This document shows positions 1-62,465 of a stretch of 62,465 bases of DNA, in pieces. A model generated the notes under the pieces. That model saw only the letters and a list, made by a program, of their open reading frames with translations, was not told where the DNA came from and did not search any database. The stretch comes from an uncultured Bdellovibrionales bacterium (GTDB taxonomy: Bacteria > Patescibacteriota > Minisyncoccia > Moranbacterales > UBA2206): positions 4,985 to 67,449 of the forward strand of contig CAZWRY010000004.1 in assembly GCA_964636505.1 (NCBI GenBank). The letters run 5' to 3'. Numbering within the stretch: the stretch's first letter is position 1; each line of letters starts with the position of its first letter. The translations under genes were made by a program, and so were the position numbers.

Positions 1-870
1 CCCCCTATAAGGTATTGCACTCCTTTTTATTAACTCTGTTTGATGTGTTTTAATCTCAACCAAACAAATTGAACTAATCATGCCTGCAGTTTTTAGAAGT
101 CCATCCGCCCTCTTACCAGAATTATTAAAATCACTACCACTTACCACCTGCTCGAGTTTTTTTCCCTCTAATGGAGAGTTAAAAATAAAATTCAACCCAT
201 ATCCAAATATCCAAGGATTATTTTCGAAAAAAAATTGCCATACATCCTCTTTCTTGCTCTTTTTCCATTCGTTCATTTGTTGCTCAAAAAATTCTTTGTC
301 CGTCAAAAGTCTTGAGAATATCTCCAGTTGTTTTTTTCTGTATCCTAATGCAACGATATCAGCTTTAGTAATTTTATTTTGAGCAAACTCGAAAAAAAAG
401 TCGAGGTCTGGATTTTTCGATAAAAACTCCTTAACCTTCCTTATTTCGTCGTCTTCGACTCTTGACTTGTCATCACTACTAAAATCCAAATAAGGCATGG
501 ACTCTATAAAATCCTTAAGTATTCGAATCTCAAATGGATTAAAGGAAAAAGATGTCTCAGATGAACCACTAAGAGATGAGAATTTTTGTATGACTAACTG
601 AATAATTCCCTTATTATCCTCAAACACTTTAGCTTTTACTTGTTGCCTGCCCTTATGCGTAACTCTCAGCACAGTTTCTCCCCTAAGACTCATCTCTGTA
701 ATACCATCTTCCCCATCAATCACCTTTGTTACGAATCTGAGACCCCTTTTCGAGCCATCAGGTCGCTTACCAAAAAAACGTTTACTTATATAAGTCTTCC
801 CTGTGAGCCTTCCTTTAAAATAATCAGCTTCTGTAAACTCATCTTCATTTTTGGAAATCCCTGGTGACAT
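1..870 (-). CDS. sduA: Shedu-family anti-phage nuclease (DUF4263), 5' part; runs off the window edge
   Basis: Manual translation from ATG at 870 gives 290 open codons: MSPGISKNEDEFTEADYFKGRLTGKTYISKRF...EDVWQFFFENNPWIFGYGL...GKRADGLLKTAG...ICLVEIKTHQTELIKRSAIPYRG. The WQxFFExNxWIFGYGL and D...EIK motifs match the Shedu PD-(D/E)xK core as I recall it. Absent from the ORF track because no stop lies in the window. Confidence 0.8.
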   Translation of the reverse strand, partial: MSPGISKNEDEFTEADYFKGRLTGKTYISKRFFGKRPDGSKRGLRFVTKVIDGEDGITEMSLRGETVLRVTHKGRQQVKAKVFEDNKGIIQLVIQKFSSLSGSSETSFSFNPFEIRILKDFIESMPYLDFSSDDKSRVEDDEIRKVKEFLSKNPDLDFFFEFAQNKITKADIVALGYRKKQLEIFSRLLTDKEFFEQQMNEWKKSKKEDVWQFFFENNPWIFGYGLNFIFNSPLEGKKLEQVVSGSDFNNSGKRADGLLKTAGMISSICLVEIKTHQTELIKRSAIPYRG

Positions 871-970
871 AATCTGAATGCATTAATAATAAGAAAAAGT
901 CAACTTTAATATAGCTATCCTAGTCCCAAAATATAAAAAAATCAAGTAAACATTCCATATTTCAACAAAA

Positions 971-1059
971 CAAAAAACACCTCATACGAAGTGCTTTCAG
1001 TCTACAGTAAGACGATAAAATTAATCGCCGCTTATTGCGATTAATCCTTTGTGTTTATT
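971..1059 (-). repeat. Direct repeat copy 1 (hairpins plus terminator-like end)
   Basis: Shares identical 21-nt (995-1015 = 2367-2387) and 26-nt (1023-1048 = 2395-2420) blocks with copy 2. Confidence 0.9.
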
Positions 1060-1119
1060 CCAAACCAAGACAAATTCTTAGAAAACAAAAGATTGAACAA
1101 CCTAATCAATTTCAAAATA

Positions 1120-2307
1120 TCACCAAGAAACATCCAATCCGTCTGCTATTTTCACAAGCGACTGTTTGGGCTTATCCAAATCCATTATGAATATTTCCCC
1201 TTTTTCTGAATATGAAGGCTGATTTTTATTGGATAAACTGAATAAGACCCAATTCGGATTTTCCGGATAAAACCATGCCTGATATTCGACAGAATATTGA
1301 TTTGAAATATCTTGTGGTAATTTTTCCTGAATCTTGCTCTCTATCTCTTTTAACTCATCTGTTTTTGTTAATTTTCCTGAAGTTGTATCATAAATCCAGT
1401 AAGATTGGACACCGGATGATGACCATCTATTATAATATAAAACAGAAATTTTTTCACTACTTAAAATTCTTCTTTTAGGAATTATTGAAGCGCTCAAATC
1501 TCCATCCAACCCAACGAGTGTTTTTTCCTTAAGAGATTCGATTGAAACTTTTTTTATTATAGACTTATCATAACCGTCAATTTCCAAATACCCATCATAA
1601 ACAAACTCTTCTTCACTAATCCATTCAACATATCTCCCTCCTTCAAATGAACCTTTTTTTCTTTTTTTATCCAAATCATATATGCTGATAGCCCCGACCA
1701 CATATGTCCCCGAATTAACAATCAGGTATTTTCCGTCAGGAGACCATGAGACAATCCTTCTCATCACAGGATCATCGGTATATATAGTGGACATACTTTT
1801 GTTATCTGAATTGAATATGCAAATTCTGTAATAATCTGAGTTATTAGCGTCATCGCTTTCATCTAGATCATCGCTTATTCCCTGCCCAGCGCAATCAGTT
1901 GTAGGATTATTGTGCAAGAAAGCAATTTTCTTTCCATCTGGAGAAATCAGAGGTTCCTCACCTTCACCTATTTTTTCGGCAACCTCCGAAACGCTTCTCA
2001 TGAAATAAATCTCCCCGTCCAATGCAAAAGCTATGCTCTTTTTTCTGATATATTCTGGCAAACTACTAACATCGAAATTGGCATTGGTATATTTCAAGAT
2101 TGTATCATCTGAAGTTTCGATTATACCTGCAGGTTCATTAGTCGTCTCAACCTGGCTAATTTCATTTACTTCCAGTTGCGAAATTGCCGAATTTTTTGAT
2201 TCTTCTTTATATCCAACCCTATCTCCAGTGTATATTAAAAATCCGAAAGATAGAGACAGGATAATTATAATTCCAATCGCCAACTCAATTGATACTTTCT
2301 TATTCAT
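1120..2307 (-). CDS. Membrane-anchored TolB/PD40-like beta-propeller protein
   Basis: ORF 1120..2346, likely start MNKKVSIE at 2307. N-terminal TM helix and SPDGK repeats (PLISPDGKKIAF, VSWSPDGKYLIV). TGnTATAAT at 2335-2343 upstream. Confidence 0.7.
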   Translation of the reverse strand: MNKKVSIELAIGIIIILSLSFGFLIYTGDRVGYKEESKNSAISQLEVNEISQVETTNEPAGIIETSDDTILKYTNANFDVSSLPEYIRKKSIAFALDGEIYFMRSVSEVAEKIGEGEEPLISPDGKKIAFLHNNPTTDCAGQGISDDLDESDDANNSDYYRICIFNSDNKSMSTIYTDDPVMRRIVSWSPDGKYLIVNSGTYVVGAISIYDLDKKRKKGSFEGGRYVEWISEEEFVYDGYLEIDGYDKSIIKKVSIESLKEKTLVGLDGDLSASIIPKRRILSSEKISVLYYNRWSSSGVQSYWIYDTTSGKLTKTDELKEIESKIQEKLPQDISNQYSVEYQAWFYPENPNWVLFSLSNKNQPSYSEKGEIFIMDLDKPKQSLVKIADGLDVSW

Positions 2308-2343
2308 ATATTTCAAAAATATTTTTATAATTAAATTATAACA

Positions 2344-2432
2344 CAAAAAAACACCTTTTCAGGTGTTTTCAGTCTACAGTAAGACGACAATAAAAATCGC
2401 CGCTTATTGCGATTAATCCTAATATGTTTATT
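2344..2432 (-). repeat. Direct repeat copy 2, ending in an intrinsic terminator (aaaacacc-tgaaaa-ggtgtttt-ttt)
   Basis: Matches 971-1059; hairpin plus T-run on the minus strand. Confidence 0.9.
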
Positions 2433-2565
2433 TGTTCTGAGCCATTGCTTACCCAATTGGTAAACAAAGTTTTACTTTGAGCCTAAGCTCAAGGCAAACG
2501 ACCGTATAGATTAGTCTGCTGTCCGAAGACAACAGAGTTCACCGTAACTCCCTAGAAAGGAGGTG
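2344..2565 (-). ncRNA. Structured non-coding segment starting with an anti-Shine-Dalgarno (CACCTCCTTTCTAGGGAG); resembles a 16S rRNA 3' end/trailer without the 16S gene
   Basis: Minus strand has CACCTCCTTTCT (2565-2554), then hairpins ctgttgtc-TTCG-gacagcag, ttgagc-ttag-gctcaa, ttacc-aatt-gggtaa, aatcgc-N8-gcgatt and a terminator. The identity is inferred. Confidence 0.45.
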
Positions 2566-2692
2566 TTTGAGAACGAATAGACTCGCGTAAAATCGGGCTT
2601 TTTTCTTCAGCTATTCCCTAGAAATAATTGTTAAATTTCACAGTTGCATTCTAGGATAGTATTGGGAAGTTAGCAAATTAGTTATCCCCTAT

Positions 2693-4639
2693 TTATTTCT
2701 GAAGTTTATCTATCGTCAGCGGACCGACAAACCCGGTTTGAGGCAATCCATTTTGAGCCTGAAATTTCCTTACCGCTTCAGTTGTAATCGGACCATAAAT
2801 TCCGGTAATATATTGAGAATCAAGCAATTCCAGCTGATTGAGTTTCTTTTGAATATTTTTGACTCCTTCAGTTGTCCCAGAATCAAAATCCGTGCCGTTC
2901 ACCAAGCCTCCGTTTTCGCTTGAACCGAAAGATAAGTTATCTAAATTTATTCGTTTATCAGCTTCTTCCGTATCAGCCCCTGGGTTAGTGACATATATTT
3001 TTCTCTTGTGATCGGTTTGGATTTCCATGAGTTTATCTAAGCAAAATTTAGCCACTATTTTCTGGCTGGATTTTTTGCTAACAGAGGAAGCTTTTTTGTT
3101 GCCGATTTTGACTTCTGCATCTTTGTCAAAATGTTTTCCTTTTATCGTAAGCTTGATCTTTTCACTGCAACTTCCATTATTGTCGATATATTTATATGCT
3201 TTCCAAGAAGTAATTTTTGCTTTTCGATCTTGTTCTTCATTTGAATTTGACTGATCTGCTTCATCTCCCTCATCCTCACCGGATTCTCCAGTCGTTCTGA
3301 AATTCCAAGTTGTTTTGTCGGAAATCCCGGCATAAAAATCAAAAGACTCGGTGTAAAAAGTGTCCGCATCGATTTGGATGTAAAAGTCGGTTCCTTCTTG
3401 AAAATTTTCGCCCGGATTTATTGTGACCAAATTTCCATCAATTATTACTGTACCTCCGATTGCTTGTTTCTCCCAGGTTTCACCTTCATCAGATGAAAAA
3501 TAGACATTTTCGCTAGAAAATATGGACAAAATAGATCCGTCTTGACTCAGTGCGCAGCCGCTCCACCATCCTGTATACAAATCACTACTCCAGTTTTCGC
3601 CTCCATCAATCGAAATAAAACTGCCTACGGAACCGTTAGCCAAAAGATGAGACCCGTTGTTATCCGTTGCGACATACCAGCCTTCAGACATTAAAGGAGT
3701 TGGGTCATTAAAATCCCAGTTTGATCCGCCATCGGTAGACACATAAACTCCGCCTCCGGTATTACTGACTGTTCCCAATATTATAGTTGATCCATCATCA
3801 TCCAGATCAGCCGATTGCCAAGAAAAACTATCGGAACTGGGAGGGCTGGGATTCAATTTGGTCCAAGAAGATCCTTTGTTATATGAAACATATACGCCTA
3901 CGCTATTATTGCTAGACCCTGCTAAAAGTACTGATCCGTCTCCATCAGAAGAAACCACATCCCAACTTTTGTCGGATACTCCGTTAGGAATAGATTCTGT
4001 CCAAGTCGCTCCGCTATCTTCGGAAATATAGACTTTGTCCTGCCAAGCTCCAACTATCAATACGGAGCCATCGTTATCGGAAGCAACAACTTGCCAATTT
4101 TTAGTAACTCCCTCTCCTGCCGGATATCTGGTTGTCCAGTGCTCACCTCCGTCGGTTGAAGTATAGACATAATCACCGTTAGCTACAGCCACCATTTTTA
4201 ATCCGTCATCGCTTATTGCCGCGCCATTCCAACTCGCTCCCTCAACAGGAGCCACTTCGGACCAGGAAGAACCTCCGTCGGAAGATACAAAAATCTTGCC
4301 TGAATTATCAGCCACAATCCAATTGGTGCCGTCGAGATCCGAAGCTACGCTTCGATAATCGGAACTTGAATTGACAGGAATAGTTTCTGCCGTTGAATCA
4401 TCGGATGCTTTTTTAATTTCAATATTTCCGGAATTCGTGGAAACTCCTTCCGAAAAAGTCATTGTTAAGTTTGAATTAACAGGAACATCAACCGCTCCGT
4501 CTTGGGGAGAATATTCAGTAACAGTCAACGCCGCGCAGACATTAGCTGCGAAAAAGAAATTGATCCAAAGGAAAGTAAGAGCAATTGCTGTAAAAATCGA
4601 ATATGCCAGAATACTTTTTCGGATATTTTTTGTTTTCAT
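2693..4639 (-). CDS. Secreted surface protein: Ig-like (Big_5-type) domain, BNR/Asp-box propeller, IPT-like domain and C-terminal peptidoglycan-binding domain
   Basis: Signal/TM segment, repeated SxDGGxxW Asp-boxes, and C-terminal GIYGPITTEAVRKFQAQNGLPQTGFVGPLT (PG_binding_1-like). Confidence 0.75.
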   Translation of the reverse strand: MKTKNIRKSILAYSIFTAIALTFLWINFFFAANVCAALTVTEYSPQDGAVDVPVNSNLTMTFSEGVSTNSGNIEIKKASDDSTAETIPVNSSSDYRSVASDLDGTNWIVADNSGKIFVSSDGGSSWSEVAPVEGASWNGAAISDDGLKMVAVANGDYVYTSTDGGEHWTTRYPAGEGVTKNWQVVASDNDGSVLIVGAWQDKVYISEDSGATWTESIPNGVSDKSWDVVSSDGDGSVLLAGSSNNSVGVYVSYNKGSSWTKLNPSPPSSDSFSWQSADLDDDGSTIILGTVSNTGGGVYVSTDGGSNWDFNDPTPLMSEGWYVATDNNGSHLLANGSVGSFISIDGGENWSSDLYTGWWSGCALSQDGSILSIFSSENVYFSSDEGETWEKQAIGGTVIIDGNLVTINPGENFQEGTDFYIQIDADTFYTESFDFYAGISDKTTWNFRTTGESGEDEGDEADQSNSNEEQDRKAKITSWKAYKYIDNNGSCSEKIKLTIKGKHFDKDAEVKIGNKKASSVSKKSSQKIVAKFCLDKLMEIQTDHKRKIYVTNPGADTEEADKRINLDNLSFGSSENGGLVNGTDFDSGTTEGVKNIQKKLNQLELLDSQYITGIYGPITTEAVRKFQAQNGLPQTGFVGPLTIDKLQK

Positions 4640-4731
4640 TTTTATTTTTCCCCGCTAATTTTAATTATTAAAATTTATTATACAATATAGATTATAACAA
4701 AAAATCAATTTTTAATAAAAAGGATGAACAT

Positions 4732-4970
4732 TTATTTGAGCCAGAAAAAGAACTTGTCTTTCACCATTTTCCTAAATTCTTCTACCAAAATTACTGAAAA
4801 AGCTATGCCGACAATAATCGCCCAATCCTTTCCATCCAAAGGAACTGTCCGCAACACCTTCTGAAAAAACGGATTATATACCGCCAATAATTGAAGTCCG
4901 ATTACGATACCAGTGGCTCCGACCAGAAATTTATTGGAAAACGGATTGGAAGTAAAAATTGATTTCACCA
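4732..4970 (-). pseudogene. C-terminal remnant of a cation-transporting P-type ATPase
   Basis: NPFSNKFLVGATGIVIGLQLLAVYNPFFQKVLRTVPLDGKDW matches the last TM helices of P-type ATPases. Everything upstream is replaced by the transposase region. Confidence 0.7.
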
Positions 4971-4974
4971 ATAT

Positions 4975-4995
4975 AGTAGAGGACAGTCCTCGACT
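4975..4995. repeat. REP-like palindrome with GTAG (aGTAGAGGACAGTCCTCGACt)
   Basis: Stem gagga/tcctc with a GTAG tetranucleotide, immediately after the transposase stop. Confidence 0.55.
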
Positions 4996-5002
4996 GAAAA
5001 AG

Positions 5003-5636
5003 TTATTCAATAAAAATGCCTTTAATTTTCTTCATATTGTCAATTTGACCTAGAGCGTACTTGAAATACTCTTTTTTATTTTTAAATTGTCCAAGAATAG
5101 AATCCCTCTCCAATATTAAACTCGGTTTTTTATTCGTATATTCCTTGAAGCTCGACCATGCGTATTTTTCTGTTTTTGAGAACCCATGAATCTCACAATT
5201 GCAATTAACATATGCTGAAGTATATAACAGTTGCTCATTAGTACTTATGTGCGTCGCCTTAAATCTTCCTTGAAAAATAACCCCTGAATGCTTATATTTT
5301 CTATTAAAATACATTGCATACCCGGTGCATATTTTTTTCATAAATGTGGCTACGCCGCCTAGTTTCCTTTCTCGGAGTATCGGAGTATTAGATGAAAATG
5401 ATTTGAATTCAAGCAATATGCTACGACGACAACGAGCCTCTCTTTTTCTTTAGGATAAGCATCTATTCCTGCCTCTCGCAAATCATTTATAACCCAACTT
5501 GGCTTTTCCGTATTGAAATCAAGTAATCAATAAAGCGCAGAAAGTCCTTTTCTTGAGTAAAAATATTTTTCTTTTCTACTCCGCGATTACAAATATGATA
5601 ATATTCTCCAATCGCAAATTCTATTTTCCTCCTCAT
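5003..5636 (-). pseudogene. REP-associated/IS200-like HUH (Y1) transposase with two frameshifts
   Basis: Three frames join into MRRKIEFAIGEYYHICNRGVEKKNIF.. / DFNTEKP..AYCLNSNHFHLILR (HUH) / ERKLGGVATFMKKICTGYAMYFNRKYKHSGVIFQGRFKA..YVNCN..WSSF. Shifts lie near 5520 and at an 8-bp tandem duplication (cggagtat x2, 5373-5388). Confidence 0.85.
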
Positions 5637-5696
5637 AAACAAATACCATCATTTCTTTTGTTTTTAGTCTAAAAAATAAAAAAAGTAAGCTCAAGG

Positions 5697-5768
5697 CTCC
5701 GCGACCAGGACTCGAACCTGGAACCAATTGATTAACAGTCAACTGCTCTACCATTGAGCTATCGCGGA
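5697..5768 (-). tRNA. tRNA-Asn(GTT)
   Basis: tccgcgatagctcaatggtagagcagttgactGTTaatcaattggttccaggttcgagtcctggtcgcggag folds as a cloverleaf; CCA not encoded. Confidence 0.95.
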
Positions 5769-5855
5769 GACTTAGTCTCACTTTTTGTTCTTGTATATAA
5801 GTCTCTTTCTATTATTTTTTAAATGATCGCTTCTTTGTATCGAAACTATCGCGGA

Positions 5856-5873
5856 ATCCGCCAACTGGCAGAT
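5856..5873. repeat. Imperfect palindrome ATCCGCCAACTGGCAGAT
   Basis: Variant of the perfect palindrome TCCGCCAGCTGGCGGA at 16475-16490. Confidence 0.5.
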
Positions 5874-5955
5874 CAATTTTCAAAGCAAAATCTATTATAT
5901 CAGAAAAAATAAAATAGGCAAGATTTTTAGGCCAAGCCTATTTTATCCAATTTTT

Positions 5956-7314
5956 TTAATAATCTTTGAGTTTTTTGACTGAAACATGCTCTCTAATTCT
6001 CTCCAAAGCCTTGGCTTCAATTTGGCGAATGCGTTCTCGCGTCACGCCAAACTCTTGACCAACTTCTTCCAATGTGTGCACTACTCCATCTTCAAGGCCA
6101 AATCTAATTTTCAAAATCTTTTGTTCTCTGGGCGTGAGAGTATCCAAAATTTCACCAATGTGATCTTTGAGTAATTTCCGAGAGGCCGATTGATTTGGCA
6201 TGATAGTTTCAGTGTCTTCAATAAAATCTCCGAGCACACTATCCTCCTCACTGTCACCGACAGATGTTTCCAGGGAAACTGTTTCTTGAGAAATTTTCAT
6301 AATGTGTCTCACCTTTTCAACTTCAATCCCCATTTCCACCGCGATTTCTTCCGGTAAGGGTTCCCGCCCCAAATCCTGCACCAAACGTCTGGTTACCTGA
6401 GTAAACTTATTTATCGTTTCTACCATATGCACCGGAATACGAATAGTTCTGGACTGATCGGCCAGAGCCCTTGTGATGGCTTGGCGAATCCACCAAGTAG
6501 CATAGGTTGAAAACTTATAGCCTTTGCGATAATCAAATTTTTCCACTGCACGAAACAAACCAATATTACCCTCTTGAATCAAATCCAGCAAAGACAGGTT
6601 ATGCGAACGTCCGACATATTTTTTGGCAATGCTCACCACCAAACGCAAGTTGGCTTCGGTCAATTTTTGTTTGGCTTGTAAGTCTCCTTTTTCAATTCTC
6701 TTGGCTAAAGATACTTCTTCTTCAGATTTCAAGAGATCCACTCTTCCGATTTCTCGGAGATACATTTGCACCAAATCAGAAGAAGCTTCTTCAATATCGC
6801 CAATCAAATCCTTTTTCTTTTTCTTGCCGGACTTTATTGAATCCATCTCTTCTCCAATCTTGTCCGTTTCCATTTTCAACATATCATCCGAACTCAAAAC
6901 ATTAATGCCAGTTTTTTCCATTCTTTCATAGAACTCTTCCAGCTTGTCTATGTTTTCTTCCGCATTCGGAATAGCATGCAAAATTTCATCTTCAGTAATA
7001 AAGCCTCTTTGTCTCCCGCGTACAATCAAATCTTCCAATAAATTCATTCTTTTCTTCTCGGACGCTTCTTTCTCTTCGGCTGTTTTGCGGACAACTTTTT
7101 TGATTTTTTTGATTGCTTTGGATTTCTTTTTATCCTTTTTTGGCTTAATTTTTTTGTGAATTTTTTTAGCTAGCTTTTTTTTCTCGGCCGGCTTTTTCTT
7201 GATTCTCTTGGACACCTTTTTCTTTACCGGTTTTTTTATCGCCTTTTTAGCCATTTTCTTGGCCCTTTTAAGCCTTTTTTTCTTTATTTTTTTAACCATT
7301 TTTTTAATAAACAA
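5956..7314 (-). CDS. rpoD: RNA polymerase primary sigma factor with Lys-rich N-terminal extension
   Basis: [40 protein letters not shown]; region 4 [20 protein letters not shown]. Confidence 0.97.
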
Positions 7315-7323
7315 AATTTAAAT

Positions 7324-9138
7324 CTATTCTTTATTTTTCTCATTGATTTCTCCAAGAATTCGGCTGGCTTCTTGGCACAAAAACGTCACTGCTTCCCTGT
7401 CTTTTCTTTCCTCCGCTAATTTCAGATCATGTTGGATTTTTTCCAACTCTGCTTTCTTGTTTTCTTTTTTGATTTCTTCCAGAATTTTCACAAATTCCTT
7501 TTCCGGATTATCCACCATGATTTCTTCAATATTATTATTCAAGTCAAACCGATATTTTTTTTCAAAAAATATTTTCTCTACTTTTTTTTTGTTTTCCTCT
7601 TGGCTGATGCTGGAAAGAAGATTATCTAAATTAAAACCGAGCTTCTCCCCGTTTTCAAGCATAAATTTTAACAAGGCCTCTTTTTGAAAAACAGGATTTT
7701 CTTTTTCCTCGTTAAAAGCTTTCTTCCAAACATTTTTATAAACCAACATAAGCCCAATAATTTCTTGGACTAGAGTTTCTTTCTTGGTTTTAGGAGAAAA
7801 AGTCTCCTCGCTTTTCACGCTTCCCCCTGAAGTGTTCGTTGTTGTACTCTTAATATTAGCTTTTTTGAGCATATCCGTCAATATACCTTCTTTCACTTCT
7901 ACAACTTCTGCTAGCTTCTTTAGCCAATGACTTTTGGTTATTTCATTGGTCAAATTCCCAATCATTTCCAGAATTTCATCAGTAATTTTATTTTTCCCTT
8001 CAACTTCTTTTTTGTTATGCTTGGTTAGATTCTTTTGAAAAAAATATTCCATAGCTTCTGTTGCACTTTCAATGGATTTTTTCATCGCTTCTGGATTATT
8101 TTTGGCCAGTTCTGCTACATCTTTTCCGGACGGCAGTTCAACTACTCGAGCTTGAACATCTTTTTCAAAACAGAGTTTCATGCTTTTTTTAGTCGCGGCT
8201 TCACCAGCATTATCCATGTCAAAACACATTTCAACTTTATTAGTGTATCTTTTGATAACGCCCAAATGATCACTCGTCAGGGCTGTTCCAGAAACAGCTA
8301 CTACATTTTTGAAACCTGCTTGATTGGCCGCCAAAACATCCAGATTACCTTCTACCAAAAGAACTTCATTTTTCTGTTTAATCTCACTTTTAGCTTTATC
8401 GATACCATAAAGAACCTTGCTTTTATGATAAACTTCCGTTTCCGGAGTATTAATATATTTGGCTTGTGATTCATCTTGTCCAGGAGTCACTCTGGCACTA
8501 AAACCGACTATCTTCCCATTTGTATCAGCCACCGGAAACATAATTCTTTCCCTGAACCTGTCATAAAATCCCGATCCGCCTTTCTTTTTTTCTGACTTGA
8601 CCAAAAGCCCAGCTCTTTCTATTTCTGGAACACCGTATCCTCGACTTGTTAAAAATTTCAAAATGTTCTCCCAGCCTTTGGGAGCATAACCCAAGCGAAA
8701 TTCTCGAATCGTTTCATCTTTTAATCCTCTATCTCGTAAATAGTTCAGAATTTTGACTTTGCCTGGACCTTCCCAAAGCTGATATTCATAAAATTTGGTA
8801 GTAATTTCCAAAATCTCAAAAATTCTGTTTTTGTTAACTTCTGATTTTCCATCATATTTTTTTAATTCAACTCCGGCCTTATCCGCCAAAAGCTTCAGAG
8901 CCTCTCTGAATTCCAGTCCTTCCATTTCCATTACAAAACCGAAAATGTCCCCTCCTTTTTGGCAGCCAAAGCAATGCCAAATCTGTTTTTCTTCACTTAC
9001 CATAAAAGATGGGCTTTTTTCATTATGAAAAGGACAACGAGCTTTGAAGTTGGTGCCCGCCTTGTCTAAACGGATATATTCGCCCAAAACATCGACTATA
9101 TTAAGCCTATTTTTGATTTCCTCGACATCAGAATTCAT
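7324..9138 (-). CDS. dnaG: DNA primase
   Basis: CPFHNEKSPSF zinc finger; Toprim EGNLDV and FDMDNAG. Confidence 0.97.
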   Translation of the reverse strand: MNSDVEEIKNRLNIVDVLGEYIRLDKAGTNFKARCPFHNEKSPSFMVSEEKQIWHCFGCQKGGDIFGFVMEMEGLEFREALKLLADKAGVELKKYDGKSEVNKNRIFEILEITTKFYEYQLWEGPGKVKILNYLRDRGLKDETIREFRLGYAPKGWENILKFLTSRGYGVPEIERAGLLVKSEKKKGGSGFYDRFRERIMFPVADTNGKIVGFSARVTPGQDESQAKYINTPETEVYHKSKVLYGIDKAKSEIKQKNEVLLVEGNLDVLAANQAGFKNVVAVSGTALTSDHLGVIKRYTNKVEMCFDMDNAGEAATKKSMKLCFEKDVQARVVELPSGKDVAELAKNNPEAMKKSIESATEAMEYFFQKNLTKHNKKEVEGKNKITDEILEMIGNLTNEITKSHWLKKLAEVVEVKEGILTDMLKKANIKSTTTNTSGGSVKSEETFSPKTKKETLVQEIIGLMLVYKNVWKKAFNEEKENPVFQKEALLKFMLENGEKLGFNLDNLLSSISQEENKKKVEKIFFEKKYRFDLNNNIEEIMVDNPEKEFVKILEEIKKENKKAELEKIQHDLKLAEERKDREAVTFLCQEASRILGEINEKNKE

Positions 9139-9187
9139 AGTTTATTAGTATAAAATAGAGTATATATACTATATTATAATATTTGGC

Positions 9188-9763
9188 CTAAAGCAAAGAT
9201 TTTTTGGTTCCCCTCATTTCTCTGATTATATCCTTGTAATCAGGTATGGTTTTAGCCACCAAACTCCAAAATTTCTGAGAATGATTAAATTCTCCCAGAT
9301 GACAAAGCTCATGTACGATAATATAGTTCGCAATTCTTTCCGGAAGCAGCGCAATTTTGTAATTGAAGTTTAAATTGCCTTTTCTGGAACAGCTCCCCCA
9401 TCTGGTTTTTTGATTACGGATGCTGATTCGCTTAAAATCAAAATCATAGAAACGATTAAAGTATTCGATTTTTTCACTAGCCAATTTTCTGGCAACTTCT
9501 TTGTATTTTTGTAATTCTCTTTTAGATCCTTGAGAAAAATATTGATTGCCGTGTTTTTTGAAATAGTTTAGCTTGCCCAAAATCCACTTGGCTTTTTCTT
9601 GAATAACTCTTTCGGCTGAACTTTCGCCAAAAAACAAAGAATTCGGCAATACGATTGTCACATTGCCATCGCAATTTATCGTAAGCCGCATTCTCCTGGC
9701 TCTGCGACTTCTGCGCAAAATATAGGCTATTTTTCCGCTAGTAGTTTCAATTTCTTTTTGCAT
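9188..9763 (-). CDS. YgjP/DUF45 (M48-like) metallopeptidase
   Basis: RNQKTRWGSCS and IIVHELCHLGEFNHS. Confidence 0.85.
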   Translation of the reverse strand: MQKEIETTSGKIAYILRRSRRARRMRLTINCDGNVTIVLPNSLFFGESSAERVIQEKAKWILGKLNYFKKHGNQYFSQGSKRELQKYKEVARKLASEKIEYFNRFYDFDFKRISIRNQKTRWGSCSRKGNLNFNYKIALLPERIANYIIVHELCHLGEFNHSQKFWSLVAKTIPDYKDIIREMRGTKKSLL

Positions 9764-9785
9764 GTATCCATTTTACCGTATAGAC

Positions 9786-9810
9786 AAAAAAACCGCCAAA
9801 TCTGACGGTT
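9786..9810 (-). terminator. Intrinsic terminator
   Basis: aaccgtca-gatt-tggcggtt followed by a T-run on the minus strand. Confidence 0.6.
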
Positions 9811-9825
9811 CAAATCTTAAAAAGT

Positions 9826-10113
9826 TTAGTTTTGGCCGGCAATCTTAGCCCTAGCCTGACTCAATCTCTTTTGCACCTCTTCTTCTTTGGCAAAAAGAAT
9901 GCTATTTTCAGCCAGTTTCCCTTTTTTGGCAATTTCTTCATCCGTCATGCCTTTTTCTTCCTTCATTCTGGCAACTTCGTCTTCGGTAAAAGTTACCTTG
10001 GGGTACTGATATCTTTCCAAATTAGGATTTAATATAACTGGTTTTTTTTCAACCGGCTTTTTCTTTTCACTGACTTTTTCATCGGTCTTTTTGAAGAATT
10101 CAAACATACCCAT
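9826..10113 (-). CDS. Hypothetical protein
   Basis: 95-aa ORF fills the gap between terminator and tRNA; no recognised motif. Confidence 0.6.
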   Translation of the reverse strand: MGMFEFFKKTDEKVSEKKKPVEKKPVILNPNLERYQYPKVTFTEDEVARMKEEKGMTDEEIAKKGKLAENSILFAKEEEVQKRLSQARAKIAGQN

Positions 10114-10188
10114 ATTCCTAAGTTTACTTATTTATATTTTAATTATACAATCTCTTTAAAAATTCTACAATTTTATTCCTTTATAGCT

Positions 10189-10278
10189 TGGCGGAAGCGG
10201 AGAGATTCGAACTCTCGATGCCTGTTAAGACATGCCACCTTTCCAAGGTGGTGCACTCGACCACTATGCGACGCTTCC
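10189..10278 (-). tRNA. tRNA-Ser(GGA)
   Basis: Anticodon arm ccacc-ttGGAaa-ggtgg, long variable arm, encoded CCA. Confidence 0.95.
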
Positions 10279-10321
10279 AAGTTTTTATGCCTTACTAAGT
10301 TTAAGGCAAATGGTCATATTG

Positions 10322-11425
10322 TCAATTCTTTAGATCATCCAGCGGCGTGGCTTCTACTTTCTCAATAATTTCTCGCATCATTTTCACCGTTTCTACCGGA
10401 TATTTACCATTAGCCGATTCTCCAGAAAGCATCACAGCATCTGCCCGATCAATCACAGCATTAGAAACATCAGAAACCTCTGCTCGGGTTGGGATTGGAT
10501 TTTCAATCATAGATTCTAGCATCTGAGTCGCTACGATTACCGGTTTATTTTTTTCTTGGCATTTAGTAACAATTTCTTTTTGATAAATGATTACTTCGCT
10601 CTGCGGAAGTTCAATGCCGAGATCTCCTCGGGCCACCATGACCATATCTGAAGCATCAATAATTTCATCAATATTTTTCATCGCTTCTTTCCTTTCAACT
10701 TTGGGAATGATTTTAGCCAAAACATTTTTGTTTGGAGAAAACTCCTCTATTTTTTCACGCAAATCCTGCAAATCTGTGGCATCCTTCACAAAAGACATAG
10801 CTACAAAGTCCACGCCCTTACTCAGAGCAAATTGCAAATCAGTCAAATCTTTTTTTGTTAGAGCATTAAGATTAATATCCGAATCCGGCAAATTAACGCC
10901 TTTATGATTTTTAATCACTCCGCCACTCAAAACTTCAGTCAGCAAGACCCCATTATTTTTTTCTCGCACAACCAATTTTTTACTGCCATCTTCAATCAGA
11001 ATTTCATCCCCAACTTTCATATCATTCGTGATACCTTCTTTATCCAAAAGAAGTTTTTTGTTATTTTGAGTTTGGTCATTAGAAATTGCCTGCCCGCTTA
11101 CACGGAACGCGGCCAGGGGAAATTGGAAATCAGGCGCTACTTTAATGTCACTCACCAAAATAAACTCACCTTTTTTAATTTCTATATCCGATTGAACCAG
11201 AGTTCTGATACGGGGTCCTTGCAAATCAGCGATAACATCAATTTTTTTGCCAATCTCTCCTGATATTTTTCTTATTAAGTCAATAATTCGGCCATGCCAA
11301 GCATGTTCATTGTGAGAAAAATTAAGCCGAGCCATGTTCATGCCTTCTTCCATAAGCTGACGCAAAATTTCTTCCGATTCGGAAGCTGGTCCAATGGTAG
11401 CTACGATTTTGGTACGTTTCATCAT
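10322..11425 (-). CDS. pyk: Pyruvate kinase, short form lacking the C-terminal domain
   Basis: [44 protein letters not shown]. Confidence 0.95.
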
Positions 11426-11473
11426 ATACTTTAATCAATTATTTGTTTAAACTCCTATACTCATAATAACTGA

Positions 11474-11505
11474 AAAACAGGTAGCCGTAAAAGGCCGCCT
11501 GTTTT
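11474..11505. terminator. Intrinsic terminator
   Basis: aaaacagg..cctgtttt inverted repeat. Confidence 0.6.
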
Positions 11506-11520
11506 CTATTGAAAAGATGT

Positions 11521-11898
11521 CTATTTTATAATTTGAAATCCGCCAATCAAAGGTAATTTTTTCATTTCACCCTTGGCGCCATGAATAATTCCCATAACAG
11601 CAAAGATAATGAGCATCAGCGAACCAAAAGGCAGGATAATAAACCAACCTAAAACAGGAATAATAGATCCGACAATGTTCACGGCAATGGCAGCTAAGAG
11701 TAAATTTAATTGCTGGTTGGCATGAAATTTGGCAAAAGGACTGTTTTTGGCATCCGATACCAATGGGATGAAGAATAAAATCGGAATAATATATCCGATA
11801 ATCGCCATCAGTTTATTTTTTTCAGCATCGGATGAGCTGGCTGTTTGAGCAACCGGCTGTTGTTGCGATTGTTGTTCTTGTTGATTTTGGTTTTCCAT
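11521..11898 (-). CDS. DUF4870-like membrane protein
   Basis: MAIIGYI..AKFHANQ..KLPLIG pattern with three TM segments. Confidence 0.75.
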   Translation of the reverse strand: MENQNQQEQQSQQQPVAQTASSSDAEKNKLMAIIGYIIPILFFIPLVSDAKNSPFAKFHANQQLNLLLAAIAVNIVGSIIPVLGWFIILPFGSLMLIIFAVMGIIHGAKGEMKKLPLIGGFQIIK

Positions 11899-11995
11899 TT
11901 ATCCTGTTAAATAAGATTTGAATCTCTTTGCGTAAGAGATGCAAATTTATTTGTAATTAATTATTATTTCCCCTTAATTTAAAATTTATTTTTTA

Positions 11996-12394
11996 TTATT
12001 TAAAACTTTTGATCTCATCCAGTATCTCCTCCGGAATCGGATTTCTTTTGGGGCTTACTCCCGGATATTTCCAGACACTTATTATTTTAAACTGTTTTTG
12101 ATTATTTAACAAATTTTTTTTATTTTGATTATTTTTGAGTTTCAAATTTTGAGTTCCGTGAATTTGGTACATTGCCCAAATTTCGCTAGACCAAGCCTTT
12201 TTTCCATTTTTGGTATTTGTTGAAGGTGGCTGCATAACTGCAATGGTATTTTCCACAATGCCCTCTTCAATTCGCTGCGGGTTTTTAATGACGCGCGTCA
12301 CCCTTTGCTGGCTCAAACCATAGAATTTCATCTTCATCAAAGAATGCTGCGTCCAATAATATTTGTCGGTTTTTTTGGAAATTTTAAACTGCAT
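11996..12394 (-). CDS. Hypothetical protein
   Basis: 132-aa ORF directly downstream of htpX. Confidence 0.65.
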   Translation of the reverse strand: MQFKISKKTDKYYWTQHSLMKMKFYGLSQQRVTRVIKNPQRIEEGIVENTIAVMQPPSTNTKNGKKAWSSEIWAMYQIHGTQNLKLKNNQNKKNLLNNQKQFKIISVWKYPGVSPKRNPIPEEILDEIKSFK

Positions 12395-12401
12395 AATCTA
12401 T

Positions 12402-13301
12402 TTATTTTATGTCCATTCCGCGCAGAGCCTTAACTCTATCTTCAATTGGTGGGTGGGTTTGAAAAAGAGAAGCAATTTTTTTGCCCTTAAAAGGATTAGC
12501 GATGTAAAGATGGGCAGTAGCGCGATTGGCAACTTCCAATTTTTCCGGATCAGCCGAAATTTTTTCCAAAGCTCGCGCCAAACCTTCCGGATATCTTGTG
12601 AGTAAAGCCCCATCCGCATCAGCCAAAAACTCACGTTTACGTGAAATAGCCATTTGAATAAGCATCGCTGCAATCGGCGCTAAGATTGAAAGAACTAGTG
12701 CAATAACTATCATGATAACTTGAACTTGGTTATTTTCGCTCTCGCTGCCCTTGCGGCCACCACCCCAAAATGTCCAGCTGCGAAACCAATCAGCGAGAAG
12801 CGCAATAAAACCAACCAGCACAACCACCACTGTGGAAAGCAAAATATCGCGATTACCAATGTGCGAAAGTTCATGCGCAATCACGCCTTCCAGTTCTGCT
12901 TTTTCCAATTTTTGAATAATGCCTGTTGTAAGACAAATGACTCCATGCTTGGGATCGCGACCAGTTGCAAAAGCATTGGGCGCACTGTCTTCAATAATAT
13001 ATATTTTCGGCACCGGAAGCCCAGCAGTGATACAAAGATTTTCCACAATATGATATATCTCTCTTTCCTCATCATGCGTAACTTCTTTGGCTTTGCTCAT
13101 GGCGAGCACAATTTTGTCGCTCCACCAATAGGAACCGAGGCTCATGAGAATAGAAAAAATTACGCAGCCATAGAGGATAGCGCTGTTATTCATGGCTCCA
13201 GCAAAAACATAGCCAACTCCAATCACAAAAACCAAAAAGCCTGTGATATATATCCAGGTTAAACGCTTATTTTTATCCGCTTGATTATAGAGTGTTGTCA
13301 T
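12402..13301 (-). CDS. htpX: Zinc metalloprotease HtpX
   Basis: PNAFATGRDP, HELSH, SRKREFLAD, THPPIEDR. Confidence 0.95.
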   Translation of the reverse strand: MTTLYNQADKNKRLTWIYITGFLVFVIGVGYVFAGAMNNSAILYGCVIFSILMSLGSYWWSDKIVLAMSKAKEVTHDEEREIYHIVENLCITAGLPVPKIYIIEDSAPNAFATGRDPKHGVICLTTGIIQKLEKAELEGVIAHELSHIGNRDILLSTVVVVLVGFIALLADWFRSWTFWGGGRKGSESENNQVQVIMIVIALVLSILAPIAAMLIQMAISRKREFLADADGALLTRYPEGLARALEKISADPEKLEVANRATAHLYIANPFKGKKIASLFQTHPPIEDRVKALRGMDIK

Positions 13302-13302
13302 T

Positions 13303-13872
13303 TTAAAATTCTACTTTAACAACTTCTTTTTCCTCTCCCTTAGCTTCAAAGAATTCTCGCTTAGTAAAATTCAGCATGCCGGCAAAAATATTGGTCGGGA
13401 AAACCTGGATTTTAGTATTAAATTCCATAACATTGCCGTTATAGAATCTGCGAGCAGCTTGAATTTTATCTTCAGTGTCAGTCAGTTCTCTTTGGAGTTC
13501 CAAAAAATTTTGATTGGCTTTTAAGTCCGGATAGCTTTCGGCTACTGCAAACAAACTTTTGAGCGCTCCGGAAAGCATATTTTCTGCCTCAACCTTGTCT
13601 GCGCCTGCGTTAGCTCCCATTGCCTTTGTTCTGGCTTCGGTTACTTTTTCAAAAACTTCCTTTTCATGAGCCGCATAGCCCTTGACGGTACTAATCAAAT
13701 TGGGAATTAAATCATATCTTCTTTTAAGTTGCACATCAATATCACTCCAAGCCTCATCCACTCTATTTTTTAGCCTTATTAAGCCATTGTAAATGGCAAT
13801 AACCCAAATTGCCAGCACGACTACAACAATGATTAAAATTAATCCTATACCCATTTTTTTACGCATAAACAA
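13303..13872 (-). CDS. lemA: LemA family protein
   Basis: DVQLKRRYDLIPNL, YPDLKAN, RRFYN. Extended -10 (TGGTATAAT) at 13917-13925. Confidence 0.95.
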   Translation of the reverse strand: MFMRKKMGIGLILIIVVVVLAIWVIAIYNGLIRLKNRVDEAWSDIDVQLKRRYDLIPNLISTVKGYAAHEKEVFEKVTEARTKAMGANAGADKVEAENMLSGALKSLFAVAESYPDLKANQNFLELQRELTDTEDKIQAARRFYNGNVMEFNTKIQVFPTNIFAGMLNFTKREFFEAKGEEKEVVKVEF

Positions 13873-14006
13873 CTTCCCTATAGCTTTTATGCTTTTAAAA
13901 TTATTAACTTAGTATAATTATACCATCCTGTCAGAATTTTTTCCACTTATTTTTTTCGCTAAATTGTGCTATTATTTAGAAAACATTAAAAAATTAAAAT
14001 AAATTT

Positions 14007-14447
14007 ATGTCAAACTTATCACCTTATTATGTTTTTATTCTTCCGGCTGTCGTCGGAGTAATTATTCAATTCACCAAATTTTGCCTCTATTGCCTGAAAC
14101 ATGGTTGGAATTTCAGATATATTATGACTCACGGACATATGCCTTCAGCCCACACCGGTTTTGCTATTTCTCTCATAACTTCAGTTGGTTACTTTGAAGG
14201 TGTACATTCCGGAGCTTTTGCCGTCGCTGTGGCTTTCGCTATCATTATTATTGATGACGCCGCCCGTTTGCGCATGTATTTGGGAGATCAGGGCCGTTAT
14301 TTAAATATGCTGATTGAACAACTGGAAATTGATAAAACAAAATTCCCACGCCTTAAGGAAAGAGTGGGACACAGAGTAAGCGAAGTAATTGTCGGCGGGA
14401 TTTATGGATTCTTTTTGACTATGCTTCTGATAAAAGTTCTCGTATAA
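14007..14447 (+). CDS. Divergent PAP2 family protein (DUF212)
   Basis: GHMPSAHT, DAARLR..G.Q, GHRVSEV. Confidence 0.85.
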   Translation: MSNLSPYYVFILPAVVGVIIQFTKFCLYCLKHGWNFRYIMTHGHMPSAHTGFAISLITSVGYFEGVHSGAFAVAVAFAIIIIDDAARLRMYLGDQGRYLNMLIEQLEIDKTKFPRLKERVGHRVSEVIVGGIYGFFLTMLLIKVLV

Positions 14448-15681
14448 CTTTTTTGTCGTTCCAAGGAATTCTTTTTTTGCCAATCGCCATGGTTTCTTCT
14501 GCGCCTTTGCCAGTTACCAACACAAAATCTCCAGGCTCTGCAATTTGCAGAGCTTTTTTAATGGCTTCGCGCCTATCCGGAATTGTCCAAAAATTTTTAC
14601 CTTCAATTTTATTTTTTATTCCACTTGTAATTTCATCTATTATCTGAAGCGGATCTTCATTGTACGGATCTTCGTTAGTAATGATAATGTGGTCAGCATA
14701 TTTAGAAACAGTATCGCCCATAATCGGCCTTTTACCGCGATCGCGCTGCCCGCAAGAACCGAAAACCGCAATAATTTTATTTTTTTGAATGTTTATTTTT
14801 TCAATGAACGCATAAAGCTTTTCTAATGAATCCGGTGTTAAAGCATAGTCAATAATAATACTCAAGCTTCTTTCATTTTCCACATATTCCATTCGACCCG
14901 GAACTAATTTTATTTTTTCCAAAGCTGATTTTATTATTTCAAGGCTTATCCCCTCAGAAAATCCCACACAAATCGCCGCCAGAGCATTTTCAACGTTAAA
15001 TTTGCCCAATAAATTTAATGTGAATTTTAAATTTTGAATTTTAAATTTTGAATTATTTATATTCAACTCAATTTCTTCAGCCTTTATAATTTTAAAATTC
15101 GTCATTGGAAATTTATTCGAAATTCTTGTGGAATATCCATAAGCATTCCTTGCTCCGCAATCCAAGAATCTTTCTGGTTTTTCCATGTCCAGATTAACAA
15201 TGGCCGTACTGATATTTTTAAATAGTTTGTATTTGGCTTGGCGATACTTTTCCATTGTCTCATGATAATCCAAATGTTCGCGGGTGATATTAGTAATAAC
15301 GGCAGTGTTATATTTAACCCCCCAAACTCGGTATTGATCCAAAGAATGAGAGGATGTTTCCAAAACCAAATATTCACATCCTTTTTTGACTGCTTTTTGA
15401 ATAAATTTTTGTACCGCAAAGCTGGAAAGAGTTGTAAATTTAGTTTTATTTACTTCCTCTTCACCATTCATTTTGAAATTTATAGTGGAAGCCACAGCCA
15501 CTTTTTTCTTTGCTTCTTCTAGAATTCTGGCAATCATTTGCACAGTCGTTGTTTTGCCATTAGTTCCCGTTACTCCGATGACTTTAATCTTTTTTGATGA
15601 GAACCCATACAAAATATTAGCCAAGACAGCTTGAAAAAGATGGTAAATATTTTTGATGGATTGTGGAATAAGTTTTTTCAT
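14419..15681 (-). CDS. murE: UDP-MurNAc-dipeptide amino acid ligase MurE
   Basis: GVTGTNGKTT, LETSSHSLDQ, TNITREHLDYH, PGRME, VFGSCGQRDRGKRPIMG. Confidence 0.9.
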   Translation of the reverse strand: MKKLIPQSIKNIYHLFQAVLANILYGFSSKKIKVIGVTGTNGKTTTVQMIARILEEAKKKVAVASTINFKMNGEEEVNKTKFTTLSSFAVQKFIQKAVKKGCEYLVLETSSHSLDQYRVWGVKYNTAVITNITREHLDYHETMEKYRQAKYKLFKNISTAIVNLDMEKPERFLDCGARNAYGYSTRISNKFPMTNFKIIKAEEIELNINNSKFKIQNLKFTLNLLGKFNVENALAAICVGFSEGISLEIIKSALEKIKLVPGRMEYVENERSLSIIIDYALTPDSLEKLYAFIEKINIQKNKIIAVFGSCGQRDRGKRPIMGDTVSKYADHIIITNEDPYNEDPLQIIDEITSGIKNKIEGKNFWTIPDRREAIKKALQIAEPGDFVLVTGKGAEETMAIGKKRIPWNDKKVIRELLSEA

Positions 15682-16688
15682 CAGAAAATTGATTTTATTT
15701 TTTGGATAATCCTGTACAGGAGATATATTTGCTGATTCAAGATTATATCATAGCTTCCTGAAAATTCAACCGGCTTGGTTTGTGGAGAAAAACCCAGCTT
15801 GAACTTGGTAATACCTGCCCAGGAGTTGGCTTTTTGCATTTTCACTCCCCCAAAATCATAGAGTTTGCATCCGTTCTTTTTGGCATCCAAAATAGCCTGC
15901 CATTGCAAAAGATAGGGTGCCATTACATTACGATATTCATCGTCAGTTGCTCCATGTAAATAAATGGCAGTATCTTCATAAAATACAACCAAATTAGCCG
16001 CAATAATTTTATCTCTATATTCTGCAACATAAAGTTTTATAATTTCTCCCGGAATAGTTTCCAACATTTTCTTATAATACTCACTGGCATGAAATCTTAT
16101 GTTTTTTCTTTTTTCCGTTAACTTAACTAGCCTAATAAATTCGTCTATATATTTTTTATTTTGGTCATTGGAAATTGGAGTTTGATTGGAAATTGGAAAT
16201 TGGAAATTGGAAATTACTTTCACAGAAACGCCTCGTTTCTGTGAAAGATTTATATTGTATCTTGTTTTTTGGCTCATTTCAGCCAAAATTTCTTCTTCTG
16301 ATTTAGAAATATCCATAATGAAGATTTCTTTCGGCTGCATATCATGCGGTGCTTTTCGAATTTTATATTCAGTACTATTTTTTATCAGGTTTAACATTTC
16401 TTCATTTTCTGGATCAATTCGAATCCAGCCAATGTTTTCTTTCTTGGCTAGAGTTAATAAAGTTGTCATTCCGATCCGCCAGCTGGCGGACGAGGAATCT
16501 AACTCCATAACTGGTCCGCGTGGACTATAAAAATACTTGCCTACTATTGGTAATTTGTGTTCAATAATGTTTGCCTGAAAATTACCCTCTGAAACAAAAA
16601 AAGTCCTCCGCCCAACGGCTGATTGAAATTTTCGCCATTCCTCAGATTGAAGAAAATTTAAATTGTTATTTTTTAGATTGTTTAGCAT
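15681..16688 (-). CDS. FemABX-family aminoacyl-tRNA peptidoglycan bridge transferase
   Basis: FLQSEEW, YSPRGPV, KTRYNI, YLHGA, YDFGG, FKLGF. Confidence 0.9.
   Translation of the reverse strand: MLNNLKNNNLNFLQSEEWRKFQSAVGRRTFFVSEGNFQANIIEHKLPIVGKYFYSPRGPVMELDSSSASWRIGMTTLLTLAKKENIGWIRIDPENEEMLNLIKNSTEYKIRKAPHDMQPKEIFIMDISKSEEEILAEMSQKTRYNINLSQKRGVSVKVISNFQFPISNQTPISNDQNKKYIDEFIRLVKLTEKRKNIRFHASEYYKKMLETIPGEIIKLYVAEYRDKIIAANLVVFYEDTAIYLHGATDDEYRNVMAPYLLQWQAILDAKKNGCKLYDFGGVKMQKANSWAGITKFKLGFSPQTKPVEFSGSYDIILNQQIYLLYRIIQKIKSIF
16465..16500. repeat. Composite palindrome inside the fem gene (GTCATTCCGA-TCCGCCAGCTGGCGGA-CGAGGAATCT)
   Basis: Perfect 16-bp palindrome 16475-16490 within attcc/ggaat arms. 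Confidence 0.75.
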
Positions 16689-16696
16689 AAATAAAG

Positions 16697-16732
16697 AGCG
16701 GGTAAAGAGAGTCGAACTCCTATCTCAACCTT
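16697..16732 (-). pseudogene. 3' half of a tRNA (Gly-like)
   Basis: aa-ggttg-agat-aggag-TTCGACT-ctctt-tacccgc-t gives an intact T-arm and acceptor 3' strand. The 5' half is missing here. Confidence 0.75.
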
Positions 16733-16755
16733 GCCTGCCCGTAGTGCTTCGCTTG

Positions 16756-16826
16756 AGCGAGATACCAGAATCGAACTGGCGCTTTAACCTTGGGAAGGTC
16801 ACGTACTACCACTATACTAATCTCGC
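16756..16826 (-). tRNA. tRNA-Gly(CCC)
   Basis: gcgagattagtatagtggtagtacgtgaccttCCCaaggttaaagcgccagttcgattctggtatctcgct folds as a cloverleaf. Confidence 0.92.
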
Positions 16827-16851
16827 ACATACAAAGCAGTTGGAGGGAACC

Positions 16852-16870
16852 ATGCCTGCCGGTAGGCAGG
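16852..16870. repeat. Palindromic repeat (a)TGCCTGCCGGTAGGCAGG
   Basis: Near-perfect inverted repeat abutting the tRNA 5' half. Confidence 0.75.
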
Positions 16871-16897
16871 GCATAATAGCCGCTATACTATACCCAC
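16871..16897 (-). pseudogene. 5' half of a tRNA (Gly-like)
   Basis: gtgggta-ta-gtatagcggctattat-g-c gives an acceptor 5' strand and D-arm; it pairs 7/7 (one GU) with the 3' half at 16698-16704. Confidence 0.7.
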
Positions 16898-16924
16898 AAA
16901 GAACGAGAAAAACTCGCCCTTGGT

Positions 16925-17515
16925 TTATTCTTGCGCTCCACCACCAGCATTCCCTGAACCAGAAGATACATTATTTGCGGATGTGTCTTCTGATGTGATC
17001 ACTGCGATTTGTGTTTTATCCTTGTTTGCTTCATCCTCACTTGCTCCCATGGTAACCATAACGCTAACCTGGCCTTTTTTGAAATTAAGTATTTTACCCT
17101 GCGTTCCCATGTCCGTTTCGTTTTCTTTTTGCCAACCACTCTTAGCCATTTCTTCTTTATATTTAATCATTGCTTCTTCTGGAGTAGTAGATGTAAGATA
17201 AGATATTGAATAGCTTTTTTCTGCAGCAGACCCGCTTATAGCAAAAACGACCTTTGCGTCAGAAAAAATAAAGATATCCTTGGGAAAATTTTCTGGAATT
17301 TTGACATTCTCGCCCGCCGAGAACGATCCGTCCTTGGTATCAATGCTCGCAGTTCCCTTACCTGTGTCAATATTTACCTTTCCGCCTGTTTGAGACTCAA
17401 TGGCCTTCTCCATTATTTTTTGGCCAATTTCTTCCTTGGATGGAAATGGCCAACAGCCCGAAAGTACTATAATAGCACCCAGGGCTACTGTCGCGAGAAA
17501 CAATTTTTGTTTCAT
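16925..17515 (-). CDS. Putative lipoprotein
   Basis: Lipobox-like IIVLSGC after a signal peptide. Confidence 0.7.
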   Translation of the reverse strand: MKQKLFLATVALGAIIVLSGCWPFPSKEEIGQKIMEKAIESQTGGKVNIDTGKGTASIDTKDGSFSAGENVKIPENFPKDIFIFSDAKVVFAISGSAAEKSYSISYLTSTTPEEAMIKYKEEMAKSGWQKENETDMGTQGKILNFKKGQVSVMVTMGASEDEANKDKTQIAVITSEDTSANNVSSGSGNAGGGAQE

Positions 17516-17561
17516 ATTTTTTTATTAATTATTATTCAAAAATAATCCCAAAGAGAAAGAA

Positions 17562-18134
17562 TTATTTTTTTCCTAAATTTTTAAGAGCCATCTTTATTCT
17601 CTCTCCCACCTCTTTGATATCTTTGGACACTGATTTTAAGGCTTCCCTTGCTTCGGTACCCGAATAGCCCATTCCGGTCAGAGCTTCAATAGCATCCAGA
17701 TCACTCACGGCACCCTTTTTTTCACTTTCCGGCATATCGGCAATTTTATTTTTGAGTTCCAAAATAACTCTCTCTGCGGTTTTCTTTCCCACCCCGGAAA
17801 CCCTGGTTAAAATGGATGAATCCTCATTAAGAATGGCCGTTTTAATTGTTCGTGGAGTAGCCACCGTTAAAATTCCCAATCCTGCCTTAGGGCCAATACC
17901 GGAGATAGAGATTAGAAGTTCAAACATTTCCAATTCCTCCGAAGATAAAAATCCGTACAAAGCTAGGGTGTCTTCTCTTACGTAGGTATGAATAAAAAAA
18001 TCAACCTCTTTTTGGCCGGCTAATTTGCCAAGCGCATAAGGCGTGGCAAAAATTTTATAGCCTATTCCATTAACATCTACCACAATATAGTTATCTTTGA
18101 TATATTCAATTTTACCTTTAATTTTAGCAAACAT
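17562..18134 (-). CDS. ruvA: Holliday junction branch migration protein RuvA
   Basis: VDVNGIGY, LYGF, ISGIGPK, GVGKKTAERVILELK; likely start MFAKIKG at 18134. Confidence 0.96.
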   Translation of the reverse strand: MFAKIKGKIEYIKDNYIVVDVNGIGYKIFATPYALGKLAGQKEVDFFIHTYVREDTLALYGFLSSEELEMFELLISISGIGPKAGLGILTVATPRTIKTAILNEDSSILTRVSGVGKKTAERVILELKNKIADMPESEKKGAVSDLDAIEALTGMGYSGTEAREALKSVSKDIKEVGERIKMALKNLGKK

Positions 18135-18254
18135 ATTCATGAAACATGAAACATACAACATTCAACAACTGGCTAGTAACTTTTTTCTCCTCATTATTTG
18201 AGTTGTGCTTTATATTGTATGTTATATGAATTATTTTAACATTTTCCCCAGTTC

Positions 18255-18283
18255 TTGCCAAAAAAAGAATGGCGTGTTATAAA
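18255..18283 (+). promoter_or_regulatory. Sigma70-type promoter for rpsT
   Basis: TTGCCA-17 bp-TATAAA. Confidence 0.55.
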
Positions 18284-18362
18284 AATAAAGCTAACTTAAA
18301 GCTCTCAATTAACTAAAAATAAGAATCCCGAAGGAACCCCTTTGGGACTAAAAACTACTCTT

Positions 18363-18632
18363 ATGCCAATCAAGAAATCAGCTAAAAAATATATGCGCGT
18401 AACCAAGCGCAAAACTGAAAAAAACAGAAAGATTAAAGGACAATTCAAGGGTGCCATTAAGAAAACTCGCGAATTAATCCAAGCAGGAAAGACGACCGAT
18501 GCCAAGGAATGGCTCCAAAAATCAATCAAGGCCTTAGATAAAGCTGCTCAAAAGAAAGTCATTCATAAAAATACCGCTGCTAGAAAAAAATCTAGACTCA
18601 ACAAATTCGTCAAAGCAGCTGTGAAAAAATAA
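18363..18632 (+). CDS. rpsT: 30S ribosomal protein S20
   Basis: MPIKKSAKK..IHKNTAARKKSRL. Confidence 0.96.
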   Translation: MPIKKSAKKYMRVTKRKTEKNRKIKGQFKGAIKKTRELIQAGKTTDAKEWLQKSIKALDKAAQKKVIHKNTAARKKSRLNKFVKAAVKK

Positions 18633-18639
18633 ATCTTAC

Positions 18640-18665
18640 AAAAGCCCGCCAAAAGGCGGGCTTTT
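18640..18665. terminator. Bidirectional terminator
   Basis: aaaagcccgcc-aaaa-ggcgggctttt between convergent rpsT and holA. Confidence 0.85.
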
Positions 18666-18683
18666 TAATTCTTGTAGCTTATT

Positions 18684-19661
18684 TTACAATTCAGCCACGA
18701 ATTTATCTAATGCCAAGTGAATATTTATTTTTCCGGTTTTTATTTGTATATCCAAATCAGATAATTTTTGATAGATAATTTTTAATTTTTGCAATGGAAA
18801 ATTTCTGGTTTGCATAAAACTTTTCCTAATTACAAAGGGATGCATCTTGGTTATTTTGGATATTTCATATTCATTGGAGTTATAATTTTCTCTCAGGTCA
18901 GCCACTTTTAAAAGGTTGCGAAATTGATAAATAAACATAGAAAAAATGTAAAAAGGATCTTCGCCTTTTTGCAGATGATTTTCTAAGAGCTTCATGGCTT
19001 CTTTTTTGTTTCCATTGGCCAAAGCATCAATAGTATTGAAAATATTAATATCTGTCTCGGCTCTGACAATTTCTTCCACATCTTTTTCACTGATTATTTT
19101 TCCGTCCGAAAAATTAACCAGCTTTTGAATTTCCCTGTCCAAAGAAAACATATTTCCACCAGTAAAAAGAACTAGCTTTTCCAAGGCGCTTTTAGACAGG
19201 CCGCATTTTTCATCCAAGATTTTTATTCTTTTCACAATCCAGGCGTTTAGTTTTTCTCCGTTTAGTTTTTCAAAGTTTTGTCTTTTAATTTTATCTCCCA
19301 ATGATTCAAAAAATTTAAATAGAGAGCTGCTTTTTTTGGGAAAATCTTTTTCCCAAAAAATTACCACCAAGTCTTCGCCAGCAGCCAATTCGTCTTTTTT
19401 TTTCTTCAAAAAATCCAGCATTTCTTTCTGATCAAAAACCGGAGCGTTGCCAATTAAATTCTTGACAATTACCAATCTCTTGGGCGCCAAAAGATTGGCT
19501 GTAGAAAAAACATTTATAATATCTTTGGTCTTGGCGTTTTCTTTAAAATCAAAAACAGACAATCCCGAAGAAGAACTGTCGCTACTCAGAAATTTGTTTT
19601 TTATTTCAATTGTTTTTTGGCTAGACCTGAAAGAGTCCGCGCCAAAAAGAAAAATAATCAT
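18684..19661 (-). CDS. holA: DNA polymerase III subunit delta
   Basis: MIIFLFGADSF, LDREIQKL, DIQIKTG pattern. Confidence 0.88.
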   Translation of the reverse strand: MIIFLFGADSFRSSQKTIEIKNKFLSSDSSSSGLSVFDFKENAKTKDIINVFSTANLLAPKRLVIVKNLIGNAPVFDQKEMLDFLKKKKDELAAGEDLVVIFWEKDFPKKSSSLFKFFESLGDKIKRQNFEKLNGEKLNAWIVKRIKILDEKCGLSKSALEKLVLFTGGNMFSLDREIQKLVNFSDGKIISEKDVEEIVRAETDINIFNTIDALANGNKKEAMKLLENHLQKGEDPFYIFSMFIYQFRNLLKVADLRENYNSNEYEISKITKMHPFVIRKSFMQTRNFPLQKLKIIYQKLSDLDIQIKTGKINIHLALDKFVAEL

Positions 19662-19762
19662 ATTCTCAGAATTTCTTGCTTCTCCTTTCCAGACAATGTT
19701 ACATCAAATATTTCAAACACTAAAAAACATTGAATGCCTAGTGAAAATTGAGAACTAAGAAT

Positions 19763-20863
19763 TTATACAGCTGGCGTCCAGCGCAAAGCCATTCCTGGAT
19801 CGATGATTTCTACCCATATTTGTCCCGGAACAAATTTAATCTCTTGCCCAGTTTCATCATAGAAAAACAACTTACTGTCAACTTTATTTTTATCCTTTTT
19901 CCAGGTTCCCCTATATTCCTTACCATTCATGTAATAAAAGGCGGAACCGGAATCGGCCTGATCAAACCAAGGGTCGCCAATTTGAACATTAACATATTGT
20001 TCGCCGACTTTTATCGGCGCCGCGTCAGCTATTAATACCGCAACATTCTTGGGGGCGATCCTTTGCTTATTGTTTCTGTCGTTATCAGCCGTGCCCCCCC
20101 AAGACCTAAAATATGAATTACTGGCCTTGTCATAGTCATATTCCACATCATACGGCTTGGCAAAAGCTACCCTTAAGTTGCCGCCACTTGGCCTTTGTTC
20201 AAGAGCTGCTTCGGCTTGATGGGGATATCCGGAGAATTTGTTCTCCAGACTGAATCCAAATTTTTCAATTCCCTCCAAAACGGAAGAGAACTTAGTATAA
20301 CCAGAATCAACTCCGCGCGCCATGCCTTCTTTTCTAAAACAATATTGGCCGGCAGATTTGCCTGCATCATTGTTACAATTAAGGTTATCTATAATTCCGT
20401 TATCCAAAAGGGCTTTAAATTCTTCTATATCAGCTCTGCCCCAATGCACATAAATAGAGCCGAGTCCCTTAGCCAAATGTACGAAGTCATGACGAGCGCT
20501 TCTTAGTGATCCAATTTCTTCAGGGCTATTGCAGCCATAAACTCCCATAAGTCTGGTTATGCTTCCATAGACAGCCGGCATTTCAATAACCATATCGGCC
20601 TGTGAAAGCCCGGCAAGAGGCCTGGCTGCCAAATCAGCCGGCTGCATAAAGGCGATTGAACGACGATTCCAGTTTTCACAAGCTTGCCCGGTAATGGGAT
20701 TTACATCCCCTTCATTGGCAATTGTATATTGGCTTTCTGTTGGCTGGCTTTCCAAATTTATTTTTTTGTTCGTTGTTTTGTTTCTGTTTTTAAAGAAATA
20801 AAAAGAACCGGAGACTATAATCAAAGCAATTAAAACGATAACTATTTTTTGTTTTGTGTTCAT
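19763..20863 (-). CDS. DUF3048 domain protein, membrane-anchored
   Basis: ARPLAGLSQADMVIEM, ITRLMGVY, IGSLRSARH; likely start MNTKQK at 20863. Confidence 0.85.
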   Translation of the reverse strand: MNTKQKIVIVLIALIIVSGSFYFFKNRNKTTNKKINLESQPTESQYTIANEGDVNPITGQACENWNRRSIAFMQPADLAARPLAGLSQADMVIEMPAVYGSITRLMGVYGCNSPEEIGSLRSARHDFVHLAKGLGSIYVHWGRADIEEFKALLDNGIIDNLNCNNDAGKSAGQYCFRKEGMARGVDSGYTKFSSVLEGIEKFGFSLENKFSGYPHQAEAALEQRPSGGNLRVAFAKPYDVEYDYDKASNSYFRSWGGTADNDRNNKQRIAPKNVAVLIADAAPIKVGEQYVNVQIGDPWFDQADSGSAFYYMNGKEYRGTWKKDKNKVDSKLFFYDETGQEIKFVPGQIWVEIIDPGMALRWTPAV

Positions 20864-20953
20864 GCTAATAATTTTACTAATTATTAATAAATTACCACCA
20901 TACGAATCAGACAACATTCGCATGTTCGTATAAAATTCGTAATTCGTAAGGAA

Positions 20954-21820
20954 TTACTTTTGGCAAACCGGACAAAAAAATACGCTCCTTTGTCCCAATA
21001 TCATACGCTTAACTATTGTACCACATTTAGGACATTTTTTTCCAGCTTTGCGGTAAACTTTCAGAAATTTTTGAAAATCGCCCGGTGCTCCGTTTGTATC
21101 ACGGTAATCGCTGTCAGATGTTCCGCGCATTTTTATGGCTTTCTGAAGGATTTTTTTAATACTTTTATAAAGATCTTTTTTTTCTTTCAAATTAAGGCTG
21201 CTTATTTTTCTCTGCGGCAAAACCCCGGATTCGAATAAAATTTCACTGCGATAAATATTACCAATACCACTTATTAATTCTTGTTCCATTAGCACCAGTC
21301 CGATGGCTTTTTCCTTTTTGCGATCCAATATTTCTGTAAATTTTTTGAAAGAAAATTCTAGGCTCATGGCATCCACTCCTAGTTTTTTTATTTCTGGAAG
21401 TTTGTTTATTTTTTGTTTATTATCGAGGAATATTTTGGCAAATTTTCTGACATCGGAAAATTCCATAGTTAGTTCTTTCTTGTTTTTTCTAAGCGTCCAA
21501 ATATGATGAATGTAGCTATTTACTTTATCCCTAAAATATTTTTGATCTTTAAGATTTAAATTCTGAGATTTTATAAGCAAGTGCCCTGTCATCTTGAGAT
21601 GAATATAAAGAGTTTTATCACCGGACAAATCAATGAAAATATTTTTGCCAATTCTCCTCACATTCAAAACTTTTCGGCTTATTACTTCTTTTTGGAAATT
21701 CGCCAACGTTTTGTTTTTTATAGCTTTTGGCCAATCGCTCCAAAAATCGACTATCGTATAGCCGACGATTTTTTGATTTAAATCTGAGATAATTGTTTGA
21801 ACTTCAGGTAACTCAGGCAT
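20954..21820 (-). CDS. mutM: Formamidopyrimidine-DNA glycosylase
   Basis: MPELPEVQT, HLKMTG, GIGNIY, C-terminal CPKC..CPVC zinc finger. Confidence 0.96.
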   Translation of the reverse strand: MPELPEVQTIISDLNQKIVGYTIVDFWSDWPKAIKNKTLANFQKEVISRKVLNVRRIGKNIFIDLSGDKTLYIHLKMTGHLLIKSQNLNLKDQKYFRDKVNSYIHHIWTLRKNKKELTMEFSDVRKFAKIFLDNKQKINKLPEIKKLGVDAMSLEFSFKKFTEILDRKKEKAIGLVLMEQELISGIGNIYRSEILFESGVLPQRKISSLNLKEKKDLYKSIKKILQKAIKMRGTSDSDYRDTNGAPGDFQKFLKVYRKAGKKCPKCGTIVKRMILGQRSVFFCPVCQK

Positions 21821-21897
21821 AACTCATGAAACATAAAACATGCAACATAAAACAAGGATTTTTTATGTTATATGCTCTATGCTGTATGTTATATGAT

Positions 21898-24588
21898 TTA
21901 TATTTCTCCCCAGCTATCCCCAACTTTTACATCCACGATTAGCGGCACGTCCAAAGCATAGACGTTTTCCATAATTTCTTTGACCTTCTGGGCCACATCT
22001 TCGGCTATTTTTTCTTTAACTTCCAAAATAATTTCATCGTGTACTTGCAAAACCATTTTAACGTCTTGATTCCCAGCATATTTCTCGGCTACTTTGATCA
22101 TAGCTAGTTTCATAATGTCCGCCGCGAGGCCCTGAATGGGCATATTAATCGCCATTCTTTCAGCCGCATTGGCTACTTGAAAATTGGAAGAATTTATTTC
22201 CGGAATATAGCGGCGGCGTCCCATTTCCGTTTCCACATACAAATTTTTCTTGGCAAATTCTTTGGTCTTGATCATATATTTGGCAATGCCGGAAAATTTT
22301 TGCATATACTCATCAATAAATTTTTTGGCCTCTTCCCTGCCGATACCAGCCGACTCTGAAAATCCAAAAACGCTCATACCATAAATTACTCCAAAGTTGA
22401 GAGCTTTGGCACTTCTTCTCATTTTTCCCGTCACTTGCAAAAGCGAAACTTTATTTATTTCCGCCGCTGTCGCCCGATGCACATCCTCACCTTCCAAAAA
22501 TGTTTTAATCATTTTTTCGTCTTTGCTCACATGCGCCACTACTCGCAGATCAATTTGGGAATAATCCGCGCTCACTAGTTTGTTGCCGTCTTCAGCCACA
22601 AAGGCCGTGCGCAAAACCTGACCAAGCTCAGTCCGAATAGGAATATTTTGCATATTCGGATTAGAAGAAGAAAGTCGGCCGGTACTGGTCACCGCTTGAT
22701 TAAAGTCGCTATGGATTCTGGAATTTTCATCCACCAAAATCGGCAGAGTATCCAGATATGTAGTTTTCAATTTAAAAAGTTCACGATACTCTTCAATTTT
22801 GTCTATAATCTTATGTTCTTTTCTGATTTTAGAAAGTTCACTGGAAGCTGTTGAATAGCCGGTTTTTATTTTCTTTACGTTTCTGGTTGGAATTTCCAAT
22901 TTTTCAAATAAAATTTCAGCCAGTTGTTTGGGTGAATTTATATTAAATTCCGTTTCAGATAATTCATAGATGCCTTTTTCTAAAGTTTTAACTTTTTTGT
23001 CCAGTTTTTCCGAAATGCCTTTAAAAATAATCGTATTAAGTTTTATGCCATTTATTTCCATCTCTGCTAGAACTTCAATGAGAGGCATTTCTACATTCAA
23101 AAAAATATTTTCCAAGTCTCTTCCCCCTTTTTGTTCAGAAGATATTTTTTCAATTTTTTCCGCGTAAATTTTTTCCAGTTTGAAAATATAGTCTGCTTTT
23201 CTGGCAAATTTTTCAGCTCTTTTTTCACTGGATTCAATCTCCAGACCCAACTGCCCAGAAGAATTTTTTTCTTCCACTTCCTCACCTGTTTCATCCAGAA
23301 TTAATTTAGCAAAGTCCATTTTACTGCCCGGATTCAGAACATAGGCCATCAGCATCACATCGGCTGTGAGTCCTTTATATCTAATCCCAAGCCTTTGAAA
23401 AATTTCAAAATCAAATTTCAAATCATAGCCGATTTTTTTTATTTTTTCATTTTCTAAAACAGTTTTTAATTTTTCAAAATTTTCCTTGGAATATTCAACA
23501 AAACTCACACGCCCAGTTTTCCAGCAAAAAGCGACTCCCTGAATTGAGCTGTCAAAATATTTTAAGCCGATTGTTTCCAGGCTTACAGCCAGTTCTTGTT
23601 GCCCACTTAGAAATTTAACATGCTCGTCTAGTTTTCCCGAAGTTATATATTCAAATTTAAAATCTTTTACTTCATTTTTTTCATTTTCGGGCTTTAGCTT
23701 AACCTGCAAATTTGAATCAGGCAATCTCTTGATTAGACTAAAAAAGTTAAGCTCCTGAAAAAGATCTACTAATTTTTCCCTTTCAAATTCACGCGTCACA
23801 GCTGCCGAAAAATCCAATTTAAGCGGAACATTTTTAACAATCGTAGCTAAATTTTTAGACATGAAGGCTTTCATCTTGTCTCTTTCTAATTTATCTTTAA
23901 CTGCGTCTTTGATATCCGCTAAAGATGTGTAAACATTTTCCAAAGTTTCATATTTTTTCAAAAGTTCAACGGCTGTTTTTTCGCCAATACCTTTGACACC
24001 GGGAATGTTATCCGAAGGATCGCCGCGAAGACCCTTATAGTCAATCATTTGATTTGGGTTAAGGCCAAAACGCTCGCGAACAGCTGCTTCATCATAGAGA
24101 ACCGCATCGCCCATGCCTTTGCGCAAAGCAAAAACTTTTGTTTTCGGACCAACTAATTGCAGGGTGTCCAGATCTCCAGTGACAATAATGTTTTCCACAT
24201 CTTCTCCTGAATTTTCCGATTGATAAACCATTGTGCCAATTACATCGTCCGCTTCATAGCCTTCTTTTTCATAAATGGGAATATTGAAGGCTCGCACGAC
24301 TTCTTTGACTCTGCCAATTTGGGCATAGAGTTCATCTGGAGCTTTGACTCTGGTCGCTTTATATTCCTTATATTCAGTATGGCGAAAAGTCGGGGCCGCC
24401 AAATCAAAAGAAGCCAAGATATAGTCTGGCTTCAAATCATTGATAACCTTAAGTAAAACGCTAGTAAAGCCATACACCGCATTGACTAATTCTCCCTTTT
24501 TGGTAGTTAGCGGCGGCAAAGCATGATAAGCCCTGTGAATAAGGGCATTCCCGTCGATTAGTACCAGTTTTTTAGCTTCTTTGCTCAT
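21898..24588 (-). CDS. polA: DNA polymerase I
   Basis: LIDGNALIHRAYHA, TGRLSSSNPNMQNIP, DYSQIDLR, QVHDE. Confidence 0.98.
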   Translation of the reverse strand: MSKEAKKLVLIDGNALIHRAYHALPPLTTKKGELVNAVYGFTSVLLKVINDLKPDYILASFDLAAPTFRHTEYKEYKATRVKAPDELYAQIGRVKEVVRAFNIPIYEKEGYEADDVIGTMVYQSENSGEDVENIIVTGDLDTLQLVGPKTKVFALRKGMGDAVLYDEAAVRERFGLNPNQMIDYKGLRGDPSDNIPGVKGIGEKTAVELLKKYETLENVYTSLADIKDAVKDKLERDKMKAFMSKNLATIVKNVPLKLDFSAAVTREFEREKLVDLFQELNFFSLIKRLPDSNLQVKLKPENEKNEVKDFKFEYITSGKLDEHVKFLSGQQELAVSLETIGLKYFDSSIQGVAFCWKTGRVSFVEYSKENFEKLKTVLENEKIKKIGYDLKFDFEIFQRLGIRYKGLTADVMLMAYVLNPGSKMDFAKLILDETGEEVEEKNSSGQLGLEIESSEKRAEKFARKADYIFKLEKIYAEKIEKISSEQKGGRDLENIFLNVEMPLIEVLAEMEINGIKLNTIIFKGISEKLDKKVKTLEKGIYELSETEFNINSPKQLAEILFEKLEIPTRNVKKIKTGYSTASSELSKIRKEHKIIDKIEEYRELFKLKTTYLDTLPILVDENSRIHSDFNQAVTSTGRLSSSNPNMQNIPIRTELGQVLRTAFVAEDGNKLVSADYSQIDLRVVAHVSKDEKMIKTFLEGEDVHRATAAEINKVSLLQVTGKMRRSAKALNFGVIYGMSVFGFSESAGIGREEAKKFIDEYMQKFSGIAKYMIKTKEFAKKNLYVETEMGRRRYIPEINSSNFQVANAAERMAINMPIQGLAADIMKLAMIKVAEKYAGNQDVKMVLQVHDEIILEVKEKIAEDVAQKVKEIMENVYALDVPLIVDVKVGDSWGEI

Positions 24589-24661
24589 ATGCCTATTATA
24601 CAGCCAAAAGAAGGTTTAATAAAGAAAAAATTATTGATTTTTTTCTAAAAAGCGGAAGAAT

Positions 24662-24853
24662 TTGGCAAAAAGAAGGGTGTTTAAGATCGGAAGCGCAGTT
24701 AAAAGTTGCAAGTTTGAAAAGATTGAGGATGTTGAAAAATGGTTAAGTGAAGATAGTAATGTGTGTGGAGTTAGTCTGAAATGGGCAGTTTTGGGAGTGG
24801 TGGTTAGTAAAATTTCATATATTTTTAGTTCTTACAAAACAAAGGAGGCGTAA
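24662..24853 (+). CDS. Possible small hypothetical protein
   Basis: 63-aa ORF in the intergenic gap; no recognised motif. Confidence 0.3.
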   Translation: MAKRRVFKIGSAVKSCKFEKIEDVEKWLSEDSNVCGVSLKWAVLGVVVSKISYIFSSYKTKEA

Positions 24854-24855
24854 AA

Positions 24856-25077
24856 ATGAAAAAGATAAAAAAGTTTTGGCATCGTTTGTCCCAGGAAGTA
24901 GTTGAAGTCCTGAGGCATAAGGGCGGACCGTAAGGAACGCCGAAGGGTAAGCGCGGTTACAATCGCTCTGCTAAAAAAATGGCAGAAAAACATAGACGGG
25001 CAGTGAAGATTCTTTTACCTGCCCGTTTTTTTATTTGCAAAAATTTTATTTTTCCAGAAGTTCAATATTTTGAATGA
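24856..25077 (+). pseudogene. Small basic ORF (ArfA-like candidate) with in-frame TAA at 24931-24933
   Basis: AAAGGAGG RBS at 24841-24848. MKKIKKFWHRLSQEVVEVLRHKGGP*GTPKGKRGYNRSAKKMAEKHRR; a terminator at 24994-25032 precedes the next stop. Confidence 0.5.
24994..25032 (+). terminator. Intrinsic terminator
   Basis: agacgggcag..ctgcccgttt followed by a T-run. Confidence 0.8.
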
Positions 25078-25837
25078 TCATATCTTTCAAAGGACAATCT
25101 CTGTCGTTCACTTCTGTTTTTTCTATTTTCTTGACCACATCCATTCCTTCAACCACTTCTCCGAAATTGGTGTGCTTGCCATCCAGCCAAGGCGTGCTTT
25201 CCGCTGTCACAATGAAAAATTGGCTGCCATTGGTGTCAGCACCGGAATTAGCCATAGCCAAAGAGCCCTGAACTAATTTATGTGAATTGAATTCATCGGC
25301 AAATTTGTAATCCGGTCCGCCAGTTCCCCATCTGCTCTTGGCTGTTTCATCTTTGGAAAGCGGATCACCGCCTTGAATCATAAAATCTTTGATAATGCGA
25401 TGAAATTTTGTGCCTGCATAAAATCCATCTTGTGAAAGCCTCAGAAAATTTCCAACTGTTATTGGAGAATCAGTATTGTAGAATTTTACCTTTATATCCC
25501 CCGCGTTGGTTTTTATTTTAGCCGCCGTATATTTTTTTACGAGTTCGCTATTGTCTGACATATTGTTGTTTTGATTAATTTGATTATTTGATTGAACTCT
25601 TTTATTTTGATCTTCATTTAAAGTCTCGCTTAGTTTTTGATTTTGTTCATCATAGGCTTTTTGAATATTTTGTTTGGCTGTCTGGCTTATTCCGGTCATT
25701 TGCTCCAAATAGCCTTCATTTTGGGGTGAGGATGTCTTGTTTGACTCACCTACATTGTCCAAAATTTCTTGAGACAAGGTGCAGCCAGAAAGAAATAGAA
25801 TGCCAACCACCAACATTTCTATTTTTATTTTTTGCAT
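25046..25837 (-). CDS. Cyclophilin-type peptidyl-prolyl isomerase, lipoprotein
   Basis: LFLSGC lipobox; FHRIIKDFMIQGGDP, SQFFI, WLDGKHTNFG. Confidence 0.93.
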   Translation of the reverse strand: MQKIKIEMLVVGILFLSGCTLSQEILDNVGESNKTSSPQNEGYLEQMTGISQTAKQNIQKAYDEQNQKLSETLNEDQNKRVQSNNQINQNNNMSDNSELVKKYTAAKIKTNAGDIKVKFYNTDSPITVGNFLRLSQDGFYAGTKFHRIIKDFMIQGGDPLSKDETAKSRWGTGGPDYKFADEFNSHKLVQGSLAMANSGADTNGSQFFIVTAESTPWLDGKHTNFGEVVEGMDVVKKIEKTEVNDRDCPLKDMIIQNIELLEK

Positions 25838-25840
25838 AAA

Positions 25841-26293
25841 TTATTTATTTAAAAAATTTATTTCCCTTTCATTTTCACTTATCCATTTGAAATTTATCCA
25901 GATAGAATTTGGAGGGATTATTTTTTGGATACGCTCTGCCCATTCAACCAAAATAATATTATTCGGATCATTAATCATTTCTTCCCAGCCTAAGCTTATT
26001 ATGTCTTTGGCATTCACCCTATAAGCATCCAGATGATATACATCTCTAAATTTTGGAAATTGGAAATTGGAAATTGGAAATTTCCTACTTTTGTAGTGCT
26101 TAAGCACTACAAAAGTAGGACTGGTATATGGTCCTTTGATTTTTAGTCCCTGCAAAAACCCTTGAGTAAAAGTGGTTTTGCCGGACCCCAATTCTCCGGA
26201 AAGACAGATAATTATTCCGCTCTTAATTTCTTGGGCTAATATTTTGCCCAATTCTTTAGTTTGTCTGAAGTTTTGCGTGATAAATTTTTGCAT
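25841..26293 (-). CDS. tsaE: t6A biosynthesis ATPase TsaE
   Basis: LSGELGSGKTTF, TSPTF, YHLDAYR, VEWAE. Confidence 0.95.
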   Translation of the reverse strand: MQKFITQNFRQTKELGKILAQEIKSGIIICLSGELGSGKTTFTQGFLQGLKIKGPYTSPTFVVLKHYKSRKFPISNFQFPKFRDVYHLDAYRVNAKDIISLGWEEMINDPNNIILVEWAERIQKIIPPNSIWINFKWISENEREINFLNK

Positions 26294-26370
26294 AAATCCA
26301 TATTAACTATAATTTGAAAAAATGAAAAGCGATGAGCTAAATAAGCCTCATCGCTTTCACAGGCGCCCCA

Positions 26371-26703
26371 TTATTCACAAGGCACCTGTATTCGTTTTCG
26401 CCCGGTCTGGCGAAAATCGCCGTACCGGTCAATGTATCCGACCGGTACTGTTTGAAAACATCTCCCTGTCGGCTGGGTACAAACCTCTTCCCGACTTTTT
26501 GTTGTCGCCTCAATAACAGACGAGACAACAACTGCCCCGGCAATAATTGCCAGGGGAACCCACGGGTCGCATCCGCCACCATGGTGGATATAAACATTTC
26601 CGCGATTATATCCACGGCCCGGGCCGTCTGCCAGCGCTGCCGTTGAAGAAATTGCAAACAGCAGCACTACAACAAAAAAAAGAATAAAGTTTTTCTTTTT
26701 CAT
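26371..26703 (-). CDS. Small secreted hypothetical protein
   Basis: Signal peptide ending TAALA, then Gly-rich, hydrophobic and Cys-containing segments. Confidence 0.65.
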   Translation of the reverse strand: MKKKNFILFFVVVLLFAISSTAALADGPGRGYNRGNVYIHHGGGCDPWVPLAIIAGAVVVSSVIEATTKSREEVCTQPTGRCFQTVPVGYIDRYGDFRQTGRKRIQVPCE

Positions 26704-26799
26704 GTTTTTTCCTCCTTTTTTTGGTTTCTATTTTAGTATACTATACTACACTAAAAATGCTTTTTGTCAAGGTAGATTTTTTATTTGATTTAAAAATAA

Positions 26800-26828
26800 T
26801 TGACAGCCTAAAATTGATTTGCTATCCT
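26800..26828 (+). promoter_or_regulatory. Sigma70-type promoter
   Basis: TTGACA-17 bp-TATCCT with upstream TG. Confidence 0.6.
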
Positions 26829-26856
26829 ACTCTACTATTTAATTTTATCCATTTCT

Positions 26857-27990
26857 ATGAGCCTGGAACCGATGGAACAATTTAAGCAGTTTTTGGAGAA
26901 GTCAAAGGATGTTTTGATTTTAATCCCAGAAAACTCAAATGGAGATGCTATTGGCTCAGCCTGGGCTTTGTATTTCTTTTTGCAAAAAAGAAATATAGAA
27001 GCAACCATCGCCGTTTCTGGCCCTGTTCCTGAAAAATATTCCTTCCTGCCACGTCCAGGAAAAATCCTAAGTGAAATTTCCGGCGCACGTGATTTTGTTT
27101 TGTCTTTTAACACCGCTTTTAATAAAATCGTTAACTTGCGCTCGGAAGAAACAGATGAAAAATTCAACATCTATCTGACTCCGGAAAAAGGCGCTATTGA
27201 TCCTCGTGATTTTTCTTTTATTTTAGCTAAATTCAAATATGATTTATTGGTTGTCCTGGATGCTTCTGATTTGGAAAAACTTGGAAAAATATATGAAACC
27301 AACCCCGATTTATTTTTTGAAGTTCCCATTGTTAATATTGATCACAAAAGCAACAATGAAAACTTTGGCCAAATAAATATTGTTAATGTAACTGCATCAT
27401 CTTCAAGTGAAATTGTTGCCACTCTTTTACAAAAAATTGATCTGGTTTCTATTGATAAAAATATTGCCGAATGCCTTCTGACTGGAATTATGAGTGCTAC
27501 CGAAAGTTTCCAAAGAAAAAATACCACACCCAAAACGCTTCTCACTGCTGCCACCCTCATGGATCAGGGCGCCGATCAGCAAGCGATTGTCAGATGGCTT
27601 TATAAGACACATCCCTTGCACATTCTGAAGCTTTGGGGACGTTCAATGGCAAAATTAAATTGGGACAGTCTTTCCAAGTTAGCTTGGACAACACTAACAG
27701 TAGAAGACTTCATTCAAAGCCGCTCTAAACCGGATGATCTTTCCCTAATTTTGGAAAAATTGCAAGAAAACTACAACGAAGGTAGGTTTTTTGCCGCCCT
27801 TTTTAATGACACCGCAGAAACCAGCATGGCTATTATTAAAAGTACTTCACCCGAAAATTTAGCTCAGCTCAATCAAGTCTTGCAAGGCGTTCTTGATCAG
27901 GATTATCTGAAAATCAATATTGCCTTGGGCAATTTGGAAGAAGCTGGTAAGGTTTTAAATGAAAAAATAAAAGAAATTACACTTTCTTAG
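26857..27990 (+). CDS. DHH-family phosphoesterase-like protein with degenerate motifs
   Basis: NGDAIGS, VVLDAS, NIDHK, ATESF. Confidence 0.8.
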   Translation: MSLEPMEQFKQFLEKSKDVLILIPENSNGDAIGSAWALYFFLQKRNIEATIAVSGPVPEKYSFLPRPGKILSEISGARDFVLSFNTAFNKIVNLRSEETDEKFNIYLTPEKGAIDPRDFSFILAKFKYDLLVVLDASDLEKLGKIYETNPDLFFEVPIVNIDHKSNNENFGQINIVNVTASSSSEIVATLLQKIDLVSIDKNIAECLLTGIMSATESFQRKNTTPKTLLTAATLMDQGADQQAIVRWLYKTHPLHILKLWGRSMAKLNWDSLSKLAWTTLTVEDFIQSRSKPDDLSLILEKLQENYNEGRFFAALFNDTAETSMAIIKSTSPENLAQLNQVLQGVLDQDYLKINIALGNLEEAGKVLNEKIKEITLS

Positions 27991-28109
27991 AATATTTTCT
28001 GAAAAATAAATCTGTCGCCAAGGCAGCTTTTTTGTTTTTTAATTTCTCTTAGCTTTTTAATCTTTTTTGTGTTAAAATAAAGCGGTAAAATAAAAATTAC
28101 AAAACAAAA

Positions 28110-31100
28110 ATGGTTAAAGTTGTCAAAACAAATCCCGCTCAGGCCACTCCGACCTGGCAAGATAAAAAAACCAAACAAACCCAAACTGTCATTTCCAAGC
28201 TTCGCCATAAATCCGAGGAAGAAGAAGCTTCTCTTTTTGCCGCCAAACTTGATTTGCCCTACATTGACACTAATCTCATCCCGGTCAGCAATGAAAGCGT
28301 CCGAACTATTTTAGAAGAAGATTCCAAAAGATTCAATGTGGTCGCCATCCAAAAAGACGGGAAACATGTGGCCCTCGCTTCCACCGACCCGACTAAAAAA
28401 GAAACTGCGGATTTTATTGCCAGAATGCAAAAAGAAAACCGCTGGGAAATGAAGGTTTTTGTCATTTCCCATTACAACTTGGAAAAAATCCAGGAGAAGT
28501 ACAAAACCATTTCCTTTGCTGACATTCTTTCTGAGCTCAGCATCAATCTTTCCGATTCAGAGCTGGAAAAATCCGGCCAATACCTGAAGGACCTTGTCGC
28601 TTTAAAGGAAAAAATTTATACCCTTTCTACTACGGAAATTTTAAATGTCATCATGGGCGGGTCTTACAAATTGGACGCGAGTGACATCCATCTGGAACCG
28701 CAAGAAAAAGATTTGCGCTTGCGTTATCGTATTGATGGCGTTTTGCATGATGTTATGACCTTACCCCTTGAATTTCATCGTTCAATTGTTTCCCGCATCA
28801 AAATGATGTCCGGCATGAAATTAAATTTGCGCGATATCGCGCAAGACGGAACTTTTGATATTCGCATGAAGGAAAAGAAGGTCGCCATTCGTGTTTCCAT
28901 CATTCCGGGAAATTTCGGCGAAAGTGTCGTTATGCGTCTTTTGGATCCATCCTCCATACAGGTGGCTTTGGAAAACTTGGGTATCCGAGGCTTGGCTTTT
29001 GAAGAAATAAATAAAAAAATTCATGCACCTAACGGAGTAATTTTAACTACCGGTCCGACCGGATCCGGAAAAACCACCACCCTTTATGCTATTATCAATA
29101 AATTAAACGACCCGGCAACTAAAATTATTACCATTGAAGATCCTATTGAATATGAAGTTAAAGGCGTTTCCCAAACCCAGGTAGAAAAATCTCGCGGTTA
29201 TGATTTTGCCGGAGGCCTGCGAGCTATCGTGCGTCAAGACCCAGATGTTATTCTGGTTGGAGAAATCCGTGATGATGAAACCGCCGAAATTGCTGTCCAA
29301 TCGGCTTTGACCGGACACTTGGTGCTTTCCACTATCCATACCAACAGTGCTATTGGAACTATCCCGCGCTTAATCGAAATGGGTATCAAGCCGACTCTTA
29401 TTCCGCCTTCTATTAATTGTCTTATTGGTCAACGTTTGGTTAGAAAGCTCTGTCCGCATTGCAAAGAAGAATATATCCCGGCTAAAGAATCTCTTGAGTC
29501 GCTCAAAAAAATGTTGTCTATTATTTCACCTAAAGCCAAGGTAGAAATCCCCAAAGAAATCACCAAGCTCTATCGTCCCAAGGGTTGTCCCAAATGCAAT
29601 AACCTAGGCTATAAGGGACGTATCGGAATTTTTGAAGTCCTGACAATCAACGAAGAAATTGAAAAAATAATCATTGAAATGGGCAGTGAAACTGATATCT
29701 CTCTGGCTGCTCTGGAATCTGGGATGATTACGATGCTACAAGATGGAATTTTAAAATCAATTGAAGGCATCACTTCAATTGAGGAAGTTAAAGAAGTTAC
29801 CGGAGAAGGCGAATATTTGCAAGATTTATATGAAAAATTAATGTCGCAAACCTTGGGCAAAGGCATTTGGATTACTCCGGAAGCTTATCAAAAAGCCCGG
29901 GAAAATATAAGCGACTTTAAAAAACTGCAAGAAGTTATTGACGGATCGGGAGTTAAAGAAATAAACAAAATTATTTTTGCGGCCGCAACTCTCCTGGGCA
30001 CCGGGGATATCCATATTGAACCAGGAGCGGAAAATGTCCACATTCGGTTTCGTATTGACGGCATTTTGCAAACAATTGTTAATATTCCCCTCACCGATTA
30101 CCCGAACCTTTTGGGAGAAATAAAAATTCTCAGCAATGTTAAAACTGAAGTGCGCCAAGGCGTGGTGGACAGTCGTTTTGCCATTCAGTTTGATGAAGAA
30201 ATTAAAGACGTGAAAGAAAGATCGGTTGATGTGCGTGTTTCTATAATCCTTGGCGGCTATGGAGAGACTGTGGTTATGCGACTTCTCAGTAAAGCAACCC
30301 AGGAATTGGATGTTAAAAAATTAGGCATTCGCCAACAAAATTTAGATAAGATTATTCACGAAGTCAGCAAACCGAACGGGGTCTTCCTTAATACCGGTCC
30401 GACCGGATCCGGAAAAACCACCACCCTTTACAGCATTATCAATTTTGTTAATAAACCGGAAATTAAAATCATTACCGTTGAAGATCCTATTGAATATCAA
30501 ATTGAAGGAATCCTGCAAACTCCAGTTAATGACAAAGAAGGCTATACTTTTTCCACTGCCCTACGATCACTGTTGCGTCAAAATCCAGACATTATGATGA
30601 TTGGAGAAATCCGTGATGATGAAACCGCACAAATTGCTGTTCAATCGGCTTTGACCGGACACTTGGTGCTTTCCACTATCCACACCAATAATGCGGCCGG
30701 TGCAGTGCAAAGAATGCTCAATATGGGAGTGTCCTCTTCTGATATCGCCTCTTCAGTTAATGCTTTCATGGCCCAGCGTTTGGTCAGAAAACTTTGCGAT
30801 TGCAAAAAAGAAGTTGAACTCACGCCAGAAGAAAAAACCAAGATTGAAGAAGTCTTGAAAACCATCTCGCCCAAAAGCGGAATTGAAATCCCTAAAATAG
30901 ACAGAGTTTGGAAACCGCAGGGATGTGAAAAATGTAACCATATCGGTTATAAAGGACGTACTACCGTGAGCGAAGTTTTTGTTATTGATAAAGATCTCCA
31001 GAATCTCATATCTCAACAAGCTATCACTTCCGAACTTAATGAAAAAGCGGTTGAAAACGGAATGATAACCATGGTTCAGGATGGTATTCTGAAAGTTTTG

Positions 31101-31148
31101 GAAGGTGAAACATCTTTGGAGGAAGTAGAGAGAGTAACAGAACTTTAA
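28110..31148 (+). CDS. Type IV pilus/T2SS assembly ATPase with two tandem PilB/GspE modules
   Basis: GPTGSGKTTTLY, EDPIEY, GEIRD and LSTIHTN each occur twice, with Cys clusters in both halves. Confidence 0.93.
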   Translation: MVKVVKTNPAQATPTWQDKKTKQTQTVISKLRHKSEEEEASLFAAKLDLPYIDTNLIPVSNESVRTILEEDSKRFNVVAIQKDGKHVALASTDPTKKETADFIARMQKENRWEMKVFVISHYNLEKIQEKYKTISFADILSELSINLSDSELEKSGQYLKDLVALKEKIYTLSTTEILNVIMGGSYKLDASDIHLEPQEKDLRLRYRIDGVLHDVMTLPLEFHRSIVSRIKMMSGMKLNLRDIAQDGTFDIRMKEKKVAIRVSIIPGNFGESVVMRLLDPSSIQVALENLGIRGLAFEEINKKIHAPNGVILTTGPTGSGKTTTLYAIINKLNDPATKIITIEDPIEYEVKGVSQTQVEKSRGYDFAGGLRAIVRQDPDVILVGEIRDDETAEIAVQSALTGHLVLSTIHTNSAIGTIPRLIEMGIKPTLIPPSINCLIGQRLVRKLCPHCKEEYIPAKESLESLKKMLSIISPKAKVEIPKEITKLYRPKGCPKCNNLGYKGRIGIFEVLTINEEIEKIIIEMGSETDISLAALESGMITMLQDGILKSIEGITSIEEVKEVTGEGEYLQDLYEKLMSQTLGKGIWITPEAYQKARENISDFKKLQEVIDGSGVKEINKIIFAAATLLGTGDIHIEPGAENVHIRFRIDGILQTIVNIPLTDYPNLLGEIKILSNVKTEVRQGVVDSRFAIQFDEEIKDVKERSVDVRVSIILGGYGETVVMRLLSKATQELDVKKLGIRQQNLDKIIHEVSKPNGVFLNTGPTGSGKTTTLYSIINFVNKPEIKIITVEDPIEYQIEGILQTPVNDKEGYTFSTALRSLLRQNPDIMMIGEIRDDETAQIAVQSALTGHLVLSTIHTNNAAGAVQRMLNMGVSSSDIASSVNAFMAQRLVRKLCDCKKEVELTPEEKTKIEEVLKTISPKSGIEIPKIDRVWKPQGCEKCNHIGYKGRTTVSEVFVIDKDLQNLISQQAITSELNEKAVENGMITMVQDGILKVLEGETSLEEVERVTEL

Positions 31149-31172
31149 ATTAGTTGATAGTTTTTAGAATTA

Positions 31173-31202
31173 AAAAACATCCCAAAAGATTGGGATGTTT
31201 TT
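31173..31202. terminator. Bidirectional terminator
   Basis: aaaaacatccca-aaagat-tgggatgttttt. Confidence 0.85.
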
Positions 31203-31211
31203 GTTATATGT

Positions 31212-31390
31212 TGTATGACAATAATCTGTAGACAAATCCCAAGACTCGGAGCCCCGGGGAAGGAACAGTGTCGAGGAGCAGTCCAGCCTAAACCAAACAG
31301 TCCGTATCTGGGCAAAAAAGTTCCCGAAATTGAGGATAAAAGATAGAGACCCCCAATTGCCTACAGTTTACTGCTAATCATCAAAAAACT
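31212..31390 (-). ncRNA. 6S RNA-like non-coding RNA
   Basis: Minus strand folds as a long hairpin: caguaa-a-cuguaggcaau pairs with auuugucuacag-a-uuauug using GU pairs, with a central bubble. Own promoter and terminator, no ORF. Confidence 0.55.
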
Positions 31391-31423
31391 AGCGCTAAAT
31401 GGCAGTATTTAAGATGACTTATT

Positions 31424-31452
31424 ACATTAGCACAGCTTTCAAAAAATGTCAA
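31424..31452 (-). promoter_or_regulatory. Sigma70-type promoter for the ncRNA
   Basis: TTGACA (31452-31447)-17 bp-TAATGT (31429-31424) with upstream TG. Confidence 0.6.
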
Positions 31453-31471
31453 GCCGTGTTAAACTGGGCTC

Positions 31472-32476
31472 ATGATAACAAATTCCAGCGAACAATTAGA
31501 AGATCTCAATTTGGATAACACTCTGCGTCCACAAAATTTCACTGAATATATCGGCCAAGAGAAAGTCAAAACAAATTTAGACATTCTTCTGAAAGCGGCC
31601 CAAAAAAGAAAAGATCCGGTAGAACATATTTTGCTTTACGGTCCAGCCGGACTCGGCAAAACGACTTTGGCTAATATTATTGCCAAAGAAATGGGTGTTA
31701 ATATTAAAACTACTTCCGGACCAGCCATTGAAAGAGTGGGAGATTTTGGTTCCATTCTTACCAACCTGCAAGATGGGGACATCTTATTTATTGATGAAAT
31801 ACATCGTCTCAACAAATTAATTGAAGAAGTTCTTTATCCGGCCATGGAAGATTACAAGCTGGATATCATAATTGGCAAAGGCCCTTCAGCCAGGACTATT
31901 CAGCTTGATTTGCCAAAGTTTACCCTCATCGGAGCTACCACAAAATTAGGCTCTCTCTCTAATCCCTTACGCAATCGTTTTGGCGCTACTTACCGCCTGG
32001 ATTTTTATAAAAATGCAGACATAAAAAAAATATTAGAACGTTCCAGCCGAATTTTAAATGTCCAGATTGAAGAAACCGGACTTGAAAAAATTGCCAGTTG
32101 CGCTCGTTTCACCCCTCGTGTCGCTAATAGACTTTTGAAACGTGTACGTGATTTTTCCGAAATAAAAAACTGTCTGTCCATTGACAGCGCTGTAGCAGGT
32201 GATGCTCTTAAAATGATTGATATTGACCATGTAGGCCTTGAAGATGTTGACAGGCAGATCCTTAGGACTATTATTGAGAAATTTGACGGAGGCCCCGTTG
32301 GATTGGGTACCTTGGCCGCAGCTACCTCAGAAGAAATCAAAACCATTGAAGATGTCTATGAGCCTTACTTGATCCAAATTGGATTTCTAGCCAGAACCCC
32401 GCGCGGCAGAATTGTTACCAAAAGTGGCTATGAACACTTAAATATCCCCTATCCAAACCAAGGAAGTTTGCTATAA
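31472..32476 (+). CDS. ruvB: Holliday junction branch migration helicase RuvB
   Basis: [35 protein letters not shown]. Confidence 0.97.
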
Positions 32477-32507
32477 TTAAAGAAAACAATTTTAAAAAAT
32501 AAAACTT

Positions 32508-32732
32508 ATGGTTTCCTTAGCCATCTTAGCCTTGTATGCAATTATTGTTTTTGTTTATATTATCTTGTCTTTTTTTATCGTGTATCACCTAGCTAACTTT
32601 TCCGTAAAGTCTTCTATTACCACGGTTATCCTGTTTTTTTTCGTTGCCATCTCAAGCGGATTATTAATCATCAATGCCGCTTTGTTTTTTTCTGTTGACT
32701 GGACATATCTTTTATCAAATTTTTTATCTTAA
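32508..32732 (+). CDS. Small membrane protein
   Basis: Two hydrophobic helices. Confidence 0.6.
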   Translation: MVSLAILALYAIIVFVYIILSFFIVYHLANFSVKSSITTVILFFFVAISSGLLIINAALFFSVDWTYLLSNFLS

Positions 32733-32741
32733 TTCAACAAA

Positions 32742-33323
32742 ATGAAACTGAGAAATCTTTTTGCCTATTGCTTTAGAGGACAAGAACACGGTGAGCCTAT
32801 TTTAGCCATCCTAAGACGCCACTGGTTCAATGTTTTAATTCAATTTGTACCTATTATTTTCTTAGCTGCGGTTTTGTTTGCCGGTCTATTTTATTTACCG
32901 GACATTTTTAACCTTTCCAACAATCAAGTTTTTCAAGATTTCTTTTATTTTTTAGAGAGTCTTTTGGCAATGTTTGTTTGTGTTTTATCTTTCTTGGTTT
33001 GGGTTGATTTTTATTTGGACACCTGGATAGTCACCGACAGAAGAATCATCAATATTGAACAAAAGGGTCTTTTTTCAAGAGTTAACAGTGAATTGGCCCT
33101 GGATAAGATCCAAGATGTTACCACAGATGTAACCGGTTTTTTTCCTACTCTTTTTAATTACGGCGATGTGTTTGTACAAACGGCCGCCGAGAAAGAGCGA
33201 TTTGTTTTTCGCAAGGTTCCCAATCCCTACAAAGTAAAGGATTTGCTGATGAAATTGCAAAAAGAAAAAGAGCATGAAAAAACCCAGAAATTTGAACACA
33301 TGCTTCATGAGCAATTAGGTTAA
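32742..33323 (+). CDS. Bacterial PH-domain membrane protein
   Basis: WIVTDRRIINIEQKGLFSR..KIQDVT..LFNYGDVFVQTA. Confidence 0.82.
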   Translation: MKLRNLFAYCFRGQEHGEPILAILRRHWFNVLIQFVPIIFLAAVLFAGLFYLPDIFNLSNNQVFQDFFYFLESLLAMFVCVLSFLVWVDFYLDTWIVTDRRIINIEQKGLFSRVNSELALDKIQDVTTDVTGFFPTLFNYGDVFVQTAAEKERFVFRKVPNPYKVKDLLMKLQKEKEHEKTQKFEHMLHEQLG

Positions 33324-33345
33324 ATTTTAAATATTCCACAGAACT

Positions 33346-35025
33346 TTGGAAATAAGGAGGGCCCCAAAAAGCAAAACTAAAAAATTGTTTCTTTTTTTGG
33401 CATTGCCAATTTTTTTGACGGTGTTTTTTGTTACTGATAAAAAAGTTTTGGCAACTGAACATTCTGTAATTATAACTAAAGTTTTATACAACCCGGCCGG
33501 AAGCGACAATAAAACTGATCCCGAGTCTTTTGAGAGCATTGTTTTAAAAAATACTTCCAGCAACAGCGTTGACATAAGCACTTGGGAAATAAGACTGGGC
33601 ACCTATTTTTCTCTTTCAAAAATAATCACGCCGGTTCCGGCCGGGAAAACCTTAACTATTTATTTAGGAACAGGATCTGACAGCAATTTGGACTTTACAG
33701 AAACAACGGAAGCCGCTCTGTTCGTAAATAAAAGTGGCAGCCAATTAGGAGACAAAAAAGGCGAAATTTCACTCTACAAAAGCCCTTCGCACACCAAAGA
33801 TATGTTAGTGGACTATGTTGCCTATGGAAACAAAAGCACTTCTACAAACTACGAGCAAGCCTTGCTGGCCAAGCTTTGGGCGATTGATGATTTCGCCCCC
33901 TTGGTGGAAGAAGATTGTTTCATTGAATTGGAGGAAAAAATAAAAAATAACTCTTCTGACTGGAAATCCAATTGCCCAGAGAAAAAAGAAGAAGAATCCG
34001 GGCCTATTAAGATTTCTTTGGATGATAAAATATACGAAAACATTTTTGCAGATTTTAAAATTTCAGGCCTTAGCCAAAGCGCTAAGGTTGTTTGGACATT
34101 TGGAGATAACCATAAAAGTTATAAGCAAAAAACACGACACAAGTACAACACAGCTGGAACCTATGCCGCCAGCGTTAAATATCCCAGCGGCAACCAAGAA
34201 GTAATTGAAAATTTCACCGTCATTGTTAAAAAAATTCCTCATCCGGAAGTAAAAATCATCTCCATTAATGCCAATCCCGCCGGAAAAGACGCGGACAATG
34301 AAACCATTATCTTGCAAAACAAATCCAAAAAGAAAGTTAATTTAAAGGGCTGGAGCATTGCTACTGGATGGAAAAAACTAGTCAACCACTCAATTACCAA
34401 AGATTTTGAAATAAAAAAAGGCAAAGAAAAAGAAATTACTCGAGAATTTTCCCTCTTTACACTAAACAACAAAAAGTCTGAAGTGGAACTGCGCTATCCC
34501 GACGGCAAGATAGCGGACAGCATAAAGTATAATAAGAAAAAAGAAACCGTTATTGAAGGAGAGATTTATCAAAAAGAAAAAGGTAAAAAATGGAAATGGG
34601 TTGCGCCTCCAAAAACGGCTTCCTTAGCTAAAAATACTGTCATAGATAAAAAAGATACTGAAAATATTAGTCTTCCGGAAAACAAATCCCTTCCTTTTAA
34701 CTTACCTCAAGAAATAAAGATTGAACCAGAAATAGACACAAAAGAAAACCAAAAAACTTCTAAAGAATTGCTCGGACACTTCTCCCCAAGAAAAAACCAA
34801 AAGCAAAACATTGAAAAGCAACTTTTGAGCTTTAATGATTCTAAGGCTAATCCAAAATTTACCCAAAAATTAAAGTCCTGGGAACAAGGCTTTGTTTTTG
34901 GCACTTCAATAACAAAAAATGCTCGCCCAAAAAACGATGAAGCTTTTCCAGAACACATTCTAAAGAGCTATTTTTACAAAATAAATTTATATTTAAACGA
35001 ATTTATCTTAAAACTTCAGAATTAA
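33346..35025 (+). CDS. Secreted lamin-tail-domain / PKD-domain protein
   Basis: ITKVLYNPAGSD..ESIVLKN; WTFGD..HKY..GTY; ISINANPAGKDADNETIILQN. Confidence 0.72.
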   Translation: MEIRRAPKSKTKKLFLFLALPIFLTVFFVTDKKVLATEHSVIITKVLYNPAGSDNKTDPESFESIVLKNTSSNSVDISTWEIRLGTYFSLSKIITPVPAGKTLTIYLGTGSDSNLDFTETTEAALFVNKSGSQLGDKKGEISLYKSPSHTKDMLVDYVAYGNKSTSTNYEQALLAKLWAIDDFAPLVEEDCFIELEEKIKNNSSDWKSNCPEKKEEESGPIKISLDDKIYENIFADFKISGLSQSAKVVWTFGDNHKSYKQKTRHKYNTAGTYAASVKYPSGNQEVIENFTVIVKKIPHPEVKIISINANPAGKDADNETIILQNKSKKKVNLKGWSIATGWKKLVNHSITKDFEIKKGKEKEITREFSLFTLNNKKSEVELRYPDGKIADSIKYNKKKETVIEGEIYQKEKGKKWKWVAPPKTASLAKNTVIDKKDTENISLPENKSLPFNLPQEIKIEPEIDTKENQKTSKELLGHFSPRKNQKQNIEKQLLSFNDSKANPKFTQKLKSWEQGFVFGTSITKNARPKNDEAFPEHILKSYFYKINLYLNEFILKLQN

Positions 35026-36588
35026 AACAAAAAGAACTATTAAACTGGCCAAATAAACCGCAAAAATCGGCCATTCTTGATATTTTTTTCTGTTCACAAA
35101 ATAAAATTGAATTAGTCCTAAAAAAACCGAAAGCCAAAAAATAATCTGATTTCCAATCAAAAGTCCGGCAAAAACATAGGCCATTAAAAAGCCGCCTCCG
35201 ATTAAAAGCTTTCCTCTCGCCAAACCCATCAGTACCGGTAAGGTTTTAATTTTTTCTTTTTTATCGCCCTCATAGTCTTTTATGTCAATAAAGTTGATAG
35301 CCAGAAGACAACTGAATAAAAATAATCCGCCCAACAAGAAAAAGTTATCAAATTTTTCTCCGAAGTCCTGAACAAACTTTAAAAAATATAAAATATTAAG
35401 GTTATTTAGACCATTGAAACCGAGAATGATCAGGGCCCACGAGTTTATTAAAATAGGCAATTTAGAAAGAAATGGAATTCTCTTTAAGCGCAGTGGAGGC
35501 ATAGAATAAAGAAAGTAATTTCCTATGCAAAACAATATTAAAAAGAAAACCTTAAAATTCACTGCCAATGCATAAGCCAAGGCTAGACACAAGAAAATCC
35601 AAGCCAGTTTTTTATAATCACTCAAGGAAATTACTGAACTTACCAATGGCCTGTCCTTGTTGCAAATTTTATCAATTTCAATGTCCGCCATGTTGTTCGT
35701 TATGGCGGAAAAAATTCCGGCAAAGAGAATGCTGATGAAAATAAACGGAATATAGAAAATATTTTCTTCACTTATAATCGGCTGGTTTTTTATTTCCAAA
35801 ACCCAAATGAAGCCCAAAACAAACATCAGCCAAAAATGCAATAGCCTCATGAGTCTGATGTCTTTGACCATACTCCAAAAAAAGGCCTTATTTCCAAGAA
35901 AAGCCAGGATGATTAGCCAGAGAAAACCCAAAAGCAGATAAAAATTATTAAAAAGAGTTTCCGAATACTTAAAAGGCAAATTAAGCCAATCAAAAAATAT
36001 TTTCATAAAGTAAGGACTGAGTGCGTATAAAAAAATTATCGTATAAATCAAAATGGTTCCAAAAATAATTTTAAACCAGCTTAGTCCTTTAACATAAAAA
36101 TATATTGCGATTCCGACAAGGACCAGGAAAATTTCTATTTTTAATCCGGGTGAAACCCCAAACTCTTGAAATTTACCAAAAAAGGTAACAAACCTTTCAA
36201 TAAGCGTTCCGAAGCTGCCATGATATTCAGGCATTAAATAGGTAATATGGTTTCCCTTCCCTCCTGTAATAATCAAATCTATAATCGGTCCCACAATTAA
36301 GACCACAAAACTAGAAAAAACCAGTTTAAATAAGGCTGAGATTCTTTCTTTGGTTAAAAAATAAAAAACAGTTACAAGGGTTAGCCCCAATATAGTATAA
36401 GACAAATAAAAATGCAGCAGCATTGATTCTTTAATCCAGGTGTTGTTGGAAAAAAACTCTATAAAATTTCTAAGCGTAACTGCTGCTAAAAAAGTAAAAA
36501 GAGCGTACCAAATCGGCAGTCTCGGATCTTCTAGTGCGCTAATGATTTTTTTGGCTAAAAATAGCCCCTTTTCAATAATTTTTTTCAT
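35008..36588 (-). CDS. UbiA-family prenyltransferase with extra N-terminal membrane domain
   Basis: NNMADIEIDKICNKDRPL and DIKDYEGD motifs; many TM helices. Confidence 0.8.
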   Translation of the reverse strand: MKKIIEKGLFLAKKIISALEDPRLPIWYALFTFLAAVTLRNFIEFFSNNTWIKESMLLHFYLSYTILGLTLVTVFYFLTKERISALFKLVFSSFVVLIVGPIIDLIITGGKGNHITYLMPEYHGSFGTLIERFVTFFGKFQEFGVSPGLKIEIFLVLVGIAIYFYVKGLSWFKIIFGTILIYTIIFLYALSPYFMKIFFDWLNLPFKYSETLFNNFYLLLGFLWLIILAFLGNKAFFWSMVKDIRLMRLLHFWLMFVLGFIWVLEIKNQPIISEENIFYIPFIFISILFAGIFSAITNNMADIEIDKICNKDRPLVSSVISLSDYKKLAWIFLCLALAYALAVNFKVFFLILFCIGNYFLYSMPPLRLKRIPFLSKLPILINSWALIILGFNGLNNLNILYFLKFVQDFGEKFDNFFLLGGLFLFSCLLAINFIDIKDYEGDKKEKIKTLPVLMGLARGKLLIGGGFLMAYVFAGLLIGNQIIFWLSVFLGLIQFYFVNRKKYQEWPIFAVYLASLIVLFVLILKF

Positions 36589-36742
36589 AGTCTTTAATCC
36601 TTTTAACTGAATTTTACCTACAACAATCCTATATTAAAAAAGAGTCTTTGTAAAACCTTTCTAAATAACCAAATAAAAAAATAATTGAAAATAAAGATTT
36701 AAGATGCTAGACTTTAATCATAAGCATTTTTATTTTAATTTT

Positions 36743-37456
36743 ATGTCAGGACACAGCCATTGGGCGGGAATTAAGCACAGAAAAGGACTTAATGACGCTA
36801 AAAAAGCGCAGATTTTTACTAAACACGGGAAATTGATTACTATTGCGGCCAAAACAGGCGGCGGAAAACCGGAAAGCAATTTTCAATTGCGCCTAGCTAT
36901 TGAAAGAGCCAGAGCAGAAAATATGCCCAAGGATAAAATAGAAAAAGCCATTCAGCGCGGTACAGGCGAACTTAAAGGACAAGCTGAAATTCAAGAAGTT
37001 ATATATGAAGCTTATGGTCCAGGACAAGTTGCCATGATGATTAAGGCCGCCACAGATAACAAAAATAGAACTTTGGGAGAAATTCGCACCTTGCTTACAA
37101 AAAACGGCGGGAAAATGGTAGCCGAAGGGGCCATCGGATTTCTCTTTAGGCAAGTTGGTGAAATTGTAGTTGAAATAAAAAACAATTCAGATGTTCTTGA
37201 AATGTTGGCCATTGAAGCCGGAGCCGAAGATACAGAAATAACTGATAAGTTTTTAAATATCTTCACGAAAGTTTCTGATTTGCAAAAAGTCAAAGAGGTC
37301 TTGGAAAAAGAAGGATTGAGAATTGAAAATGCAAGCTTAGCCTATGTTCCTTTGCAAAAAACTACTTTGAACGAAAAGAGCAAAGAAGCTTACGAAAAAC
37401 TTCTGGAAATTCTTGATGATCAAGAAGATGTAGAAATTATTTACGACAACCTTTAG
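36743..37456 (+). CDS. YebC/PmpR family protein
   Basis: MSGHSHWAGIKHRKG, YEAYGPG, TDNKNRT. Confidence 0.95.
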   Translation: MSGHSHWAGIKHRKGLNDAKKAQIFTKHGKLITIAAKTGGGKPESNFQLRLAIERARAENMPKDKIEKAIQRGTGELKGQAEIQEVIYEAYGPGQVAMMIKAATDNKNRTLGEIRTLLTKNGGKMVAEGAIGFLFRQVGEIVVEIKNNSDVLEMLAIEAGAEDTEITDKFLNIFTKVSDLQKVKEVLEKEGLRIENASLAYVPLQKTTLNEKSKEAYEKLLEILDDQEDVEIIYDNL

Positions 37457-37524
37457 TTATCCTGAACAAATCTAAGCTCTTAATTTTTTAATGTTTTAAA
37501 CATTAGAAATTTAAGCATTAAAAA

Positions 37525-38067
37525 TTGATTAAAAACTTAAAATTAAAAATTAAAAATTCTCCCGGAACTCTCCGGGTTTTAGGAGTGGATCCCGGCACCG
37601 CCACGACTGGCTGGGCCGTTCTTGAAGAAAAAAATGGAAGAGTACTTCCCGTGGCCTTTGGACACATCGCTACGCCCAAGGAAAATAAAGAGGAAGTCAG
37701 ACTTCTTGAAATTTCAGACGACTTGCAAAGCATAATCGAAAAATACTGCCCCCAAGAGGCGGCTATAGAACAGCTTTTTTTCTTCAAGAACAAGAAAACA
37801 ATCATCCAGGTCGGCCAGGCGCGCGGAGCTGTTCTCTTGACGCTTGAGCAAAAAAATGTTACTATCTTCAATTACACCCCTCTCCAGGTTAAGCAAGCTC
37901 TCACAGGATATGGCCGAGCAGAAAAGAAACAAATGCAATTAATGGTAAAGAATATTTTAAAGCTAAAATCCGTTCCTAAGCCGGATGATGTGGCAGATGC
38001 CATTGCTATTGCCCTCTGCCATCTCAATAGCCGCAGAATTAATTCTCTGGAAAAAACTGCTTATTAA
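37525..38067 (+). CDS. ruvC: Holliday junction resolvase RuvC
   Basis: LGVDPG, EQLFF, GQARG, KQALTGYGRAEK, DDVADAIA. Confidence 0.95.
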   Translation: MIKNLKLKIKNSPGTLRVLGVDPGTATTGWAVLEEKNGRVLPVAFGHIATPKENKEEVRLLEISDDLQSIIEKYCPQEAAIEQLFFFKNKKTIIQVGQARGAVLLTLEQKNVTIFNYTPLQVKQALTGYGRAEKKQMQLMVKNILKLKSVPKPDDVADAIAIALCHLNSRRINSLEKTAY

Positions 38068-38090
38068 TTTAGTTTAAAAAAAATAAATTT

Positions 38091-38744
38091 ATGGAAAACA
38101 TAAGCCCTTTAGTTGATCTTTTCATAAGACAAGGTGTTCCCCTGGAAACCGTTGTTTTAATTTTAATGTTTCCAATTATCGCAACTTTAATTGTTTTCTT
38201 TCGCCAAGTTTTAGGCATTAAAGCTTTTGGCATCTATACACCTTTAATCATCACTTTTGCTTTTTTGGCGGCTCATGATTTGCGCTATGGAATTGCCATT
38301 TTTATTTCGGTAATTCTTGTTGGCATGGTTACGCGTTTTTTACTTAAGCCCTTGCGCCTCCTTTACTTGCCGCGCGTAGCTATCATGCTCTCGGTTGTTG
38401 CTGCGGTCATGTTGGTCTTTTTGGCTTTTAGCGGTAGCCTGCGCAGAACAGGACTTGCCGCCGTTTCCATTTTCCCAATTTTAATTATGATAACTTTGGT
38501 AGAAAAATTTATCACCATCCAAATTGAAAAAGGCAACAAGGCCGCTGTGGTTCTGGCCATTGAAACCTTGTTCATTTCCATTATTGGTTATTTTGTTGCC
38601 AGTTGGAATTTTTTAATTCAATTTTTAGTTTCTTATCCCTGGATCGTTCTTCTTTTTCTTCCTATTAATATTGTTTTGGGGAAATGGACGGGACTTAGGC
38701 TTTCTGAATATTTTCGCTTCAAAGAAGTGATGAAAAAATTATAA
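38091..38744 (+). CDS. 7TM protein of the inactive-transglutaminase-associated family (membrane part only)
   Basis: FRQVLGIKAFGIYTP, LYLPRVA, FPILIM..EKF, GKWTGLRLSEYFRF. Confidence 0.82.
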   Translation: MENISPLVDLFIRQGVPLETVVLILMFPIIATLIVFFRQVLGIKAFGIYTPLIITFAFLAAHDLRYGIAIFISVILVGMVTRFLLKPLRLLYLPRVAIMLSVVAAVMLVFLAFSGSLRRTGLAAVSIFPILIMITLVEKFITIQIEKGNKAAVVLAIETLFISIIGYFVASWNFLIQFLVSYPWIVLLFLPINIVLGKWTGLRLSEYFRFKEVMKKL

Positions 38745-38765
38745 CTTTTCTCTTAATTTATCGCT

Positions 38766-40175
38766 ATGTTTGATTTTTTTAAAAAAAGAAGCGGGATACT
38801 GGGAATGAATGCCAGAAATCTTGACTATATTCGTCCTTACAACCTGAAAAGTGCCAAAAGACTCGCTGATAACAAACTTTTAAGTAAAAAAAAATTGGCT
38901 AAAAGCGGCATTTCCGTTTCGCCGTTGCTTTTTAAAATACGCAGCCGCGAAGAATTGGAAAGTTTTGACTGGAGCAAGCTTCCGGAAAGTTTCGCACTAA
39001 AACCTAACCGCGGATTTGGAGGAGAAGGCATCATTGTTGTCTATGGAAAAAAGAAAAACTCCGAAAATACCTGGATAAAAGCCGACAGATCAAAGGTTAC
39101 CGTTGAAGATTTAAAAAACCATATTCAAAATATCTTGGATGGAGCTTTTTCTTTGGCCAATACTCTGGACATCGCCTTTTTTGAAGAAAGAGTTAGGCTA
39201 AGCAAGTCTTTTAAGCCCTACACCTTTAAGGGCATTCCGGATATTCGGGTCATTGTTTTTAATAAAGTGCCTGTCATGGCCATGCTCCGACTTCCAACTA
39301 AAGAGTCTGGCGGCAAAGCCAATTTACATCAGGGCGCCATTGGAGTTGGCATTGATATGGCTTCCGGCATTACTACTTCGGCCGTACAGGGAAAAAACAA
39401 ATTAATTGAAAAAATGCCAGATTCAAGGATGTCCACCAGTGGGTTTAAGATACCTTTTTGGAAGGATATTTTGCTCTTAGCTGTCCGCGCTCAAGAGATA
39501 TCCAAGCTGGGTTATTTGGGCGTTGACATTGCTATTGACAAAGAGAGAGGTCCGCTTATTTTGGAATTAAATGCCCGCCCAGGACTTTCCATTCAAATAG
39601 CCAACTTGGCCGGCCTAAAAGAGCGCCTGAAAAGAGTTAGCGGCCTTAAAATCAAATCTCTTGAACGTGGCGTTCGCGTCGGCATGGATCTTTTTGGAGG
39701 AGAAATTGAAGAGGAGGTTGAAGATATCTCCGGACGCAAAGTAATCGGACCGATAGAAAAAATCAAGCTAATCGGAAAAGAAGGAAAAGAAATTGAAGTT
39801 GAAGCTAAAATTGATACAGGAGCTTTTTCTTCCTCTATTGACATAAATCTTGCTAAAGAGCTAGGCTTTCAAGAAATTATAGAAAAATTTTCTGAACTAG
39901 ACTTGTCAGAATATAAATTATTACCAGAAAATGAAGCTGTTATTAAAAAAGATGTGTTGGAAAAATATAAAAACAAGATTCCAGACCTAGAAGATGTGGC
40001 CGTTGTTTTTTCATCACACGGAGCATCAATTCGCCCAATAGTTAAGATTAACTTTATCATGGATAATCTGGAAATATTTTCCAGAATGAACATAATAGAC
40101 AGAAGTAATCTGAAATGTCCCGTTATTATCGGCAGAAAAAACCTGGAAAAATTCTTAATTGATGTAAACAAATAA
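38766..40175 (+). CDS. Alpha-L-glutamate ligase-like ATP-grasp fused to a retropepsin-like protease
   Basis: GMNARN..N, KPNRGFGGEG, PDIRVIV, ANLHQGA, LELNARPGLSIQIAN; C-terminal KIDTGAFSSSID..IIGRKNL. Confidence 0.85.
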   Translation: MFDFFKKRSGILGMNARNLDYIRPYNLKSAKRLADNKLLSKKKLAKSGISVSPLLFKIRSREELESFDWSKLPESFALKPNRGFGGEGIIVVYGKKKNSENTWIKADRSKVTVEDLKNHIQNILDGAFSLANTLDIAFFEERVRLSKSFKPYTFKGIPDIRVIVFNKVPVMAMLRLPTKESGGKANLHQGAIGVGIDMASGITTSAVQGKNKLIEKMPDSRMSTSGFKIPFWKDILLLAVRAQEISKLGYLGVDIAIDKERGPLILELNARPGLSIQIANLAGLKERLKRVSGLKIKSLERGVRVGMDLFGGEIEEEVEDISGRKVIGPIEKIKLIGKEGKEIEVEAKIDTGAFSSSIDINLAKELGFQEIIEKFSELDLSEYKLLPENEAVIKKDVLEKYKNKIPDLEDVAVVFSSHGASIRPIVKINFIMDNLEIFSRMNIIDRSNLKCPVIIGRKNLEKFLIDVNK

Positions 40176-40180
40176 GGCAT

Positions 40181-41194
40181 ATGAAAATATTAAAGAGTTT
40201 AAAAAAAATTACCCTAAAAAACTTGAATGAGATAGACTTTAAACATAAAAAAAGCACGGCAGAAGAACTGCTAAAAGCTTCTCTAAAGAAAAAAGTTGAG
40301 GTTTTTAGGGTTTTTGAAGACAGGTTTATTTTTATTTTAAAAAAGAAAGACAAGCTTTTTTGGATTAGTAAAGCGCTAACCTCAAAAGCAAACCCCGTAG
40401 GTATTAGCATCGCGCGAGACAAGAAGTTGACCACAAGACTGCTTTATGAAATTGGTTATCCGGTCGCCCCCAGCAGCATGATTTCCGATATTTCAGAATT
40501 AAAAGAAGCCATAAAAAAAATAAAATTTCCAGTTGTTATAAAGCCCTTGAGGTCTTTGGGGGGGAAGGGTGTTACCGTCAACATAAGAACAAAAAACCTT
40601 TTGTTTGATTCCTTTAGAATTGCTAAAAAGTTTGATAAAAAAATATTGGTTGAAAAACACATAGAAGGAGATTATTACAGGCTAACCTATATAGCTAACG
40701 GTTTTTATGCCGCAACCAAAAACATGCCTGCGTATATAGTTGGAGACGGGAAAAAAACAGCCAAACAATTAATTGACAGTGAAAATAAAAATAATAAAGA
40801 AAGAAAGGACAAGGGAAGATTAAAAAAAATAAAGATTTCTGAAAAAACAAAAAGGTTTTTAGCTACTTACGGATACACTTTTAGCTCTATAATACCTAAA
40901 AGCAAAAAAATACCTCTTTGTTTTAGCGGTTTTGATGGCGGAGAATATATTGATGTTACAAAAAACGTTCATCCTTATTTTATTAAAATGGCAAGTAGAA
41001 TTTCTAAAATATTGGACCTTCCCATAATAGGAGTTGATATTATAACAAAAACTATCAGCAAGCCACTTAATAAAACAGGCGGAGTGATTTTGGAAATAAA
41101 TGGCACATACCCCGACATTCAATTTCACAATATGCCAACACAAGGAAAGCCAATAAATTTGGCGCCAAAGCTAATTGATTGTTTATTTGAATAA
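40181..41194 (+). CDS. ATP-grasp ligase resembling the cyanophycin synthetase/GshAB ATP-grasp domain
   Basis: DKKLT, PVVIKP..GGKGV, YIVGDGKKT, GVDII, LEING. Confidence 0.78.
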   Translation: MKILKSLKKITLKNLNEIDFKHKKSTAEELLKASLKKKVEVFRVFEDRFIFILKKKDKLFWISKALTSKANPVGISIARDKKLTTRLLYEIGYPVAPSSMISDISELKEAIKKIKFPVVIKPLRSLGGKGVTVNIRTKNLLFDSFRIAKKFDKKILVEKHIEGDYYRLTYIANGFYAATKNMPAYIVGDGKKTAKQLIDSENKNNKERKDKGRLKKIKISEKTKRFLATYGYTFSSIIPKSKKIPLCFSGFDGGEYIDVTKNVHPYFIKMASRISKILDLPIIGVDIITKTISKPLNKTGGVILEINGTYPDIQFHNMPTQGKPINLAPKLIDCLFE

Positions 41195-41215
41195 TTTTTT
41201 AATAAAAACAATTCA

Positions 41216-42097
41216 ATGTCTCCTATAAACTTTTTAATAATAGGCCCTGATAATGAAAACACTTGGGATTTAGTTAATGAAATAAAAAAAAGAAAACATT
41301 CAGTCTTGTCTCTGCCAATAAAAGAAATTTTTTTTGAGTTTTCCAATAAAAAATTTAAGGCCTTTTGGAAAAATAAAGATCTTGATCTTTTTGATATCAT
41401 TCTTTTTAGGGGATATAATGAAAGCTTTATTGAAGCCGGTGTCCTGGCAAAAAAGTTTCTTGACGATAAAAAAACGGTGGTTGATGAGGTTATTGGCAAA
41501 GGATTTATTCCAGGCAAAACATTTGAGGCAAGCCGACTTATTAAAAACAAGCTCCGACATCCAAAAACATTGCAGTGTATTAACAGCTCTATTTGTACAA
41601 GTGTTCTAAAAAAAATATCTTTTCCTATTATAGTAAAGCCCGTCCACGGACAAAAAGGCAAGGATATGCATAAATTTAAAAACATCAAGGAAGCCGAGGT
41701 TTTTTTAAAGAAAAATCCTACAGGCTATTTAATCCAGGAATATTGTAAAATAGACGGGGATATACGTGTTTTTGTTGTAGGAAATAAGGTTTTAGGAGCA
41801 ATAAAAAGATTTGTCATTGATGGAGACTTCCGCTCTAATGCTTCCTTGGGCGCAAAGGCAAAAAAATATCCCGTAGACAAAGAATTGCGAAGATTGTCTG
41901 TTTCTGCAGCAAAAATAATGAAGTATGAAATCGCTGGAGTTGATATTATTAAATATGAGGGAAAATATTTTATCTTAGAAGTTAACTTTGCTCCCCAATG
42001 GCAAAAATTCAAAGAAATTACAGGCATTAATCCGGCAAAAGACATAATCAATTACGCAATAAGAAAATATGAAAAAAATAAAGGTAGGTTTTTTTAA
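41216..42097 (+). CDS. RimK-family ATP-grasp ligase
   Basis: PIIVKP, IQEY, DIRVFVVG, FRSNASLG, GVDII, LEVN. Confidence 0.85.
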   Translation: MSPINFLIIGPDNENTWDLVNEIKKRKHSVLSLPIKEIFFEFSNKKFKAFWKNKDLDLFDIILFRGYNESFIEAGVLAKKFLDDKKTVVDEVIGKGFIPGKTFEASRLIKNKLRHPKTLQCINSSICTSVLKKISFPIIVKPVHGQKGKDMHKFKNIKEAEVFLKKNPTGYLIQEYCKIDGDIRVFVVGNKVLGAIKRFVIDGDFRSNASLGAKAKKYPVDKELRRLSVSAAKIMKYEIAGVDIIKYEGKYFILEVNFAPQWQKFKEITGINPAKDIINYAIRKYEKNKGRFF

Positions 42098-43013
42098 GTC
42101 TCCGCAAGGAGTTTTTACCAAGAAAATAATTAAAAAAATAGAGAAAAAACTCAAAGAAAAAAACTTTATAGAGCTTTATACGGGTTTAGATTTTAGAAAA
42201 GGCCAAGTAATAAACGGTCGGGTCATAGTTGATGGCTTTGATTTAAATAGTCTGGATGTTTATTTTTGGCACGACGCCATAAAGGCGTCTGAATGGGATG
42301 GTGACAATTATTTTTTAAATGTTTTAAGAGCTCTTGAAAACAATTGCCTTGTTATTAATTCAAGTGAGGCAACTCGAACAATTAGCGATAAGTTTTTATC
42401 ACATAACCTTCTCCTTAAAAACCGTTTGCCTGTTGTAGATTTTGCCTTGATTGATTTTAACAGAAGCGCACTAAAAAAAATTTTTGGTCTTTTTGACGGT
42501 TCAATTGTCATTAAGCCAAGGTTTGGAGGTTGGGGAATTGGAGTAGAAAAAATATCTTCACAAAACGAATTGTTTAGCTGGTTCAACAAGACGAAAAAGG
42601 CTAAAAATCCACCGAAGCAAATCTTGATTGAAAAGTATTTTAAAAATGATTTATCAAAATGGATTGCTGTTGTTGTTTTGGGAGAAAAAATTCTTTTTGG
42701 TTATAGAAAAAAAATAACCACCGGTTCTGATTGGAAAATTTACGACCCTCAAAAAAAGGATGGCAAGGGAGCTTATTCTGAATACGTTGATCCTCCTAAA
42801 AAACTCAAAGAGATAGCCCTTGCAGCCAAAAGGGCTGTAAAAAAAGATATTGTGGGATTTGATTTTATTTTTACAAATGAAGGTTATAAGATAGTTGATG
42901 AAAATGGTCGTCCGGGTATTTATAAAAATTGTCTTGCTCAATGTAGGTTAAAAATAGAAGATGAGATTGCTAACCTGATAATCAACAAGGTGCTTTCTAA
43001 AAATAAAACATAG
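42069..43013 (+). CDS. Divergent RimK/LysX-like ATP-grasp protein
   Basis: DKFLS, VIKPRFGGWGIG, IEKY, GFDFI, VDENGRPG. Confidence 0.72.
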   Translation: MKKIKVGFFKSPQGVFTKKIIKKIEKKLKEKNFIELYTGLDFRKGQVINGRVIVDGFDLNSLDVYFWHDAIKASEWDGDNYFLNVLRALENNCLVINSSEATRTISDKFLSHNLLLKNRLPVVDFALIDFNRSALKKIFGLFDGSIVIKPRFGGWGIGVEKISSQNELFSWFNKTKKAKNPPKQILIEKYFKNDLSKWIAVVVLGEKILFGYRKKITTGSDWKIYDPQKKDGKGAYSEYVDPPKKLKEIALAAKRAVKKDIVGFDFIFTNEGYKIVDENGRPGIYKNCLAQCRLKIEDEIANLIINKVLSKNKT

Positions 43014-43052
43014 CTTTCTTGAAATTTTATCTTTTTTAGTTTATAATACGGT

Positions 43053-45569
43053 TTGACCCTTATGCCACACGTTTTTGTTTCATTTAAAGACCTAAAGGCT
43101 GTTTCCAAAAAAAACAAATGGAAGTTTTTTGGAATTTTGGCTGCTTATTTTTGCCTAGCGCTTTTTATTTTTGTTTTGGGCGTTTTTGTTTATTTTTATA
43201 AGGACTTACCTTCTCCGGGAAAAATGAATACTCGCTTTATAGCCGAGTCAACCAAAATATATGACCGGACCGGACAACACATTCTTTATGAGGTTCATGG
43301 AGAAGAAAAAAGAACAATTATTCCTTTTGACAATATTCCAGAAAGCGTCCGCTATGCGACAATTTCTTTGGAAGATCAGGACTTTTATTCCCACCATGGT
43401 ATAAAAATCTCTTCTATTATACGTTCGGCACTTAAAGATATTTTAAAAAGATCGGCCGCACAAGGAGGTTCAACCATAACCCAGCAGTTTGTAAAAAAGG
43501 CTCTTCTAACTGACGAAAAGAAACTTTCCCGCAAAATAAAGGAAGTAATCTTGTCCCTAGAATTAGAAACCAAGTATTCTAAGGATGAAATTTTAGAAAT
43601 GTATCTAAACCAAATCCCTTATGGTTCAAATGCTTATGGAATAGAAGCCGCTGCCCAAACTTTTTTTGGGAAAAACGCTAAAAACCTTACTTTGGATGAA
43701 GCTGCTCTTTTAGCTTCTCTGCCGCAGGCTCCTAGTTATTATTCTCCCAACGGTTCTCATCCTGACGCCTTGAAAGGTCGCCAAGAGTTTGCCCTCAAAA
43801 GAATGGCTGACCTGGGCTACATTACACCAGAACAAGCTACTGAATTTAAGCAGGTTGATGTTTTGGCTAAAATAAAGCCTTTTAGAGAGAAAATTGACGC
43901 TCCACACTTCGTTATGTACATCAAGGAATATCTTGAAAAAACTTACGGAGAACAAGCCGTTGAACAAGGCGGCCTAAAAGTTTATACCACGCTAGACTGG
44001 GATAAACAACAAATTGCTGAAAAGGCAGTTCGTGAAGGAGCAGAATCTAACGCTAAAAAATATGGTGCAAATAATGCTTCTTTAGTTGCTATTGATCCGA
44101 AAAACAGTCAAATTCTAGCCATGGTTGGGTCAAAAGACTATTTTGATAAGACAATTGATGGACAAGTAAATGTGGCTATTCGTGATCGCCAGCCGGGATC
44201 ATCTTTTAAGCCTTATGTTTATTTGACCGCCTTTAAGAAGGGCTACACACCAGAAACGCAGCTTTGGGACGTAGATACCAATTTTGAAACATCTGATGGA
44301 AAAACCTACAACCCAAAGAATTACGATGGGCAAAACAGGGGTCTCTTGCAAATGAAAAACACTTTAGCCATGTCCTTAAATGTGCCTGCCGTTAAAGCTC
44401 TTTACCTGGCTGGAGTCAAAGACTCAATTCAAACAGCTAAAGACATGGGCATAAACACGCTAAACGATCCGGATAAGCTTGGTTTGTCTTTGGTTTTGGG
44501 AGGAGGTGAGGTTAAGTTACTTGAACATACAAATGCTTTTGCCACTCTGGCTAACGGAGGGATTTTTCGCAATAAAACTGCTATTTTAAAAATAACCGAC
44601 GCCAAAGACAATGTTTTGGAAGAATATAAAGCCAGCACCGGCAAAAGAGTTGTGGAAGAAAAATATATTGCTATGCTAGATTATGTTCTATCTACAAATG
44701 ATCTCCGGGCACCCGTTTTTGGAAATAGCAATCCACTTGCTTTTAGCAATCGTCAGGTTGCCGCCAAAACCGGAACAACCAATGAATGGCGCGATGGATG
44801 GACGATGGGCTATACCCCCTCTTTAGCTGTTGGCGTTTGGGCCGGAAACAACAATAACTCGCCCATGGCCAAGGGGGCCGATGGCGTTTATGTTGCCGCA
44901 CCTATCTGGAGATCTTTTATGGAACAAGCTCTAAAAAACTATGCCAACGAAGATTTCCCTAAATATGAAAAAGAAGAAACAGGTAAAGATATTTTGGATG
45001 GAAAAATGGACCCTTTAAAAAAAACCGAGGTCTGTGAAATTAAAAAAGACAAATTTTGCCTGGCTACATCTTCTTGCCCAGATAAAAAAAGAGATGAAAA
45101 AAAGTTTTTTGTCGGACACTCAATTCTTTATTATGTTAACAAAGATGACCCACGAGGCAGCCAACCTAAAAATCCAGGCAGCGACCCTCAGTTTGAAAAC
45201 TGGGAAAAAGCTGTCAAAAAATGGGCTGTTGACCAAAAAGACATAAGCAAAAAAGATGTCCCGTCTGAAAGTTGTAAATCGGAAGATTTTGACGCAGTAA
45301 GCGTATCTGTGTCCATCTCTTCTCCAAACGACGGCGAAACTGTCACAGAAACATCTTTTTCTATTACCGCTAGCGCCTCAGCTGAGGCTGGCATCAAAAA
45401 GATTACTCTTTATATTAATGGCACAGAAATAACATCTTCAAACGACTCCTCTTTAAGTCATGTTTATCCTACCCCAAGCGGCGAAAATGCCTTAGACATC
45501 CGAGTTTCCGCTGAGGATAAACATGGAAACGGCGCCTCAGATTCCATCCGCATAAACACCAAGCTTTAA
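43053..45569 (+). CDS. Class A penicillin-binding protein (PBP1A-type) with C-terminal Ig-like domain
   Basis: EDQDFYSHHG, GGSTITQQ, RKIKE, YLNQIPYG; SSFK, SLN, KTGTT. Confidence 0.95.
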   Translation: MTLMPHVFVSFKDLKAVSKKNKWKFFGILAAYFCLALFIFVLGVFVYFYKDLPSPGKMNTRFIAESTKIYDRTGQHILYEVHGEEKRTIIPFDNIPESVRYATISLEDQDFYSHHGIKISSIIRSALKDILKRSAAQGGSTITQQFVKKALLTDEKKLSRKIKEVILSLELETKYSKDEILEMYLNQIPYGSNAYGIEAAAQTFFGKNAKNLTLDEAALLASLPQAPSYYSPNGSHPDALKGRQEFALKRMADLGYITPEQATEFKQVDVLAKIKPFREKIDAPHFVMYIKEYLEKTYGEQAVEQGGLKVYTTLDWDKQQIAEKAVREGAESNAKKYGANNASLVAIDPKNSQILAMVGSKDYFDKTIDGQVNVAIRDRQPGSSFKPYVYLTAFKKGYTPETQLWDVDTNFETSDGKTYNPKNYDGQNRGLLQMKNTLAMSLNVPAVKALYLAGVKDSIQTAKDMGINTLNDPDKLGLSLVLGGGEVKLLEHTNAFATLANGGIFRNKTAILKITDAKDNVLEEYKASTGKRVVEEKYIAMLDYVLSTNDLRAPVFGNSNPLAFSNRQVAAKTGTTNEWRDGWTMGYTPSLAVGVWAGNNNNSPMAKGADGVYVAAPIWRSFMEQALKNYANEDFPKYEKEETGKDILDGKMDPLKKTEVCEIKKDKFCLATSSCPDKKRDEKKFFVGHSILYYVNKDDPRGSQPKNPGSDPQFENWEKAVKKWAVDQKDISKKDVPSESCKSEDFDAVSVSVSISSPNDGETVTETSFSITASASAEAGIKKITLYINGTEITSSNDSSLSHVYPTPSGENALDIRVSAEDKHGNGASDSIRINTKL

Positions 45570-45576
45570 ATTTTTC

Positions 45577-45605
45577 AAAAAAAGCGTTCTTAAAACGCTT
45601 TTTTT
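45577..45605. terminator. Bidirectional terminator
   Basis: aaaaaaagcgtt-cttaa-aacgcttttttt between convergent genes. Confidence 0.85.
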
Positions 45606-45637
45606 GTTTGTTTATTTTGACACTTTTTTTGGCTCTT

Positions 45638-45928
45638 TTATTTTATTTTTATTTCACTTATTAAGTTGGAGCCCGCTCTCTCGTTTATTTTTCGCATAAT
45701 TTTTTCCCTGTTTAACAAAAACTCAGAAGACCAGTTTGGGTTCCTCACCTTAACAAAAAGCGTGCCGTCAGACAAGCGATCGGGTGATATTTTTTCAAGA
45801 CCTATTTTGCCAAAATATTCCAGAACACTTTCCCGAAAAACATAAAAAACAGACTCTTTGTCCACATCTGTTTTTTGGAACAAATATTTTTTCCCGTCTC
45901 CAACAAGATTTCTGAACGATCTTATCAT
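45638..45928 (-). CDS. DciA/DUF721 family protein
   Basis: GTLFVKVRNPNWSSEF..REKIMRKIN; located near dnaN. Confidence 0.7.
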   Translation of the reverse strand: MIRSFRNLVGDGKKYLFQKTDVDKESVFYVFRESVLEYFGKIGLEKISPDRLSDGTLFVKVRNPNWSSEFLLNREKIMRKINERAGSNLISEIKIK

Positions 45929-45929
45929 C

Positions 45930-46874
45930 TTAATTGTTTTTTCTTAAATAATTATATATGCTTTTGGCAGCAATGGCGCCCTCCGCTGCGGCCGTAATCA
46001 CTTGAAAAAATTTATTTGAACCGTCTGTTATGTCCCCGGCCGCCCAAATGCCCGAAGCGGAAGTTTGTCCATCTTTTTTAATTTTTATAAAGCCGGTTTC
46101 ATCTTTTTCAATGCCTAAGCCTTCAGTAAGATCTACTCTTGGATCAGAGCCACATTCAATAAAAACCCCGTCCAAATCAAGCGTTCCTTCTCCCTGATGC
46201 GCCTTGTCTAACCTTACGCCCTCAACTTTTTTCTCACCTAAAATTTCAACCACATTTAAATTGTAAAGTATTTCTATTTTTTCGTTTTTTTCTGCTTTAT
46301 TTTTCCAAAATTCCTCAGCAGAAAGATTGTTTTTTCTATATATTAAAAAAACTTTTTTGGCAATTTCTGATAAATAAACCGCCGCCGAAACAGCGCTGTT
46401 TGCTCCACCAATAACACAAATTGTTTTATTTTTATAAAAAAACCCGTCACAAGTCGCACAATAAGAAACTCCCTTGCCCAAAAAAGTGTCTTCCCCTTTT
46501 ATGCCCATTTTTTTACGCTTTGATCCTGTGGCCAACAAAATAGTTTTGGCTAATATTTTTTTATTCTCATTAAATGTTATTTCAAAAAAATTTTTTTCTT
46601 TTTTTAATTTTATTTGGCTAACTATTCCCGAAAGGATTTCTGTTCCATATTTTTTGGCATGTCCAATAAACCTTTGTGAAAGATTAGAGCCGCCTATATC
46701 TTCAATGCCCAAATAATTGTCTACCCAATGAGCCTCTGAGATCGTCCCTCCCACCAACCCGCCAAAAACAAGATGCTTGATGCCAAAACGAGAAGCATAA
46801 ACAGAAGCAGAAAGCCCTGCTGGACCAGCGCCGATTATGACTAGCTCATAAAAATTTAACTTTTTTTCTTCCAT
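45930..46874 (-). CDS. trxB: Thioredoxin reductase
   Basis: IGAGPAG, GVSYCATCDG, WAAGD. Confidence 0.93.
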   Translation of the reverse strand: MEEKKLNFYELVIIGAGPAGLSASVYASRFGIKHLVFGGLVGGTISEAHWVDNYLGIEDIGGSNLSQRFIGHAKKYGTEILSGIVSQIKLKKEKNFFEITFNENKKILAKTILLATGSKRKKMGIKGEDTFLGKGVSYCATCDGFFYKNKTICVIGGANSAVSAAVYLSEIAKKVFLIYRKNNLSAEEFWKNKAEKNEKIEILYNLNVVEILGEKKVEGVRLDKAHQGEGTLDLDGVFIECGSDPRVDLTEGLGIEKDETGFIKIKKDGQTSASGIWAAGDITDGSNKFFQVITAAAEGAIAAKSIYNYLRKNN

Positions 46875-46879
46875 ATGTT

Positions 46880-47155
46880 TTATTTTATTGCTTTTTCTTT
46901 TTTTAAAATTTCTTCCTTTCTTTTTTTACCCCTATTGTATCCCCCAGGCCCTCCATTAGACAAAACAACTCTGTGGCAAGGAATGTTTTTGTTGAAGTTT
47001 TTATTTAAGATATTGCCCACCGCTCGCCAAGCCAAAGGCTGACCAGCTAATTTAGCCACCTCCTTATAACTCCTAGTTTCACCCCTAGGAATTAGAGATA
47101 CCACCCGAAAAACCCTCTCTTTTAAAGGTTTTTTGCATTTTTTCATACATTGCAA
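46880..47155 (-). CDS. Methylated-DNA-protein-cysteine methyltransferase, C-terminal domain only
   Basis: IPRGETRSY, RAVG, PCHRVV. Confidence 0.88.
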   Translation of the reverse strand: MQCMKKCKKPLKERVFRVVSLIPRGETRSYKEVAKLAGQPLAWRAVGNILNKNFNKNIPCHRVVLSNGGPGGYNRGKKRKEEILKKEKAIK

Positions 47156-47161
47156 CCCCTT

Positions 47162-48319
47162 TTAGTTTTTAATCGGCATCACAATATAGATATAGTCTTC
47201 CATTATCTCTCCTTTTTTTTCACTCACTTCTTTTATCGCAACAGGCGATGTTTCATTATTAATTAAAATAGCTACCGATCTACTTGCAACAGAATTAAGT
47301 CCATCTAATAAATATTTTGGATTAAAAATAACCCTGTGGTTTTGTCCAACAATTTCAGCTTCAATTTCTGATGTATTTTCTCCAATTTCCGTGTTTTTAG
47401 CGCCAATAACTATTTTTCTTTGGTTTAAATTTGTTTCTAAAAAAATTTCACCCGCTTTACCTGAAGCAAAAACACTTGCCATTTTTACCGCACCCTGGAT
47501 AACTCCTTTTTCCAAAACAACTCTTGTTTGAAAGCTTTTTGGTAAGATGTGTTTATATTCAGGATATTTGCCGTTTATTAACCTTGAAACAATTTGTATG
47601 CCATTAATTTCAAAAAATATCTGACCATCTTCAATAGTTATAATCACATCACCCACCTCATTTGAAACCACCCTTAAAATTTCAGTAAGCGTGCTGGCTG
47701 GAATTATAAGGTTATTTATGTTTTTTATAAAAAGGCTGTAAATTTCCGTATTTTTATTTTTCTGTTCTAATTTAATCCTGTTTTCTGATAACCTAAAACT
47801 GTCCGTAGCCGCAAAAAAAACATTATCCTCTGTTAAAATAATGTTTACCCCAGTTAATTCCTGTCTAGTTTCATTAAAAGCTACACTAGGAAGAGTTTTT
47901 AAAATTATATTCTTTAAAATTTCACTTGAAACTAAAAATAGAAAATCTTCTTTTTTGGGTGGAATTAAGGGAAAGTCGTCTGCTAATAATCCCTTTATTA
48001 CAGCCTTTAATGACCCGCTAATTACCTTTAGCTCTTGGTTCACAGCTTCCAGTGTTATGTTTTCATTTTCTATTGGTAAATTATTAACAAAACCACTTAT
48101 TGTTTTTGCTGGTATGGTTATTTTTCCTGTTTTTTCTATTTTAGCGCCTACTTTTGAAATAATGCCTATTTCCAGATTGGTAGCTGAGATTTTTAAAATA
48201 TTATTTTCAGTTTCAAATAAAATATTATTTAATATAGGTAGTGTTGTTTGTTTAGAAACAATATGCTCCGAATTAAAAATAGCTTTTTTAAAATTTTCTT
48301 TAGTACAAATTAATTTCAT
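47162..48319 (-). CDS. dnaN: DNA polymerase III beta clamp
   Basis: LPILNNI, ATNLE, ATDSFRL, SRLINGKYP, VMPI. Confidence 0.97.
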   Translation of the reverse strand: MKLICTKENFKKAIFNSEHIVSKQTTLPILNNILFETENNILKISATNLEIGIISKVGAKIEKTGKITIPAKTISGFVNNLPIENENITLEAVNQELKVISGSLKAVIKGLLADDFPLIPPKKEDFLFLVSSEILKNIILKTLPSVAFNETRQELTGVNIILTEDNVFFAATDSFRLSENRIKLEQKNKNTEIYSLFIKNINNLIIPASTLTEILRVVSNEVGDVIITIEDGQIFFEINGIQIVSRLINGKYPEYKHILPKSFQTRVVLEKGVIQGAVKMASVFASGKAGEIFLETNLNQRKIVIGAKNTEIGENTSEIEAEIVGQNHRVIFNPKYLLDGLNSVASRSVAILINNETSPVAIKEVSEKKGEIMEDYIYIVMPIKN

Positions 48320-48565
48320 AAAATATTTAAGTTAAATTATTAGTTATTATTAAGAAATTGTTTTTTGTGGATAACTCTTTATTGGGGCTTTAAATAGGGA
48401 TAAATATTTGTGTGTGGTTGGGTAAAAAAAGAGTTTTTTTGGTTTTTTTGGGTGTATTATTAAAGATTAAAAATAAAAAAATAAAAAAATAACAAGAAAA
48501 ACAAAATATAAACACAAAAATATTAACTAAAAATAAGAGGTTATCCAATATTTATTCACAAATTA
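48320..48565. promoter_or_regulatory. Probable replication origin (oriC) with DnaA boxes
   Basis: TGTGGATAA 48366-48374, TTATTCACA 48552-48560, TTATCCAAT 48541-48549; very AT-rich; between dnaA and dnaN. Confidence 0.7.
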
Positions 48566-49951
48566 TTAACTTATTTTATACAACTGTTCTTTTAGGTGGG
48601 TGATTTCTTCTATTAATTTTTCATTAAACTCAAGCTCTTTTTTTATTTTTTCAAAAGCGTGCATGGCAGTGGTGTGATCTCTTCCTCCTAATTTTTCACC
48701 AATCCCAGGGTAAGAATAATTAAGCTCACTGCGCATAAGGTAAATAGCTACTTGTCTTGGTTTTACGATTTCTTTTTTTCTACCCTTAGTAATAAGGTCA
48801 TCCGGGCTGATGTCATAAAAATCAGAAACAACTCTAAATATGTGTTTATGGCTAATTCCCTTCTTTTTTCCGCTAGATACCAATTCTGATAAACAAGAAG
48901 AAACAAAAGGAAGGGTTAGCTTCTCATTGGACAACTGAGAAGAGACAAAAACTCTATTTAGAGCGCCTTCCAGCTCCCGAATATTATTAACAATATTTGA
49001 GGCGATAAACTCAAGGGCGGATAATTCTATGTCTAGGCCTAATTCGTCGGTTTTTTTTCTTAATATTGCCATGCGGGTTTCAAAATCAGCCCGGGAAACA
49101 TCAGCAATCATACCCCCCTCAAAACGCGATCTTAGTCTTTCTTCCAGTGTGGGGATGGCTTTTGGCGGCCGATCACTACTAAGAACGATTTGCTTATTGA
49201 GCTGATAAAGATGGTTAAAAATGTGAAAAAACTCTTCTTGTGTTTTTTCTTTTCCTGAAAGAAACTGAATATCATCAATAATAATTAAGTCTATTTTTTG
49301 GTAATATTCCTTAAATTCTTTTATTTTTTGGTTTTTGATAGAATCAATTAACTCGCCGGTAAATCTTTCCGATGTTATATATCTTACCCTTGTTTCTGGG
49401 TTTTTTCGTAAAACCTCATTACCGATTGATTGCAAAAGATGGGTTTTTCCTAGCCCAACTCCTCCGTAAATAAACAGGGGGTTGTAAATCTTGCCTAAAT
49501 TTTGAGAAACAACATAACAGGCCGCTCTTGCCAGTTCATTGCTGCCTCCAACAACAAAATTTTCAAAGGTATATTTTGGATTTAAGTTGTTTTCTTGGCT
49601 TATTTCAGCCACTACTGATTTATTTGGAGTTAAATTCGGAGTTTTTAGGGCTTTTTGCGGTGGTAAAACAGCATCAATGGAAGACTCCTTTTTAGGAATA
49701 AAAGAGTTGGTAATAATGGCGCAAGAAACATCCTTTATGTCGCTCTGAATATTGCGCAAAGCACGTAAAATATATATTTTATACTTGTTTTCAAGCCATT
49801 CTTTAGCAAAGCCATTAGGAACGCCAATACAAATACGACCCTCTTTATTCGTCAAAATACAGGTATTCTTAAACCAGGTAATAAAATTAGCCTTGGAAAT
49901 AGAAAGCTCAATTTCCCCTAAGGCTGCTCGCCAAAGATCTTCATTGGTCAT
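48566..49951 (-). CDS. dnaA: Chromosomal replication initiator DnaA
   Basis: YNPLFIYGGVGLGKTHL, IDDIQF, RELEGAL, GGRDHTT. Confidence 0.98.
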   Translation of the reverse strand: MTNEDLWRAALGEIELSISKANFITWFKNTCILTNKEGRICIGVPNGFAKEWLENKYKIYILRALRNIQSDIKDVSCAIITNSFIPKKESSIDAVLPPQKALKTPNLTPNKSVVAEISQENNLNPKYTFENFVVGGSNELARAACYVVSQNLGKIYNPLFIYGGVGLGKTHLLQSIGNEVLRKNPETRVRYITSERFTGELIDSIKNQKIKEFKEYYQKIDLIIIDDIQFLSGKEKTQEEFFHIFNHLYQLNKQIVLSSDRPPKAIPTLEERLRSRFEGGMIADVSRADFETRMAILRKKTDELGLDIELSALEFIASNIVNNIRELEGALNRVFVSSQLSNEKLTLPFVSSCLSELVSSGKKKGISHKHIFRVVSDFYDISPDDLITKGRKKEIVKPRQVAIYLMRSELNYSYPGIGEKLGGRDHTTAMHAFEKIKKELEFNEKLIEEITHLKEQLYKIS

Positions 49952-50193
49952 AAAAATAAAAAAGAAATTGCTTAGCTTGTAGTAAAAAGTATATCAAAAA
50001 GGATCAGGTATGGCTAGGTCCTGAAAGAGGATAAAGATGTTGATAATTTGTTGACAACTAACCTATTTTATAAAAAAAGCCAATTAAAAAAACTGGCCTA
50101 GAAAAAAGAATAATTGACTATTTGGGCAATAGTTGATAAGCTTTTAAATAGTTAAATCAGGTTAATAAACAGATAAAATTTTTACAAAAGCTT

Positions 50194-50331
50194 ATGAGCC
50201 AAACATATAAACCAAAAAGCACCAGGAGAAAAAAAAGACATGGTTTTAGAAAAAGAAACCAAACAAGTGACGGAAAGAAAGTCTTAAAAAGAAGGAGACA
50301 AAAAGGTCGAAAAAAGCTGACAACCGTATAG
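50194..50331 (+). CDS. rpmH: 50S ribosomal protein L34 (not in the ORF track)
   Basis: Manual translation: [45 protein letters not shown]. Confidence 0.95.
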
Positions 50332-50378
50332 TTTTTTGAGATTTAAAAAGAACAGCAAAAATATTTTTTTAAAGCTTA

Positions 50379-50705
50379 ATGTTAAAAAAATTAAGAAAAA
50401 AGGAAGAATTTGAAAAAGTCTATAAAAAAGGAATAACTTTTTTGTACGGGAATATTGTTATTAGATTTTTAAAAAATGGATTGGGTTTTTCGCGAATCGG
50501 AGTTGTCGTTAGCGGAAGATTTTCAAAAAAAGCGGTAGAAAGAAATAAAATAAAAAGACAGCTAAGATATATTTTTCAAAAAGAAAGGTTGTTGTTTGAA
50601 AAAAACATTGATATCGTTGTGCTGCCCAAAAAGGGAAAAACAAACTTTCGTTTGTTGCGAGAAAATACAGAAAAAGCCCTTAAAAAAGCCAAAATAATCA
50701 CTTAA
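50379..50705 (+). CDS. rnpA: Ribonuclease P protein
   Basis: RIGVVVS..KKAVERNKIKR; follows rpmH. Confidence 0.93.
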   Translation: MLKKLRKKEEFEKVYKKGITFLYGNIVIRFLKNGLGFSRIGVVVSGRFSKKAVERNKIKRQLRYIFQKERLLFEKNIDIVVLPKKGKTNFRLLRENTEKALKKAKIIT

Positions 50706-50715
50706 AATAAACAAG

Positions 50716-51495
50716 ATGATGGAATTTTTTGACCTCCTCGTTTACAATCCAGTTTACAATTTATTAGTTTTTGTGTACTCGGTTTTTTCCTGGAGAGATT
50801 TTGGCGTGGCGATTATTCTTGTTACTTTAATTATAAAATTCATATTAATACCTCTTAGCAAGAAACAAATTGAATCACAAAAGAAAATGCAAGAACTTCA
50901 GCCAAAAATAAAAGAAGTTCAGGAAAAATATAAAAATGACAAAGAAAAACAAAGCCGAGCTTTACTGGAACTTTATAAAGAAAACAAAACAAATCCGTTT
51001 TCCGGTTGTTTGCCGTTAATAATACAGCTGGTTTTTCTGATTGCCATATATCGGGTCCTCTTTAACATTTCAAACGCTGGACTCAAGGTTGATGTAAGCA
51101 CACTTTATTCGTTTGTTCCCGATCCCGGGCAAATTAATAAAATGTTTTTAGGGATAATTGACTTATCCTCAACTCTGAATATTGGCAGTCTGTCACTGAA
51201 AGACATGCCGCATCTAGTTTTGGTTTTGTTGGCTGCGGGTGCCCAATATTTTCAAACCAAGATGTTGATGGTTGCTAAAAAAGAAGAAAACAAAAATAAA
51301 AAACCAACGGAAAACACTGGAAAGCCCGATTTTTCAGAAATAATGACCAAACAAATGCTTTATCTGGGTCCACTTCTGACTCTTTTTATCGGAATAAAAT
51401 TTCCGGCCGGACTAGCTCTATATTGGTTTGTTTCAACGGGCTTTATGATTGTTCAGCAATATTATTTGAACAAAAAAGACCGAAAAACAGCCTAA
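50716..51495 (+). CDS. yidC: YidC/Oxa1 membrane insertase, short form
   Basis: MQELQPKI, NPFSGCLP..Q, PAGLALYW. Confidence 0.93.
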   Translation: MMEFFDLLVYNPVYNLLVFVYSVFSWRDFGVAIILVTLIIKFILIPLSKKQIESQKKMQELQPKIKEVQEKYKNDKEKQSRALLELYKENKTNPFSGCLPLIIQLVFLIAIYRVLFNISNAGLKVDVSTLYSFVPDPGQINKMFLGIIDLSSTLNIGSLSLKDMPHLVLVLLAAGAQYFQTKMLMVAKKEENKNKKPTENTGKPDFSEIMTKQMLYLGPLLTLFIGIKFPAGLALYWFVSTGFMIVQQYYLNKKDRKTA

Positions 51496-51583
51496 AGCTA
51501 AAAATAACTGTTAATTTTGATAGCTCCATATCTTTTAAAAGCGATAAAGGCCTTAAGGCAAAGATGTGGGGCAAAAGAAAACC

Positions 51584-52078
51584 ATGGAAAACCAGGAAAA
51601 CAATGCTTTAATCAAAGAACAAATAAAAGAAATAATCAAAAGTCTTGTTGAAAAAATGGGCTTTGTTTGTGATGTGGAGATATTGGATAGTCAAGACATG
51701 CAAAATATAGAAAAAAACCTTATTTGTAACATTAAAACTAAAGAATCCAACTTTTTAATCGGACAATATGGGGTTAACTTGCAATCTCTTCAGCACATAA
51801 GTCGTTTAATAATTAAGCGAAAAATAGAACAAAGGATCAACTTTGTTTTAGATGTTAATTTTTATCGTCAGGAAAAAAATTCTTCTATAGTAAGGCTAGC
51901 AACAGAAATGTCCGAACAAGCCTTAAGAGAAAGAAGGGCGGTTGTTCTTCGCCCAATGTCTTCATATGAACGAAGGATTGTTCACATAGAACTTAGCAAG
52001 AACAATCAAATTAAAACAGAAAGCATTGGGGAGGGAGAAGAAAGAAAGGTTGTAATAAAGCCAGCAGACCTAGCTTAG
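51584..52078 (+). CDS. Jag/KhpB-like KH-R3H RNA-binding protein
   Basis: LIGQYG..LQ, PMSSYERRIVH, TESIGEGEERKVVI. Confidence 0.88.
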   Translation: MENQENNALIKEQIKEIIKSLVEKMGFVCDVEILDSQDMQNIEKNLICNIKTKESNFLIGQYGVNLQSLQHISRLIIKRKIEQRINFVLDVNFYRQEKNSSIVRLATEMSEQALRERRAVVLRPMSSYERRIVHIELSKNNQIKTESIGEGEERKVVIKPADLA

Positions 52079-52091
52079 ATTTTATATTTTT

Positions 52092-53534
52092 ATGGCAGTA
52101 GCTAAAAAAATAGCGTACAATGTTTTGGTTAGTAGTGTTTCTAAGGCACTAGCGACTGTTTTAGCATTGGTTTCAATTGGTTTTATTACGCGCTATTTGG
52201 GCAAAGAAGGTTTTGGCGATTACGCAACGCTGCTGGCCTTTTTGTCTTTTTTTACAGCCATTGCGGATTTGGGGCTGTACCACATCTCAACCCGAGAGAT
52301 TTCTAGAGTTGGAGCCAATGAAGAAAAAGTTATTGGAAATATTTTTTCTCTAAGGTTAGCAGCCTCTCTTTTTGTGGTTATTCTTTCTCCTGTAATAATC
52401 TTTTTTTTGCCTTATCCTATCATAGTTAAACAAGGAATTTTTATTGTGGCGCTTTCTTTTTTATTTTCTTCTTCATACCAAATGTTAAACGGTGTTTTTC
52501 AAAAAAATTTGGCTATGGATAAGGTTGTTTTGGCCGAACTTATAGGTAAATTTGTTCAAGTGGGGGTTATTATTGTGGCGGTTAAGCTGAGACTTAACTT
52601 GCTTTGGGTTATCTCTTCGCTCCTTTGCTATATGGTGGTGAGCTTTCTGATTGTGTTCTTTTGGTCCAAAAAATATATAAGATTTAAGTTACAATTTGAC
52701 CTGAGCTATTGGAAAACTTTTTTAAAGGAGTCTTTGCCGATGGGGGCCGTAGCTATTATTACTTTCCTTTATTTTAAAATGGACACACTGATGCTTTCTT
52801 TTATGAAAAGCAACGCAGATGTGGGTATCTACAACGCAGCATACAAGGTTTTAGAGAATCTGACTTTTTTTCCGGCCATGGTGGCCGGGCTCATAATGCC
52901 CATAATGGCTAAGAATATTTTTTTAGACAGAAAAGAATTTGAAATTGTGGCCAATAAGATGTTTAAGTTTTTTTTAATAATTATCATTCCGTTAATTATT
53001 GGCGTTCTTTTTCTCTCTGACGGAATAATTGGCATTATCAGCGGATCCGGTTTTTCAGAATCGGCTAATGTTTTACGGATATTGGTTTTTGCTTTAGCTT
53101 TTATCTTTTTTGGACAATTTTTTAATACCATTTTAATTGTAGGGAATCTGCAAAGAAAGCTCATGGTAGTTTTGTCCTTAGCGGCCGTGGTTAATATTTC
53201 TTTGAATTATTTTCTTATCCCCCGGTTTTCTTATTTGGCTTCTGCTTGGACCTCGGTTATAACAGAATTTGTGGTGGTCCTTTTTACTTTTTTGATGGTT
53301 TTTATGAAGATTAAATACTTGCCTAAAATAGAAAAGTTTTGGGGACTAATTTTGGCCGGCGCCCTAATGGCAACTTTCCTTGCTGTTTTTAAAGAAATTA
53401 ACTTTTTTGTCCTTATTCTTAGCAGTGCAGCTTTGTACTTTGTTTTTATCTGGATTTTTAATGTAGTACAAACTTCCGAAATAATCAGTCTTATTAGCAA
53501 AAAAGGAATTCAAGAATATGAAGAGCTACCCTAA
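52092..53534 (+). CDS. Wzx-type oligosaccharide flippase
   Basis: RYLGKEGFGDY, DLGL, VGIYNAAY; many TM helices. Confidence 0.9.
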   Translation: MAVAKKIAYNVLVSSVSKALATVLALVSIGFITRYLGKEGFGDYATLLAFLSFFTAIADLGLYHISTREISRVGANEEKVIGNIFSLRLAASLFVVILSPVIIFFLPYPIIVKQGIFIVALSFLFSSSYQMLNGVFQKNLAMDKVVLAELIGKFVQVGVIIVAVKLRLNLLWVISSLLCYMVVSFLIVFFWSKKYIRFKLQFDLSYWKTFLKESLPMGAVAIITFLYFKMDTLMLSFMKSNADVGIYNAAYKVLENLTFFPAMVAGLIMPIMAKNIFLDRKEFEIVANKMFKFFLIIIIPLIIGVLFLSDGIIGIISGSGFSESANVLRILVFALAFIFFGQFFNTILIVGNLQRKLMVVLSLAAVVNISLNYFLIPRFSYLASAWTSVITEFVVVLFTFLMVFMKIKYLPKIEKFWGLILAGALMATFLAVFKEINFFVLILSSAALYFVFIWIFNVVQTSEIISLISKKGIQEYEELP

Positions 53535-54396
53535 AGTTTTTATTGTAATTTTAAACTATAATGGCAAGGATGTGATAAAGAAATGTCTCGCCAGCGTTTT
53601 TAAGGTTGATTATCCGAACTTTGAGGTTGTGATTGTTGACAACAATTCTTCTGACGGATCTTTTGAAATGGCCAAAAGCACTTTTTCCAAGGCTAGCTTT
53701 ATCAAAAATGAAGAAAACTTGGGGTTTTCTGCCGGAAATAACATTGGAATTCGTTTTGCCATTGAGAGAATGGCCGACTATGTCCTGATTTTAAACCCGG
53801 ATACGGAAGTTGAAAAAGATTTTTTAGTAAAGCTCGTAGAAGAAGGAGAAAAAGACAAAAACACCGGGATAATCAGTCCGGTAATTTTTAGTGAAGTCAC
53901 CAAGGAAGCATGGTTTTCCTGCGGAAAAATCAATTGGCTTAGAATGAGGTCTTGGCATGAGAGAGGCATAAAAAAAGAAGAGAGCTATCAAACAGAATTT
54001 ATCACCGGCTGTGCCATGTTGGTAAAAAAAGAAGTTTTTAAAAAAATCGGACTTTTTGATGAAAACTTTTTTCTTTACTGGGAAGACGTTGATTTTAGTC
54101 TCAGGGCAAAAAAAGCCGGGTTTAAAAATAGGACAGTTTCTTCCAGCTGGATTTATCATTCAGAAGAAAGCGAAAAAAATAACAAAAATAAGACCTATTG
54201 GCTGGTTTTTTCCGGACTTCTTTTTTTTGAGAAAAACACCCCTCTTTTATTGCGAGCCTGGGTTTCCTTGTTTGTTTTTTTGCGTAAAATTAAAAATAAA
54301 TACGATATTTTTAAAAACAAAAACGATGAAACGGCCAAAATGGTACGCAAGGCCTATGTTGATTTTGAGAAAGCAAAAAAATATCTTTTGTTTTAA
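53518..54396 (+). CDS. Glycosyltransferase family 2
   Basis: ILNYNG, VDNNSSDGS, NPD, FLYWEDVDFS. Confidence 0.92.
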   Translation: MKSYPKVFIVILNYNGKDVIKKCLASVFKVDYPNFEVVIVDNNSSDGSFEMAKSTFSKASFIKNEENLGFSAGNNIGIRFAIERMADYVLILNPDTEVEKDFLVKLVEEGEKDKNTGIISPVIFSEVTKEAWFSCGKINWLRMRSWHERGIKKEESYQTEFITGCAMLVKKEVFKKIGLFDENFFLYWEDVDFSLRAKKAGFKNRTVSSSWIYHSEESEKNNKNKTYWLVFSGLLFFEKNTPLLLRAWVSLFVFLRKIKNKYDIFKNKNDETAKMVRKAYVDFEKAKKYLLF

Positions 54397-54425
54397 GGCC
54401 AAGATAGAAATACTTTTAAACGATT

Positions 54426-55250
54426 TTGCTTAAACACTTAAAAGGAAAAATGTCTTTTTCGCCAAACAAAAAAATTTCCGTTATTTTGGTTAACTACAGA
54501 AGTGAAAAAAATATCTTCCGCTGTCTTTTGTCAGTTAAAAATTTTCTGCGAAATGTTGCGCATGAAATTATTATAGTGAATAACGATAAAGAAGAAGATT
54601 TAAACGAAGTTAAAAAAAGATTTGCAGAAATAACAATAATAAACCAAACAAAAAATATCGGCTTTGGAAGGGCGATTAATGTCGGGGTTGAGATGGCCAA
54701 AGGAGAAATCCTGTTTTTTTTAAATCCTGATGCGGAGATAGTTTTTGGAAAAATAGCGGAAGTTGCCAGAATCTTCTCAGGAGATAAAAATGTGGGTATT
54801 TTGGGTTGTCGGATAGTAAGCGAAAGGGGTCAGGTTCAGCCTTGGATTGCCGGAGTGGAAAAAACGTTTTGGGATCTTTTGAAAAACAATCTGGGCATCA
54901 AAAAAAGCCAGAAAATATGGAAAGCAAAACAAAAAACCAGGGCAGACTGGGTGGCGGCTACAGCGATGTTTATAAGGAAAGACCTGTTTAATTATTTGGG
55001 TGGCTTTGATAACAATATTTTTTTATACTTTGAAGATGTTGATCTTTGCGCTAGGGCTGCAAAAACGGGGGCAAAAATTATATTTTTTCCTGGCTTTATG
55101 GTGAGACATAAGGGCGGAGCCAGTTTTAAGGATAAAAAAGCTCAAAAAAAATATTACTATGCTTCTCAGGAATATTATTTTCAAAAACATTGCCAGAAGT
55201 GGGAAGCTGTCATTATTAAATTAATTGGGAAAATTTTTTATGCCATATAA
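54426..55250 (+). CDS. Glycosyltransferase family 2
   Basis: LVNY, NPDAE, FLYFEDVDLC; likely start MSFSPN at 54450. Confidence 0.9.
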   Translation: MLKHLKGKMSFSPNKKISVILVNYRSEKNIFRCLLSVKNFLRNVAHEIIIVNNDKEEDLNEVKKRFAEITIINQTKNIGFGRAINVGVEMAKGEILFFLNPDAEIVFGKIAEVARIFSGDKNVGILGCRIVSERGQVQPWIAGVEKTFWDLLKNNLGIKKSQKIWKAKQKTRADWVAATAMFIRKDLFNYLGGFDNNIFLYFEDVDLCARAAKTGAKIIFFPGFMVRHKGGASFKDKKAQKKYYYASQEYYFQKHCQKWEAVIIKLIGKIFYAI

Positions 55251-56508
55251 ATTATTTTTATTTGTCTGTGTTCTCTTGCCTTTTCAGGTGGCGCTGAATC
55301 CGGCGGAAGGAATTGATTTAGCTTCAATCAGGGTTCTTATTTTGCTGATCTTTTTTCTTTGTCTGAGTGAAGGATTAAAAAAGAAAAACATAAGAATCCC
55401 TTTTAATATTCAAAACGGACTGATTTTTTCTTTCCTTTTTTTTAATGCCCTGTCTTTTTTTGTGGCCAGAAACAACGATTGGTCATTAAGAAAATTACTT
55501 TTTCTTTTTTCTGTTTTTCCGATTTATTTTGCCGGCGTATATTTAATTAATAACAGGGAGAAGCTTATTTCAATTGCTAAAGCCATTGTTTTAGGCGGGA
55601 CCTTAGCAGCAGTTTTGGGTATAGGCCAGTTCTTTTTTCAGTTTATTTTTGGATTAGAAAAAGTATATAAAATTTGGGCAGACCATGTTATCGTGCCTTT
55701 TTTGGGGAAAAATTTTTCTGAGGCTGTCTTGCAAAACCCAAGCTGGTTAGTCAATATTTCAAGAGAAACATATCTAAGAGCTACGGCTACTTTTCCTGAT
55801 CCGCATATGTTCTCTTTTTTCTTGGGAATTGTCATAGCATTTGTCTTGGTGCTCTTGCTAACAGAAAAAAGAAAGGTGCTTTATGGTTTGGCCTTAAGCG
55901 TTTTGCTTGTTGCTGATGGGCTTACTTTTTCAAGGAGCGGGTATTTGGGGATTGTGGCGGGAGCAATCTTTCTGGTTGTTTTCTTTTGGAAAAAAATGCG
56001 TTTGCGAGGTAAAGTGCTTTTTCTTTCAGTTTGTTTTTTAGCAGGACTTTTTTTGGCAACTCCCAATCCTGTTTCTGTCAGATATGTTTCAATTTTTAAT
56101 TTAAAAGAAGGCTCCAATAAAGGAAGACTTGAGATTTGGGAGAGAACCTCGGAAATTATAAAAGAAAAACCGCTTTTAGGGGTTGGGATTGGTAATTATC
56201 CTCTTGAAATTAAGCCTACGGCGGCCTACAGGGAGCCTTTCTATGCTCACAACACATATCTTGACATTGCTGCGGAGACAGGGGTCTTAAACGCGTTTAT
56301 TTGGCTTGGAGTGCTTTTCTTTTTTTGGCGATCTTTTAAACAAAAAGCCCAAAAAGACCGTCTTTTTTTGGGCTTAGCTTTTGGAGTTGTTGTTTTTGCC
56401 GTTCAGTCTTTAGCAGAAACTGCCCTTTATTCTCCGATTATTTTAGCTCTCTTTTTAATTTTATTGAGCCTTGATAACATAAAAGAAAATGAATATAAGT
56501 GCAATTAA
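55225..56508 (+). CDS. O-antigen ligase family (Wzy_C) membrane protein
   Basis: TFSRSG, PLLGVGIGNY, YAHNTYL..E.G. Confidence 0.85.
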   Translation: MGKFFMPYKLFLFVCVLLPFQVALNPAEGIDLASIRVLILLIFFLCLSEGLKKKNIRIPFNIQNGLIFSFLFFNALSFFVARNNDWSLRKLLFLFSVFPIYFAGVYLINNREKLISIAKAIVLGGTLAAVLGIGQFFFQFIFGLEKVYKIWADHVIVPFLGKNFSEAVLQNPSWLVNISRETYLRATATFPDPHMFSFFLGIVIAFVLVLLLTEKRKVLYGLALSVLLVADGLTFSRSGYLGIVAGAIFLVVFFWKKMRLRGKVLFLSVCFLAGLFLATPNPVSVRYVSIFNLKEGSNKGRLEIWERTSEIIKEKPLLGVGIGNYPLEIKPTAAYREPFYAHNTYLDIAAETGVLNAFIWLGVLFFFWRSFKQKAQKDRLFLGLAFGVVVFAVQSLAETALYSPIILALFLILLSLDNIKENEYKCN

Positions 56509-57685
56509 AATAAAATTTTGGCAATTATTTACCCTGGAAAACTGGATCTATGCTTCCCTTTTTTTTCTGCCGAGTTATTTAATAAAGATAAAAATCCAAA
56601 TATTTTCTACTAATGTTTGGGAAATGTTGGTGATTACAGGGCTGATAATTTGGTTTTGGAACAAAAAGTATTCTTTTGATTTAGATAGTAGTTTCCTTTT
56701 AAGGTACAAAAAATATTTTTTGCCTGTCGGACTTATTTTTACTGGACTTTTTTTGGGTACCTTTTTGAGCGGAAGTTGTTATTCGGGAATCGGGATAATT
56801 AAGGGGTGGTTTATTATCCCGATTATTTTTTTGTTTCTTGCTTCAGAGGCTTTGGAGGGGGAAAGGTTAGAAAAAATGTTTCAAGCTTTCTATTTTTCAG
56901 CATTAACTACAGCTGTAATTGCTGCGTTTTTTTGGTTTTTTGGACAAACGACATTTGACGGCAGACTTAAATCTTTTTTCAATTCACCCAATTATCTGGC
57001 AATGTATCTGTCTCCGGCGATAGTTATCGGAGCGGTCCTGTTTGAGAAAAAAAAGGTTTTTTATTTTGTTTCTTTGTCTTTCATTTTGGCAGTATTTTTT
57101 CTTACTTATTCTTTTGCTGCGTGGGGGGCCGTCTTTTTTTCTGTCGGAGCCATTTTTTTGCTAAGGGGCAAAATAAGCAAGAAAAATATCCTGGCAATTG
57201 GAGCCGTTTTGGTTATTTTGGCATCTTTTTTTGTGTTGGAATTAAAGGCTAAAAAAATGGAAGATTTCATTTCTTTGGATAGCCGATCATCTTTTTCTTC
57301 ACGGGTAATGATATGGAAGACGGCCGAAAGGCTGATTAAAGAAAATATTTTTTGGGGAATTGGTCCGGGAAACTTTCAAAACAAATATTTGGAATACCAA
57401 AAATATTATCCGGCCTATTTGGAATGGGCAGTTCCGCATCCGCACAATATTTTTTTGACTTTCTGGCTTTATTCCGGACTTTTGGGGCTGATTGGATTTC
57501 TGTTTTTGCTCGGGATGTTTTTTTGGGAATTTTTTAAAAAAGAAAAAAGCGCCACGAGTTTTATGGCGCTGGGTATTATGTTGATTATTTTAATTCACGG
57601 TCTTTTGGATACCACCTATTTTAAAAATGATTTAGCGGTAATTTTTTGGTTGACTTTTTTGGGAATGATGAAGGCAAAAGGTTAA
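56489..57685 (+). CDS. O-antigen ligase family (Wzy_C) membrane protein
   Basis: SPNYLA, WGIGPGNF, PHPHNIFL. Confidence 0.85.
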   Translation: MNISAIKIKFWQLFTLENWIYASLFFLPSYLIKIKIQIFSTNVWEMLVITGLIIWFWNKKYSFDLDSSFLLRYKKYFLPVGLIFTGLFLGTFLSGSCYSGIGIIKGWFIIPIIFLFLASEALEGERLEKMFQAFYFSALTTAVIAAFFWFFGQTTFDGRLKSFFNSPNYLAMYLSPAIVIGAVLFEKKKVFYFVSLSFILAVFFLTYSFAAWGAVFFSVGAIFLLRGKISKKNILAIGAVLVILASFFVLELKAKKMEDFISLDSRSSFSSRVMIWKTAERLIKENIFWGIGPGNFQNKYLEYQKYYPAYLEWAVPHPHNIFLTFWLYSGLLGLIGFLFLLGMFFWEFFKKEKSATSFMALGIMLIILIHGLLDTTYFKNDLAVIFWLTFLGMMKAKG

Positions 57686-57688
57686 AGA

Positions 57689-58816
57689 TCAAAGGGAGAT
57701 TTTATAGAGCTTTCCATCAATGCGATTTATGAAAAAGAGGAAGCTTTCATTGGAGTTAAGAAAAAAGTCGGTTGCATCAAACTGGCCTTTTATTTCGTTT
57801 AGATCTATAATTCTGGTTTTTTCTCCAGTTGTGATGTCTACTCTCCAAAAGGTGTCGGCTGTTTTTATTTTTCCGCTCATATAGTCATTGGGCAAAAGGG
57901 CGTTTTCCGGAATAGACCCGGGCAAAGCGTAATAAATTGTCTTGTTATCTTTAGACCAGATACATTTGGAAACAAAAGTGGGAATATCTAGATTTTTTTG
58001 GTTTTTGCCCTGGCTGTCAAGGACAAAAAGAGATGTTTTTGTTCCGTCTTTTTTGTCAGAACTGCTAACCAGAATGTGCGTGCCATCATTGCTCCAAAGA
58101 TAATCTGACCCAAAGCTGCCGCTAAAAAGAATTCTGGTTTCTCCGCCGGCGATTGAAACGGTACCTAAAATTGTTTCTGTGGAAGCATCAGGGGCGTTCC
58201 AAATTGAAATTAAGCCGGATCTGGGAATTGGAGCAAGAGAGATGTACTTGGTGTTAAGGGGGGTTAATTTTGTCCAATTTTTTCCATCAGGGTCGGAAAG
58301 ATTTAAGGAGCCTTTTTTTTCTATGGGATCAAAATATTTATAAATTATTTTGGAGTTATTTTGCCAGGCGACCGTATCAATGTTTCCGCTTAAGACGCTG
58401 CCGGAAGACGTCTTATAATCATAAACACTAAATTGGTAATAACCGCTTGGGAATTTGGTTTTAGCGATAACTTTTGTTTTGTCCGGTGACCAGCTGATAT
58501 TTTCCAGGCCTACCAGAATTTTGTCGGAGAGCGTTTTTTTATTTTGACCGCTTAGGTCAGACTCATAAGCGCGGCCATCATTTTTTGAGTAATATTTAAC
58601 GCTGGTGCCGTCATCTGAAAGAGTTGGCGCCAAAACAGCCACTTCAGAAATGGCAATTATGGGACCGGCGCCCTTATTTACAGAAATATCGGTGCTTTGT
58701 GTTTTGGGACCGGAAGGCACATCTTTTTTAAAAACGAAAAAATATATTCCTCCAAAAAAAAGAATAATTAAAAGCAAAGACGAAGATGTGATAAAAATTT
58801 TCTTAAGCAGAGACAT
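57689..58816 (-). CDS. Membrane-anchored TolB-like beta-propeller protein
   Basis: N-terminal TM; WSPDK, WSNDG, WSKDN repeats. Confidence 0.7.
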   Translation of the reverse strand: MSLLKKIFITSSSLLLIILFFGGIYFFVFKKDVPSGPKTQSTDISVNKGAGPIIAISEVAVLAPTLSDDGTSVKYYSKNDGRAYESDLSGQNKKTLSDKILVGLENISWSPDKTKVIAKTKFPSGYYQFSVYDYKTSSGSVLSGNIDTVAWQNNSKIIYKYFDPIEKKGSLNLSDPDGKNWTKLTPLNTKYISLAPIPRSGLISIWNAPDASTETILGTVSIAGGETRILFSGSFGSDYLWSNDGTHILVSSSDKKDGTKTSLFVLDSQGKNQKNLDIPTFVSKCIWSKDNKTIYYALPGSIPENALLPNDYMSGKIKTADTFWRVDITTGEKTRIIDLNEIKGQFDATDFFLNSNESFLFFINRIDGKLYKISL

Positions 58817-58817
58817 A

Positions 58818-59306
58818 TTATTTATTTAGCTTATTGTTGCAAAAACTGAGAGGAAAAGAGCTCCCTGCTAAATCCGGGTTTGTTCCATAGGGTACTTTTT
58901 CTGAGACAGAGAGAAGGCATGCCTGTTCTTCTGAAATACCCAAGAGTTCTAGAAGTGTTTTTTCCGCTTGTTTTCTTGATTCTTCAAAATTTTCCCCAGA
59001 TAAGCTTAAAGCGAAACTTTCCTTATCGTCATATTTTAAATAAAAAATAGTGAAATTTTGTGATGACTTTAGTATAGTTTGTTCGGGGCCAGTGTCTTCT
59101 TCGGCAATTTTTTTGGGGTTATTTATGCTTATGTTTGCTTCGGGTGTCCTTATTATTTTTTTGTCTGGAAGCAAAGATTTGTCCAATATTTCATCTTTAG
59201 AAATGCTTTTTGATTTTTGATAATTCATCATTAAAAGCACTGAAAAAAGGAAAATAAAAATAATAAATACTATTACGGAAATAAGTATAATTTTATTTCT
59301 TTTCAT
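58818..59306 (-). CDS. Membrane-anchored hypothetical protein
   Basis: N-terminal TM; operon-like spacing. Confidence 0.65.
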   Translation of the reverse strand: MKRNKIILISVIVFIIFIFLFSVLLMMNYQKSKSISKDEILDKSLLPDKKIIRTPEANISINNPKKIAEEDTGPEQTILKSSQNFTIFYLKYDDKESFALSLSGENFEESRKQAEKTLLELLGISEEQACLLSVSEKVPYGTNPDLAGSSFPLSFCNNKLNK

Positions 59307-59352
59307 AGTTTTTAAGGTTATTTTGCGCTAAAAGCGGAAAAATTATTAAAGT

Positions 59353-60243
59353 TTAAAACTTACATTTGCTATTTGCTCCCCAGGCTCCCCAGCTAGTCCC
59401 TTTCTTTGACAATTCAACAGCCTTCTTTATATTTGTCGTTGGATTTTTGGCTGCCTGAACACATTTTTCATAAAGAGCCTTATTTTTTATTACACAGCTA
59501 TGATTTTTAGCAGTATATGGCTTATCAAAAGCATCAGGACAGTTATAGCCACCTATTTTATTACTGGATATATTGATTTGAAACAGTCCCCAAGAGACAG
59601 CTTCTCCTCCAGGTTGGCATTTATCTACTGTACTTGGAATAGAAAGTCCTCCGCTTTCAACATTGCAAATACTAGAGGCTTTTGTTGCATTGTCTCCGAA
59701 ATAAGGCTTAAGTATCTCCACTGTGCAGCCGTTTGATGTGTCTGGTTTGCAAGAGCCACCACCAGGAGTTTCTCCTGGAGATGAAGGTGTTCCTGTTGCC
59801 ATAGGCTGAAGCCTTTTAATTTTTACTAAATCGGGATTGATGAAATAAAGAATTAGGTAAGAGGCCATGGCTAAAATCAAACCTATAATAGCGTCAGTAA
59901 TAACCGTTTTGGCTTTTTCCATAGAACTATTATTGCCGGCCGCTGTCATGTACATATAGCCTCCAACAATTATCATCAGCATGGCACAAATTCCAACGGC
60001 GCCAATGCCAAACTTATAGATAGCGTTTATATAGCTGTAAAAATCCGTCGGTTTTCCTTGTCCCGGTATTTCTTCCATGGGCGTATAGGCACTGCCTCCG
60101 GAAGTGCTAGTTCTTTGTTCGGAGGGTTTATATGGCGCTTCCAGGGCCAGAGAAATATTCTTTTCGCTTAAGATCAAAGCCGAAGCAATCAAAAAAAGAA
60201 AAAAGAGAAATATTTTTGTTATGTTTTTTATTTTTTTAGTCAT
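59353..60243 (-). CDS. CPR-type (TrbC/VirB2-like) pilin fused to a lytic transglycosylase-like domain
   Basis: MLMIIVGGYMYMTAAGN..AKTVITDAIIGL..LYFINP; then VESGG, GLFQIN, NP..NI, W.AW. Confidence 0.7.
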   Translation of the reverse strand: MTKKIKNITKIFLFFLFLIASALILSEKNISLALEAPYKPSEQRTSTSGGSAYTPMEEIPGQGKPTDFYSYINAIYKFGIGAVGICAMLMIIVGGYMYMTAAGNNSSMEKAKTVITDAIIGLILAMASYLILYFINPDLVKIKRLQPMATGTPSSPGETPGGGSCKPDTSNGCTVEILKPYFGDNATKASSICNVESGGLSIPSTVDKCQPGGEAVSWGLFQINISSNKIGGYNCPDAFDKPYTAKNHSCVIKNKALYEKCVQAAKNPTTNIKKAVELSKKGTSWGAWGANSKCKF

Positions 60244-61697
60244 TATTTTTTAGGAAAAAGAGATAAGAAAAAATAACTAGAAAAAAGAAGCAAAAAGCTT
60301 ATCAGGACAAGTTTCACCAAGTAAACCAGGTGGGAAGGCGCATTGGAAATTAAAGCAGCTAAACCGGTCTTTTTTTTGCTTTCAGATGAAGAGTCTCCCA
60401 AATCTTGATCAGAAGAAGATAAAGCGTTGACGATGCTAATATTTATTGTAGCATCAAGTTGTTTTTCATAAAAATCATAAAGCGAAAGTCCCCAATATTT
60501 TTGCAGCGCTTTTTTAGTTGCATTGTTTGGAGTATAGAAAGTAGAAAAAGTGACATCAAAGGAGTATCCCTCTTGTGTGTCGGCCGGGAAAGAGATGGTT
60601 CCATCGTCATTTATCACAACTCCGTATTCTTTGTTTTCTATGACAAGTCCGTATAGGCTGGAAGACTCTTTGTTAATTTCAGTTTCGTCAATGGTCCAGG
60701 AAATATTGTTGACATCTTTAATTTTAACATTTGGGGTGAGCTTGACGGTGGAACCGGCAATCGCTTCAAAATCGGTTGTGCTGTAATCAGGCGTTAGGTT
60801 ATCATCCAAATCTTTGAAATAGCCCAAAAGGATCGGAGCGCAAGTCGTTTTATCCAAAGATTCTATTACGGCTTTTGGCTCGGAAACGATCAACTCGCGA
60901 TTAAAAGTAACTCTTTTGCCGGTACTTTTAACGGTAGCTGAAATAGCTATGTCATATGTTTCTTGATCGTTCTTTAGAATAGGAAGAAAAGCTTCATTTG
61001 CGTTGCACTTTTCCAGAGGGCATTCAAGATATTCAATTTGTTCTCCGTCAATTTTCCAGAGAAAATCGCTTAAGTTTGAAGAATCCATTTTTAGTCCGAC
61101 AATTTCCCCTTTCGGAACATAACAGGGTACGCCCTCTTTATTTTCACAAATAACATCTTTCATTTCCAAGTTTTTCTTTTCAGGGCTATCGCTTTGGGCC
61201 GAAACAGAATAGACAGACAATTCATTGAGAACGGAATTTAAAGGGATAACAATGCTTGCTTCGCGTTTATTTGTTCTGCCGGAATCGGTTTTCTCTTGTA
61301 TGTTTAGCTTTACTCGGATATAGCGCAAATCTTCGTCTTTAAAAGCAAGTTTAAATTTTAGTTTATTAAGACCATAGCCGGACATATCACTAACGTTGGG
61401 AATGTCTTTTTTTAATATTTCTTCCCAATCGGAAGGATCTTTTTTTTCTGTGCTTCCGTAAACCCTCCAAGTGTATTCTAGGTCATCGCTACTTTTAGAG
61501 GCCAAAACATGAGAAGATATCGTGATTTCCATCGGATTGTCCGGATTATTAAAGGGATTTTTGGGTGAGTAAAAAAGGGAAACATCAATTCTTTGATTTT
61601 CTATAAGCGTGTAGCCGCTTTCTGCCCTTGTTTTGCTTGTTCCAAAAGCAATTAAAAGCAAAAAGGCAAGCAGAAACAAGGTAAAACTTTTTTTCAT
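60243..61697 (-). CDS. Secreted protein with C-terminal membrane anchor, beta-rich hypothetical
   Basis: Signal peptide, C-terminal TM, Ig-like spaced Trp motifs. Confidence 0.6.
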   Translation of the reverse strand: MKKSFTLFLLAFLLLIAFGTSKTRAESGYTLIENQRIDVSLFYSPKNPFNNPDNPMEITISSHVLASKSSDDLEYTWRVYGSTEKKDPSDWEEILKKDIPNVSDMSGYGLNKLKFKLAFKDEDLRYIRVKLNIQEKTDSGRTNKREASIVIPLNSVLNELSVYSVSAQSDSPEKKNLEMKDVICENKEGVPCYVPKGEIVGLKMDSSNLSDFLWKIDGEQIEYLECPLEKCNANEAFLPILKNDQETYDIAISATVKSTGKRVTFNRELIVSEPKAVIESLDKTTCAPILLGYFKDLDDNLTPDYSTTDFEAIAGSTVKLTPNVKIKDVNNISWTIDETEINKESSSLYGLVIENKEYGVVINDDGTISFPADTQEGYSFDVTFSTFYTPNNATKKALQKYWGLSLYDFYEKQLDATINISIVNALSSSDQDLGDSSSESKKKTGLAALISNAPSHLVYLVKLVLISFLLLFSSYFFLSLFPKK

Positions 61698-61701
61698 ATT
61701 A

Positions 61702-62361
61702 TTATTTTAAAATAAAAATTAAAAATGATTCAAATAAAATCATGGAAACGAGGCCGACAAAATAACTTAGCAAAACTGAACGGGTTTTGTATACAAGAAT
61801 CAAACTAAGGAAAGCCAGGATGAGCAACGGAAACATTTGCCATAAAGTCATTTTTTGAAAAAAAAGAGCCAGATAATAAAGAATAAAAGTCAAAGCAATG
61901 GCCAAATATCTTATTTTTGAGGAGAAAGAATAAAGAACAAATCCTTTAAAAAAGAATTCCTGAATCAAAAACAAAAAATTAAAAGCAATTAATTCGTAGA
62001 AAAGAAAAGAGCTGAAATTATTTTGGATGGAAGCAGAGAGGCGATAGTGCAGTTCAAGGTCGGTAAATTTTATGGCAGAAAAACAAAGAGCTGAGAAAAC
62101 AATCAGAACTCCAGCTGCCCAAAAAAAGTCAGTCTTTTTCAGCGGCAAGCTAAAGCCAAATTCAGACAAGTTTTTTTTGAGAATTGCCTTTATATAGATA
62201 ATTGGGACCAAAAACAGAAAAAACAAATATTTGCAAGCTTTTTGAAAGTAATCATTGGCCGGAAATTCTAGGAATAAACCCAAGCAAACAAAAATGACAA
62301 TAGAACTTATCAGTAATTCTTTCCAGGCGAAATCTTTTTTTATTGGGCTAAAATTAAGCAT
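61702..62361 (-). CDS. CPBP/Abi-like intramembrane protease homolog, degenerate
   Basis: QEFFFKG in place of EE..FRG; multiple TM helices. Confidence 0.55.
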   Translation of the reverse strand: MLNFSPIKKDFAWKELLISSIVIFVCLGLFLEFPANDYFQKACKYLFFLFLVPIIYIKAILKKNLSEFGFSLPLKKTDFFWAAGVLIVFSALCFSAIKFTDLELHYRLSASIQNNFSSFLFYELIAFNFLFLIQEFFFKGFVLYSFSSKIRYLAIALTFILYYLALFFQKMTLWQMFPLLILAFLSLILVYKTRSVLLSYFVGLVSMILFESFLIFILK

Positions 62362-62465
62362 AGGCTTGTTGAGTTTTTTCTTGTTGTTTTTTCTCTTGAT
62401 TTTTTTCTTTACGCTCCATTAAAACCATCAAAAAGGCAATAATGACGACAATTGTTTCAATAGGT
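62354..62465 (-). CDS. 3' end of a membrane protein gene entering from outside the window
   Basis: Open frame PIETIVVIIAFLMVLMERKEKNQEKKQQEKTQQAYA* ends overlapping the next start. Confidence 0.5.
   Translation of the reverse strand, partial: PIETIVVIIAFLMVLMERKEKNQEKKQQEKTQQAYA

Follow-up and report, generated by a model that had tools for sequence, protein, structure and literature searches.

Direct repeats around a beta-propeller gene in a patescibacterial genome correspond to the 3′ module of a 16S rRNA trailer-like RNA

Organisation of the locus

The window analysed here is a 62,465-nt stretch of contig C4 in a metagenome-derived assembly of 783 kb (30 contigs, 37% G+C). At its left end every gene lies on the minus strand and, in the direction of transcription, a gene for a protein with BNR/Asp-box propeller, Ig-like and peptidoglycan-binding domains is followed by a non-coding structured stretch, a PD40/TolB-like beta-propeller gene, a second non-coding stretch and a Shedu nuclease gene (Table 1). 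The Shedu product has a DUF4263 nuclease domain (Pfam SduA_C, E = 3e-10), and its gene continues left past the window across a 10-N scaffold gap. The PD40 gene is cargo lying between two repeats and is an orphan accessory gene. Its protein is absent from the 60 relatives examined, and its best relatives in the databases are just 26-28% identical; none of these homologues is near a trailer of the kind described below, one having a serine recombinase as its neighbour and another lying among core genes. In G+C content the cargo is not distinctive.

Table 1. Features at the left end of the window, listed in the direction of transcription
Feature	Position	Strand	Basis
BNR/Asp-box propeller, Ig-like, peptidoglycan-binding protein gene, upstream of leader A	2693-4639	-	domain search
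Leader A: rrn-like promoter, boxA-like motif, ends in ..GUUCUCAAA at the core	2566-2694	-	
Leader A promoter, TTGCTA-17-TAGAAT	2648-2676	-	
Leader A boxA-like motif, AAAUUUAACAAU	2627-2638	-	
Non-coding structured stretch	2340-2692	-	
Core: CACCUCCUUUCU (last 12 nt of 16S) followed by AGGGAG (first 6 nt of trailer)	2548-2565	-	
5′/middle trailer: AGGGAGUUACGGUGA, hairpin P1 (UUCG loop), AUCUAUACGGUCG, hairpins P2 and P3	2433-2547	-	
Repeat copy B, 3′ module of full trailer: box hairpin, linker, terminator	2340-2432	-	
Copy B predicted terminator	stem 2347-2370 + T-run	-	
Promoter-like site over the terminator: CTGAAA, 16-nt spacer, TATAAT with TG extension (UUUUUUGUGUUAUAAU)	2335-2362	-	
PD40/TolB-like beta-propeller gene, 395 aa, N-terminal hydrophobic anchor	1120-2307	-	Pfam PD40
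Second non-coding stretch	964-1119	-	
Repeat copy A, 3′ module only of 16S-trailer-like RNA	964-1059	-	alignment, folding
Copy A box hairpin, perfect 9 bp: AUUAAUCGC..GCGAUUAAU	within 964-1059	-	
Copy A linker, CGUCUUACUGUAGACUGAAAGC	within 964-1059	-	
Copy A predicted intrinsic terminator	stem 973-998 + T-run	-	
Shedu (SduA) nuclease gene, N-terminal 290 codons	1-870	-	PADLOC PDLC00394, E = 2e-84

Two diverged copies of a hairpin-terminator module

The two repeats are direct, about 95 nt long each and on the same strand as the genes. A first-pass annotation of the window had described the propeller gene as lying between two copies of a hairpin-plus-terminator unit that share identical blocks of 21 and 26 nt, with Shedu behind the second copy, and each of these observations holds. 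The 26-nt block occupies 1023-1048 in copy A and 2395-2420 in copy B, the 21-nt block 995-1015 and 2367-2387; both have two matches in the window against none in 100 shuffles. Over their whole length the copies agree at 84 of 97 aligned positions (87%), the similarity of copy A to copy B beginning at AAUAAACA. A fuzzy search of the whole 783-kb assembly, allowing up to four mismatches, found the module twice and no third time, and alignment of the integrase-side border gave scores no higher than those of shuffles, so that the additional copies suspected to the left of the window are not there. A dispersed repeat of the REP or MITE type would be expected in many copies; just two are present in the 783 kb.

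Both copies fold as a simple hairpin of 6-9 bp followed by a G+C stem and T-run terminator (z = -3.8 and -4.2). Their terminator stems differ by compensatory changes, CACCUG/AGGUG versus CACUUC/GAGGUG. The upstream copy, B, closes a longer structured stretch at its 3′ end (2340-2694, fold z = -4.2) and the downstream copy, A, consists of the 3′ part alone, as the annotation had already recognised.

The structured RNA is related to the 16S rRNA trailer

When searched as DNA against 60 relatives, the structured segment split into parts with different relatives. From CACCTCCTTTCT onward it shares homology with the final 12 nt of 16S rRNA and with the sequence behind true 16S genes of other genera. 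Homologous trailers stand directly 3′ of true 16S genes in L006, L007 and L009-L014 (the 16S gene being confirmed by Rfam RF00177 in L006, L007, L009, L011, L012 and L014), and they share a common order: CACCUCCUUUCU at the end of 16S, AGGGAG..GGUGA at the start of the trailer, a variable hairpin, AUCUAnAYGGUCG, a second variable hairpin, the box GGAYUAAYCRCAA and a terminator. The trailer behind a real 16S gene in the metagenome contigs L034 and L036 matches C4:7379-7549 (window 2395-2565) at 95% identity over about 170 nt, a span that takes in the core, the 5′/middle trailer and the start of the box. The 26-nt block of the box recurs unchanged in G051. The structured segment is a homologue, and within this genome a paralogue, of the 16S rRNA 3′ trailer, and not a tRNA or tmRNA. 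It opens with the last 12 nt of 16S and continues through conserved hairpins and the 3′ strand of the pre-16S processing stem to a terminator.

The assignment of the processing stem comes from the leaders. In G034 and G032 the trailer sequence GGACTAATCACAAAA pairs with TTTTGTGATTAGTCC of the 16S leader, the box being its exact complement, and the 16S leader of the present genome, at the end of contig C8, has GCGATTAGTCC, with which the window box GGATTAATCGCAA pairs except for one G-U. Because the box is complementary to the 16S leaders in all three cases, we take it as the 3′ strand of the pre-16S processing stem. To judge from these alignments and pairings, the repeat corresponds to the 3′ module of a 16S trailer, made up of the processing-stem strand (here predicted to form a local hairpin), the linker and the terminator.

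No SSU rRNA is found in the window, where 12 nt are all of 16S that precedes the trailer; contig C19 has the genome's real 16S 3′ end, at its start. Integration at the 3′ ends of tRNA and tmRNA genes is textbook knowledge, and the first-pass annotation had likened the geometry of the repeats to islands of that kind. The comparison is sound in so far as the repeat represents the 3′ portion of a structured RNA, but this RNA is a paralogue of the 16S trailer and has no 16S gene upstream of it.

Other assignments were tried for the segment. At neither the gathering nor a permissive threshold did an Rfam family match 2340-2700, the search returning only terminator-driven noise (E > 2), and an ARAGORN scan found no tRNA or tmRNA near the repeats; the nearest tRNA, a tRNA-Asn at 5695-5768, lies about 700 nt past the edge of the strain-specific region described below. 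When RNAalifold was applied to a MAFFT alignment of the trailers, the pairs recovered were all invariant, owing to the poor alignment of the variable hairpins; hairpin covariation was seen just by eye.

The same comparison bears on the descent of the two copies. Copy A is 93% identical to the trailer of the true 16S gene in L034 and copy B 91% (compared after removal of a MITE-like insert from the L034/L036 3′ module), against 87% between A and B, differences that amount to fewer than ten positions. That each copy is slightly closer to a foreign trailer than to its neighbour, together with the compensatory changes in the terminators, argues against a recent duplication in place, and the copies appear to be of separate descent.

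Leader A and promoter-like sites

Upstream of the core, the trailer of the window is joined to a leader, here called leader A, in which about 65 nt follow the boxA-like motif and end in GUUCUCAAA. Leader A recurs at 78-90% identity in G014, G020 and G062, which belong to three other genera, and in G033 just its last 22 nt and the 18-nt core match, at 100% over 40 nt in total. In all, junctions of the leader A type occur in seven genomes of three families, including G244, G237 and G124 in other families. In G014 and G020 leader A runs into CACCTCC and a private terminator, not a trailer, and in G014 a single gene, for a metallophosphoesterase, has a partial copy of leader A on one side and a full copy on the other.

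True 16S leaders of relatives carry a boxA-like AAUUUAACAA; the boxA of E. coli is UGCUCUUUAACAA. We considered whether leader A could be a remnant of an adjacent 16S leader, and this was ruled out, as the boxA-like motif is all that it has in common with true leaders. Homology to the class I island ends was also tried; what the two have in common is no more than the short motif TTTCTAGGGA and the final ~10 nt, with marginal scores. Leader A may represent the right end of an island; the bases at its end are similar to the class I motif, and in G020 it lies behind a Fic gene, an arrangement shared with the island end on contig C19 (see below). Alternatively, leader A could be a small-RNA gene in its own right, used as a secondary target.

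A promoter-like site overlaps the predicted terminator of copy B: after the T-run comes TGTTATAAT, an extended -10 element located 28 nt before the start codon of the PD40 gene, and the motif TTTTTTGTGTTAWAAT is also found after trailers of other genomes. Each module probably ends transcription from upstream and restarts it for the next cargo. From the motifs in leader A, read-through driven by its promoter and boxA may likewise reach the cargo.

Trailer-bounded arrays in related genomes

At the real 16S 3′ end of this genome, on contig C19, the end of 16S, the core and a full trailer are followed by an 8.6-kb island with a frameshifted integrase (paralogous to that on C4), a Fic gene and an ORF, and then by ..CCTCCCACGAAT joined to CACCTCCTTTCTAGGGAG and a second full trailer. 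A 20-nt core is thus present at both ends of the island, as direct repeats of an RNA 3′ end. A pattern scan found the 18-nt core in 201 of 301 genomes of the order (the reversed pattern, as a control, had no matches), and in about 47 of these 201 there are two to four copies. Where copies share a contig (15 genomes), they are in direct orientation in 14 cases and 1.5-34 kb apart. The extra copies bracket variable islands, several with Xer-like integrases, and at the loci sampled the distal cores do not belong to second 16S genes. What precedes a distal core is a conserved island-end motif, TCYCCCRCRAAW in 13 loci from at least five families and otherwise the leader A type GTTCYCAAA. In L033 and G051 an integrase gene ends about 120-200 nt before the island-end motif, directly upstream of the distal core.

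Several contigs carry these elements in series. In L034 the order is 16S, core and trailer, two genes, a second core, genes with an integrase remnant, and a third core with its trailer. L035 has three trailers, one with an eroded core and the last one partial, starting right after a stop codon; its two-gene cargo reappears between two trailers in G039:C44, and eroded cores are seen in L035b and G039:C44. Within genera, the genomes G000/G001/G002 and G167/G237 share only trailers and junctions and their cargo is entirely different, the content behind the homologous RNA being hypervariable. For Shedu itself, L037 has the 3′ part of a trailer, small ORFs, a Shedu gene 66% identical to that of the window and an integrase of the same family, and in L033 Shedu is followed by an integrase, an island end, a core and a trailer. 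Pieced together from these two contigs, the layout of the Shedu unit elsewhere is trailer, (small ORFs), Shedu, integrase, island end, core.

Genomic setting of the window array

The last 55 nt of contig C3 are the first 55 nt of C4, and the two contigs are therefore contiguous. Going left from the window one meets the rest of Shedu, then genes for a Y-family polymerase, an S24 LexA/UmuD-like protein, SRAP and a tyrosine recombinase, and lastly ORF208. The recombinase (C4:965-1858; Pfam Phage_integrase, E = 3e-37) lies about 5 kb left of copy A and supplies the nearby integrase that the first-pass annotation had proposed to look for. It is Xer-like by NCBIfam, under all cutoffs, and an 85%-identical homologue is encoded 1.8 kb behind the true 16S gene of G051, in another family. 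The PD40 unit contains no integrase of its own.

Synteny with the same-genus genome G002 breaks off at C3:70239 and resumes at C4:~9954 (window ~4970). Between these points G002 has 1.7 kb of unrelated sequence in place of an 11.8-kb strain-specific region to which both the array and the BNR/peptidoglycan-binding gene belong. The region as a whole is thus absent from G002, but the breakpoints are not at the repeats, and a clean empty allele for the PD40 gene was not found among the relatives examined. Neither outer border of the 11.8-kb region has a copy of the core or trailer, nor does the flank of the C4 integrase. None of the 60 relatives or the database relatives carries such an array with or without PD40, and there is therefore no filled/empty pair for this gene.

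Origin of the repeats

We consider it narrowly probable that each repeat heads a unit acquired on its own, the two units standing in an orphan array that is bounded by trailers and has become detached from 16S. Copy A would be the 5′-truncated trailer at the head of a Shedu-integrase unit, and the repeats would not be a target-site duplication. Under this reading, islands with Xer-like tyrosine recombinases would enter at the junction of the 16S 3′ end and trailer, at the core ..CACCTCCTTTCTAGGGAG, each importing its own copy of the trailer, and serial insertions would therefore build arrays of the form trailer-cargo-trailer-cargo. Along the minus strand, the window array would begin with leader A (rrn-like promoter and boxA-like motif) joined to the core; unit 1 would be the full trailer B and the PD40 gene, and unit 2 trailer A, Shedu, the S24-peptidase/Y-family-polymerase (umuDC-like) pair, SRAP, the integrase and ORF208. 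In each trailer 3′ module a predicted terminator would be overlapped by an extended -10 promoter. Copy A stands where the head trailer of a Shedu unit is expected. It would have lost the core and the 5′ two-thirds of its trailer by deletion or by an illegitimate join; a deletion would also have removed the island end of unit 1 and the next core, and a one-sided homologous plus illegitimate join offers an alternative route to the truncation. The repeat itself is probably not the recombination site or att core. The recurrent crossover core would instead lie about 150 nt upstream of the repeat, at the 16S end/trailer start CACCTCCTTTCTAGGGAG, with ATCACCTCCTTTCTAGGGAG as the putative att core sequence, and it is the geometry of the cores that suggests integrase action there. 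The serial accretion of cassettes that the first-pass annotation had proposed agrees with the recurrence of RNA-bounded arrays in relatives and metagenomes, but copy A is better described as the 5′-eroded trailer of the next unit than as the trace of a single-gene insertion. The locus would then change from a mobile single-gene cassette to the border of two units in an eroded array.

A different route to the same arrangement is a cassette swap by homologous or homology-facilitated illegitimate recombination, with no integrase acting for the PD40 unit. A relative's 16S-downstream array (core, trailer, PD40) would have recombined with a resident leader-core-trailer-Shedu locus, core and trailer serving as the homology anchor and the far side being joined illegitimately just upstream of the resident 3′ module. 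The conservation of trailer blocks across families, seen in G051 and L034/L036, provides portable homology for such an event; the lack of a recombinase in the PD40 unit, a 5′ boundary of copy A without a recognisable site and the apparently separate descent of the copies also fit. A swap leaves unaccounted for, however, the conserved island-end motifs and the integrases beside distal cores elsewhere, and on the present data its outcome would look the same as that of integration followed by deletion. We regard it as unlikely.

Less likely again is that PD40 is a mobile single-gene cassette, inserted at or near the box hairpin by a recombinase that recognises structure, as with the attC sites of integrons, a ~95-nt site being duplicated or carried along. 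One gene between two imperfect-palindrome hairpin modules, with a tyrosine recombinase 5 kb away, is what such a cassette would look like, and the metallophosphoesterase gene of G014 offers a parallel. Yet the integrase scores 92.7 bits with the integron-integrase model TIGR02249 (cutoff 265) and 53 with NF011946 (cutoff 435). The partial trailer of L035, the only other one found, has another 5′ boundary (35 nt before the box, compared with 13 nt here), which argues against a fixed recombination site inside the module. The copies are also 13% divergent with compensatory terminators, each closer to a foreign trailer, and the sequence duplicated in some 47 genomes is the core, not the repeat module.

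We give very little credence to the possibility that the module is a reused terminator/promoter element, duplicated or kept twice with no meaning for mobility, and that its position around the gene is incidental. Both copies are good predicted terminators with -10-like sequences, but the box hairpin and linker are conserved in their bases though unneeded for termination, the same modules border variable cargo in several unrelated genomes, and the entire region is strain-specific; the variability of arrays in other genomes speaks against vertical, syntenic inheritance. A misjoin of the contig at the repeats is barely credible: the assembly is a metagenomic one in 30 contigs with a scaffold gap at the left edge of the window, but the exact identity of the copies extends over just 26 and 21 nt, below usual assembly k-mers, the flanks are unique and independent assemblies hold similar arrays.

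The observations across the order can be drawn together in a tentative model, which we regard as possible rather than probable. Xer-like islands would use the last ~20 nt of the single 16S gene and the start of its trailer as attB and carry a replacement trailer with terminator and promoter. Repeated entry would build integron-like arrays of defence and accessory genes, and some of these, like that of the window, would have been freed from 16S under an rrn-type promoter with boxA, possibly reading through the trailer terminators. If this is real, defence and accessory genes of ultra-small bacteria with a single rRNA operon would have a predictable hotspot at the 16S 3′ end, which would help to account for the variable, hard-to-assemble sequence behind 16S in their metagenome assemblies. 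Candidate attB, attP and integrase parts would also become available for genetic work on organisms that now have almost no tools, and the matter would arise of how pre-16S processing copes with swapped trailers.

Comparison with known systems

Like integrons, the arrays consist of short cargo units, often single genes, parted by imperfect-palindrome modules near a tyrosine recombinase, and a promoter at the head could drive the array. They differ in that the integrase is Xer-like and far under the integron-integrase cutoff, the modules are rRNA trailer homologues with terminators, and the boundaries of partial modules are not fixed. The locus also resembles Shedu defence islands, with SduA in a mobile accessory region together with an S24-peptidase/Y-family-polymerase (umuDC-like) pair and SRAP; here, however, Shedu is cargo and not the cause of the repeats.

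In the rrn operons of E. coli, pre-16S rRNA has a leader/trailer processing stem and is subject to boxA antitermination. The complementarity of the trailer box to the 16S leader and the boxA-like AAUUUAACAA in the leader match this design, whereas the trailer described here ends in its own terminator and the window copy has just 12 nt of 16S between leader and trailer. In Patescibacteria the 16S and 23S genes are unlinked (10.1101/705046, where the sequence behind 16S is not discussed), which explains a trailer with a terminator of its own.

The mechanism class, a tyrosine-recombinase island at an RNA gene 3′ end with serial accretion, is known. A full-text literature search found no report of islands that target the 16S 3′ end or trailer, and this landing site has apparently not been described before. 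The closest analogue is provided by integrative genomic islands at the 3′ ends of tRNA and tmRNA genes, including the ssrA islands of Dehalococcoides (PMC3146451, PMC2764846). Shared with these are the tyrosine recombinase, the replacement copy of the RNA 3′ end, the direct repeats of that end as bounds, as on contig C19, and serial accretion behind one RNA gene of variable cargo that includes defence genes. Dehalococcoides reportedly carries its islands in tandem at a single ssrA gene. The system described here differs in its target, the 16S rRNA 3′ end/trailer, and in that the carried copy is a non-coding trailer of about 200 nt and not a part of the mature RNA. The array of the window, moreover, is not headed by an RNA gene, and its repeat is situated outside the putative crossover core.

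An island behind the genome's own 16S rRNA

Behind the real 16S 3′ end of the window's own genome, outside the window, lies an island of 8.6 kb. The 16S gene itself is missing from the assembly at this locus. A 16S leader outside the window, ~400 nt from the end of contig C8, contains the complement of the trailer box (the 3′ strand of the pre-16S processing stem), TTTTTTGCGATTAGTCC, and we therefore order the segments as C8 end, unassembled 16S and C19 start. From there come the core (the last 12 nt of 16S rRNA and the first 6 nt of trailer), trailer and cargo, then the frameshifted integrase, Fic and ORF356, and finally ..CCTCCCACGAAT, the core again and another full trailer.

Possible fused islands, and a single gene between RNA-element copies, in relatives

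In the relative G051, four tyrosine-recombinase genes lie within 23.8 kb between the true 16S core and a distal core (contig C18; loci L046/L047), as would be expected if several islands had fused here and lost their internal cores to decay. G014 offers another example of a lone gene bracketed by copies of the RNA element: a metallophosphoesterase gene has a full leader A (the rrn-like promoter and boxA-like leader before the core) on one side and, on the other, part of leader A followed by a terminator of its own, with an eroded TGTCCCACGAAG motif further upstream.

Left edge of the window and right edge of the strain-specific region

At the window's left edge, a scaffold gap of 10 N interrupts the Shedu gene just outside position 1. 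At the right edge of the strain-specific region, synteny with the same-genus genome G002 breaks, and C-terminal fragments of a cation-ATPase are split across two ORFs where G002 has a single 212-aa ORF.

Pairing, repeats and inserts in and around the trailers

The pairings CACC..GGUG and UCCUU..AGGGA (alifold) are invariant in the window and in all aligned trailers, and for this reason show no covariation. As modeled, they would sequester the anti-Shine-Dalgarno in the precursor or orphan transcript. A 10-nt direct repeat, TTTCTAGGGA, occurs at the window's core and again in leader A. G014 shows conservation of the leader copy, and G020 and G062 do so to a lesser degree. The core's right half also recurs inverted (AACTCCCTAGAA), 30-60 nt past trailer terminators or ahead of island ends, and is a possible recombinase-binding site. 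Finally, several trailers carry a palindromic, MITE-like insert of ~58 nt (..GTTAAATCCTGC..GCAGGAATTTGCTTTGCAAATTATTTAACAGGGT..) between box hairpin and linker.

Coordinates of features in the window, its genome and loci of relatives
Feature	Sequence	Position	Strand or note
8.6-kb island	C19; C16	1-8680; end	
Frameshifted integrase	C19	5306-6215	
16S leader	C8	about 39930-39962	
Metallophosphoesterase locus	L002 (G014)	1501-2916	minus
Scaffold gap	C4	4975-4984	
Split cation-ATPase	window	4732-5416	
Synteny breakpoint	window	near 4970	
Invariant pairings	window	2540-2565	
TTTCTAGGGA, at core	window	2549-2558	minus
TTTCTAGGGA, in leader A	window	2615-2624	minus
Inverted AACTCCCTAGAA	L004	about 1795-1806	
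Inverted AACTCCCTAGAA	L035	about 600-612	
Inverted AACTCCCTAGAA	L044/L045		downstream of distal trailers
Inverted AACTCCCTAGAA	L005	about 1720	
Palindromic insert	L034	about 210-265	reverse-complement
Palindromic insert	L035	about 2040-2100; about 5075-5130

Follow-up and report, generated by a model that had tools for sequence, protein, structure and literature searches.

The DNA analysed here (hereafter, the window; 62,465 nucleotides) is part of a 67,449-bp contig, and the features under study lie on its minus strand, in a 386-nt gap between two minus-strand genes. The upstream gene encodes a BNR/Sortilin-repeat protein of 648 aa with a peptidoglycan-binding domain (2693-4639), and the downstream gene a PD40-repeat protein of 395 aa (1120-2307). 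In the direction of transcription, the gap holds a sigma-70-like promoter match, TTGCTA-17-TAGAAT (2648..2676; 9 of 12 consensus positions), a half-site-like motif, TTTCTAGGGAA (2614..2624), and, across a further 48 nt, the last 12 nt of 16S rRNA, CACCUCCUUUCU, i.e., the anti-Shine-Dalgarno (anti-SD) tail (2554..2565). This is the single exact match of the anti-SD CACCTCCTTTCT in the window (2554-2565). No helix 45 or other 16S sequence is found upstream of it: the bases before the tail are ...cgttctcaaa, not ...ggat, so that the left junction is ctcaaa|CACCTCC, and the junction at 2565 reads ...TTCTCAAACACCTCC... An earlier reading made from the letters alone (hereafter, the sequence-only reading) had pointed to an anti-SD on this strand with ctcaaa in place of the 16S bases ggat, and both are present.

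The tail passes into TTTCTAGGGAG at the tail/trailer junction (2548..2558) and then into a proximal trailer (2432..2547), which is composed of GGUGA, pairing with CACC (2537-2545), a 9-bp hairpin with a C(UUCG)G loop (H1; 2515-2536), a GGTCG motif (2497-2506), and two further hairpins (H2, 2475-2494; H3, 2445-2467). A distal trailer module (copy A; 2344..2431) follows with AGGATTAATCGCAATAAGCGGCGATT (hairpin H4; 2395-2414), TCGTCTTACTGTAGACTGAAA and a rho-independent terminator (2345-2370), directly after which comes the extended -10 TGTGTTATAAT of the PD40-repeat gene (2335..2345). The four or more hairpins, one with a UUCG loop, and the terminator that had been described from the letters were thus located. 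The extent originally given to the element, 2344-2624, holds for these features, but a second copy of the distal module (copy B; 972..1059, minus strand; 84% identity to copy A) lies just after the PD40 gene, so this gene is bracketed by direct repeats. Copy B most likely terminates the PD40 gene. The module (~88 nt) also ends cassettes in three related contigs (L133, L134 and L141).

The 231-nt stretch 2340-2570 folds at -72.8 kcal/mol, compared with -49.9 ± 4.5 kcal/mol for shuffled sequences (z = -5.15), and none of 200 shuffles reaches this stability. The 10-bp direct repeat noticed earlier, TCCCTAGAAA, has exactly two copies in the window, one at the tail/trailer junction (2549-2558) and one in the half-site-like motif upstream (2615-2624); two copies anywhere were seen in just 3 of 100 shuffled sequences. 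TTTCTAGGGAG lies 52-64 nt upstream of the tail (CACCTCC) in the window, and also in L127 and L035, which are independent copies of the 16S end that stand away from a 16S gene (hereafter, orphans) and have the equivalents of the upstream repeat copy at 2952 and 6777, respectively. This recurrent arrangement indicates that the direct repeat is non-random. The promoter-like site (2648-2676) might drive an independent transcript, and it is weak evidence given the density of sigma-70-like sites in the region (3 found, 2.4 expected in shuffles).

At the gathering threshold, Rfam detected three tRNAs and no rRNA in the whole window, in agreement with the earlier statement that the 60 kb upstream lack rRNA. 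The best Rfam match in the gap was a rimP leader (20.6 bits against a threshold of 47, E = 0.77) driven by the terminator, and the suggested Infernal/Rfam check returned no family there at the gathering threshold. A known RNA family was rejected, as only terminator-driven noise appeared at both gathering and E-value thresholds, as were a tmRNA (none by ARAGORN), a CRISPR or tracrRNA (the window is without repeat arrays), and the reverse complement of a strong ribosome-binding site (RBS) for a plus-strand gene (the plus strand has only a 7-codon ORF).

The 18-mer CACCTCCTTTCTAGGGAG, which joins the 16S 3' end and the trailer start (2565..2548, minus strand), was searched in one genome per species. 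Among the matches listed, from at least 120 genome stretches of many phyla including Patescibacteria, 122 of the 123 occurrences are true 16S ends, preceded by GGAT (118) or GAAT (4) after a recognisable helix 45; the remaining occurrence, in L035 (a Parcubacteria-group MAG), has a non-16S context as in the window. When metagenomes were scanned for the tail joined to the initial 11 bases of the trailer, 16 loci were returned, and 14 of the 17 matches lie behind a 16S gene, which Rfam confirmed for L133, L134 and L138. The proposed similarity to 16S trailers of CPR was borne out by comparison: along 171 nt, window 2395-2565 shares 95.3% identity with the L130/L138 trailer, which follows a real 16S, with 95% in the proximal trailer, and the window trailer has 87% identity over 131 nt to that of L133/L139. 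The layout GGGAG-GGTGA-hairpin-GGTCG-hairpins-terminator recurs in genuine trailers across many Patescibacteria, and L103, L097, L048, L133, L134, L152 and others have this architecture. An RNAalifold consensus built from eight real-type trailers contains 14 pairs with compensatory changes in H1 and H2, an invariant H3, and an invariant hairpin in which CACC/GGUG and UCCUU/AGGGA are paired. Given this invariant anti-SD hairpin in real trailers, the pre-16S trailer appears to mask the anti-SD in these lineages. By homology, the predicted hairpins of the window are inherited processing and terminator structures of a pre-rRNA trailer.

Neither the 62-kb window nor an independent Logan contig that continues it (L121; 11 kb downstream) contains SSU rRNA, and Rfam detected no rRNA in these 11.2 kb; a giant insertion inside a 16S gene was rejected on the absence of SSU sequence from the 62 kb plus 11 kb. 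L121 starts at window 2361, inside the terminator, and runs downstream through the genes for the PD40-repeat protein, a Shedu SduA_C protein, UmuC-like and UmuD-like proteins, an SRAP protein and a tyrosine recombinase of 297 aa (L121 5486-6379), with the orphan 5.4 kb upstream of the recombinase gene. The recombinase is Xer-like and scores below every NCBIfam equivalog cut-off, including those for XerC, XerD, XerA and integron integrase. It has more than 900 homologs, the best 120 of which share 59-86% identity, several of them labelled Moranbacteria or Moraniibacteriota; the orthologues across Moranbacteria are at 60-86%.

The neighbourhood of the recombinase gene was compared in five Moranbacteria relatives (L150/151, L152, L153/154, L155 and L156/157). 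In 5 of 5, a complete 16S ends 0.4-3.5 kb upstream of the recombinase orthologue on the same strand, with 0-2 genes in between. A second integrase and phage-like genes (MTase, ParB and TerL) come next in 4 of 5, and the span read in L156 includes a second integrase, a Toprim-domain protein and an MTase. The genes upstream of the 16S are different in each of the five. In addition, a remnant of the same recombinase gene lies directly after the real trailer in L133. As the 16S of the relatives precedes the same recombinase orthologue, the window orphan is the positional counterpart of a real 16S trailer, and its location 5.4 kb upstream of the orthologue indicates that the trailer holds its usual position and lacks its gene body. 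The place of the 16S body is taken by the BNR gene, a truncated cation-ATPase fragment, broken ORFs, tRNA-Asn, rpoD and dnaG, and the interval from the 16S end to the recombinase gene is occupied by the PD40, Shedu SduA, UmuC/UmuD and SRAP genes. With high confidence, we assign the element as a 16S tail (12 nt) plus a trailer of ~220 nt and as the positional orthologue of the relatives' trailer.

Other routes to the locus were followed and rejected. Synteny through the flanking proteins was uninformative, as the PD40 protein is without close homologs and the locus with a BNR orthologue (L143; 69% identity) is without the element: after the BNR gene, L143 has no orphan, only an ordinary terminator followed by pyrF/pyrE. 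The pyrF/pyrE genes were considered as relatives of the cassette genes of L130 and are not related. A tRNA-Asn island with a duplicate of the tRNA 3' end was not found in L121, and the ORFs at 5003-5642 had no Pfam or NCBIfam support as a broken Y1/RAYT transposase.

The same contigs bear on whether the junction is an assembly chimera or repeat-induced misjoin, such that the true genome reads 16S-trailer-PD40 and the BNR side comes from another place or strain. The trailer indeed belongs to a repeat family whose distal part occurs twice in the window, and the downstream Logan contig of SRR35116082 begins at window 2361 and so does not include the junction at 2565. The dnaG/rpoD contigs of four samples all end at tRNA-Asn (~5698); with Logan contigs breaking there and at 2361, the 3.3 kb in between are without an independent assembly. 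No other recorded contig encodes the exact BNR protein, and the 12-mer GCCTTGAGCTTA is common to the tRNA-Asn flank and trailer hairpin H2. However, a misjoin by repeats would not produce the left junction ctcaaa|CACCTCC, for which real reads or a shared k-mer are needed, and the only shared word at this junction is 10 nt long and 48 nt (gap) away. GC content is even across the junction, both sides are present in one sample, and comparable orphan junctions occur in at least six independent assemblies. We thus consider a chimera unlikely.

Orphans were found in L127, L130/L142, L134, L141, L035 and L146, and in these the homology to 16S starts at (A/G)ATCACCTCC, where helix 45 gives way to the single-stranded tail; the sequences that precede the tail are not conserved among them. 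The L127 orphan has 87% identity to that of the window over 229 nt and has an integrase gene 194 nt upstream. On the 202-kb contig L130/L142, a real 16S and its trailer are followed by radical-SAM and other genes, a type-2 orphan, more genes, a type-1 orphan cut by an IS3, further genes and a degenerate copy, all copies being in one orientation and the intact end and a partial copy 6.3 kb apart. The L134 orphan lies 1.5 kb behind the real end, with a gene for a transporter-like membrane protein in between and its CCTCC decayed to TTTCC, and the L141 orphan lies 4.9 kb behind the real end. L130, L134 and L141 thus each have partial copies of the 16S end downstream of the intact gene, in the same direction and with DNA in between.

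The type-2 orphan of L130 has 80% identity to the L035 orphan over 425 nt, starting exactly at AATCACCTCC, and the hairpin swaps between the two preserve pairing. Its architecture is that of the real trailer of L156, unlike the trailer of L130 itself, which points to import from another lineage. A 20-mer query of IMG/VR returned three occurrences. In a 49-kb viral contig (L146) the orphan core lies 224 nt after an integrase gene in a non-16S context, and at two contig ends an integrase (L145) or a prophage with a terminase (L144) comes directly after a real 16S tail.

These copies have a bearing on the possibility that the gap encodes a functional small RNA, i.e., a ~290-nt transcript from 2676-2648 to the terminator at 2345 that mimics the 16S tail and sequesters SD sequences or titrates tail-binding factors. 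Era binds GAUCACCUCC, and YbeY is another candidate 16S 3'-end factor. AUCACCUCC is intact in most orphans, and the orphans start at the helix-45/tail boundary, as would be expected of such a mimic. The identity of the type-2 orphans in distant contexts, with their pairing-keeping hairpin swaps, the very stable fold, and the promoter-like match and strong terminator that bracket the element also favour it. On the other hand, the anti-SD is base-paired in the MFE structure and in the consensus alike, within the hairpin that is invariant in real trailers, and the motif itself is altered, with A for U before CACC in the window and UUUCC for CCUCC in the L134 orphan. The promoter match is at chance density, no upstream sequence is conserved among orphans, no Rfam family matches, and L143, which has the same upstream gene, is without the element. 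Moreover, descent from a pre-rRNA trailer explains all of the structure. A dedicated small RNA is therefore very unlikely in our view, and the more specific suggestion of the sequence-only reading, namely that ribosome-binding sites could be sequestered by a free anti-SD RNA, gained no support: the anti-SD is predicted to be paired, L134 has lost CCUCC and the structure is inherited.

The orphans and the leader region also allow an evaluation of a decayed second rRNA operon, in which ordinary deletion removed a duplicated 16S but spared the promoter, the final bases and the trailer. The promoter-like site ~85 nt upstream of the tail and the completeness of the trailer, with its terminator, are in line with this. 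In the L133 operon, the leader AATCGCAATTTATTGCGGTTAGTCCTT is complementary to AAGGACTAGCCACAATAGCTTACGATT of the distal trailer; the window contains no 5' leader strand complementary to its distal trailer (AATCGCAATAAGCGGCGATT-type), only the two same-strand copies. The flank (2566-2692) is unlike the 16S leaders of relatives, and a retained leader of a 16S-deleted operon was rejected as no similarity to the leaders of L133, L048 and L103 was found. The end points of independent orphans agree within 2 nt, which random deletions would not produce, and the locus of the orphan is the one that holds the single 16S in relatives, not a second one. Loss of a second operon by ordinary deletion is thus highly improbable.

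The sequence around the fixed boundary resembles a recombination site. In three orphans (L127, L130-o1 and L141) it reads CTCCCACGAAT-CACCTCC-TTTCTAGGGAG, i.e., two 11-nt arms with 8 of 11 positions inverted and a 7-nt spacer that is the anti-SD core. The three orphans share common descent, and the palindromic left arm therefore counts as about one observation. The right arm is good in both the window orphan and the real 16S; the left arm is poor in both, with 3 of 11 positions matching in the window orphan, which for this reason is not a typical element-borne site. Of the homology boundaries of the two copies, one is at TTTCTAGGGA and the other is at the tail, just before or at CACCTCC. Boundaries at both edges of the presumed overlap would fit strand exchange by a tyrosine recombinase.

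A second 11-7-11 palindrome (hereafter, site 2) was detected after the terminator of real trailers, reading TTCCCTGGAAA-TGGTTCA-ATTCTAGGGAA in L130 and TTGTCAGGAAA-TGTTTCG-TTTCCAGGGAG in L150. A similar palindrome is present in L152, and the right-arm motif is found at this place in L134 and L156. In L130, L150 and L152 the right arm of site 2 (TTTCTAGGGAG or TTYCYAGGGAG) is the motif of the tail-trailer junction, and the 10-bp direct repeat of the window matches this arm of the candidate site. As site 2 has spacers other than CACCTCC, the two types of site need not recombine with each other.

Considering the above, we favour, with moderate confidence, the explanation that 2344-2565 on the minus strand is a native 16S tail and trailer, that the 16S body was separated from it by site-specific recombination at the tail, and that the locus is a hot spot for cassettes. 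For site-specific recombination as the cause of the separation, taken by itself, we put the chances at even or slightly better. In this scheme, the break would have been made at the 16S tail, with CACCTCC as the candidate overlap and TTTCTAGGGAG as one candidate recombinase-binding arm, and the interval from the 16S end to the recombinase gene would be a hot spot of cassette insertion in the clade. The identity of the element, its positional orthology, the recurrence of orphans with a fixed boundary and the adjacency of integrases were read from sequence comparisons, and from them we infer recombinase action on the site, the recombinase concerned and the event that removed the 16S. With the housekeeping genes rpoD, dnaG and pyk upstream, that removal must have required an inversion or translocation. 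As no 16S is within reach, the window has no pair of direct repeats of the attL/attR type.

The sequence-only reading had also proposed a captured rRNA trailer that marks a recombination hot spot. The hot spot is retained, based on the orphans, their fixed boundary, the integrases and the locus; capture is not, as the window copy is probably a native trailer that was left in place. Most plausibly, the element today only terminates the upstream gene for the BNR/peptidoglycan-binding protein.

A more far-reaching possibility, which we put forward tentatively and regard as doubtful, is that the 16S tail and site 2 act as the attachment site for a cassette platform, driven by a recombinase and encoded beside the 16S in Moranbacteria, which can displace the sole 16S. 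The site would comprise the overlap CACCTCC, the arm TTTCTAGGGAG and the related 11-7-11 palindrome just past the trailer. Phages and integrase-less cassettes would use it for insertion, and since each would carry in or duplicate a mimic of the trailer, maturation of the 16S would be preserved. Recombination at the tail could even part the only 16S gene from its trailer, as in the window. The conserved recombinase may instead be a housekeeping Xer enzyme whose closeness to the 16S is plain synteny. Within the limited body of full texts searched, the 16S 3' end is nowhere described as an attachment site, and with no precedent in this literature a 16S-tail att site has no experimental support.

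The closest analogy appears to be the duplicates of tRNA or tmRNA 3' ends (attL/attR) at island borders. In both cases a short copy of the 3' end lies behind the intact gene in the same direction with foreign genes in between (here in L130, L134 and L141), copies accrete in tandem, tyrosine recombinase genes adjoin the sites (L127, L145 and L146), and the element-borne copy restores the 3' end of the gene. Unlike those duplicates, the target here is the 16S rRNA tail with its anti-SD, the repeated unit includes a functional-looking trailer of 120-420 nt, many cassettes between the repeats are without an integrase of their own, and the intact gene is not near the window orphan.

Some features are shared with IMEX at dif and with integron platforms, namely a clade-conserved Xer-like recombinase encoded beside the hot spot, 11-7-11 palindromic sites after the trailer, and 0 to ~8 integrase-less cassettes between the 16S end and the recombinase gene. 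In contrast to these systems, the recombinase here is only a candidate for the reaction, with scores below the XerC/XerD/XerA and integron-integrase cut-offs, no attC-like cassette ends are defined, and the site overlaps an rRNA gene. The 3' external transcribed spacer of bacterial pre-16S is alike by homology, conserved hairpins, a leader-pairing segment and a terminator, the last being present in Patescibacteria trailers where the 16S is unlinked from the 23S. The window element differs in being without a 16S body or a leader partner, and therefore cannot join in 16S maturation.

If recombination at the 16S tail is true, the anti-SD tail and trailer start, the most conserved 20 bases in bacteria, would be a site of integration or recombination in a CPR lineage, and the 16S tail would be used there as the ends of tRNA genes are used elsewhere. 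This would explain the mosaic of cassettes, defence genes and prophage remnants after the 16S of Moranbacteria, the occurrence of anti-SD-bearing, trailer-like repeats away from rRNA genes, and the difficulty of placing the 16S contigs of these genomes in assemblies and bins. As a practical warning, an orphan anti-SD with hairpins in a MAG would more likely be a recombination scar than a new regulatory RNA.

Searches with such short sequences also returned matches of other kinds. A double match in L031 (Collinsella) is a scaffold-gap artefact. Two unrelated viral matches (L147 and L148) are the reverse complement of a strong RBS for a gene, which makes for a real caveat when an anti-SD match stands bare.

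The genes downstream of the PD40 gene (window 1120-2307, minus strand), which itself comes after the orphan trailer (a 16S rRNA tail and trailer lacking the 16S body, window 2344-2565, minus strand), are covered by window 1-870 and by positions 1492-6379 of L121, an independent Logan contig that runs on downstream of the window. They include a Shedu SduA_C defence gene, UmuC-like (IMS) and UmuD/LexA-like (S24) genes, an SRAP gene and a Xer-like recombinase gene. The stretch from the orphan trailer to the recombinase gene carries island-like cargo.

Orthologs of this recombinase lie downstream of a full 16S in five Moranbacteria loci, in which the block 3' of the 16S is largely kept (L150 10001-19924, L151, L152, L153, L155 and L156). 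The recombinase, a ~230-aa protein, a second integrase and an N6-methyltransferase are common to all five, with two smaller genes in place of the ~230-aa protein in L153. ParB and TerL come next in the block in L150/L151, L152 and L155, a third integrase in L150/L151 and L152, and a LOOT RNA (Rfam RF03000, 90.8 bits) after the third integrase in L150 and L151. Upstream of the 16S, the genes are different in each genome compared. At L133, a locus with a real 16S and trailer, the ORF directly after the trailer (7614-8504) starts with ~30 N-terminal recombinase residues and continues as an unrelated membrane protein, and looks like a deletion scar.

A second, ~420-nt type of tail-plus-trailer unit ("type-2") was shared at 80% identity by a Parcubacteria-group MAG, where it follows trpS (L035 6830-7235), and a cassette array on a Moranbacteria-like contig (L130 9508-9091). 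Some hairpins are swapped between the two copies with pairing retained, and the unit ends in a conserved palindrome and a CTACTCCG(C/T)TCC motif.

Four Logan contigs from different samples (L122-L125), all encoding the identical DnaG, end at the 3' end of tRNA-Asn (window ~5698), which suggests strain-level variation or a repeat beginning there. The 12-mer GCCTTGAGCTTA occurs directly 3' of this tRNA (5686-5697, minus strand) and again within the trailer, where it forms the 5' half of hairpin H2 (2484-2495, minus strand), and two copies were found in none of 100 shuffled sequences. The pair may mark a junction formed at a microhomology, or else the trace that an older fragment of the trailer has left behind. 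The end of L124 falls within the tRNA-side copy.

The stretch directly after tRNA-Asn (4732-5642) looks like decayed DNA. Its 92-aa ORF (minus strand) aligns with P-type cation ATPases at their C-terminal end only and is therefore a truncated gene; the three short minus-strand ORFs next to it (5003-5416, 5359-5481 and 5487-5642) are in differing frames and had no match in Pfam or NCBIfam.

A strong ribosome-binding site, read on the opposite strand, can give rise to a bare anti-SD match. The related 20-mer ATCACCTCCTTTCTAAGGAG in two viral contigs (L147 798-817 and L148 4693-4712) is simply the reverse complement of such a site, located between divergent genes.

Follow-up and report, generated by a model that had tools for sequence, protein, structure and literature searches.

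Within the 62,465 nt of DNA that we analysed (the window), the region from position 16897 to 16697, read on the minus strand, carries an intact tRNA-Gly(CCC) gene that is enclosed by the two parts, 5′ and 3′, of a second tRNA gene. This is the order of pieces that the initial annotation had described, and each piece was confirmed in its place on that strand. The locus is surrounded by ten housekeeping genes. Its neighbours comprise femAB, a gene for a Mur ligase, one without a Pfam match (an apparent lipoprotein) and ruvA. The femAB-family gene (15681..16688, minus strand; Pfam FemAB, 5.7e-44) lies outside the element, and its ATG (16688) is located 8 nt past the discriminator base of the outer tRNA. 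Pfam analysis of the surrounding genes revealed no integrase, transposase or other recombinase gene within approximately 4 kb of the locus in either direction, and a scan for promoters and terminators from 16500 to 17100 gave nothing above background.

The inner tRNA-Gly(CCC) (16756..16826, minus strand) is called by ARAGORN and matches Rfam RF00005 over its full length with a score of 62.5 bits. It has a full cloverleaf, the anticodon CCC, the pairs G1-C72, C2-G71 and G3-C70, and U73, as expected of a tRNA-Gly. Its sequence is unchanged in three related loci (L001, 71/71; L035; L036), and it is presumed to be the functional gene. Neither ARAGORN nor Rfam calls an outer tRNA at the locus; only the inner tRNA is reported.

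The outer gene is represented by two segments. Its 5′ part, GTGGGTATAGTATAGCGGCTATTATG (16872..16897, minus strand), comprises the acceptor 5′ strand GTGGGTA, the D-arm and nt 26. Its 3′ part, AAGGTTGAGATAGGAGTTCGACTCTCTTTACCCGCT (16697..16732, minus strand), extends over 36 nt from the last two loop bases to the discriminator, and includes the loop bases AA (16732-16731), the anticodon-stem 3′ strand GGTTG, the variable region AGAT, the T-arm AGGAG-TTCGACT-CTCTT, the acceptor 3′ strand TACCCGC and the discriminator T. The outer acceptor strands (GTGGGTA and 16703-16697) pair over 7 bp, as had been noted at the outset, and one of these pairs is U2.G71. The C2:G71 pair is an identity element for GlyRS in bacterial tRNA-Gly, and it is weakened in the window by the change of C2 to U.

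Three further segments separate the outer 5′ part from the inner gene. The first is a mini-palindrome of 16–18 nt, CCCTGCCTACCGGCAGGC (16854..16871, minus strand), with the perfect core CCTGCC-TACC-GGCAGG (16870-16855), which stands in place of the 5′ stem strand of the outer anticodon arm. The second is a remnant, ATGGTTCCC (16845..16853, minus strand), in which the outer anticodon loop is preserved up to its fifth base, as TTCCC (16849-16845), with the anticodon CCC. The third, TCCAACTGCTTTGTATGT (16827..16844, minus strand), is an 18 nt degenerate 5′ arm of a longer palindromic element, hereafter P. On the other side of the inner gene, CAA and the 3′ arm of P, GCGAAGCACTACGGGCAGGC, occupy 16733..16755 (minus strand) and are identical to L001 at 23/23 positions and to L032 at 21/23. 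The 5′ arm of the window matches the corresponding CCGCCTGCTTCG(T/C)(G/A)TGT of L001 and L032 at 13 of its 18 positions, and its TGCTTTG can still pair with CGAAGCA of the 3′ arm. The initial annotation had placed a palindrome at the border of each tRNA half. This description is accurate for the 5′ side, where CCCTGCCTACCGGCAGGC resides; the sequence on the 3′ side is not itself a palindrome, and corresponds instead to the 3′ arm of a split palindrome whose 5′ arm lies at 16844-16827.

Two GC-rich stretches (16865-16848 and 16744-16727) form an imperfect 18 nt direct repeat with 16/18 identities, neither copy of which recurs elsewhere within the window. Collapsing this repeat in silico leaves an anticodon loop of only 6 nt. 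We also considered whether GGCAGGCA, present at three other sites in the window, represents a repeat family; these sites are in coding DNA and lack a palindrome, and were set aside as chance matches. Inversion, a collapsed cassette or target duplication was considered as the source of the mini-palindrome and the adjoining ATGG of the window, and none of these fits cleanly. There is no copy of P in the window apart from the tRNA locus.

Misassembly had been raised as a possible cause of this unusual arrangement. Two other assemblies (L035 and L036) carry the same arrangement base for base except at 16706, and encode a FemAB protein identical to that of the window. Position 16706 lies in the T-stem of the outer gene and forms a G.U pair in the window versus G-C in L035 and L036, such that the pair is kept either way. 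As the arrangement is present in independent assemblies, it is not an artefact of assembly.

To place the locus among its relatives, the FemAB protein was scanned against one genome per species, which yielded 34 relatives, all of them Patescibacteria of the Moranbacteria/Paceibacteria type. In many relatives a tRNA-Gly(CCC) gene is found directly upstream of femAB, or just after ruvA slightly further upstream. The alignment with related genomes that the initial annotation proposed uncovered both filled sites (L032 and L001) and empty ones (L014 and L024). Loci L014 and L024 carry an uninterrupted tRNA-Gly(CCC) with the sequence GCGGGTATCGTATAGCGGCTATTATG-TGACC-TTCCCAA-GGTTA-AGAT-...-TACCCGC. 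Nested loci were found in the MAG sets CAZJOI01 (L001), CAZSCF01 (L002) and JARLIA01 (L032). Among these, L001 (with L041 and L046) and L002 are nested upstream of femAB in the same way as the window, and L001 also has the upstream gene of the window in common. In L124-L126, L011 and L016 the tRNA-Gly(CCC) is plain, with neither outer halves nor arms around it, and there is no tRNA at all at the corresponding site in L121 and L127. Further femAB relatives have a plain tRNA or none; one possible 5′ remnant, in L131, was not trusted and was left unused.

These comparisons establish what the outer parts represent. The 26 nt of the 5′ part match the first 26 nt of the intact L024 tRNA-Gly(CCC) at 24 positions and the 3′ part matches it at 29/36, which argues that they are the remnant of a real tRNA rather than a chance resemblance; the 3′ part is also identical to the outer 3′ part of L002 at 34/36 positions. 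The remnant ATGGTTCCC aligns with TGACC-TTCCC of L032 and TAAGC-TTCCC of L001, which lie directly 5′ of the insertion in those loci. Because the loop bases TTCCC (16849-16845) and AA (16732-16731) are still in place, it is clear that the outer gene was Gly(CCC), with the same anticodon as the inner gene. Only the 5 nt that make up the 5′ strand of its anticodon stem are missing. The earlier proposal that about 9 nt of a Gly-GCC anticodon arm had been lost is thus incorrect, and the presence or absence of Gly(GCC) and Gly(UCC) genes elsewhere in the genome has no bearing on the question, given that the outer gene was Gly(CCC).

When compared with L024 and L014, L032 differs by a clean insertion within TTCCC|AA and by two substitutions, both of which are damaging: C2 is replaced by G, which breaks the 2:71 pair (G2.G71), and T55 is replaced by C. 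The comparison of filled and empty sites places the insertion point at anticodon-loop position 35/36 or 36/37, with an ambiguity of 1 nt, and reveals no target duplication beyond that single nucleotide. The insert is 111–112 nt long and has the same borders in three lineages whose outer tRNAs are different, and is 137 nt long in L002. Insertion has recurred in related Patescibacteria, each time at this position and in tRNA-Gly(CCC) genes that differ from one another. The shared CCC anticodon, the placement of the inner tRNA between the arms of one palindrome, and the recurrence at one loop position had all been missed at first reading.

When the insert is removed in silico (111 nt from L032 or L001, 137 nt from L002), ARAGORN calls an outer tRNA-Gly(CCC), which in L002 carries mismatches. 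The same operation gives no outer tRNA call by ARAGORN in the window, where the 5′ anticodon-stem strand is missing, or in L041, where the D-arm is partly deleted. The initial observation that simple splicing rebuilds no canonical tRNA therefore holds for the window, whereas L032 and L001 do yield one. We also tried all deletions in the window, and ARAGORN reported a tRNA in 681 of 2080 constructs, with many different anticodons; this test is too permissive to be informative.

A functional role for the nested arrangement was weighed against these data. The locus could be read as a 201 nt precursor transcript whose outer halves are trimmed and ligated, or assemble as a two-piece tRNA, after release of the inner tRNA, and a precursor with rejoined halves had been one of the two initial interpretations. 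Minimum free energy (MFE) folds of L032 and L001 do form two cloverleaves on a near-continuous helix of roughly 25–30 bp that continues the outer anticodon stem. Moreover, the outer gene of the window retains a well-formed acceptor stem, D-arm and T-arm, and the strain difference at 16706 preserves its T-stem pair. Protein-spliced tRNA introns are marked by a bulge-helix-bulge (BHB), in which two 3 nt bulges are separated by a 4 bp helix at the junctions. No such motif is formed by the L032 and L001 folds: the 5′ junction lies in continuous helix, and bulges of 1–2 nt occur on the 3′ side only. Group I introns of bacterial tRNAs, which like the element described here are inserted in the anticodon loop, lie at position 37/38 and are large enough to contain a catalytic core that itself takes up about 100 nt or more. 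Here the insertion is inside or directly after the anticodon, the insert of 111–137 nt is mostly tRNA, and Rfam searches at the gathering threshold and at E<=10 match tRNA only, with no intron match. Furthermore, halves released by RNase P and RNase Z cleavage would retain tails of 18–23 nt, excision from the window rebuilds no anticodon stem, and the outer copies carry disabling damage that is specific to each lineage. For these reasons we regard a functional nested precursor as the least probable of the readings considered, and give it very little weight.

The damage to the outer gene takes a different form in each case. The window has U2 and has lost the 5′ strand of the anticodon stem, and L032 has G2.G71 and C55. 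Locus L041, like L046, has a D-arm deletion. In L002, a 5′ half of the L001 type is joined with a 3′ half of the window type, and the acceptor strands are mismatched. Loci L118-L120 lack an intact tRNA and carry two consecutive modules, each consisting of a 3′ arm and a 3′ half and each chimeric at the T-loop, one of which is missing from L120. For the window, homology to L024, the split by 112 nt, the replaced stem strand and the change of C2 to U are all features by which a tRNA pseudogene is recognized. In every lineage examined, we take the outer gene to be a decaying pseudogene.

We searched metagenome contigs for the exact pattern of the 3′ flank, GCGAAGCACTNCGGGCAGGC, and obtained 80 loci. 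About half of these were dropped as chance matches in GC-rich genes, and three viral-contig matches to the 3′ arm pattern were discarded on similar grounds, as they fall by chance in GC-rich coding DNA. In about 42 loci, the partner (G)CCCGCCTGCATCGCTGK lies directly upstream of the 3′ flank, to form an uninterrupted imperfect palindrome of 38 nt. The arm GCGAAGCACTACGGGCAGGC is therefore the 3′ half of a hairpin, GCCCGCCTGCATCGCTGK-GCGAAGCACTGCGGGCAGGC. In L032 and L001, the sequence 5′ of the inner tRNA, CCGCCTGCTTCG(C/T)(A/G)TGT, corresponds to the left half of P and the 3′ flank to the right half, so that a single palindrome encloses the inner tRNA with its two arms.

In P, two inverted units of about 19 nt make up a short imperfect palindrome that is rich in GC. 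Its hairpin has 12 pairs, a conserved T.T mismatch and a triloop of GAA or GTA. Across the aligned copies, pairing holds in 93.8% of cells and compensatory changes are seen at three pairs, in a set that carries a bias from the search for exact matches. The hairpin has no Rfam match at E<=1 in the 12 loci carrying it uninterrupted that were searched. The uninterrupted element is found in Moranbacteria upstream of femAB (L023) and just after ruvA (L121), is intergenic in these loci, in L075 and in others, and in L017 is embedded in-frame in the gene for a Mur ligase. Some copies form nested or tandem clusters, and there are three copies in 2.9 kb of L075 and three in 12.9 kb of L090. The proteins encoded on P-bearing contigs cluster with those of NCBI-named Prosthecobacter/Verrucomicrobiaceae, Cyclobacteriaceae and Candidatus Falkowbacteria, and the element is nearly identical across Patescibacteria, Verrucomicrobia and Bacteroidota. 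Outside the nested loci of Patescibacteria, P is not associated with tRNA genes, and no free arm-tRNA-arm unit was seen outside a tRNA gene. We found no transposase or recombinase partner of P in the loci inspected.

The 16–18 nt palindrome of the window is a short relative (a mini-version) of P. The same element, in a 20 nt form, CCTGCCTACCGGTAGGCAGG, resides in the T-loop of a tRNA remnant in L118-L120, and variants akin to it occur in L025, L058 and L085. At the position corresponding to that in the window, L032 and L001 have no mini-palindrome.

Several known classes of repeat resemble P in part. Rickettsia palindromic elements (RPEs) are about 100–150 bp in length and are confined to Rickettsia. 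Like them, P is a palindromic repeat that is tolerated inside genes, in-frame in the Mur ligase gene of L017 and in tRNA genes at the loci described here. Unlike them, it is 38 nt long, occurs outside Rickettsia and, at these loci, carries a nested replacement gene; we know of no such gene for RPEs. REP and REPIN sequences are miniature palindromic repeats moved by RAYT transposases (PMC3116915, PMC3337134), and P shares with them a hairpin of two inverted units that is dispersed and mostly intergenic and that, in some genomes, recurs several times on a contig. However, P has no conserved GTAG head, as its flanks are variable and CTAC or GTAG stands beside few copies, and no RAYT (Y1 HUH) gene was present in the P loci inspected. 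P is also near-identical across phyla, whereas REPINs are reported to be lineage-specific and vertically inherited, and REPINs have not been reported to carry, or to sit inside, a tRNA gene.

The position of the insertion also brings integrative elements to mind. Many integrases cross over in the anticodon loop. The locus could be the scar of a larger integrative element that carried tRNA-Gly(CCC), entered the anticodon loop at this classical att position and was then mostly deleted. Entry at that loop, the partial tRNA copies left behind, the serial modules of 3′ arm and 3′ half in L118, which resemble tandem att remnants, and the imperfect 18 nt direct repeat of the window are all in keeping with such an origin, and there is an archaeal parallel (PMC3293823). 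Yet independent deletions would not yield equal borders and a length of 111–112 nt in three lineages with different outer tRNAs. The insert of about 112 nt is not of kilobase size, there is no integrase or other recombinase gene nearby, and the 3′ part of the target is not restored; integration normally restores the target tRNA and does not nest a complete one. The solo hairpin arms in coding and intergenic DNA of several phyla are likewise unlike an att site. We consider the scar of an integrase to be a decidedly improbable source of the locus, slightly less so than a functional precursor.

The outer 5′ halves of the window and of L001 begin at the same spot, after a conserved hairpin-like sequence that follows the stop codon of the upstream gene. 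Their acceptor stems (GTGGGTA/TACCCGC in the window and GCGAGAA/TTCTCGC in L001) differ by two fully compensated pairs, 4:69 (G-C vs A-T) and 6:67 (U-A vs A-U), their D-arms are different and both well formed, and their outer 3′ halves are identical at only 24/36 positions. The compensated acceptor pairs imply that the outer genes of the window and L001 were working tRNAs while the lineages diverged. By comparison, the inner tRNA and the 3′ arm are identical at 94/94 positions, and the fourfold-degenerate sites of femAB are 51% identical (38/74). At that rate, the chance of 23 identical neutral bases is about 2e-7. Either the cassette entered both lineages separately and recently, or the arm is strongly constrained, and both explanations may hold. 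Between L001 and L032 the arms are identical at 15/17 and 21/23 positions versus 60/71 for the cargo tRNA, and the better preservation of the arms points to a sequence-specific constraint on them, which weakens recent transfer as the sole reading of the identity between the window and L001.

A further reading is that the outer halves and arms are retained for a function in cis, as structures with a role in processing or stability or as a leader, whether for the inner tRNA, for the femAB mRNA, or for both. FemAB enzymes use Gly-tRNA. The tRNA-Gly gene adjoins femAB in many relatives, the 3′ arm is kept at 23/23 positions despite the divergence at fourfold sites, and the outer 3′ half of the window is close to that of L002 (34/36). 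The relatives speak against a need for such structures, however, as the tRNA-Gly(CCC) of L124-L126, L011 and L016 is plain and L121 and L127 are devoid of a tRNA at this site. In addition, the window and L001 differ in their outer 3′ halves, and the degenerate 5′ arm of the window indicates that the helix is not maintained. A function in cis is in our estimation improbable, although somewhat less so than an integrase scar.

The stacked remnants in L118-L120 suggest that nesting appears to have happened more than once in some lineages. An alternative is that one multi-layer nest existed in a common ancestor and has since been passed on by vertical descent with differential deletion and no ongoing mobility. 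If alpha denotes the outer tRNA of the window type, beta that of the L001 type and B the inner tRNA, then the order in L118 (3′ arm, alpha 3′ half, 3′ arm, beta 3′ half) fits a doll in which beta contains alpha and alpha contains B, with deletions between the repeated arms or T-loops. The chimeric L002, with its beta-type 5′ half and alpha-type 3′ half, fits the same doll in reduced form. Two precise deletions would nonetheless be needed to give the outer 5′ halves of the window and L001 their shared start point, and the same insertion is found in L032 in a different genomic setting, in an outer gene only two substitutions from intact. At least two nesting events are required in any case. A single ancient nest is therefore unlikely, although it ranks above a role in cis.

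Taken together, the data make it probable that the locus arose by insertion at the level of DNA, in which a resident tRNA-Gly(CCC) was split by a unit of about 112 nt made up of a P arm, a tRNA and a P arm, such that the inner gene now works and the outer one is a pseudogene. The resident gene would have been cut in its anticodon loop, at 35/36 or 36/37, by a second complete tRNA-Gly(CCC) held between the arms of P. The supply of tRNA would now come from the inner gene, and the outer halves would be free to decay. In the window, the 16–18 nt mini-version of P has in addition taken the place of the 5′ anticodon-stem strand of the outer gene. Within P, the inner tRNA lies between two copies of the 4 nt sequence GCGA (TGT|GCGAgatt...ctcgctcaa|GCGAagc). 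The insert may have arrived as one arm-tRNA-arm unit, or P may have entered first, with a tRNA-Gly then copied into it at the GCGA microhomology. Candidate processes include hairpin-directed, loop-directed or microhomology-directed DNA insertion, hairpin-directed transposition and template switching. A single RNA could span the locus, from which RNase P and RNase Z would free only the inner tRNA, with the outer halves discarded as leader and trailer.

The initial annotation had proposed that repeats target the anticodon arm and destroyed a tRNA gene. This was essentially right insofar as a dispersed palindromic family is involved and the outer gene is a decaying pseudogene, but targeting of the loop is not established. 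Solo copies of P lie at the centre of a larger palindrome in 5 of 31 cases, versus a mean of 1.1 in shuffled sequences (shuffle maximum 5), and this enrichment of flank complementarity is weak. Perhaps the only insertions to survive are those in a cognate gene, where the cargo tRNA makes good the loss. Selection for a cargo that replaces the destroyed gene would explain why Gly(CCC) is found inside Gly(CCC).

Disruption of tRNA genes by mobile DNA has precedents in archaea, in which the cases described include BHB introns located at non-canonical positions, tRNAs that are split or permuted, and intron gain via mobile elements (PMC4033280, PMC3293823, PMC4390854). As in those genes, the interruption reported here lies in or next to the anticodon, consists of sequence of the mobile-element type, and is represented by related inserts at the same position in different tRNA genes. 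It differs in its bacterial host, in the lack of a BHB motif and of any sign of splicing, and in that a dead host gene is replaced by a complete tRNA inside the insert. A 2014 review describes bacterial tRNA genes as uniform and names one significant exception, self-splicing introns of group I/II located at 37/38 (PMC4033280). In full-text searches of the literature we found no report of nested tRNAs, of tRNA introns in Patescibacteria, or of palindromic elements in anticodon loops. Gene disruption by a palindromic repeat is of a known kind, and we regard the built-in replacement gene and the recurrence at one loop position as its unusual features here.

The locus would provide a bacterial example, at the level of sequence, of mobile DNA breaking tRNA genes, a process that has been proposed to underlie archaeal introns and split tRNAs. 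It has a practical consequence for annotation, as tRNA finders list the inner gene only, so that nests and decaying halves are overlooked. The 38 nt P hairpin, which is absent from Rfam, is shared across phyla and can sit in-frame in a protein gene, merits a description of its own. It is possible, and we suggest it only tentatively, that the arm-tRNA-arm unit is a self-contained mobile cassette that enters the anticodon loop of a cognate gene, disables the resident gene and supplies its replacement, with successive invasions leaving Russian-doll layers of dead halves. If true, this would constitute a tRNA-gene replacement element in bacteria that is built on a cross-phylum hairpin repeat. More generally, resident tRNA genes in these bacteria seem to have been repeatedly replaced from within, by a route that may allow a tRNA gene to be swapped without loss of function.

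The palindromic element that brackets the inner tRNA-Gly(CCC) also occurs in other genomes as a solo hairpin of 38-42 nt, for which there is no Rfam family. It contains a T.T mismatch, which is conserved, and its triloop has the form GNA. One such copy, CGCCCGCCTGCAACGCTTTGCGAAGCAATGCGGGCAGGAGCG, lies in a Moranbacteria genome with a GC content of 37% (L023, positions 3880-3921), and three reside in a soil contig with a GC content of 59% (L075, positions 1018-1062, 1173-1212 and 2527-2566); the hairpins of these two sources are nearly identical. Solo copies are also found in L121 (positions 964-1000) and L122, and the L121 representative is located directly past ruvA, at the spot occupied in relatives by the tRNA-Gly gene. 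A set of related soil contigs, including L038, L050, L060, L079, L080, L105, L108, L109 and L115, has in common one conserved hairpin site approximately 25 nt upstream of the divergent purA start, where the hairpin remains intact and the flanking sequence is variable.

The element can also reside within a protein-coding gene. In Candidatus Moranbacteria GW2011_GWE2_36_40, a gene for a Mur ligase follows femAB downstream and carries an in-frame copy (L017, positions 5762-5799). This copy lies within a stretch of roughly 26 additional residues (...SRPPATIAFRAGLRGN...) that are missing from the orthologue in the window.

The window contains an 18-nt imperfect direct repeat on the minus strand, CTACCGGCAGGCATGGTT (16865-16848) and CTACGGGCAGGCAAGGTT (16744-16727), which looks as if the end of the 3′ arm, together with the bases that open the outer 3′ half, had been copied into the 5′ half. 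Stacked outer remnants are found upstream of femAB in three relatives (L118, positions 1340-1500; L119, the same; L120, positions 60-212). None of the three has an intact tRNA at this locus; L118 and L119 retain only two modules consisting of a 3′ arm and a tRNA 3′ half, both chimeric at the T-loop. All three loci contain a 20-nt perfect palindrome within the last T-loop. L120 is missing one whole module, and therefore the remnant locus is still variable among closely related strains.

We compared the femAB-tRNA neighbourhood of the window (15681-16897) with the matching regions of L001, L002, L011, L124-L126, L131 and L132. The femAB-family gene is directly preceded by a same-strand tRNA-Gly(CCC) in the first six of these relatives, and in the window the outer tRNA remnant ends just 8 nt before the femAB ATG. 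In L131 and L132, the tRNA-Gly(CCC) is located directly past ruvA and precedes femAB by about 1 kb. Directly upstream of the intact tRNA in L131 (positions 30-80) is GTAACCTTCCCAAGCCCCGCAC, which resembles the last part of a tRNA-Gly anticodon arm leading into the beginning of an arm of the type seen in L002, a relative with a nested tRNA; this stretch may be a degraded 5′ remnant left by an older nest. As Gly-tRNA is the donor for FemAB enzymes, the tRNA-Gly(CCC) beside femAB may be tied to cell-wall synthesis.

Follow-up and report, generated by a model that had tools for sequence, protein, structure and literature searches.

The small open reading frame (ORF) described here lies in a 62,465-nt stretch of contig CAZWRY010000004.1 (positions 4,985–67,449; hereafter, the window) from assembly GCA_964636505.1, named as an uncultured Bdellovibrionales bacterium and carrying the GTDB lineage Patescibacteriota; Minisyncoccia; Moranbacterales; UBA2206. 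Together with a 63-aa ORF immediately upstream, it sits in a 457-bp intergenic gap between polA and a cyclophilin-type peptidyl-prolyl isomerase (PPIase) gene (Table 1), the two ORFs forming one block of ~390 bp. The 63-aa ORF gave no Pfam match and shows weak similarity (BLASTP E = 0.01) to a 63-aa ORF that precedes an intact homologue of the small ORF in the loci L009–L012; no promoter-like site was found in 24400–25300. The small ORF begins behind a strong ribosome binding site (RBS), as do its homologues, and is interrupted by a TAA, past which frame 0 reads GTPKGKRGYNRSAKKMAEKHRRAVKILLPARFFICKNFIFPEVQYFE up to a TGA at 25075–25077. This continuation carries the motif KGKRGYNR and runs through an intrinsic terminator. 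An earlier note, made from the letters of the window alone, had described this arrangement (the RBS, the ATG, the TAA, the motif, and the frame staying open through the hairpin), and each element of that description was confirmed.

Table 1. Features of the polA–cyclophilin gap and its flanks (coordinates of the window).
Feature	Position	Strand	Remark
polA	21898-24588	-	5′ neighbour of the gap
63-aa ORF (TTG start; stop TAA 24851-24853)	24662-24853	+	Ends 2 nt before ATG 24856
Shine-Dalgarno sequence AAGGAGG	24842-24848	+	7 nt 5′ of ATG 24856; overlaps the end of the 63-aa ORF
Pseudogene, 5′ part: 25 codons, MKKIKKFWHRLSQEVVEVLRHKGGP, then premature TAA 24931-24933	24856-24933	+	
In-frame continuation past the TAA, GTPKGKRGYNRSA, with the family's conserved basic motif KGKxGYxR	24934-24972	+	
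A7 run with frameshift relative to intact relatives	24973-24979	+	
Ancestral C-terminus, shifted to the +1 frame: WQKNIDGQ, ending at TGA 25004-25006 within the hairpin	24980-25006	+	
Intrinsic terminator: stem 24994-25028, T7 25026-25032	24994-25032	either	
Unconserved frame-0 tail past the terminator, …ICKNFIFPEVQYFE-stop	25033-25077	+	Overlaps the 3′ end of the cyclophilin gene
Cyclophilin-type PPIase gene	25046-25837	-	Convergent with the small ORF

The read-through frame matched a profile of small basic proteins (A3) with E = 2e-20 (hmmsearch on a six-frame translation), and the locus was recovered in genome searches with E = 8.6e-21 and 5.6e-21, alongside intact homologues whose matches extend across the TAA site (E = 1e-8 to 1e-21). 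When 40 related genomes were searched in six frames, four such intact homologues appeared, none with a stop across the TAA site. On this homology, the window ORF is more than a chance frame and is the remnant of a real gene, as the earlier note had proposed, along with the expectation, likewise borne out, that homologues would be conserved on either side of the TAA. The position of the premature TAA is a conserved Gln or His in relatives. The five closest homologues (P0012, P0017, P0018, P0019, and P0037) read ...RHKGGPQGT... and ...LRHKGGPQGTPKGKRGYNRS... at this point, the closest homologue at the DNA level (L013) has CCG CAA GGA against CCG TAA GGA in the window, and more distant members carry His (GGAH). 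The suggestion that a single CAA to TAA substitution separates the window from a GGPQ sequence was therefore correct, given the GGPQG of the five closest homologues and the CAA of L013.

The one-base distance between TAA and the CAA of relatives is also what a sequencing or assembly error in an otherwise intact gene would leave behind, a possibility that the earlier note had raised. Using the identical cyclophilin protein as bait, we found six Logan contigs from other runs as independent copies of the region. Across the 457-bp region, the assemblies of four runs (L014, L015, L016, and L018) showed zero differences from the window, and a fifth (L017) also has the TAA; its sole difference in 2,483 bp is a non-synonymous SNP within the pseudogene (window 24874, TTT to CTT, F7L). 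Searches of genome and metagenome collections for exact copies of the sequence around the TAA gave no match. With the TAA standing in five independent assemblies, and with further lesions at the same locus (below), we consider an error very improbable. TAA is, moreover, the main stop codon of this genome, ending 325 of the 473 long ORFs, and no suppressor tRNA was found in it. Given the identical assemblies, the dominance of TAA as a stop, and the lack of a suppressor tRNA, the TAA is a fixed nonsense mutation, neither an error nor a recoded codon.

Two further departures from the intact gene lie downstream. In intact close relatives, the C-terminus follows the pattern ...(E/N)(K/N)NW(R/K)(N/K)(Y/H)(V/I)-stop, with examples ending in NWRNYV, NWKKYI, and NWKKHI. 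The distance from the Ala/Ser codon to the conserved Trp codon is 7 nt in the window versus 9 or 12 nt in relatives, so that only the +1 frame encodes the equivalent of this C-terminus (WQKNI); the window has also lost the ancestral stop, ~9 nt having gone with it. If a family ORF is taken as an uninterrupted frame of 41–60 codons that ends either 12–20 codons past the motif Tyr or at an in-ORF terminator, what we find at this locus is a TAA at codon 26, a frameshift at A7, and a lost stop. The frame that stays open through the terminator, to which the earlier note had given functional weight, is thus a by-product of decay here; the unconserved tail that it yields past the terminator (25033–25077) is presumably neither transcribed nor translated.

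The hairpin itself is strong. On the plus strand, it folds with −17.8 kcal/mol (z = −5.45; 0 of 200 shuffles fold as well) and is followed by U7AUUU, whereas the minus-strand hairpin is weaker (−14.6 kcal/mol, z = −4.1), is followed by CUAUGUUUUUC, and lies 13–17 nt past the cyclophilin stop. In L013, the homologue ends at a stop 7 nt 5′ of the terminator hairpin, while in L009–L012, the stop is followed by a gene for an 86-aa membrane protein and only then by a terminator (AACGGGCAGTGAAGA...GCCCGTTTTTT), which in the L009 three-gene small operon is visibly homologous to the window hairpin. Given this order and the homologous terminator, the window has lost the 86-aa gene, its broken ORF becoming fused to the operon terminator. 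Two genomes of the same genus (G001 and G002) lack the whole ~390-bp block; in G002, a hairpin that is recognisable as homologous remains between polA and the PPIase gene, without the ORF, and the corresponding stretch of G001 aligns poorly. Since genus-mates lack the block and G002 retains the hairpin, we regard the hairpin as an ordinary, probably bidirectional terminator, which probably also ends the convergent cyclophilin gene. The earlier note had itself stated that homologues stopping before the hairpin would make it an ordinary terminator shared with the cyclophilin gene, and this is what L013 (stop before the hairpin), L009 (stop before another gene), and G002 (hairpin without ORF) display. 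The absence of the block from two same-genus genomes also indicates a lineage that is shedding the gene. Partial synteny with L009–L012, where the order of a 63-aa ORF and the family gene is followed by TsaE and a DHH protein, suggests that the cassette was inherited from an ancestor and is no recent acquisition.

A 457-bp intergenic stretch with a strong terminator at its end could also be pictured as encoding a small RNA, with no protein remnant involved. At the gathering and E-value thresholds, Rfam reported just tRNAs elsewhere and a terminator look-alike; no Rfam family reached threshold over the region, where the weak match is the terminator itself, and ARAGORN placed no tRNA or tmRNA there. 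As protein-level homology with codon-wise conservation accounts for the sequence, we give the small-RNA explanation hardly any credence.

It is also conceivable that the gene is functional as it stands, the TAA being read through or recoded (as Gln, for example) so that a full-length rescue factor of the non-stop type is made, or the in-frame stop might act as a sensor of release-factor activity, in the manner of the in-frame stop of prfB. Both sides of the TAA are conserved with the frame preserved across it, the TAA is fixed in several samples, and the genome encodes RF1, RF2, and tmRNA (with smpB directly followed by ssrA), all of which would suit such a gene. Against this stand the dominance of TAA as a stop and the missing suppressor tRNA, together with the absence of a stop at this codon from all other family members, the second lesion downstream (A7 frameshift and stop loss), and the deletion of the gene in genus-mates. 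A +1 shift at the TAA would destroy the motif; a programmed +1 frameshift at CCG-TAA-G was accordingly considered and rejected, the shifted frame (KERRRVSAV...) having lost the conserved sequence. We therefore judge a functional gene at this locus to be highly improbable, if somewhat less so than an error or a small RNA. As a separate observation on the release factors, one of the two release-factor genes, on G000 contig C14 (18229–18936, outside the window), matches PCRF only from position 76, in a 274-aa open frame, which is the pattern expected of a prfB with a programmed +1 frameshift, and a PCRF fragment lies at the contig end of C21.

The sequence at 24856–25006 is a fixed pseudogene of an unnamed family of very basic proteins of 45–55 residues. 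Three lesions mark its decay: codon 26 has changed from CAA to TAA, the frame has shifted within the A7 run, and the ancestral stop has been lost along with the downstream 86-aa gene found in relatives. With these lesions, translation stops at 25 residues and yields no family protein. The hairpin at 24994–25032 terminates a small plus-strand operon. The lack of a promoter-like site around the locus and the patchy occurrence of the family (below) also favour a pseudogene. Very little speaks against the pseudogene reading, although the 25-residue peptide could in principle retain some activity. Taken by itself, the locus is a case of routine gene decay in a shrinking genome, and its value is as a pointer to the family.

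The consensus of that family is MKKKK-x4-RLPxEAVExLRHKGGAHSSxKGKRGYxRxKEK, its core comprising a Lys-rich N-terminus, RLPxEAVxxLR, usually KGG(A/P)(H/Q), then (S/G)(S/T)xKGK(K/R)GY(D/N)RK, and a charged tail. A profile search of 5.8 billion proteins returned 43 clusters, mostly of 45–55 residues and all annotated as ‘hypothetical’, and a HMMER scan across all 1.84 billion representatives extended this to 125 at E ≤ 1e-3 (clustering at 50% identity). Pfam, NCBIfam, and PHROGs gave nothing significant for the window peptide and its homologues, and no family model covers them. An AlphaFold2 model (pLDDT 70, low confidence) has helices at residues 12–21 and 36–45, separated by a 14-residue loop that holds the basic motif; Foldseek found no match to it. 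Profile searches of the PDB returned just noise (a ubiquitin–eS31 junction, TetR, and Schlafen). We conclude that the family is real, unannotated, and new. The best PDB match, to 8pj1_k (E = 0.3, non-significant), aligned the ubiquitin/eS31 junction LRLRGGAKKRKKKSY with LRHKGGAHSSKKGKKGY of the family and is probably a coincidence of composition.

Within the CPR, DNA-level searches placed members in Moranbacteria, Saccharibacteria, Azambacteria, and Giovannonibacteria. The earlier note had envisaged an analogue particular to the CPR, a restriction that no longer holds, as the family also occurs in Nitrospirota, NC10, Deltaproteobacteria/Thermodesulfobacteriota, Acidobacteriota, and Latescibacterota, as well as in one Planctomycetes MAG and one Firmicutes-labelled MAG. 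The Nitrospirota members are without the GG and have acidic C-termini. The family was found in 10 of 121 relatives of the window’s genome (10 of 67 genera), in 1 of 400 further genomes sampled from the phylum, and in 17 of 201 genomes of the class of a Candidatus Magnetocorallium paracelense MAG. Its occurrence is thus patchy, and the gene is dispensable in most relatives.

Gene neighbourhoods vary across the family. In the Magnetocorallium MAG (L045/L119), smpB (337–780), the tmRNA gene (885–1230, with the tag ANDELALAA), and the family gene (1462–1632) lie on one strand; this linkage to smpB–ssrA was absent in the 16 other carriers of the class (1 of 17 overall). In four Deltaproteobacteria/Thermodesulfobacteriota MAGs (L053, L056, L059, and L060), the family gene abuts or overlaps an upstream gene for a lysine-rich protein of ~110–120 aa with a Rho_N domain, with a tRNA-Leu(tag) nearby, and the L107 copy forms an in-frame fusion with a downstream ORF resembling an enoyl-CoA hydratase.

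Many family members carry a terminator within the reading frame. A hairpin with a T-tract inside the ORF (−10 to −20 kcal/mol) was noted at L004, L030, L031, L032, L033, L050, L114, L116, L117, L118, and L136, the stop codon lying just past the T-tract or many codons later. A loose terminator detector was discarded, as it scored 11% of ordinary genes as having terminators in their coding sequence. With a strict detector, 69 unique family loci gave 5 terminators inside the ORF, 4 overlapping the stop, and 4 beyond it, compared to 8, 1, and 51, respectively, for 683 genes of the window’s own genome; terminators inside the ORF are thus ~6-fold enriched in the family (5/69 vs 8/683; Fisher p = 0.004, inside vs all). 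At the protein level, a Phe-rich hydrophobic tail, the translation of the T-tract, is seen in 43 of 147 clusters (29%), beginning mostly 14–24 residues past the motif Tyr, and the members with ordinary stops end at the same place (12–20 residues past it). Where such tails were checked on the DNA, 10 of 11 corresponded to terminators and one was ambiguous. Sequence is conserved 5′ of the T-tract and unconserved 3′ of it; P0020 and P0024, for instance, are identical at 53 of 55 residues before the T-tract and unrelated after. In-ORF terminators occur in at least six separate subfamilies and, by these sequence counts, probably in about a quarter to a third of family lineages, with ordinary stops in ~70% of members, the window’s GGPQ subfamily included. 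At the window itself, the terminator falls within the ORF only in the decayed frame, and its nearest relatives stop before the hairpin.

In the lineages with in-ORF terminators, a non-stop mRNA would be the template for the protein, which would be subject to negative control by tmRNA–SmpB, as with ArfA and BrfA. We assign a probability of roughly 80% to the account as a whole, that is, a pseudogene of an unnamed family followed by an ordinary terminator at the window, with non-stop mRNA in those members that carry a terminator in the ORF.

ArfA (alternative ribosome-rescue factor A; YhdL of E. coli, Pfam PF03889) and BrfA (YqkK of Bacillus subtilis) are the two factors that this architecture brings to mind. 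ArfA binds RF2 through residues 15–31, which form a β-strand with Phe25, and its basic tail occupies the mRNA channel. Like the family, ArfA is small and basic (52–55 aa in the active form), and its KKGKGSYMRK (KKGKGSYMRKGKH) resembles the KGKRGYNR of the window in being Lys/Gly-rich and followed by Tyr and Arg/Lys, the window carrying the basic-tail variant KGKRGYNRSAKK of the ArfA sequence KGKGS(Y)xRK. Some members come closer still, with KKGKGSYDRK or KKGKGSYSR in P0107 and P0113, and KKGNGSYTRKQKH in P0134. The N-terminal part is helix-rich in both (AIEALL in ArfA, VVEVLR in the window), the in-ORF hairpin and hydrophobic, unconserved tail of ~29% of family clusters recall arfA, and the genomes that carry the family have tmRNA–SmpB and RF2.

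ArfA was also the most frequent weak Pfam match of the family, hitting 4 of 139 members with a best E of 6e-4 (19.7 bits, against a gathering score of 25.5 bits), but these sub-threshold matches fall on the mRNA-channel motif only (profile positions 27–42). The ArfA HMM matched neither the read-through peptide (E ≤ 10) nor anything in the whole genome. Aligned by hhalign to E. coli ArfA, from which a homologue search gave near-identical enterobacterial sequences only and no diverse ArfA profile, the family yielded either a motif-only alignment or a probability of 1.6–2.1%. Where ArfA has DPLFRQRVE, the family has KGGAH(S/G), with no counterpart of the RF2-binding strand and its Phe25, and, unlike ArfA, most family members have ordinary stop codons. 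The taxonomic range differs as well, as a 2024 survey confines ArfA to Gamma- and Betaproteobacteria and BrfA to the B. subtilis group (PMC11633108), and the family lies outside this published ArfA range. Membership of the ArfA family was consequently rejected for the window and its family, having failed in the HMM, PDB-profile, and hhalign tests. Of the likeness to ArfA that the earlier note had seen, the top place among weak Pfam families and the in-ORF terminators of many members stand, whereas membership by HMM does not.

The brfA gene has a Rho-independent terminator before its stop, giving a non-stop mRNA and control by trans-translation (PMC6881298, PMC8012679), and a terminator before the stop with a non-stop mRNA is the architecture that defines the expression of both arfA and brfA (PMC8012679, PMC6881298). 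The family members with in-ORF terminators share this architecture with BrfA. When family profiles A3 and A5 were compared with all PDB chains, neither BrfA nor ArfA appeared at E ≤ 10; these chains presumably include the ribosome-bound forms of both proteins. BrfA membership was likewise rejected, there being no detectable sequence similarity.

The third factor of this kind, ArfT of Francisella tularensis, is basic and ~40 aa long, and its published KKGGSTNKK stretch resembles HKGGAHSTKKGKK of the family (10.1101/465609). Like the majority of the family, it has an ordinary stop and no truncation control (10.1101/465609), while the RLPxEAVxxLR segment and GYxR motif of the family are not described for ArfT, the comparison being with the published stretch. 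A wider KGG-type family that includes ArfT has been proposed by Burroughs and Aravind in 2019 (PMC6514570); for the 139 members, no KGG match stood among 25 of the 27 weak Pfam families listed. Finally, ribbon-helix-helix proteins (Arc/CopG/MetJ) are of similar length (~45–50 aa), and the ‘RLPxE + helix’ of the family matches their signature of a β-strand and helix A, but the family has a 14-residue Gly/Lys-rich loop where these proteins have a tight turn. Arc (PF03869) was a weak match in 2 of 139 members (E = 0.038), and no toxin or operator context is conserved around the family genes. With the Arc matches weak and Foldseek without a match, membership of the ribbon-helix-helix group was not accepted.

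Given its small size, its charge, its channel-type motif, and the recurrent non-stop architecture, a rescue function of the Arf type (ArfA/BrfA/ArfT) would be plausible for the intact family, which we put forward as a tentative proposal. The position of the gene directly behind smpB–ssrA in one genome, and the presence of tmRNA, SmpB, RF1, and RF2 but no ArfB in these CPR genomes, also count in its favour. On the same sequence grounds, one might doubtfully extend it to a multi-phylum family of rescue factors, in phyla for which no ArfA or BrfA is known, in which about one-third of the lineages have evolved terminator-truncated, non-stop expression repeatedly and independently; by analogy with ArfA and BrfA, such a protein might be made only when trans-translation fails, a step that we hold just as loosely. 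Against an Arf-like function, we count the failure to obtain a significant link to ArfA or BrfA by HMM, profile–profile, or PDB-profile comparison, the ordinary stops in ~70% of members, the lack of GG in Nitrospirota, the linkage to smpB–ssrA in 1 of 17 carriers, the N-terminus of ribbon-helix-helix appearance, and the dispensability of the gene.

Several of these points would sit comfortably with small nucleic-acid binders, either DNA binders like the ribbon-helix-helix proteins or generic basic proteins associated with RNA or the ribosome, in which the in-ORF terminators are accidental and reflect the tolerated loss of stop codons in tiny genes that abut terminators. The N-terminal RLPxEAVExLR has the strand–helix start of the Arc/CopG type (with weak Arc matches in 2 of 139), the AlphaFold model is a helix-loop-helix, most members have ordinary stops, the similarity to ArfA is below threshold, and the gene is paired with that of a Rho_N-domain lysine-rich protein in Deltaproteobacteria. 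However, the 14-residue loop between the helices holds the most conserved motif, unlike in ribbon-helix-helix proteins, and the in-ORF terminators show the ~6-fold enrichment over control genes. Products of non-stop mRNAs are normally tagged and degraded, yet these terminators persist in at least six subfamilies with strong conservation of the upstream coding sequence. We regard such nucleic-acid binders as a serious candidate, short of an even chance.

Whichever function applies, the family is unannotated and easily synthesised at ~50 residues, and it unites an mRNA-channel motif like that of ArfA with terminators that recur within the ORF. According to reviews of ribosome rescue, further small factors that recruit RFs are likely to exist beyond the reach of homology searches (PMC8012679, 10.1101/465609), and none of the Arf type has been described for CPR/Patescibacteria in the literature that we searched. 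Exactly two genes with RF domains were present in 41 of 41 relatives of the window’s genome, leaving no room for ArfB. If the family does act in rescue, RF-dependent rescue would reach far beyond Proteobacteria and Bacillus, non-stop mRNAs would have been used as a sensor of trans-translation either convergently or since ancient times, and CPR bacteria, otherwise with tmRNA–SmpB only, would have a back-up route. If it does not, the in-ORF terminators would still need explaining.

A second interrupted copy of the family gene was seen in L038, from the MAG labelled Candidatus Fimivivens, where an in-frame TGA (352–354) replaces a conserved Trp, that of KPSKWRLP in relatives; this could be a nonsense mutation or could point to a contig that reads TGA as Trp. 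The L038 sequence shares 70% identity with members from Moranbacteria, an odd result for a bin labelled as Firmicutes. In the CPR relatives G037 and G654, the loci L003 and L142 have GD(I)Q or GGPN instead of GGAH and end in ...RRERMTLD-stop or ...QRRLFD-stop, and the sequences downstream of the two are alike (ttcggcaagttgatttatcataatct and tccggcaagctgatttatcataatct, respectively), marking a conserved 3′ flank.
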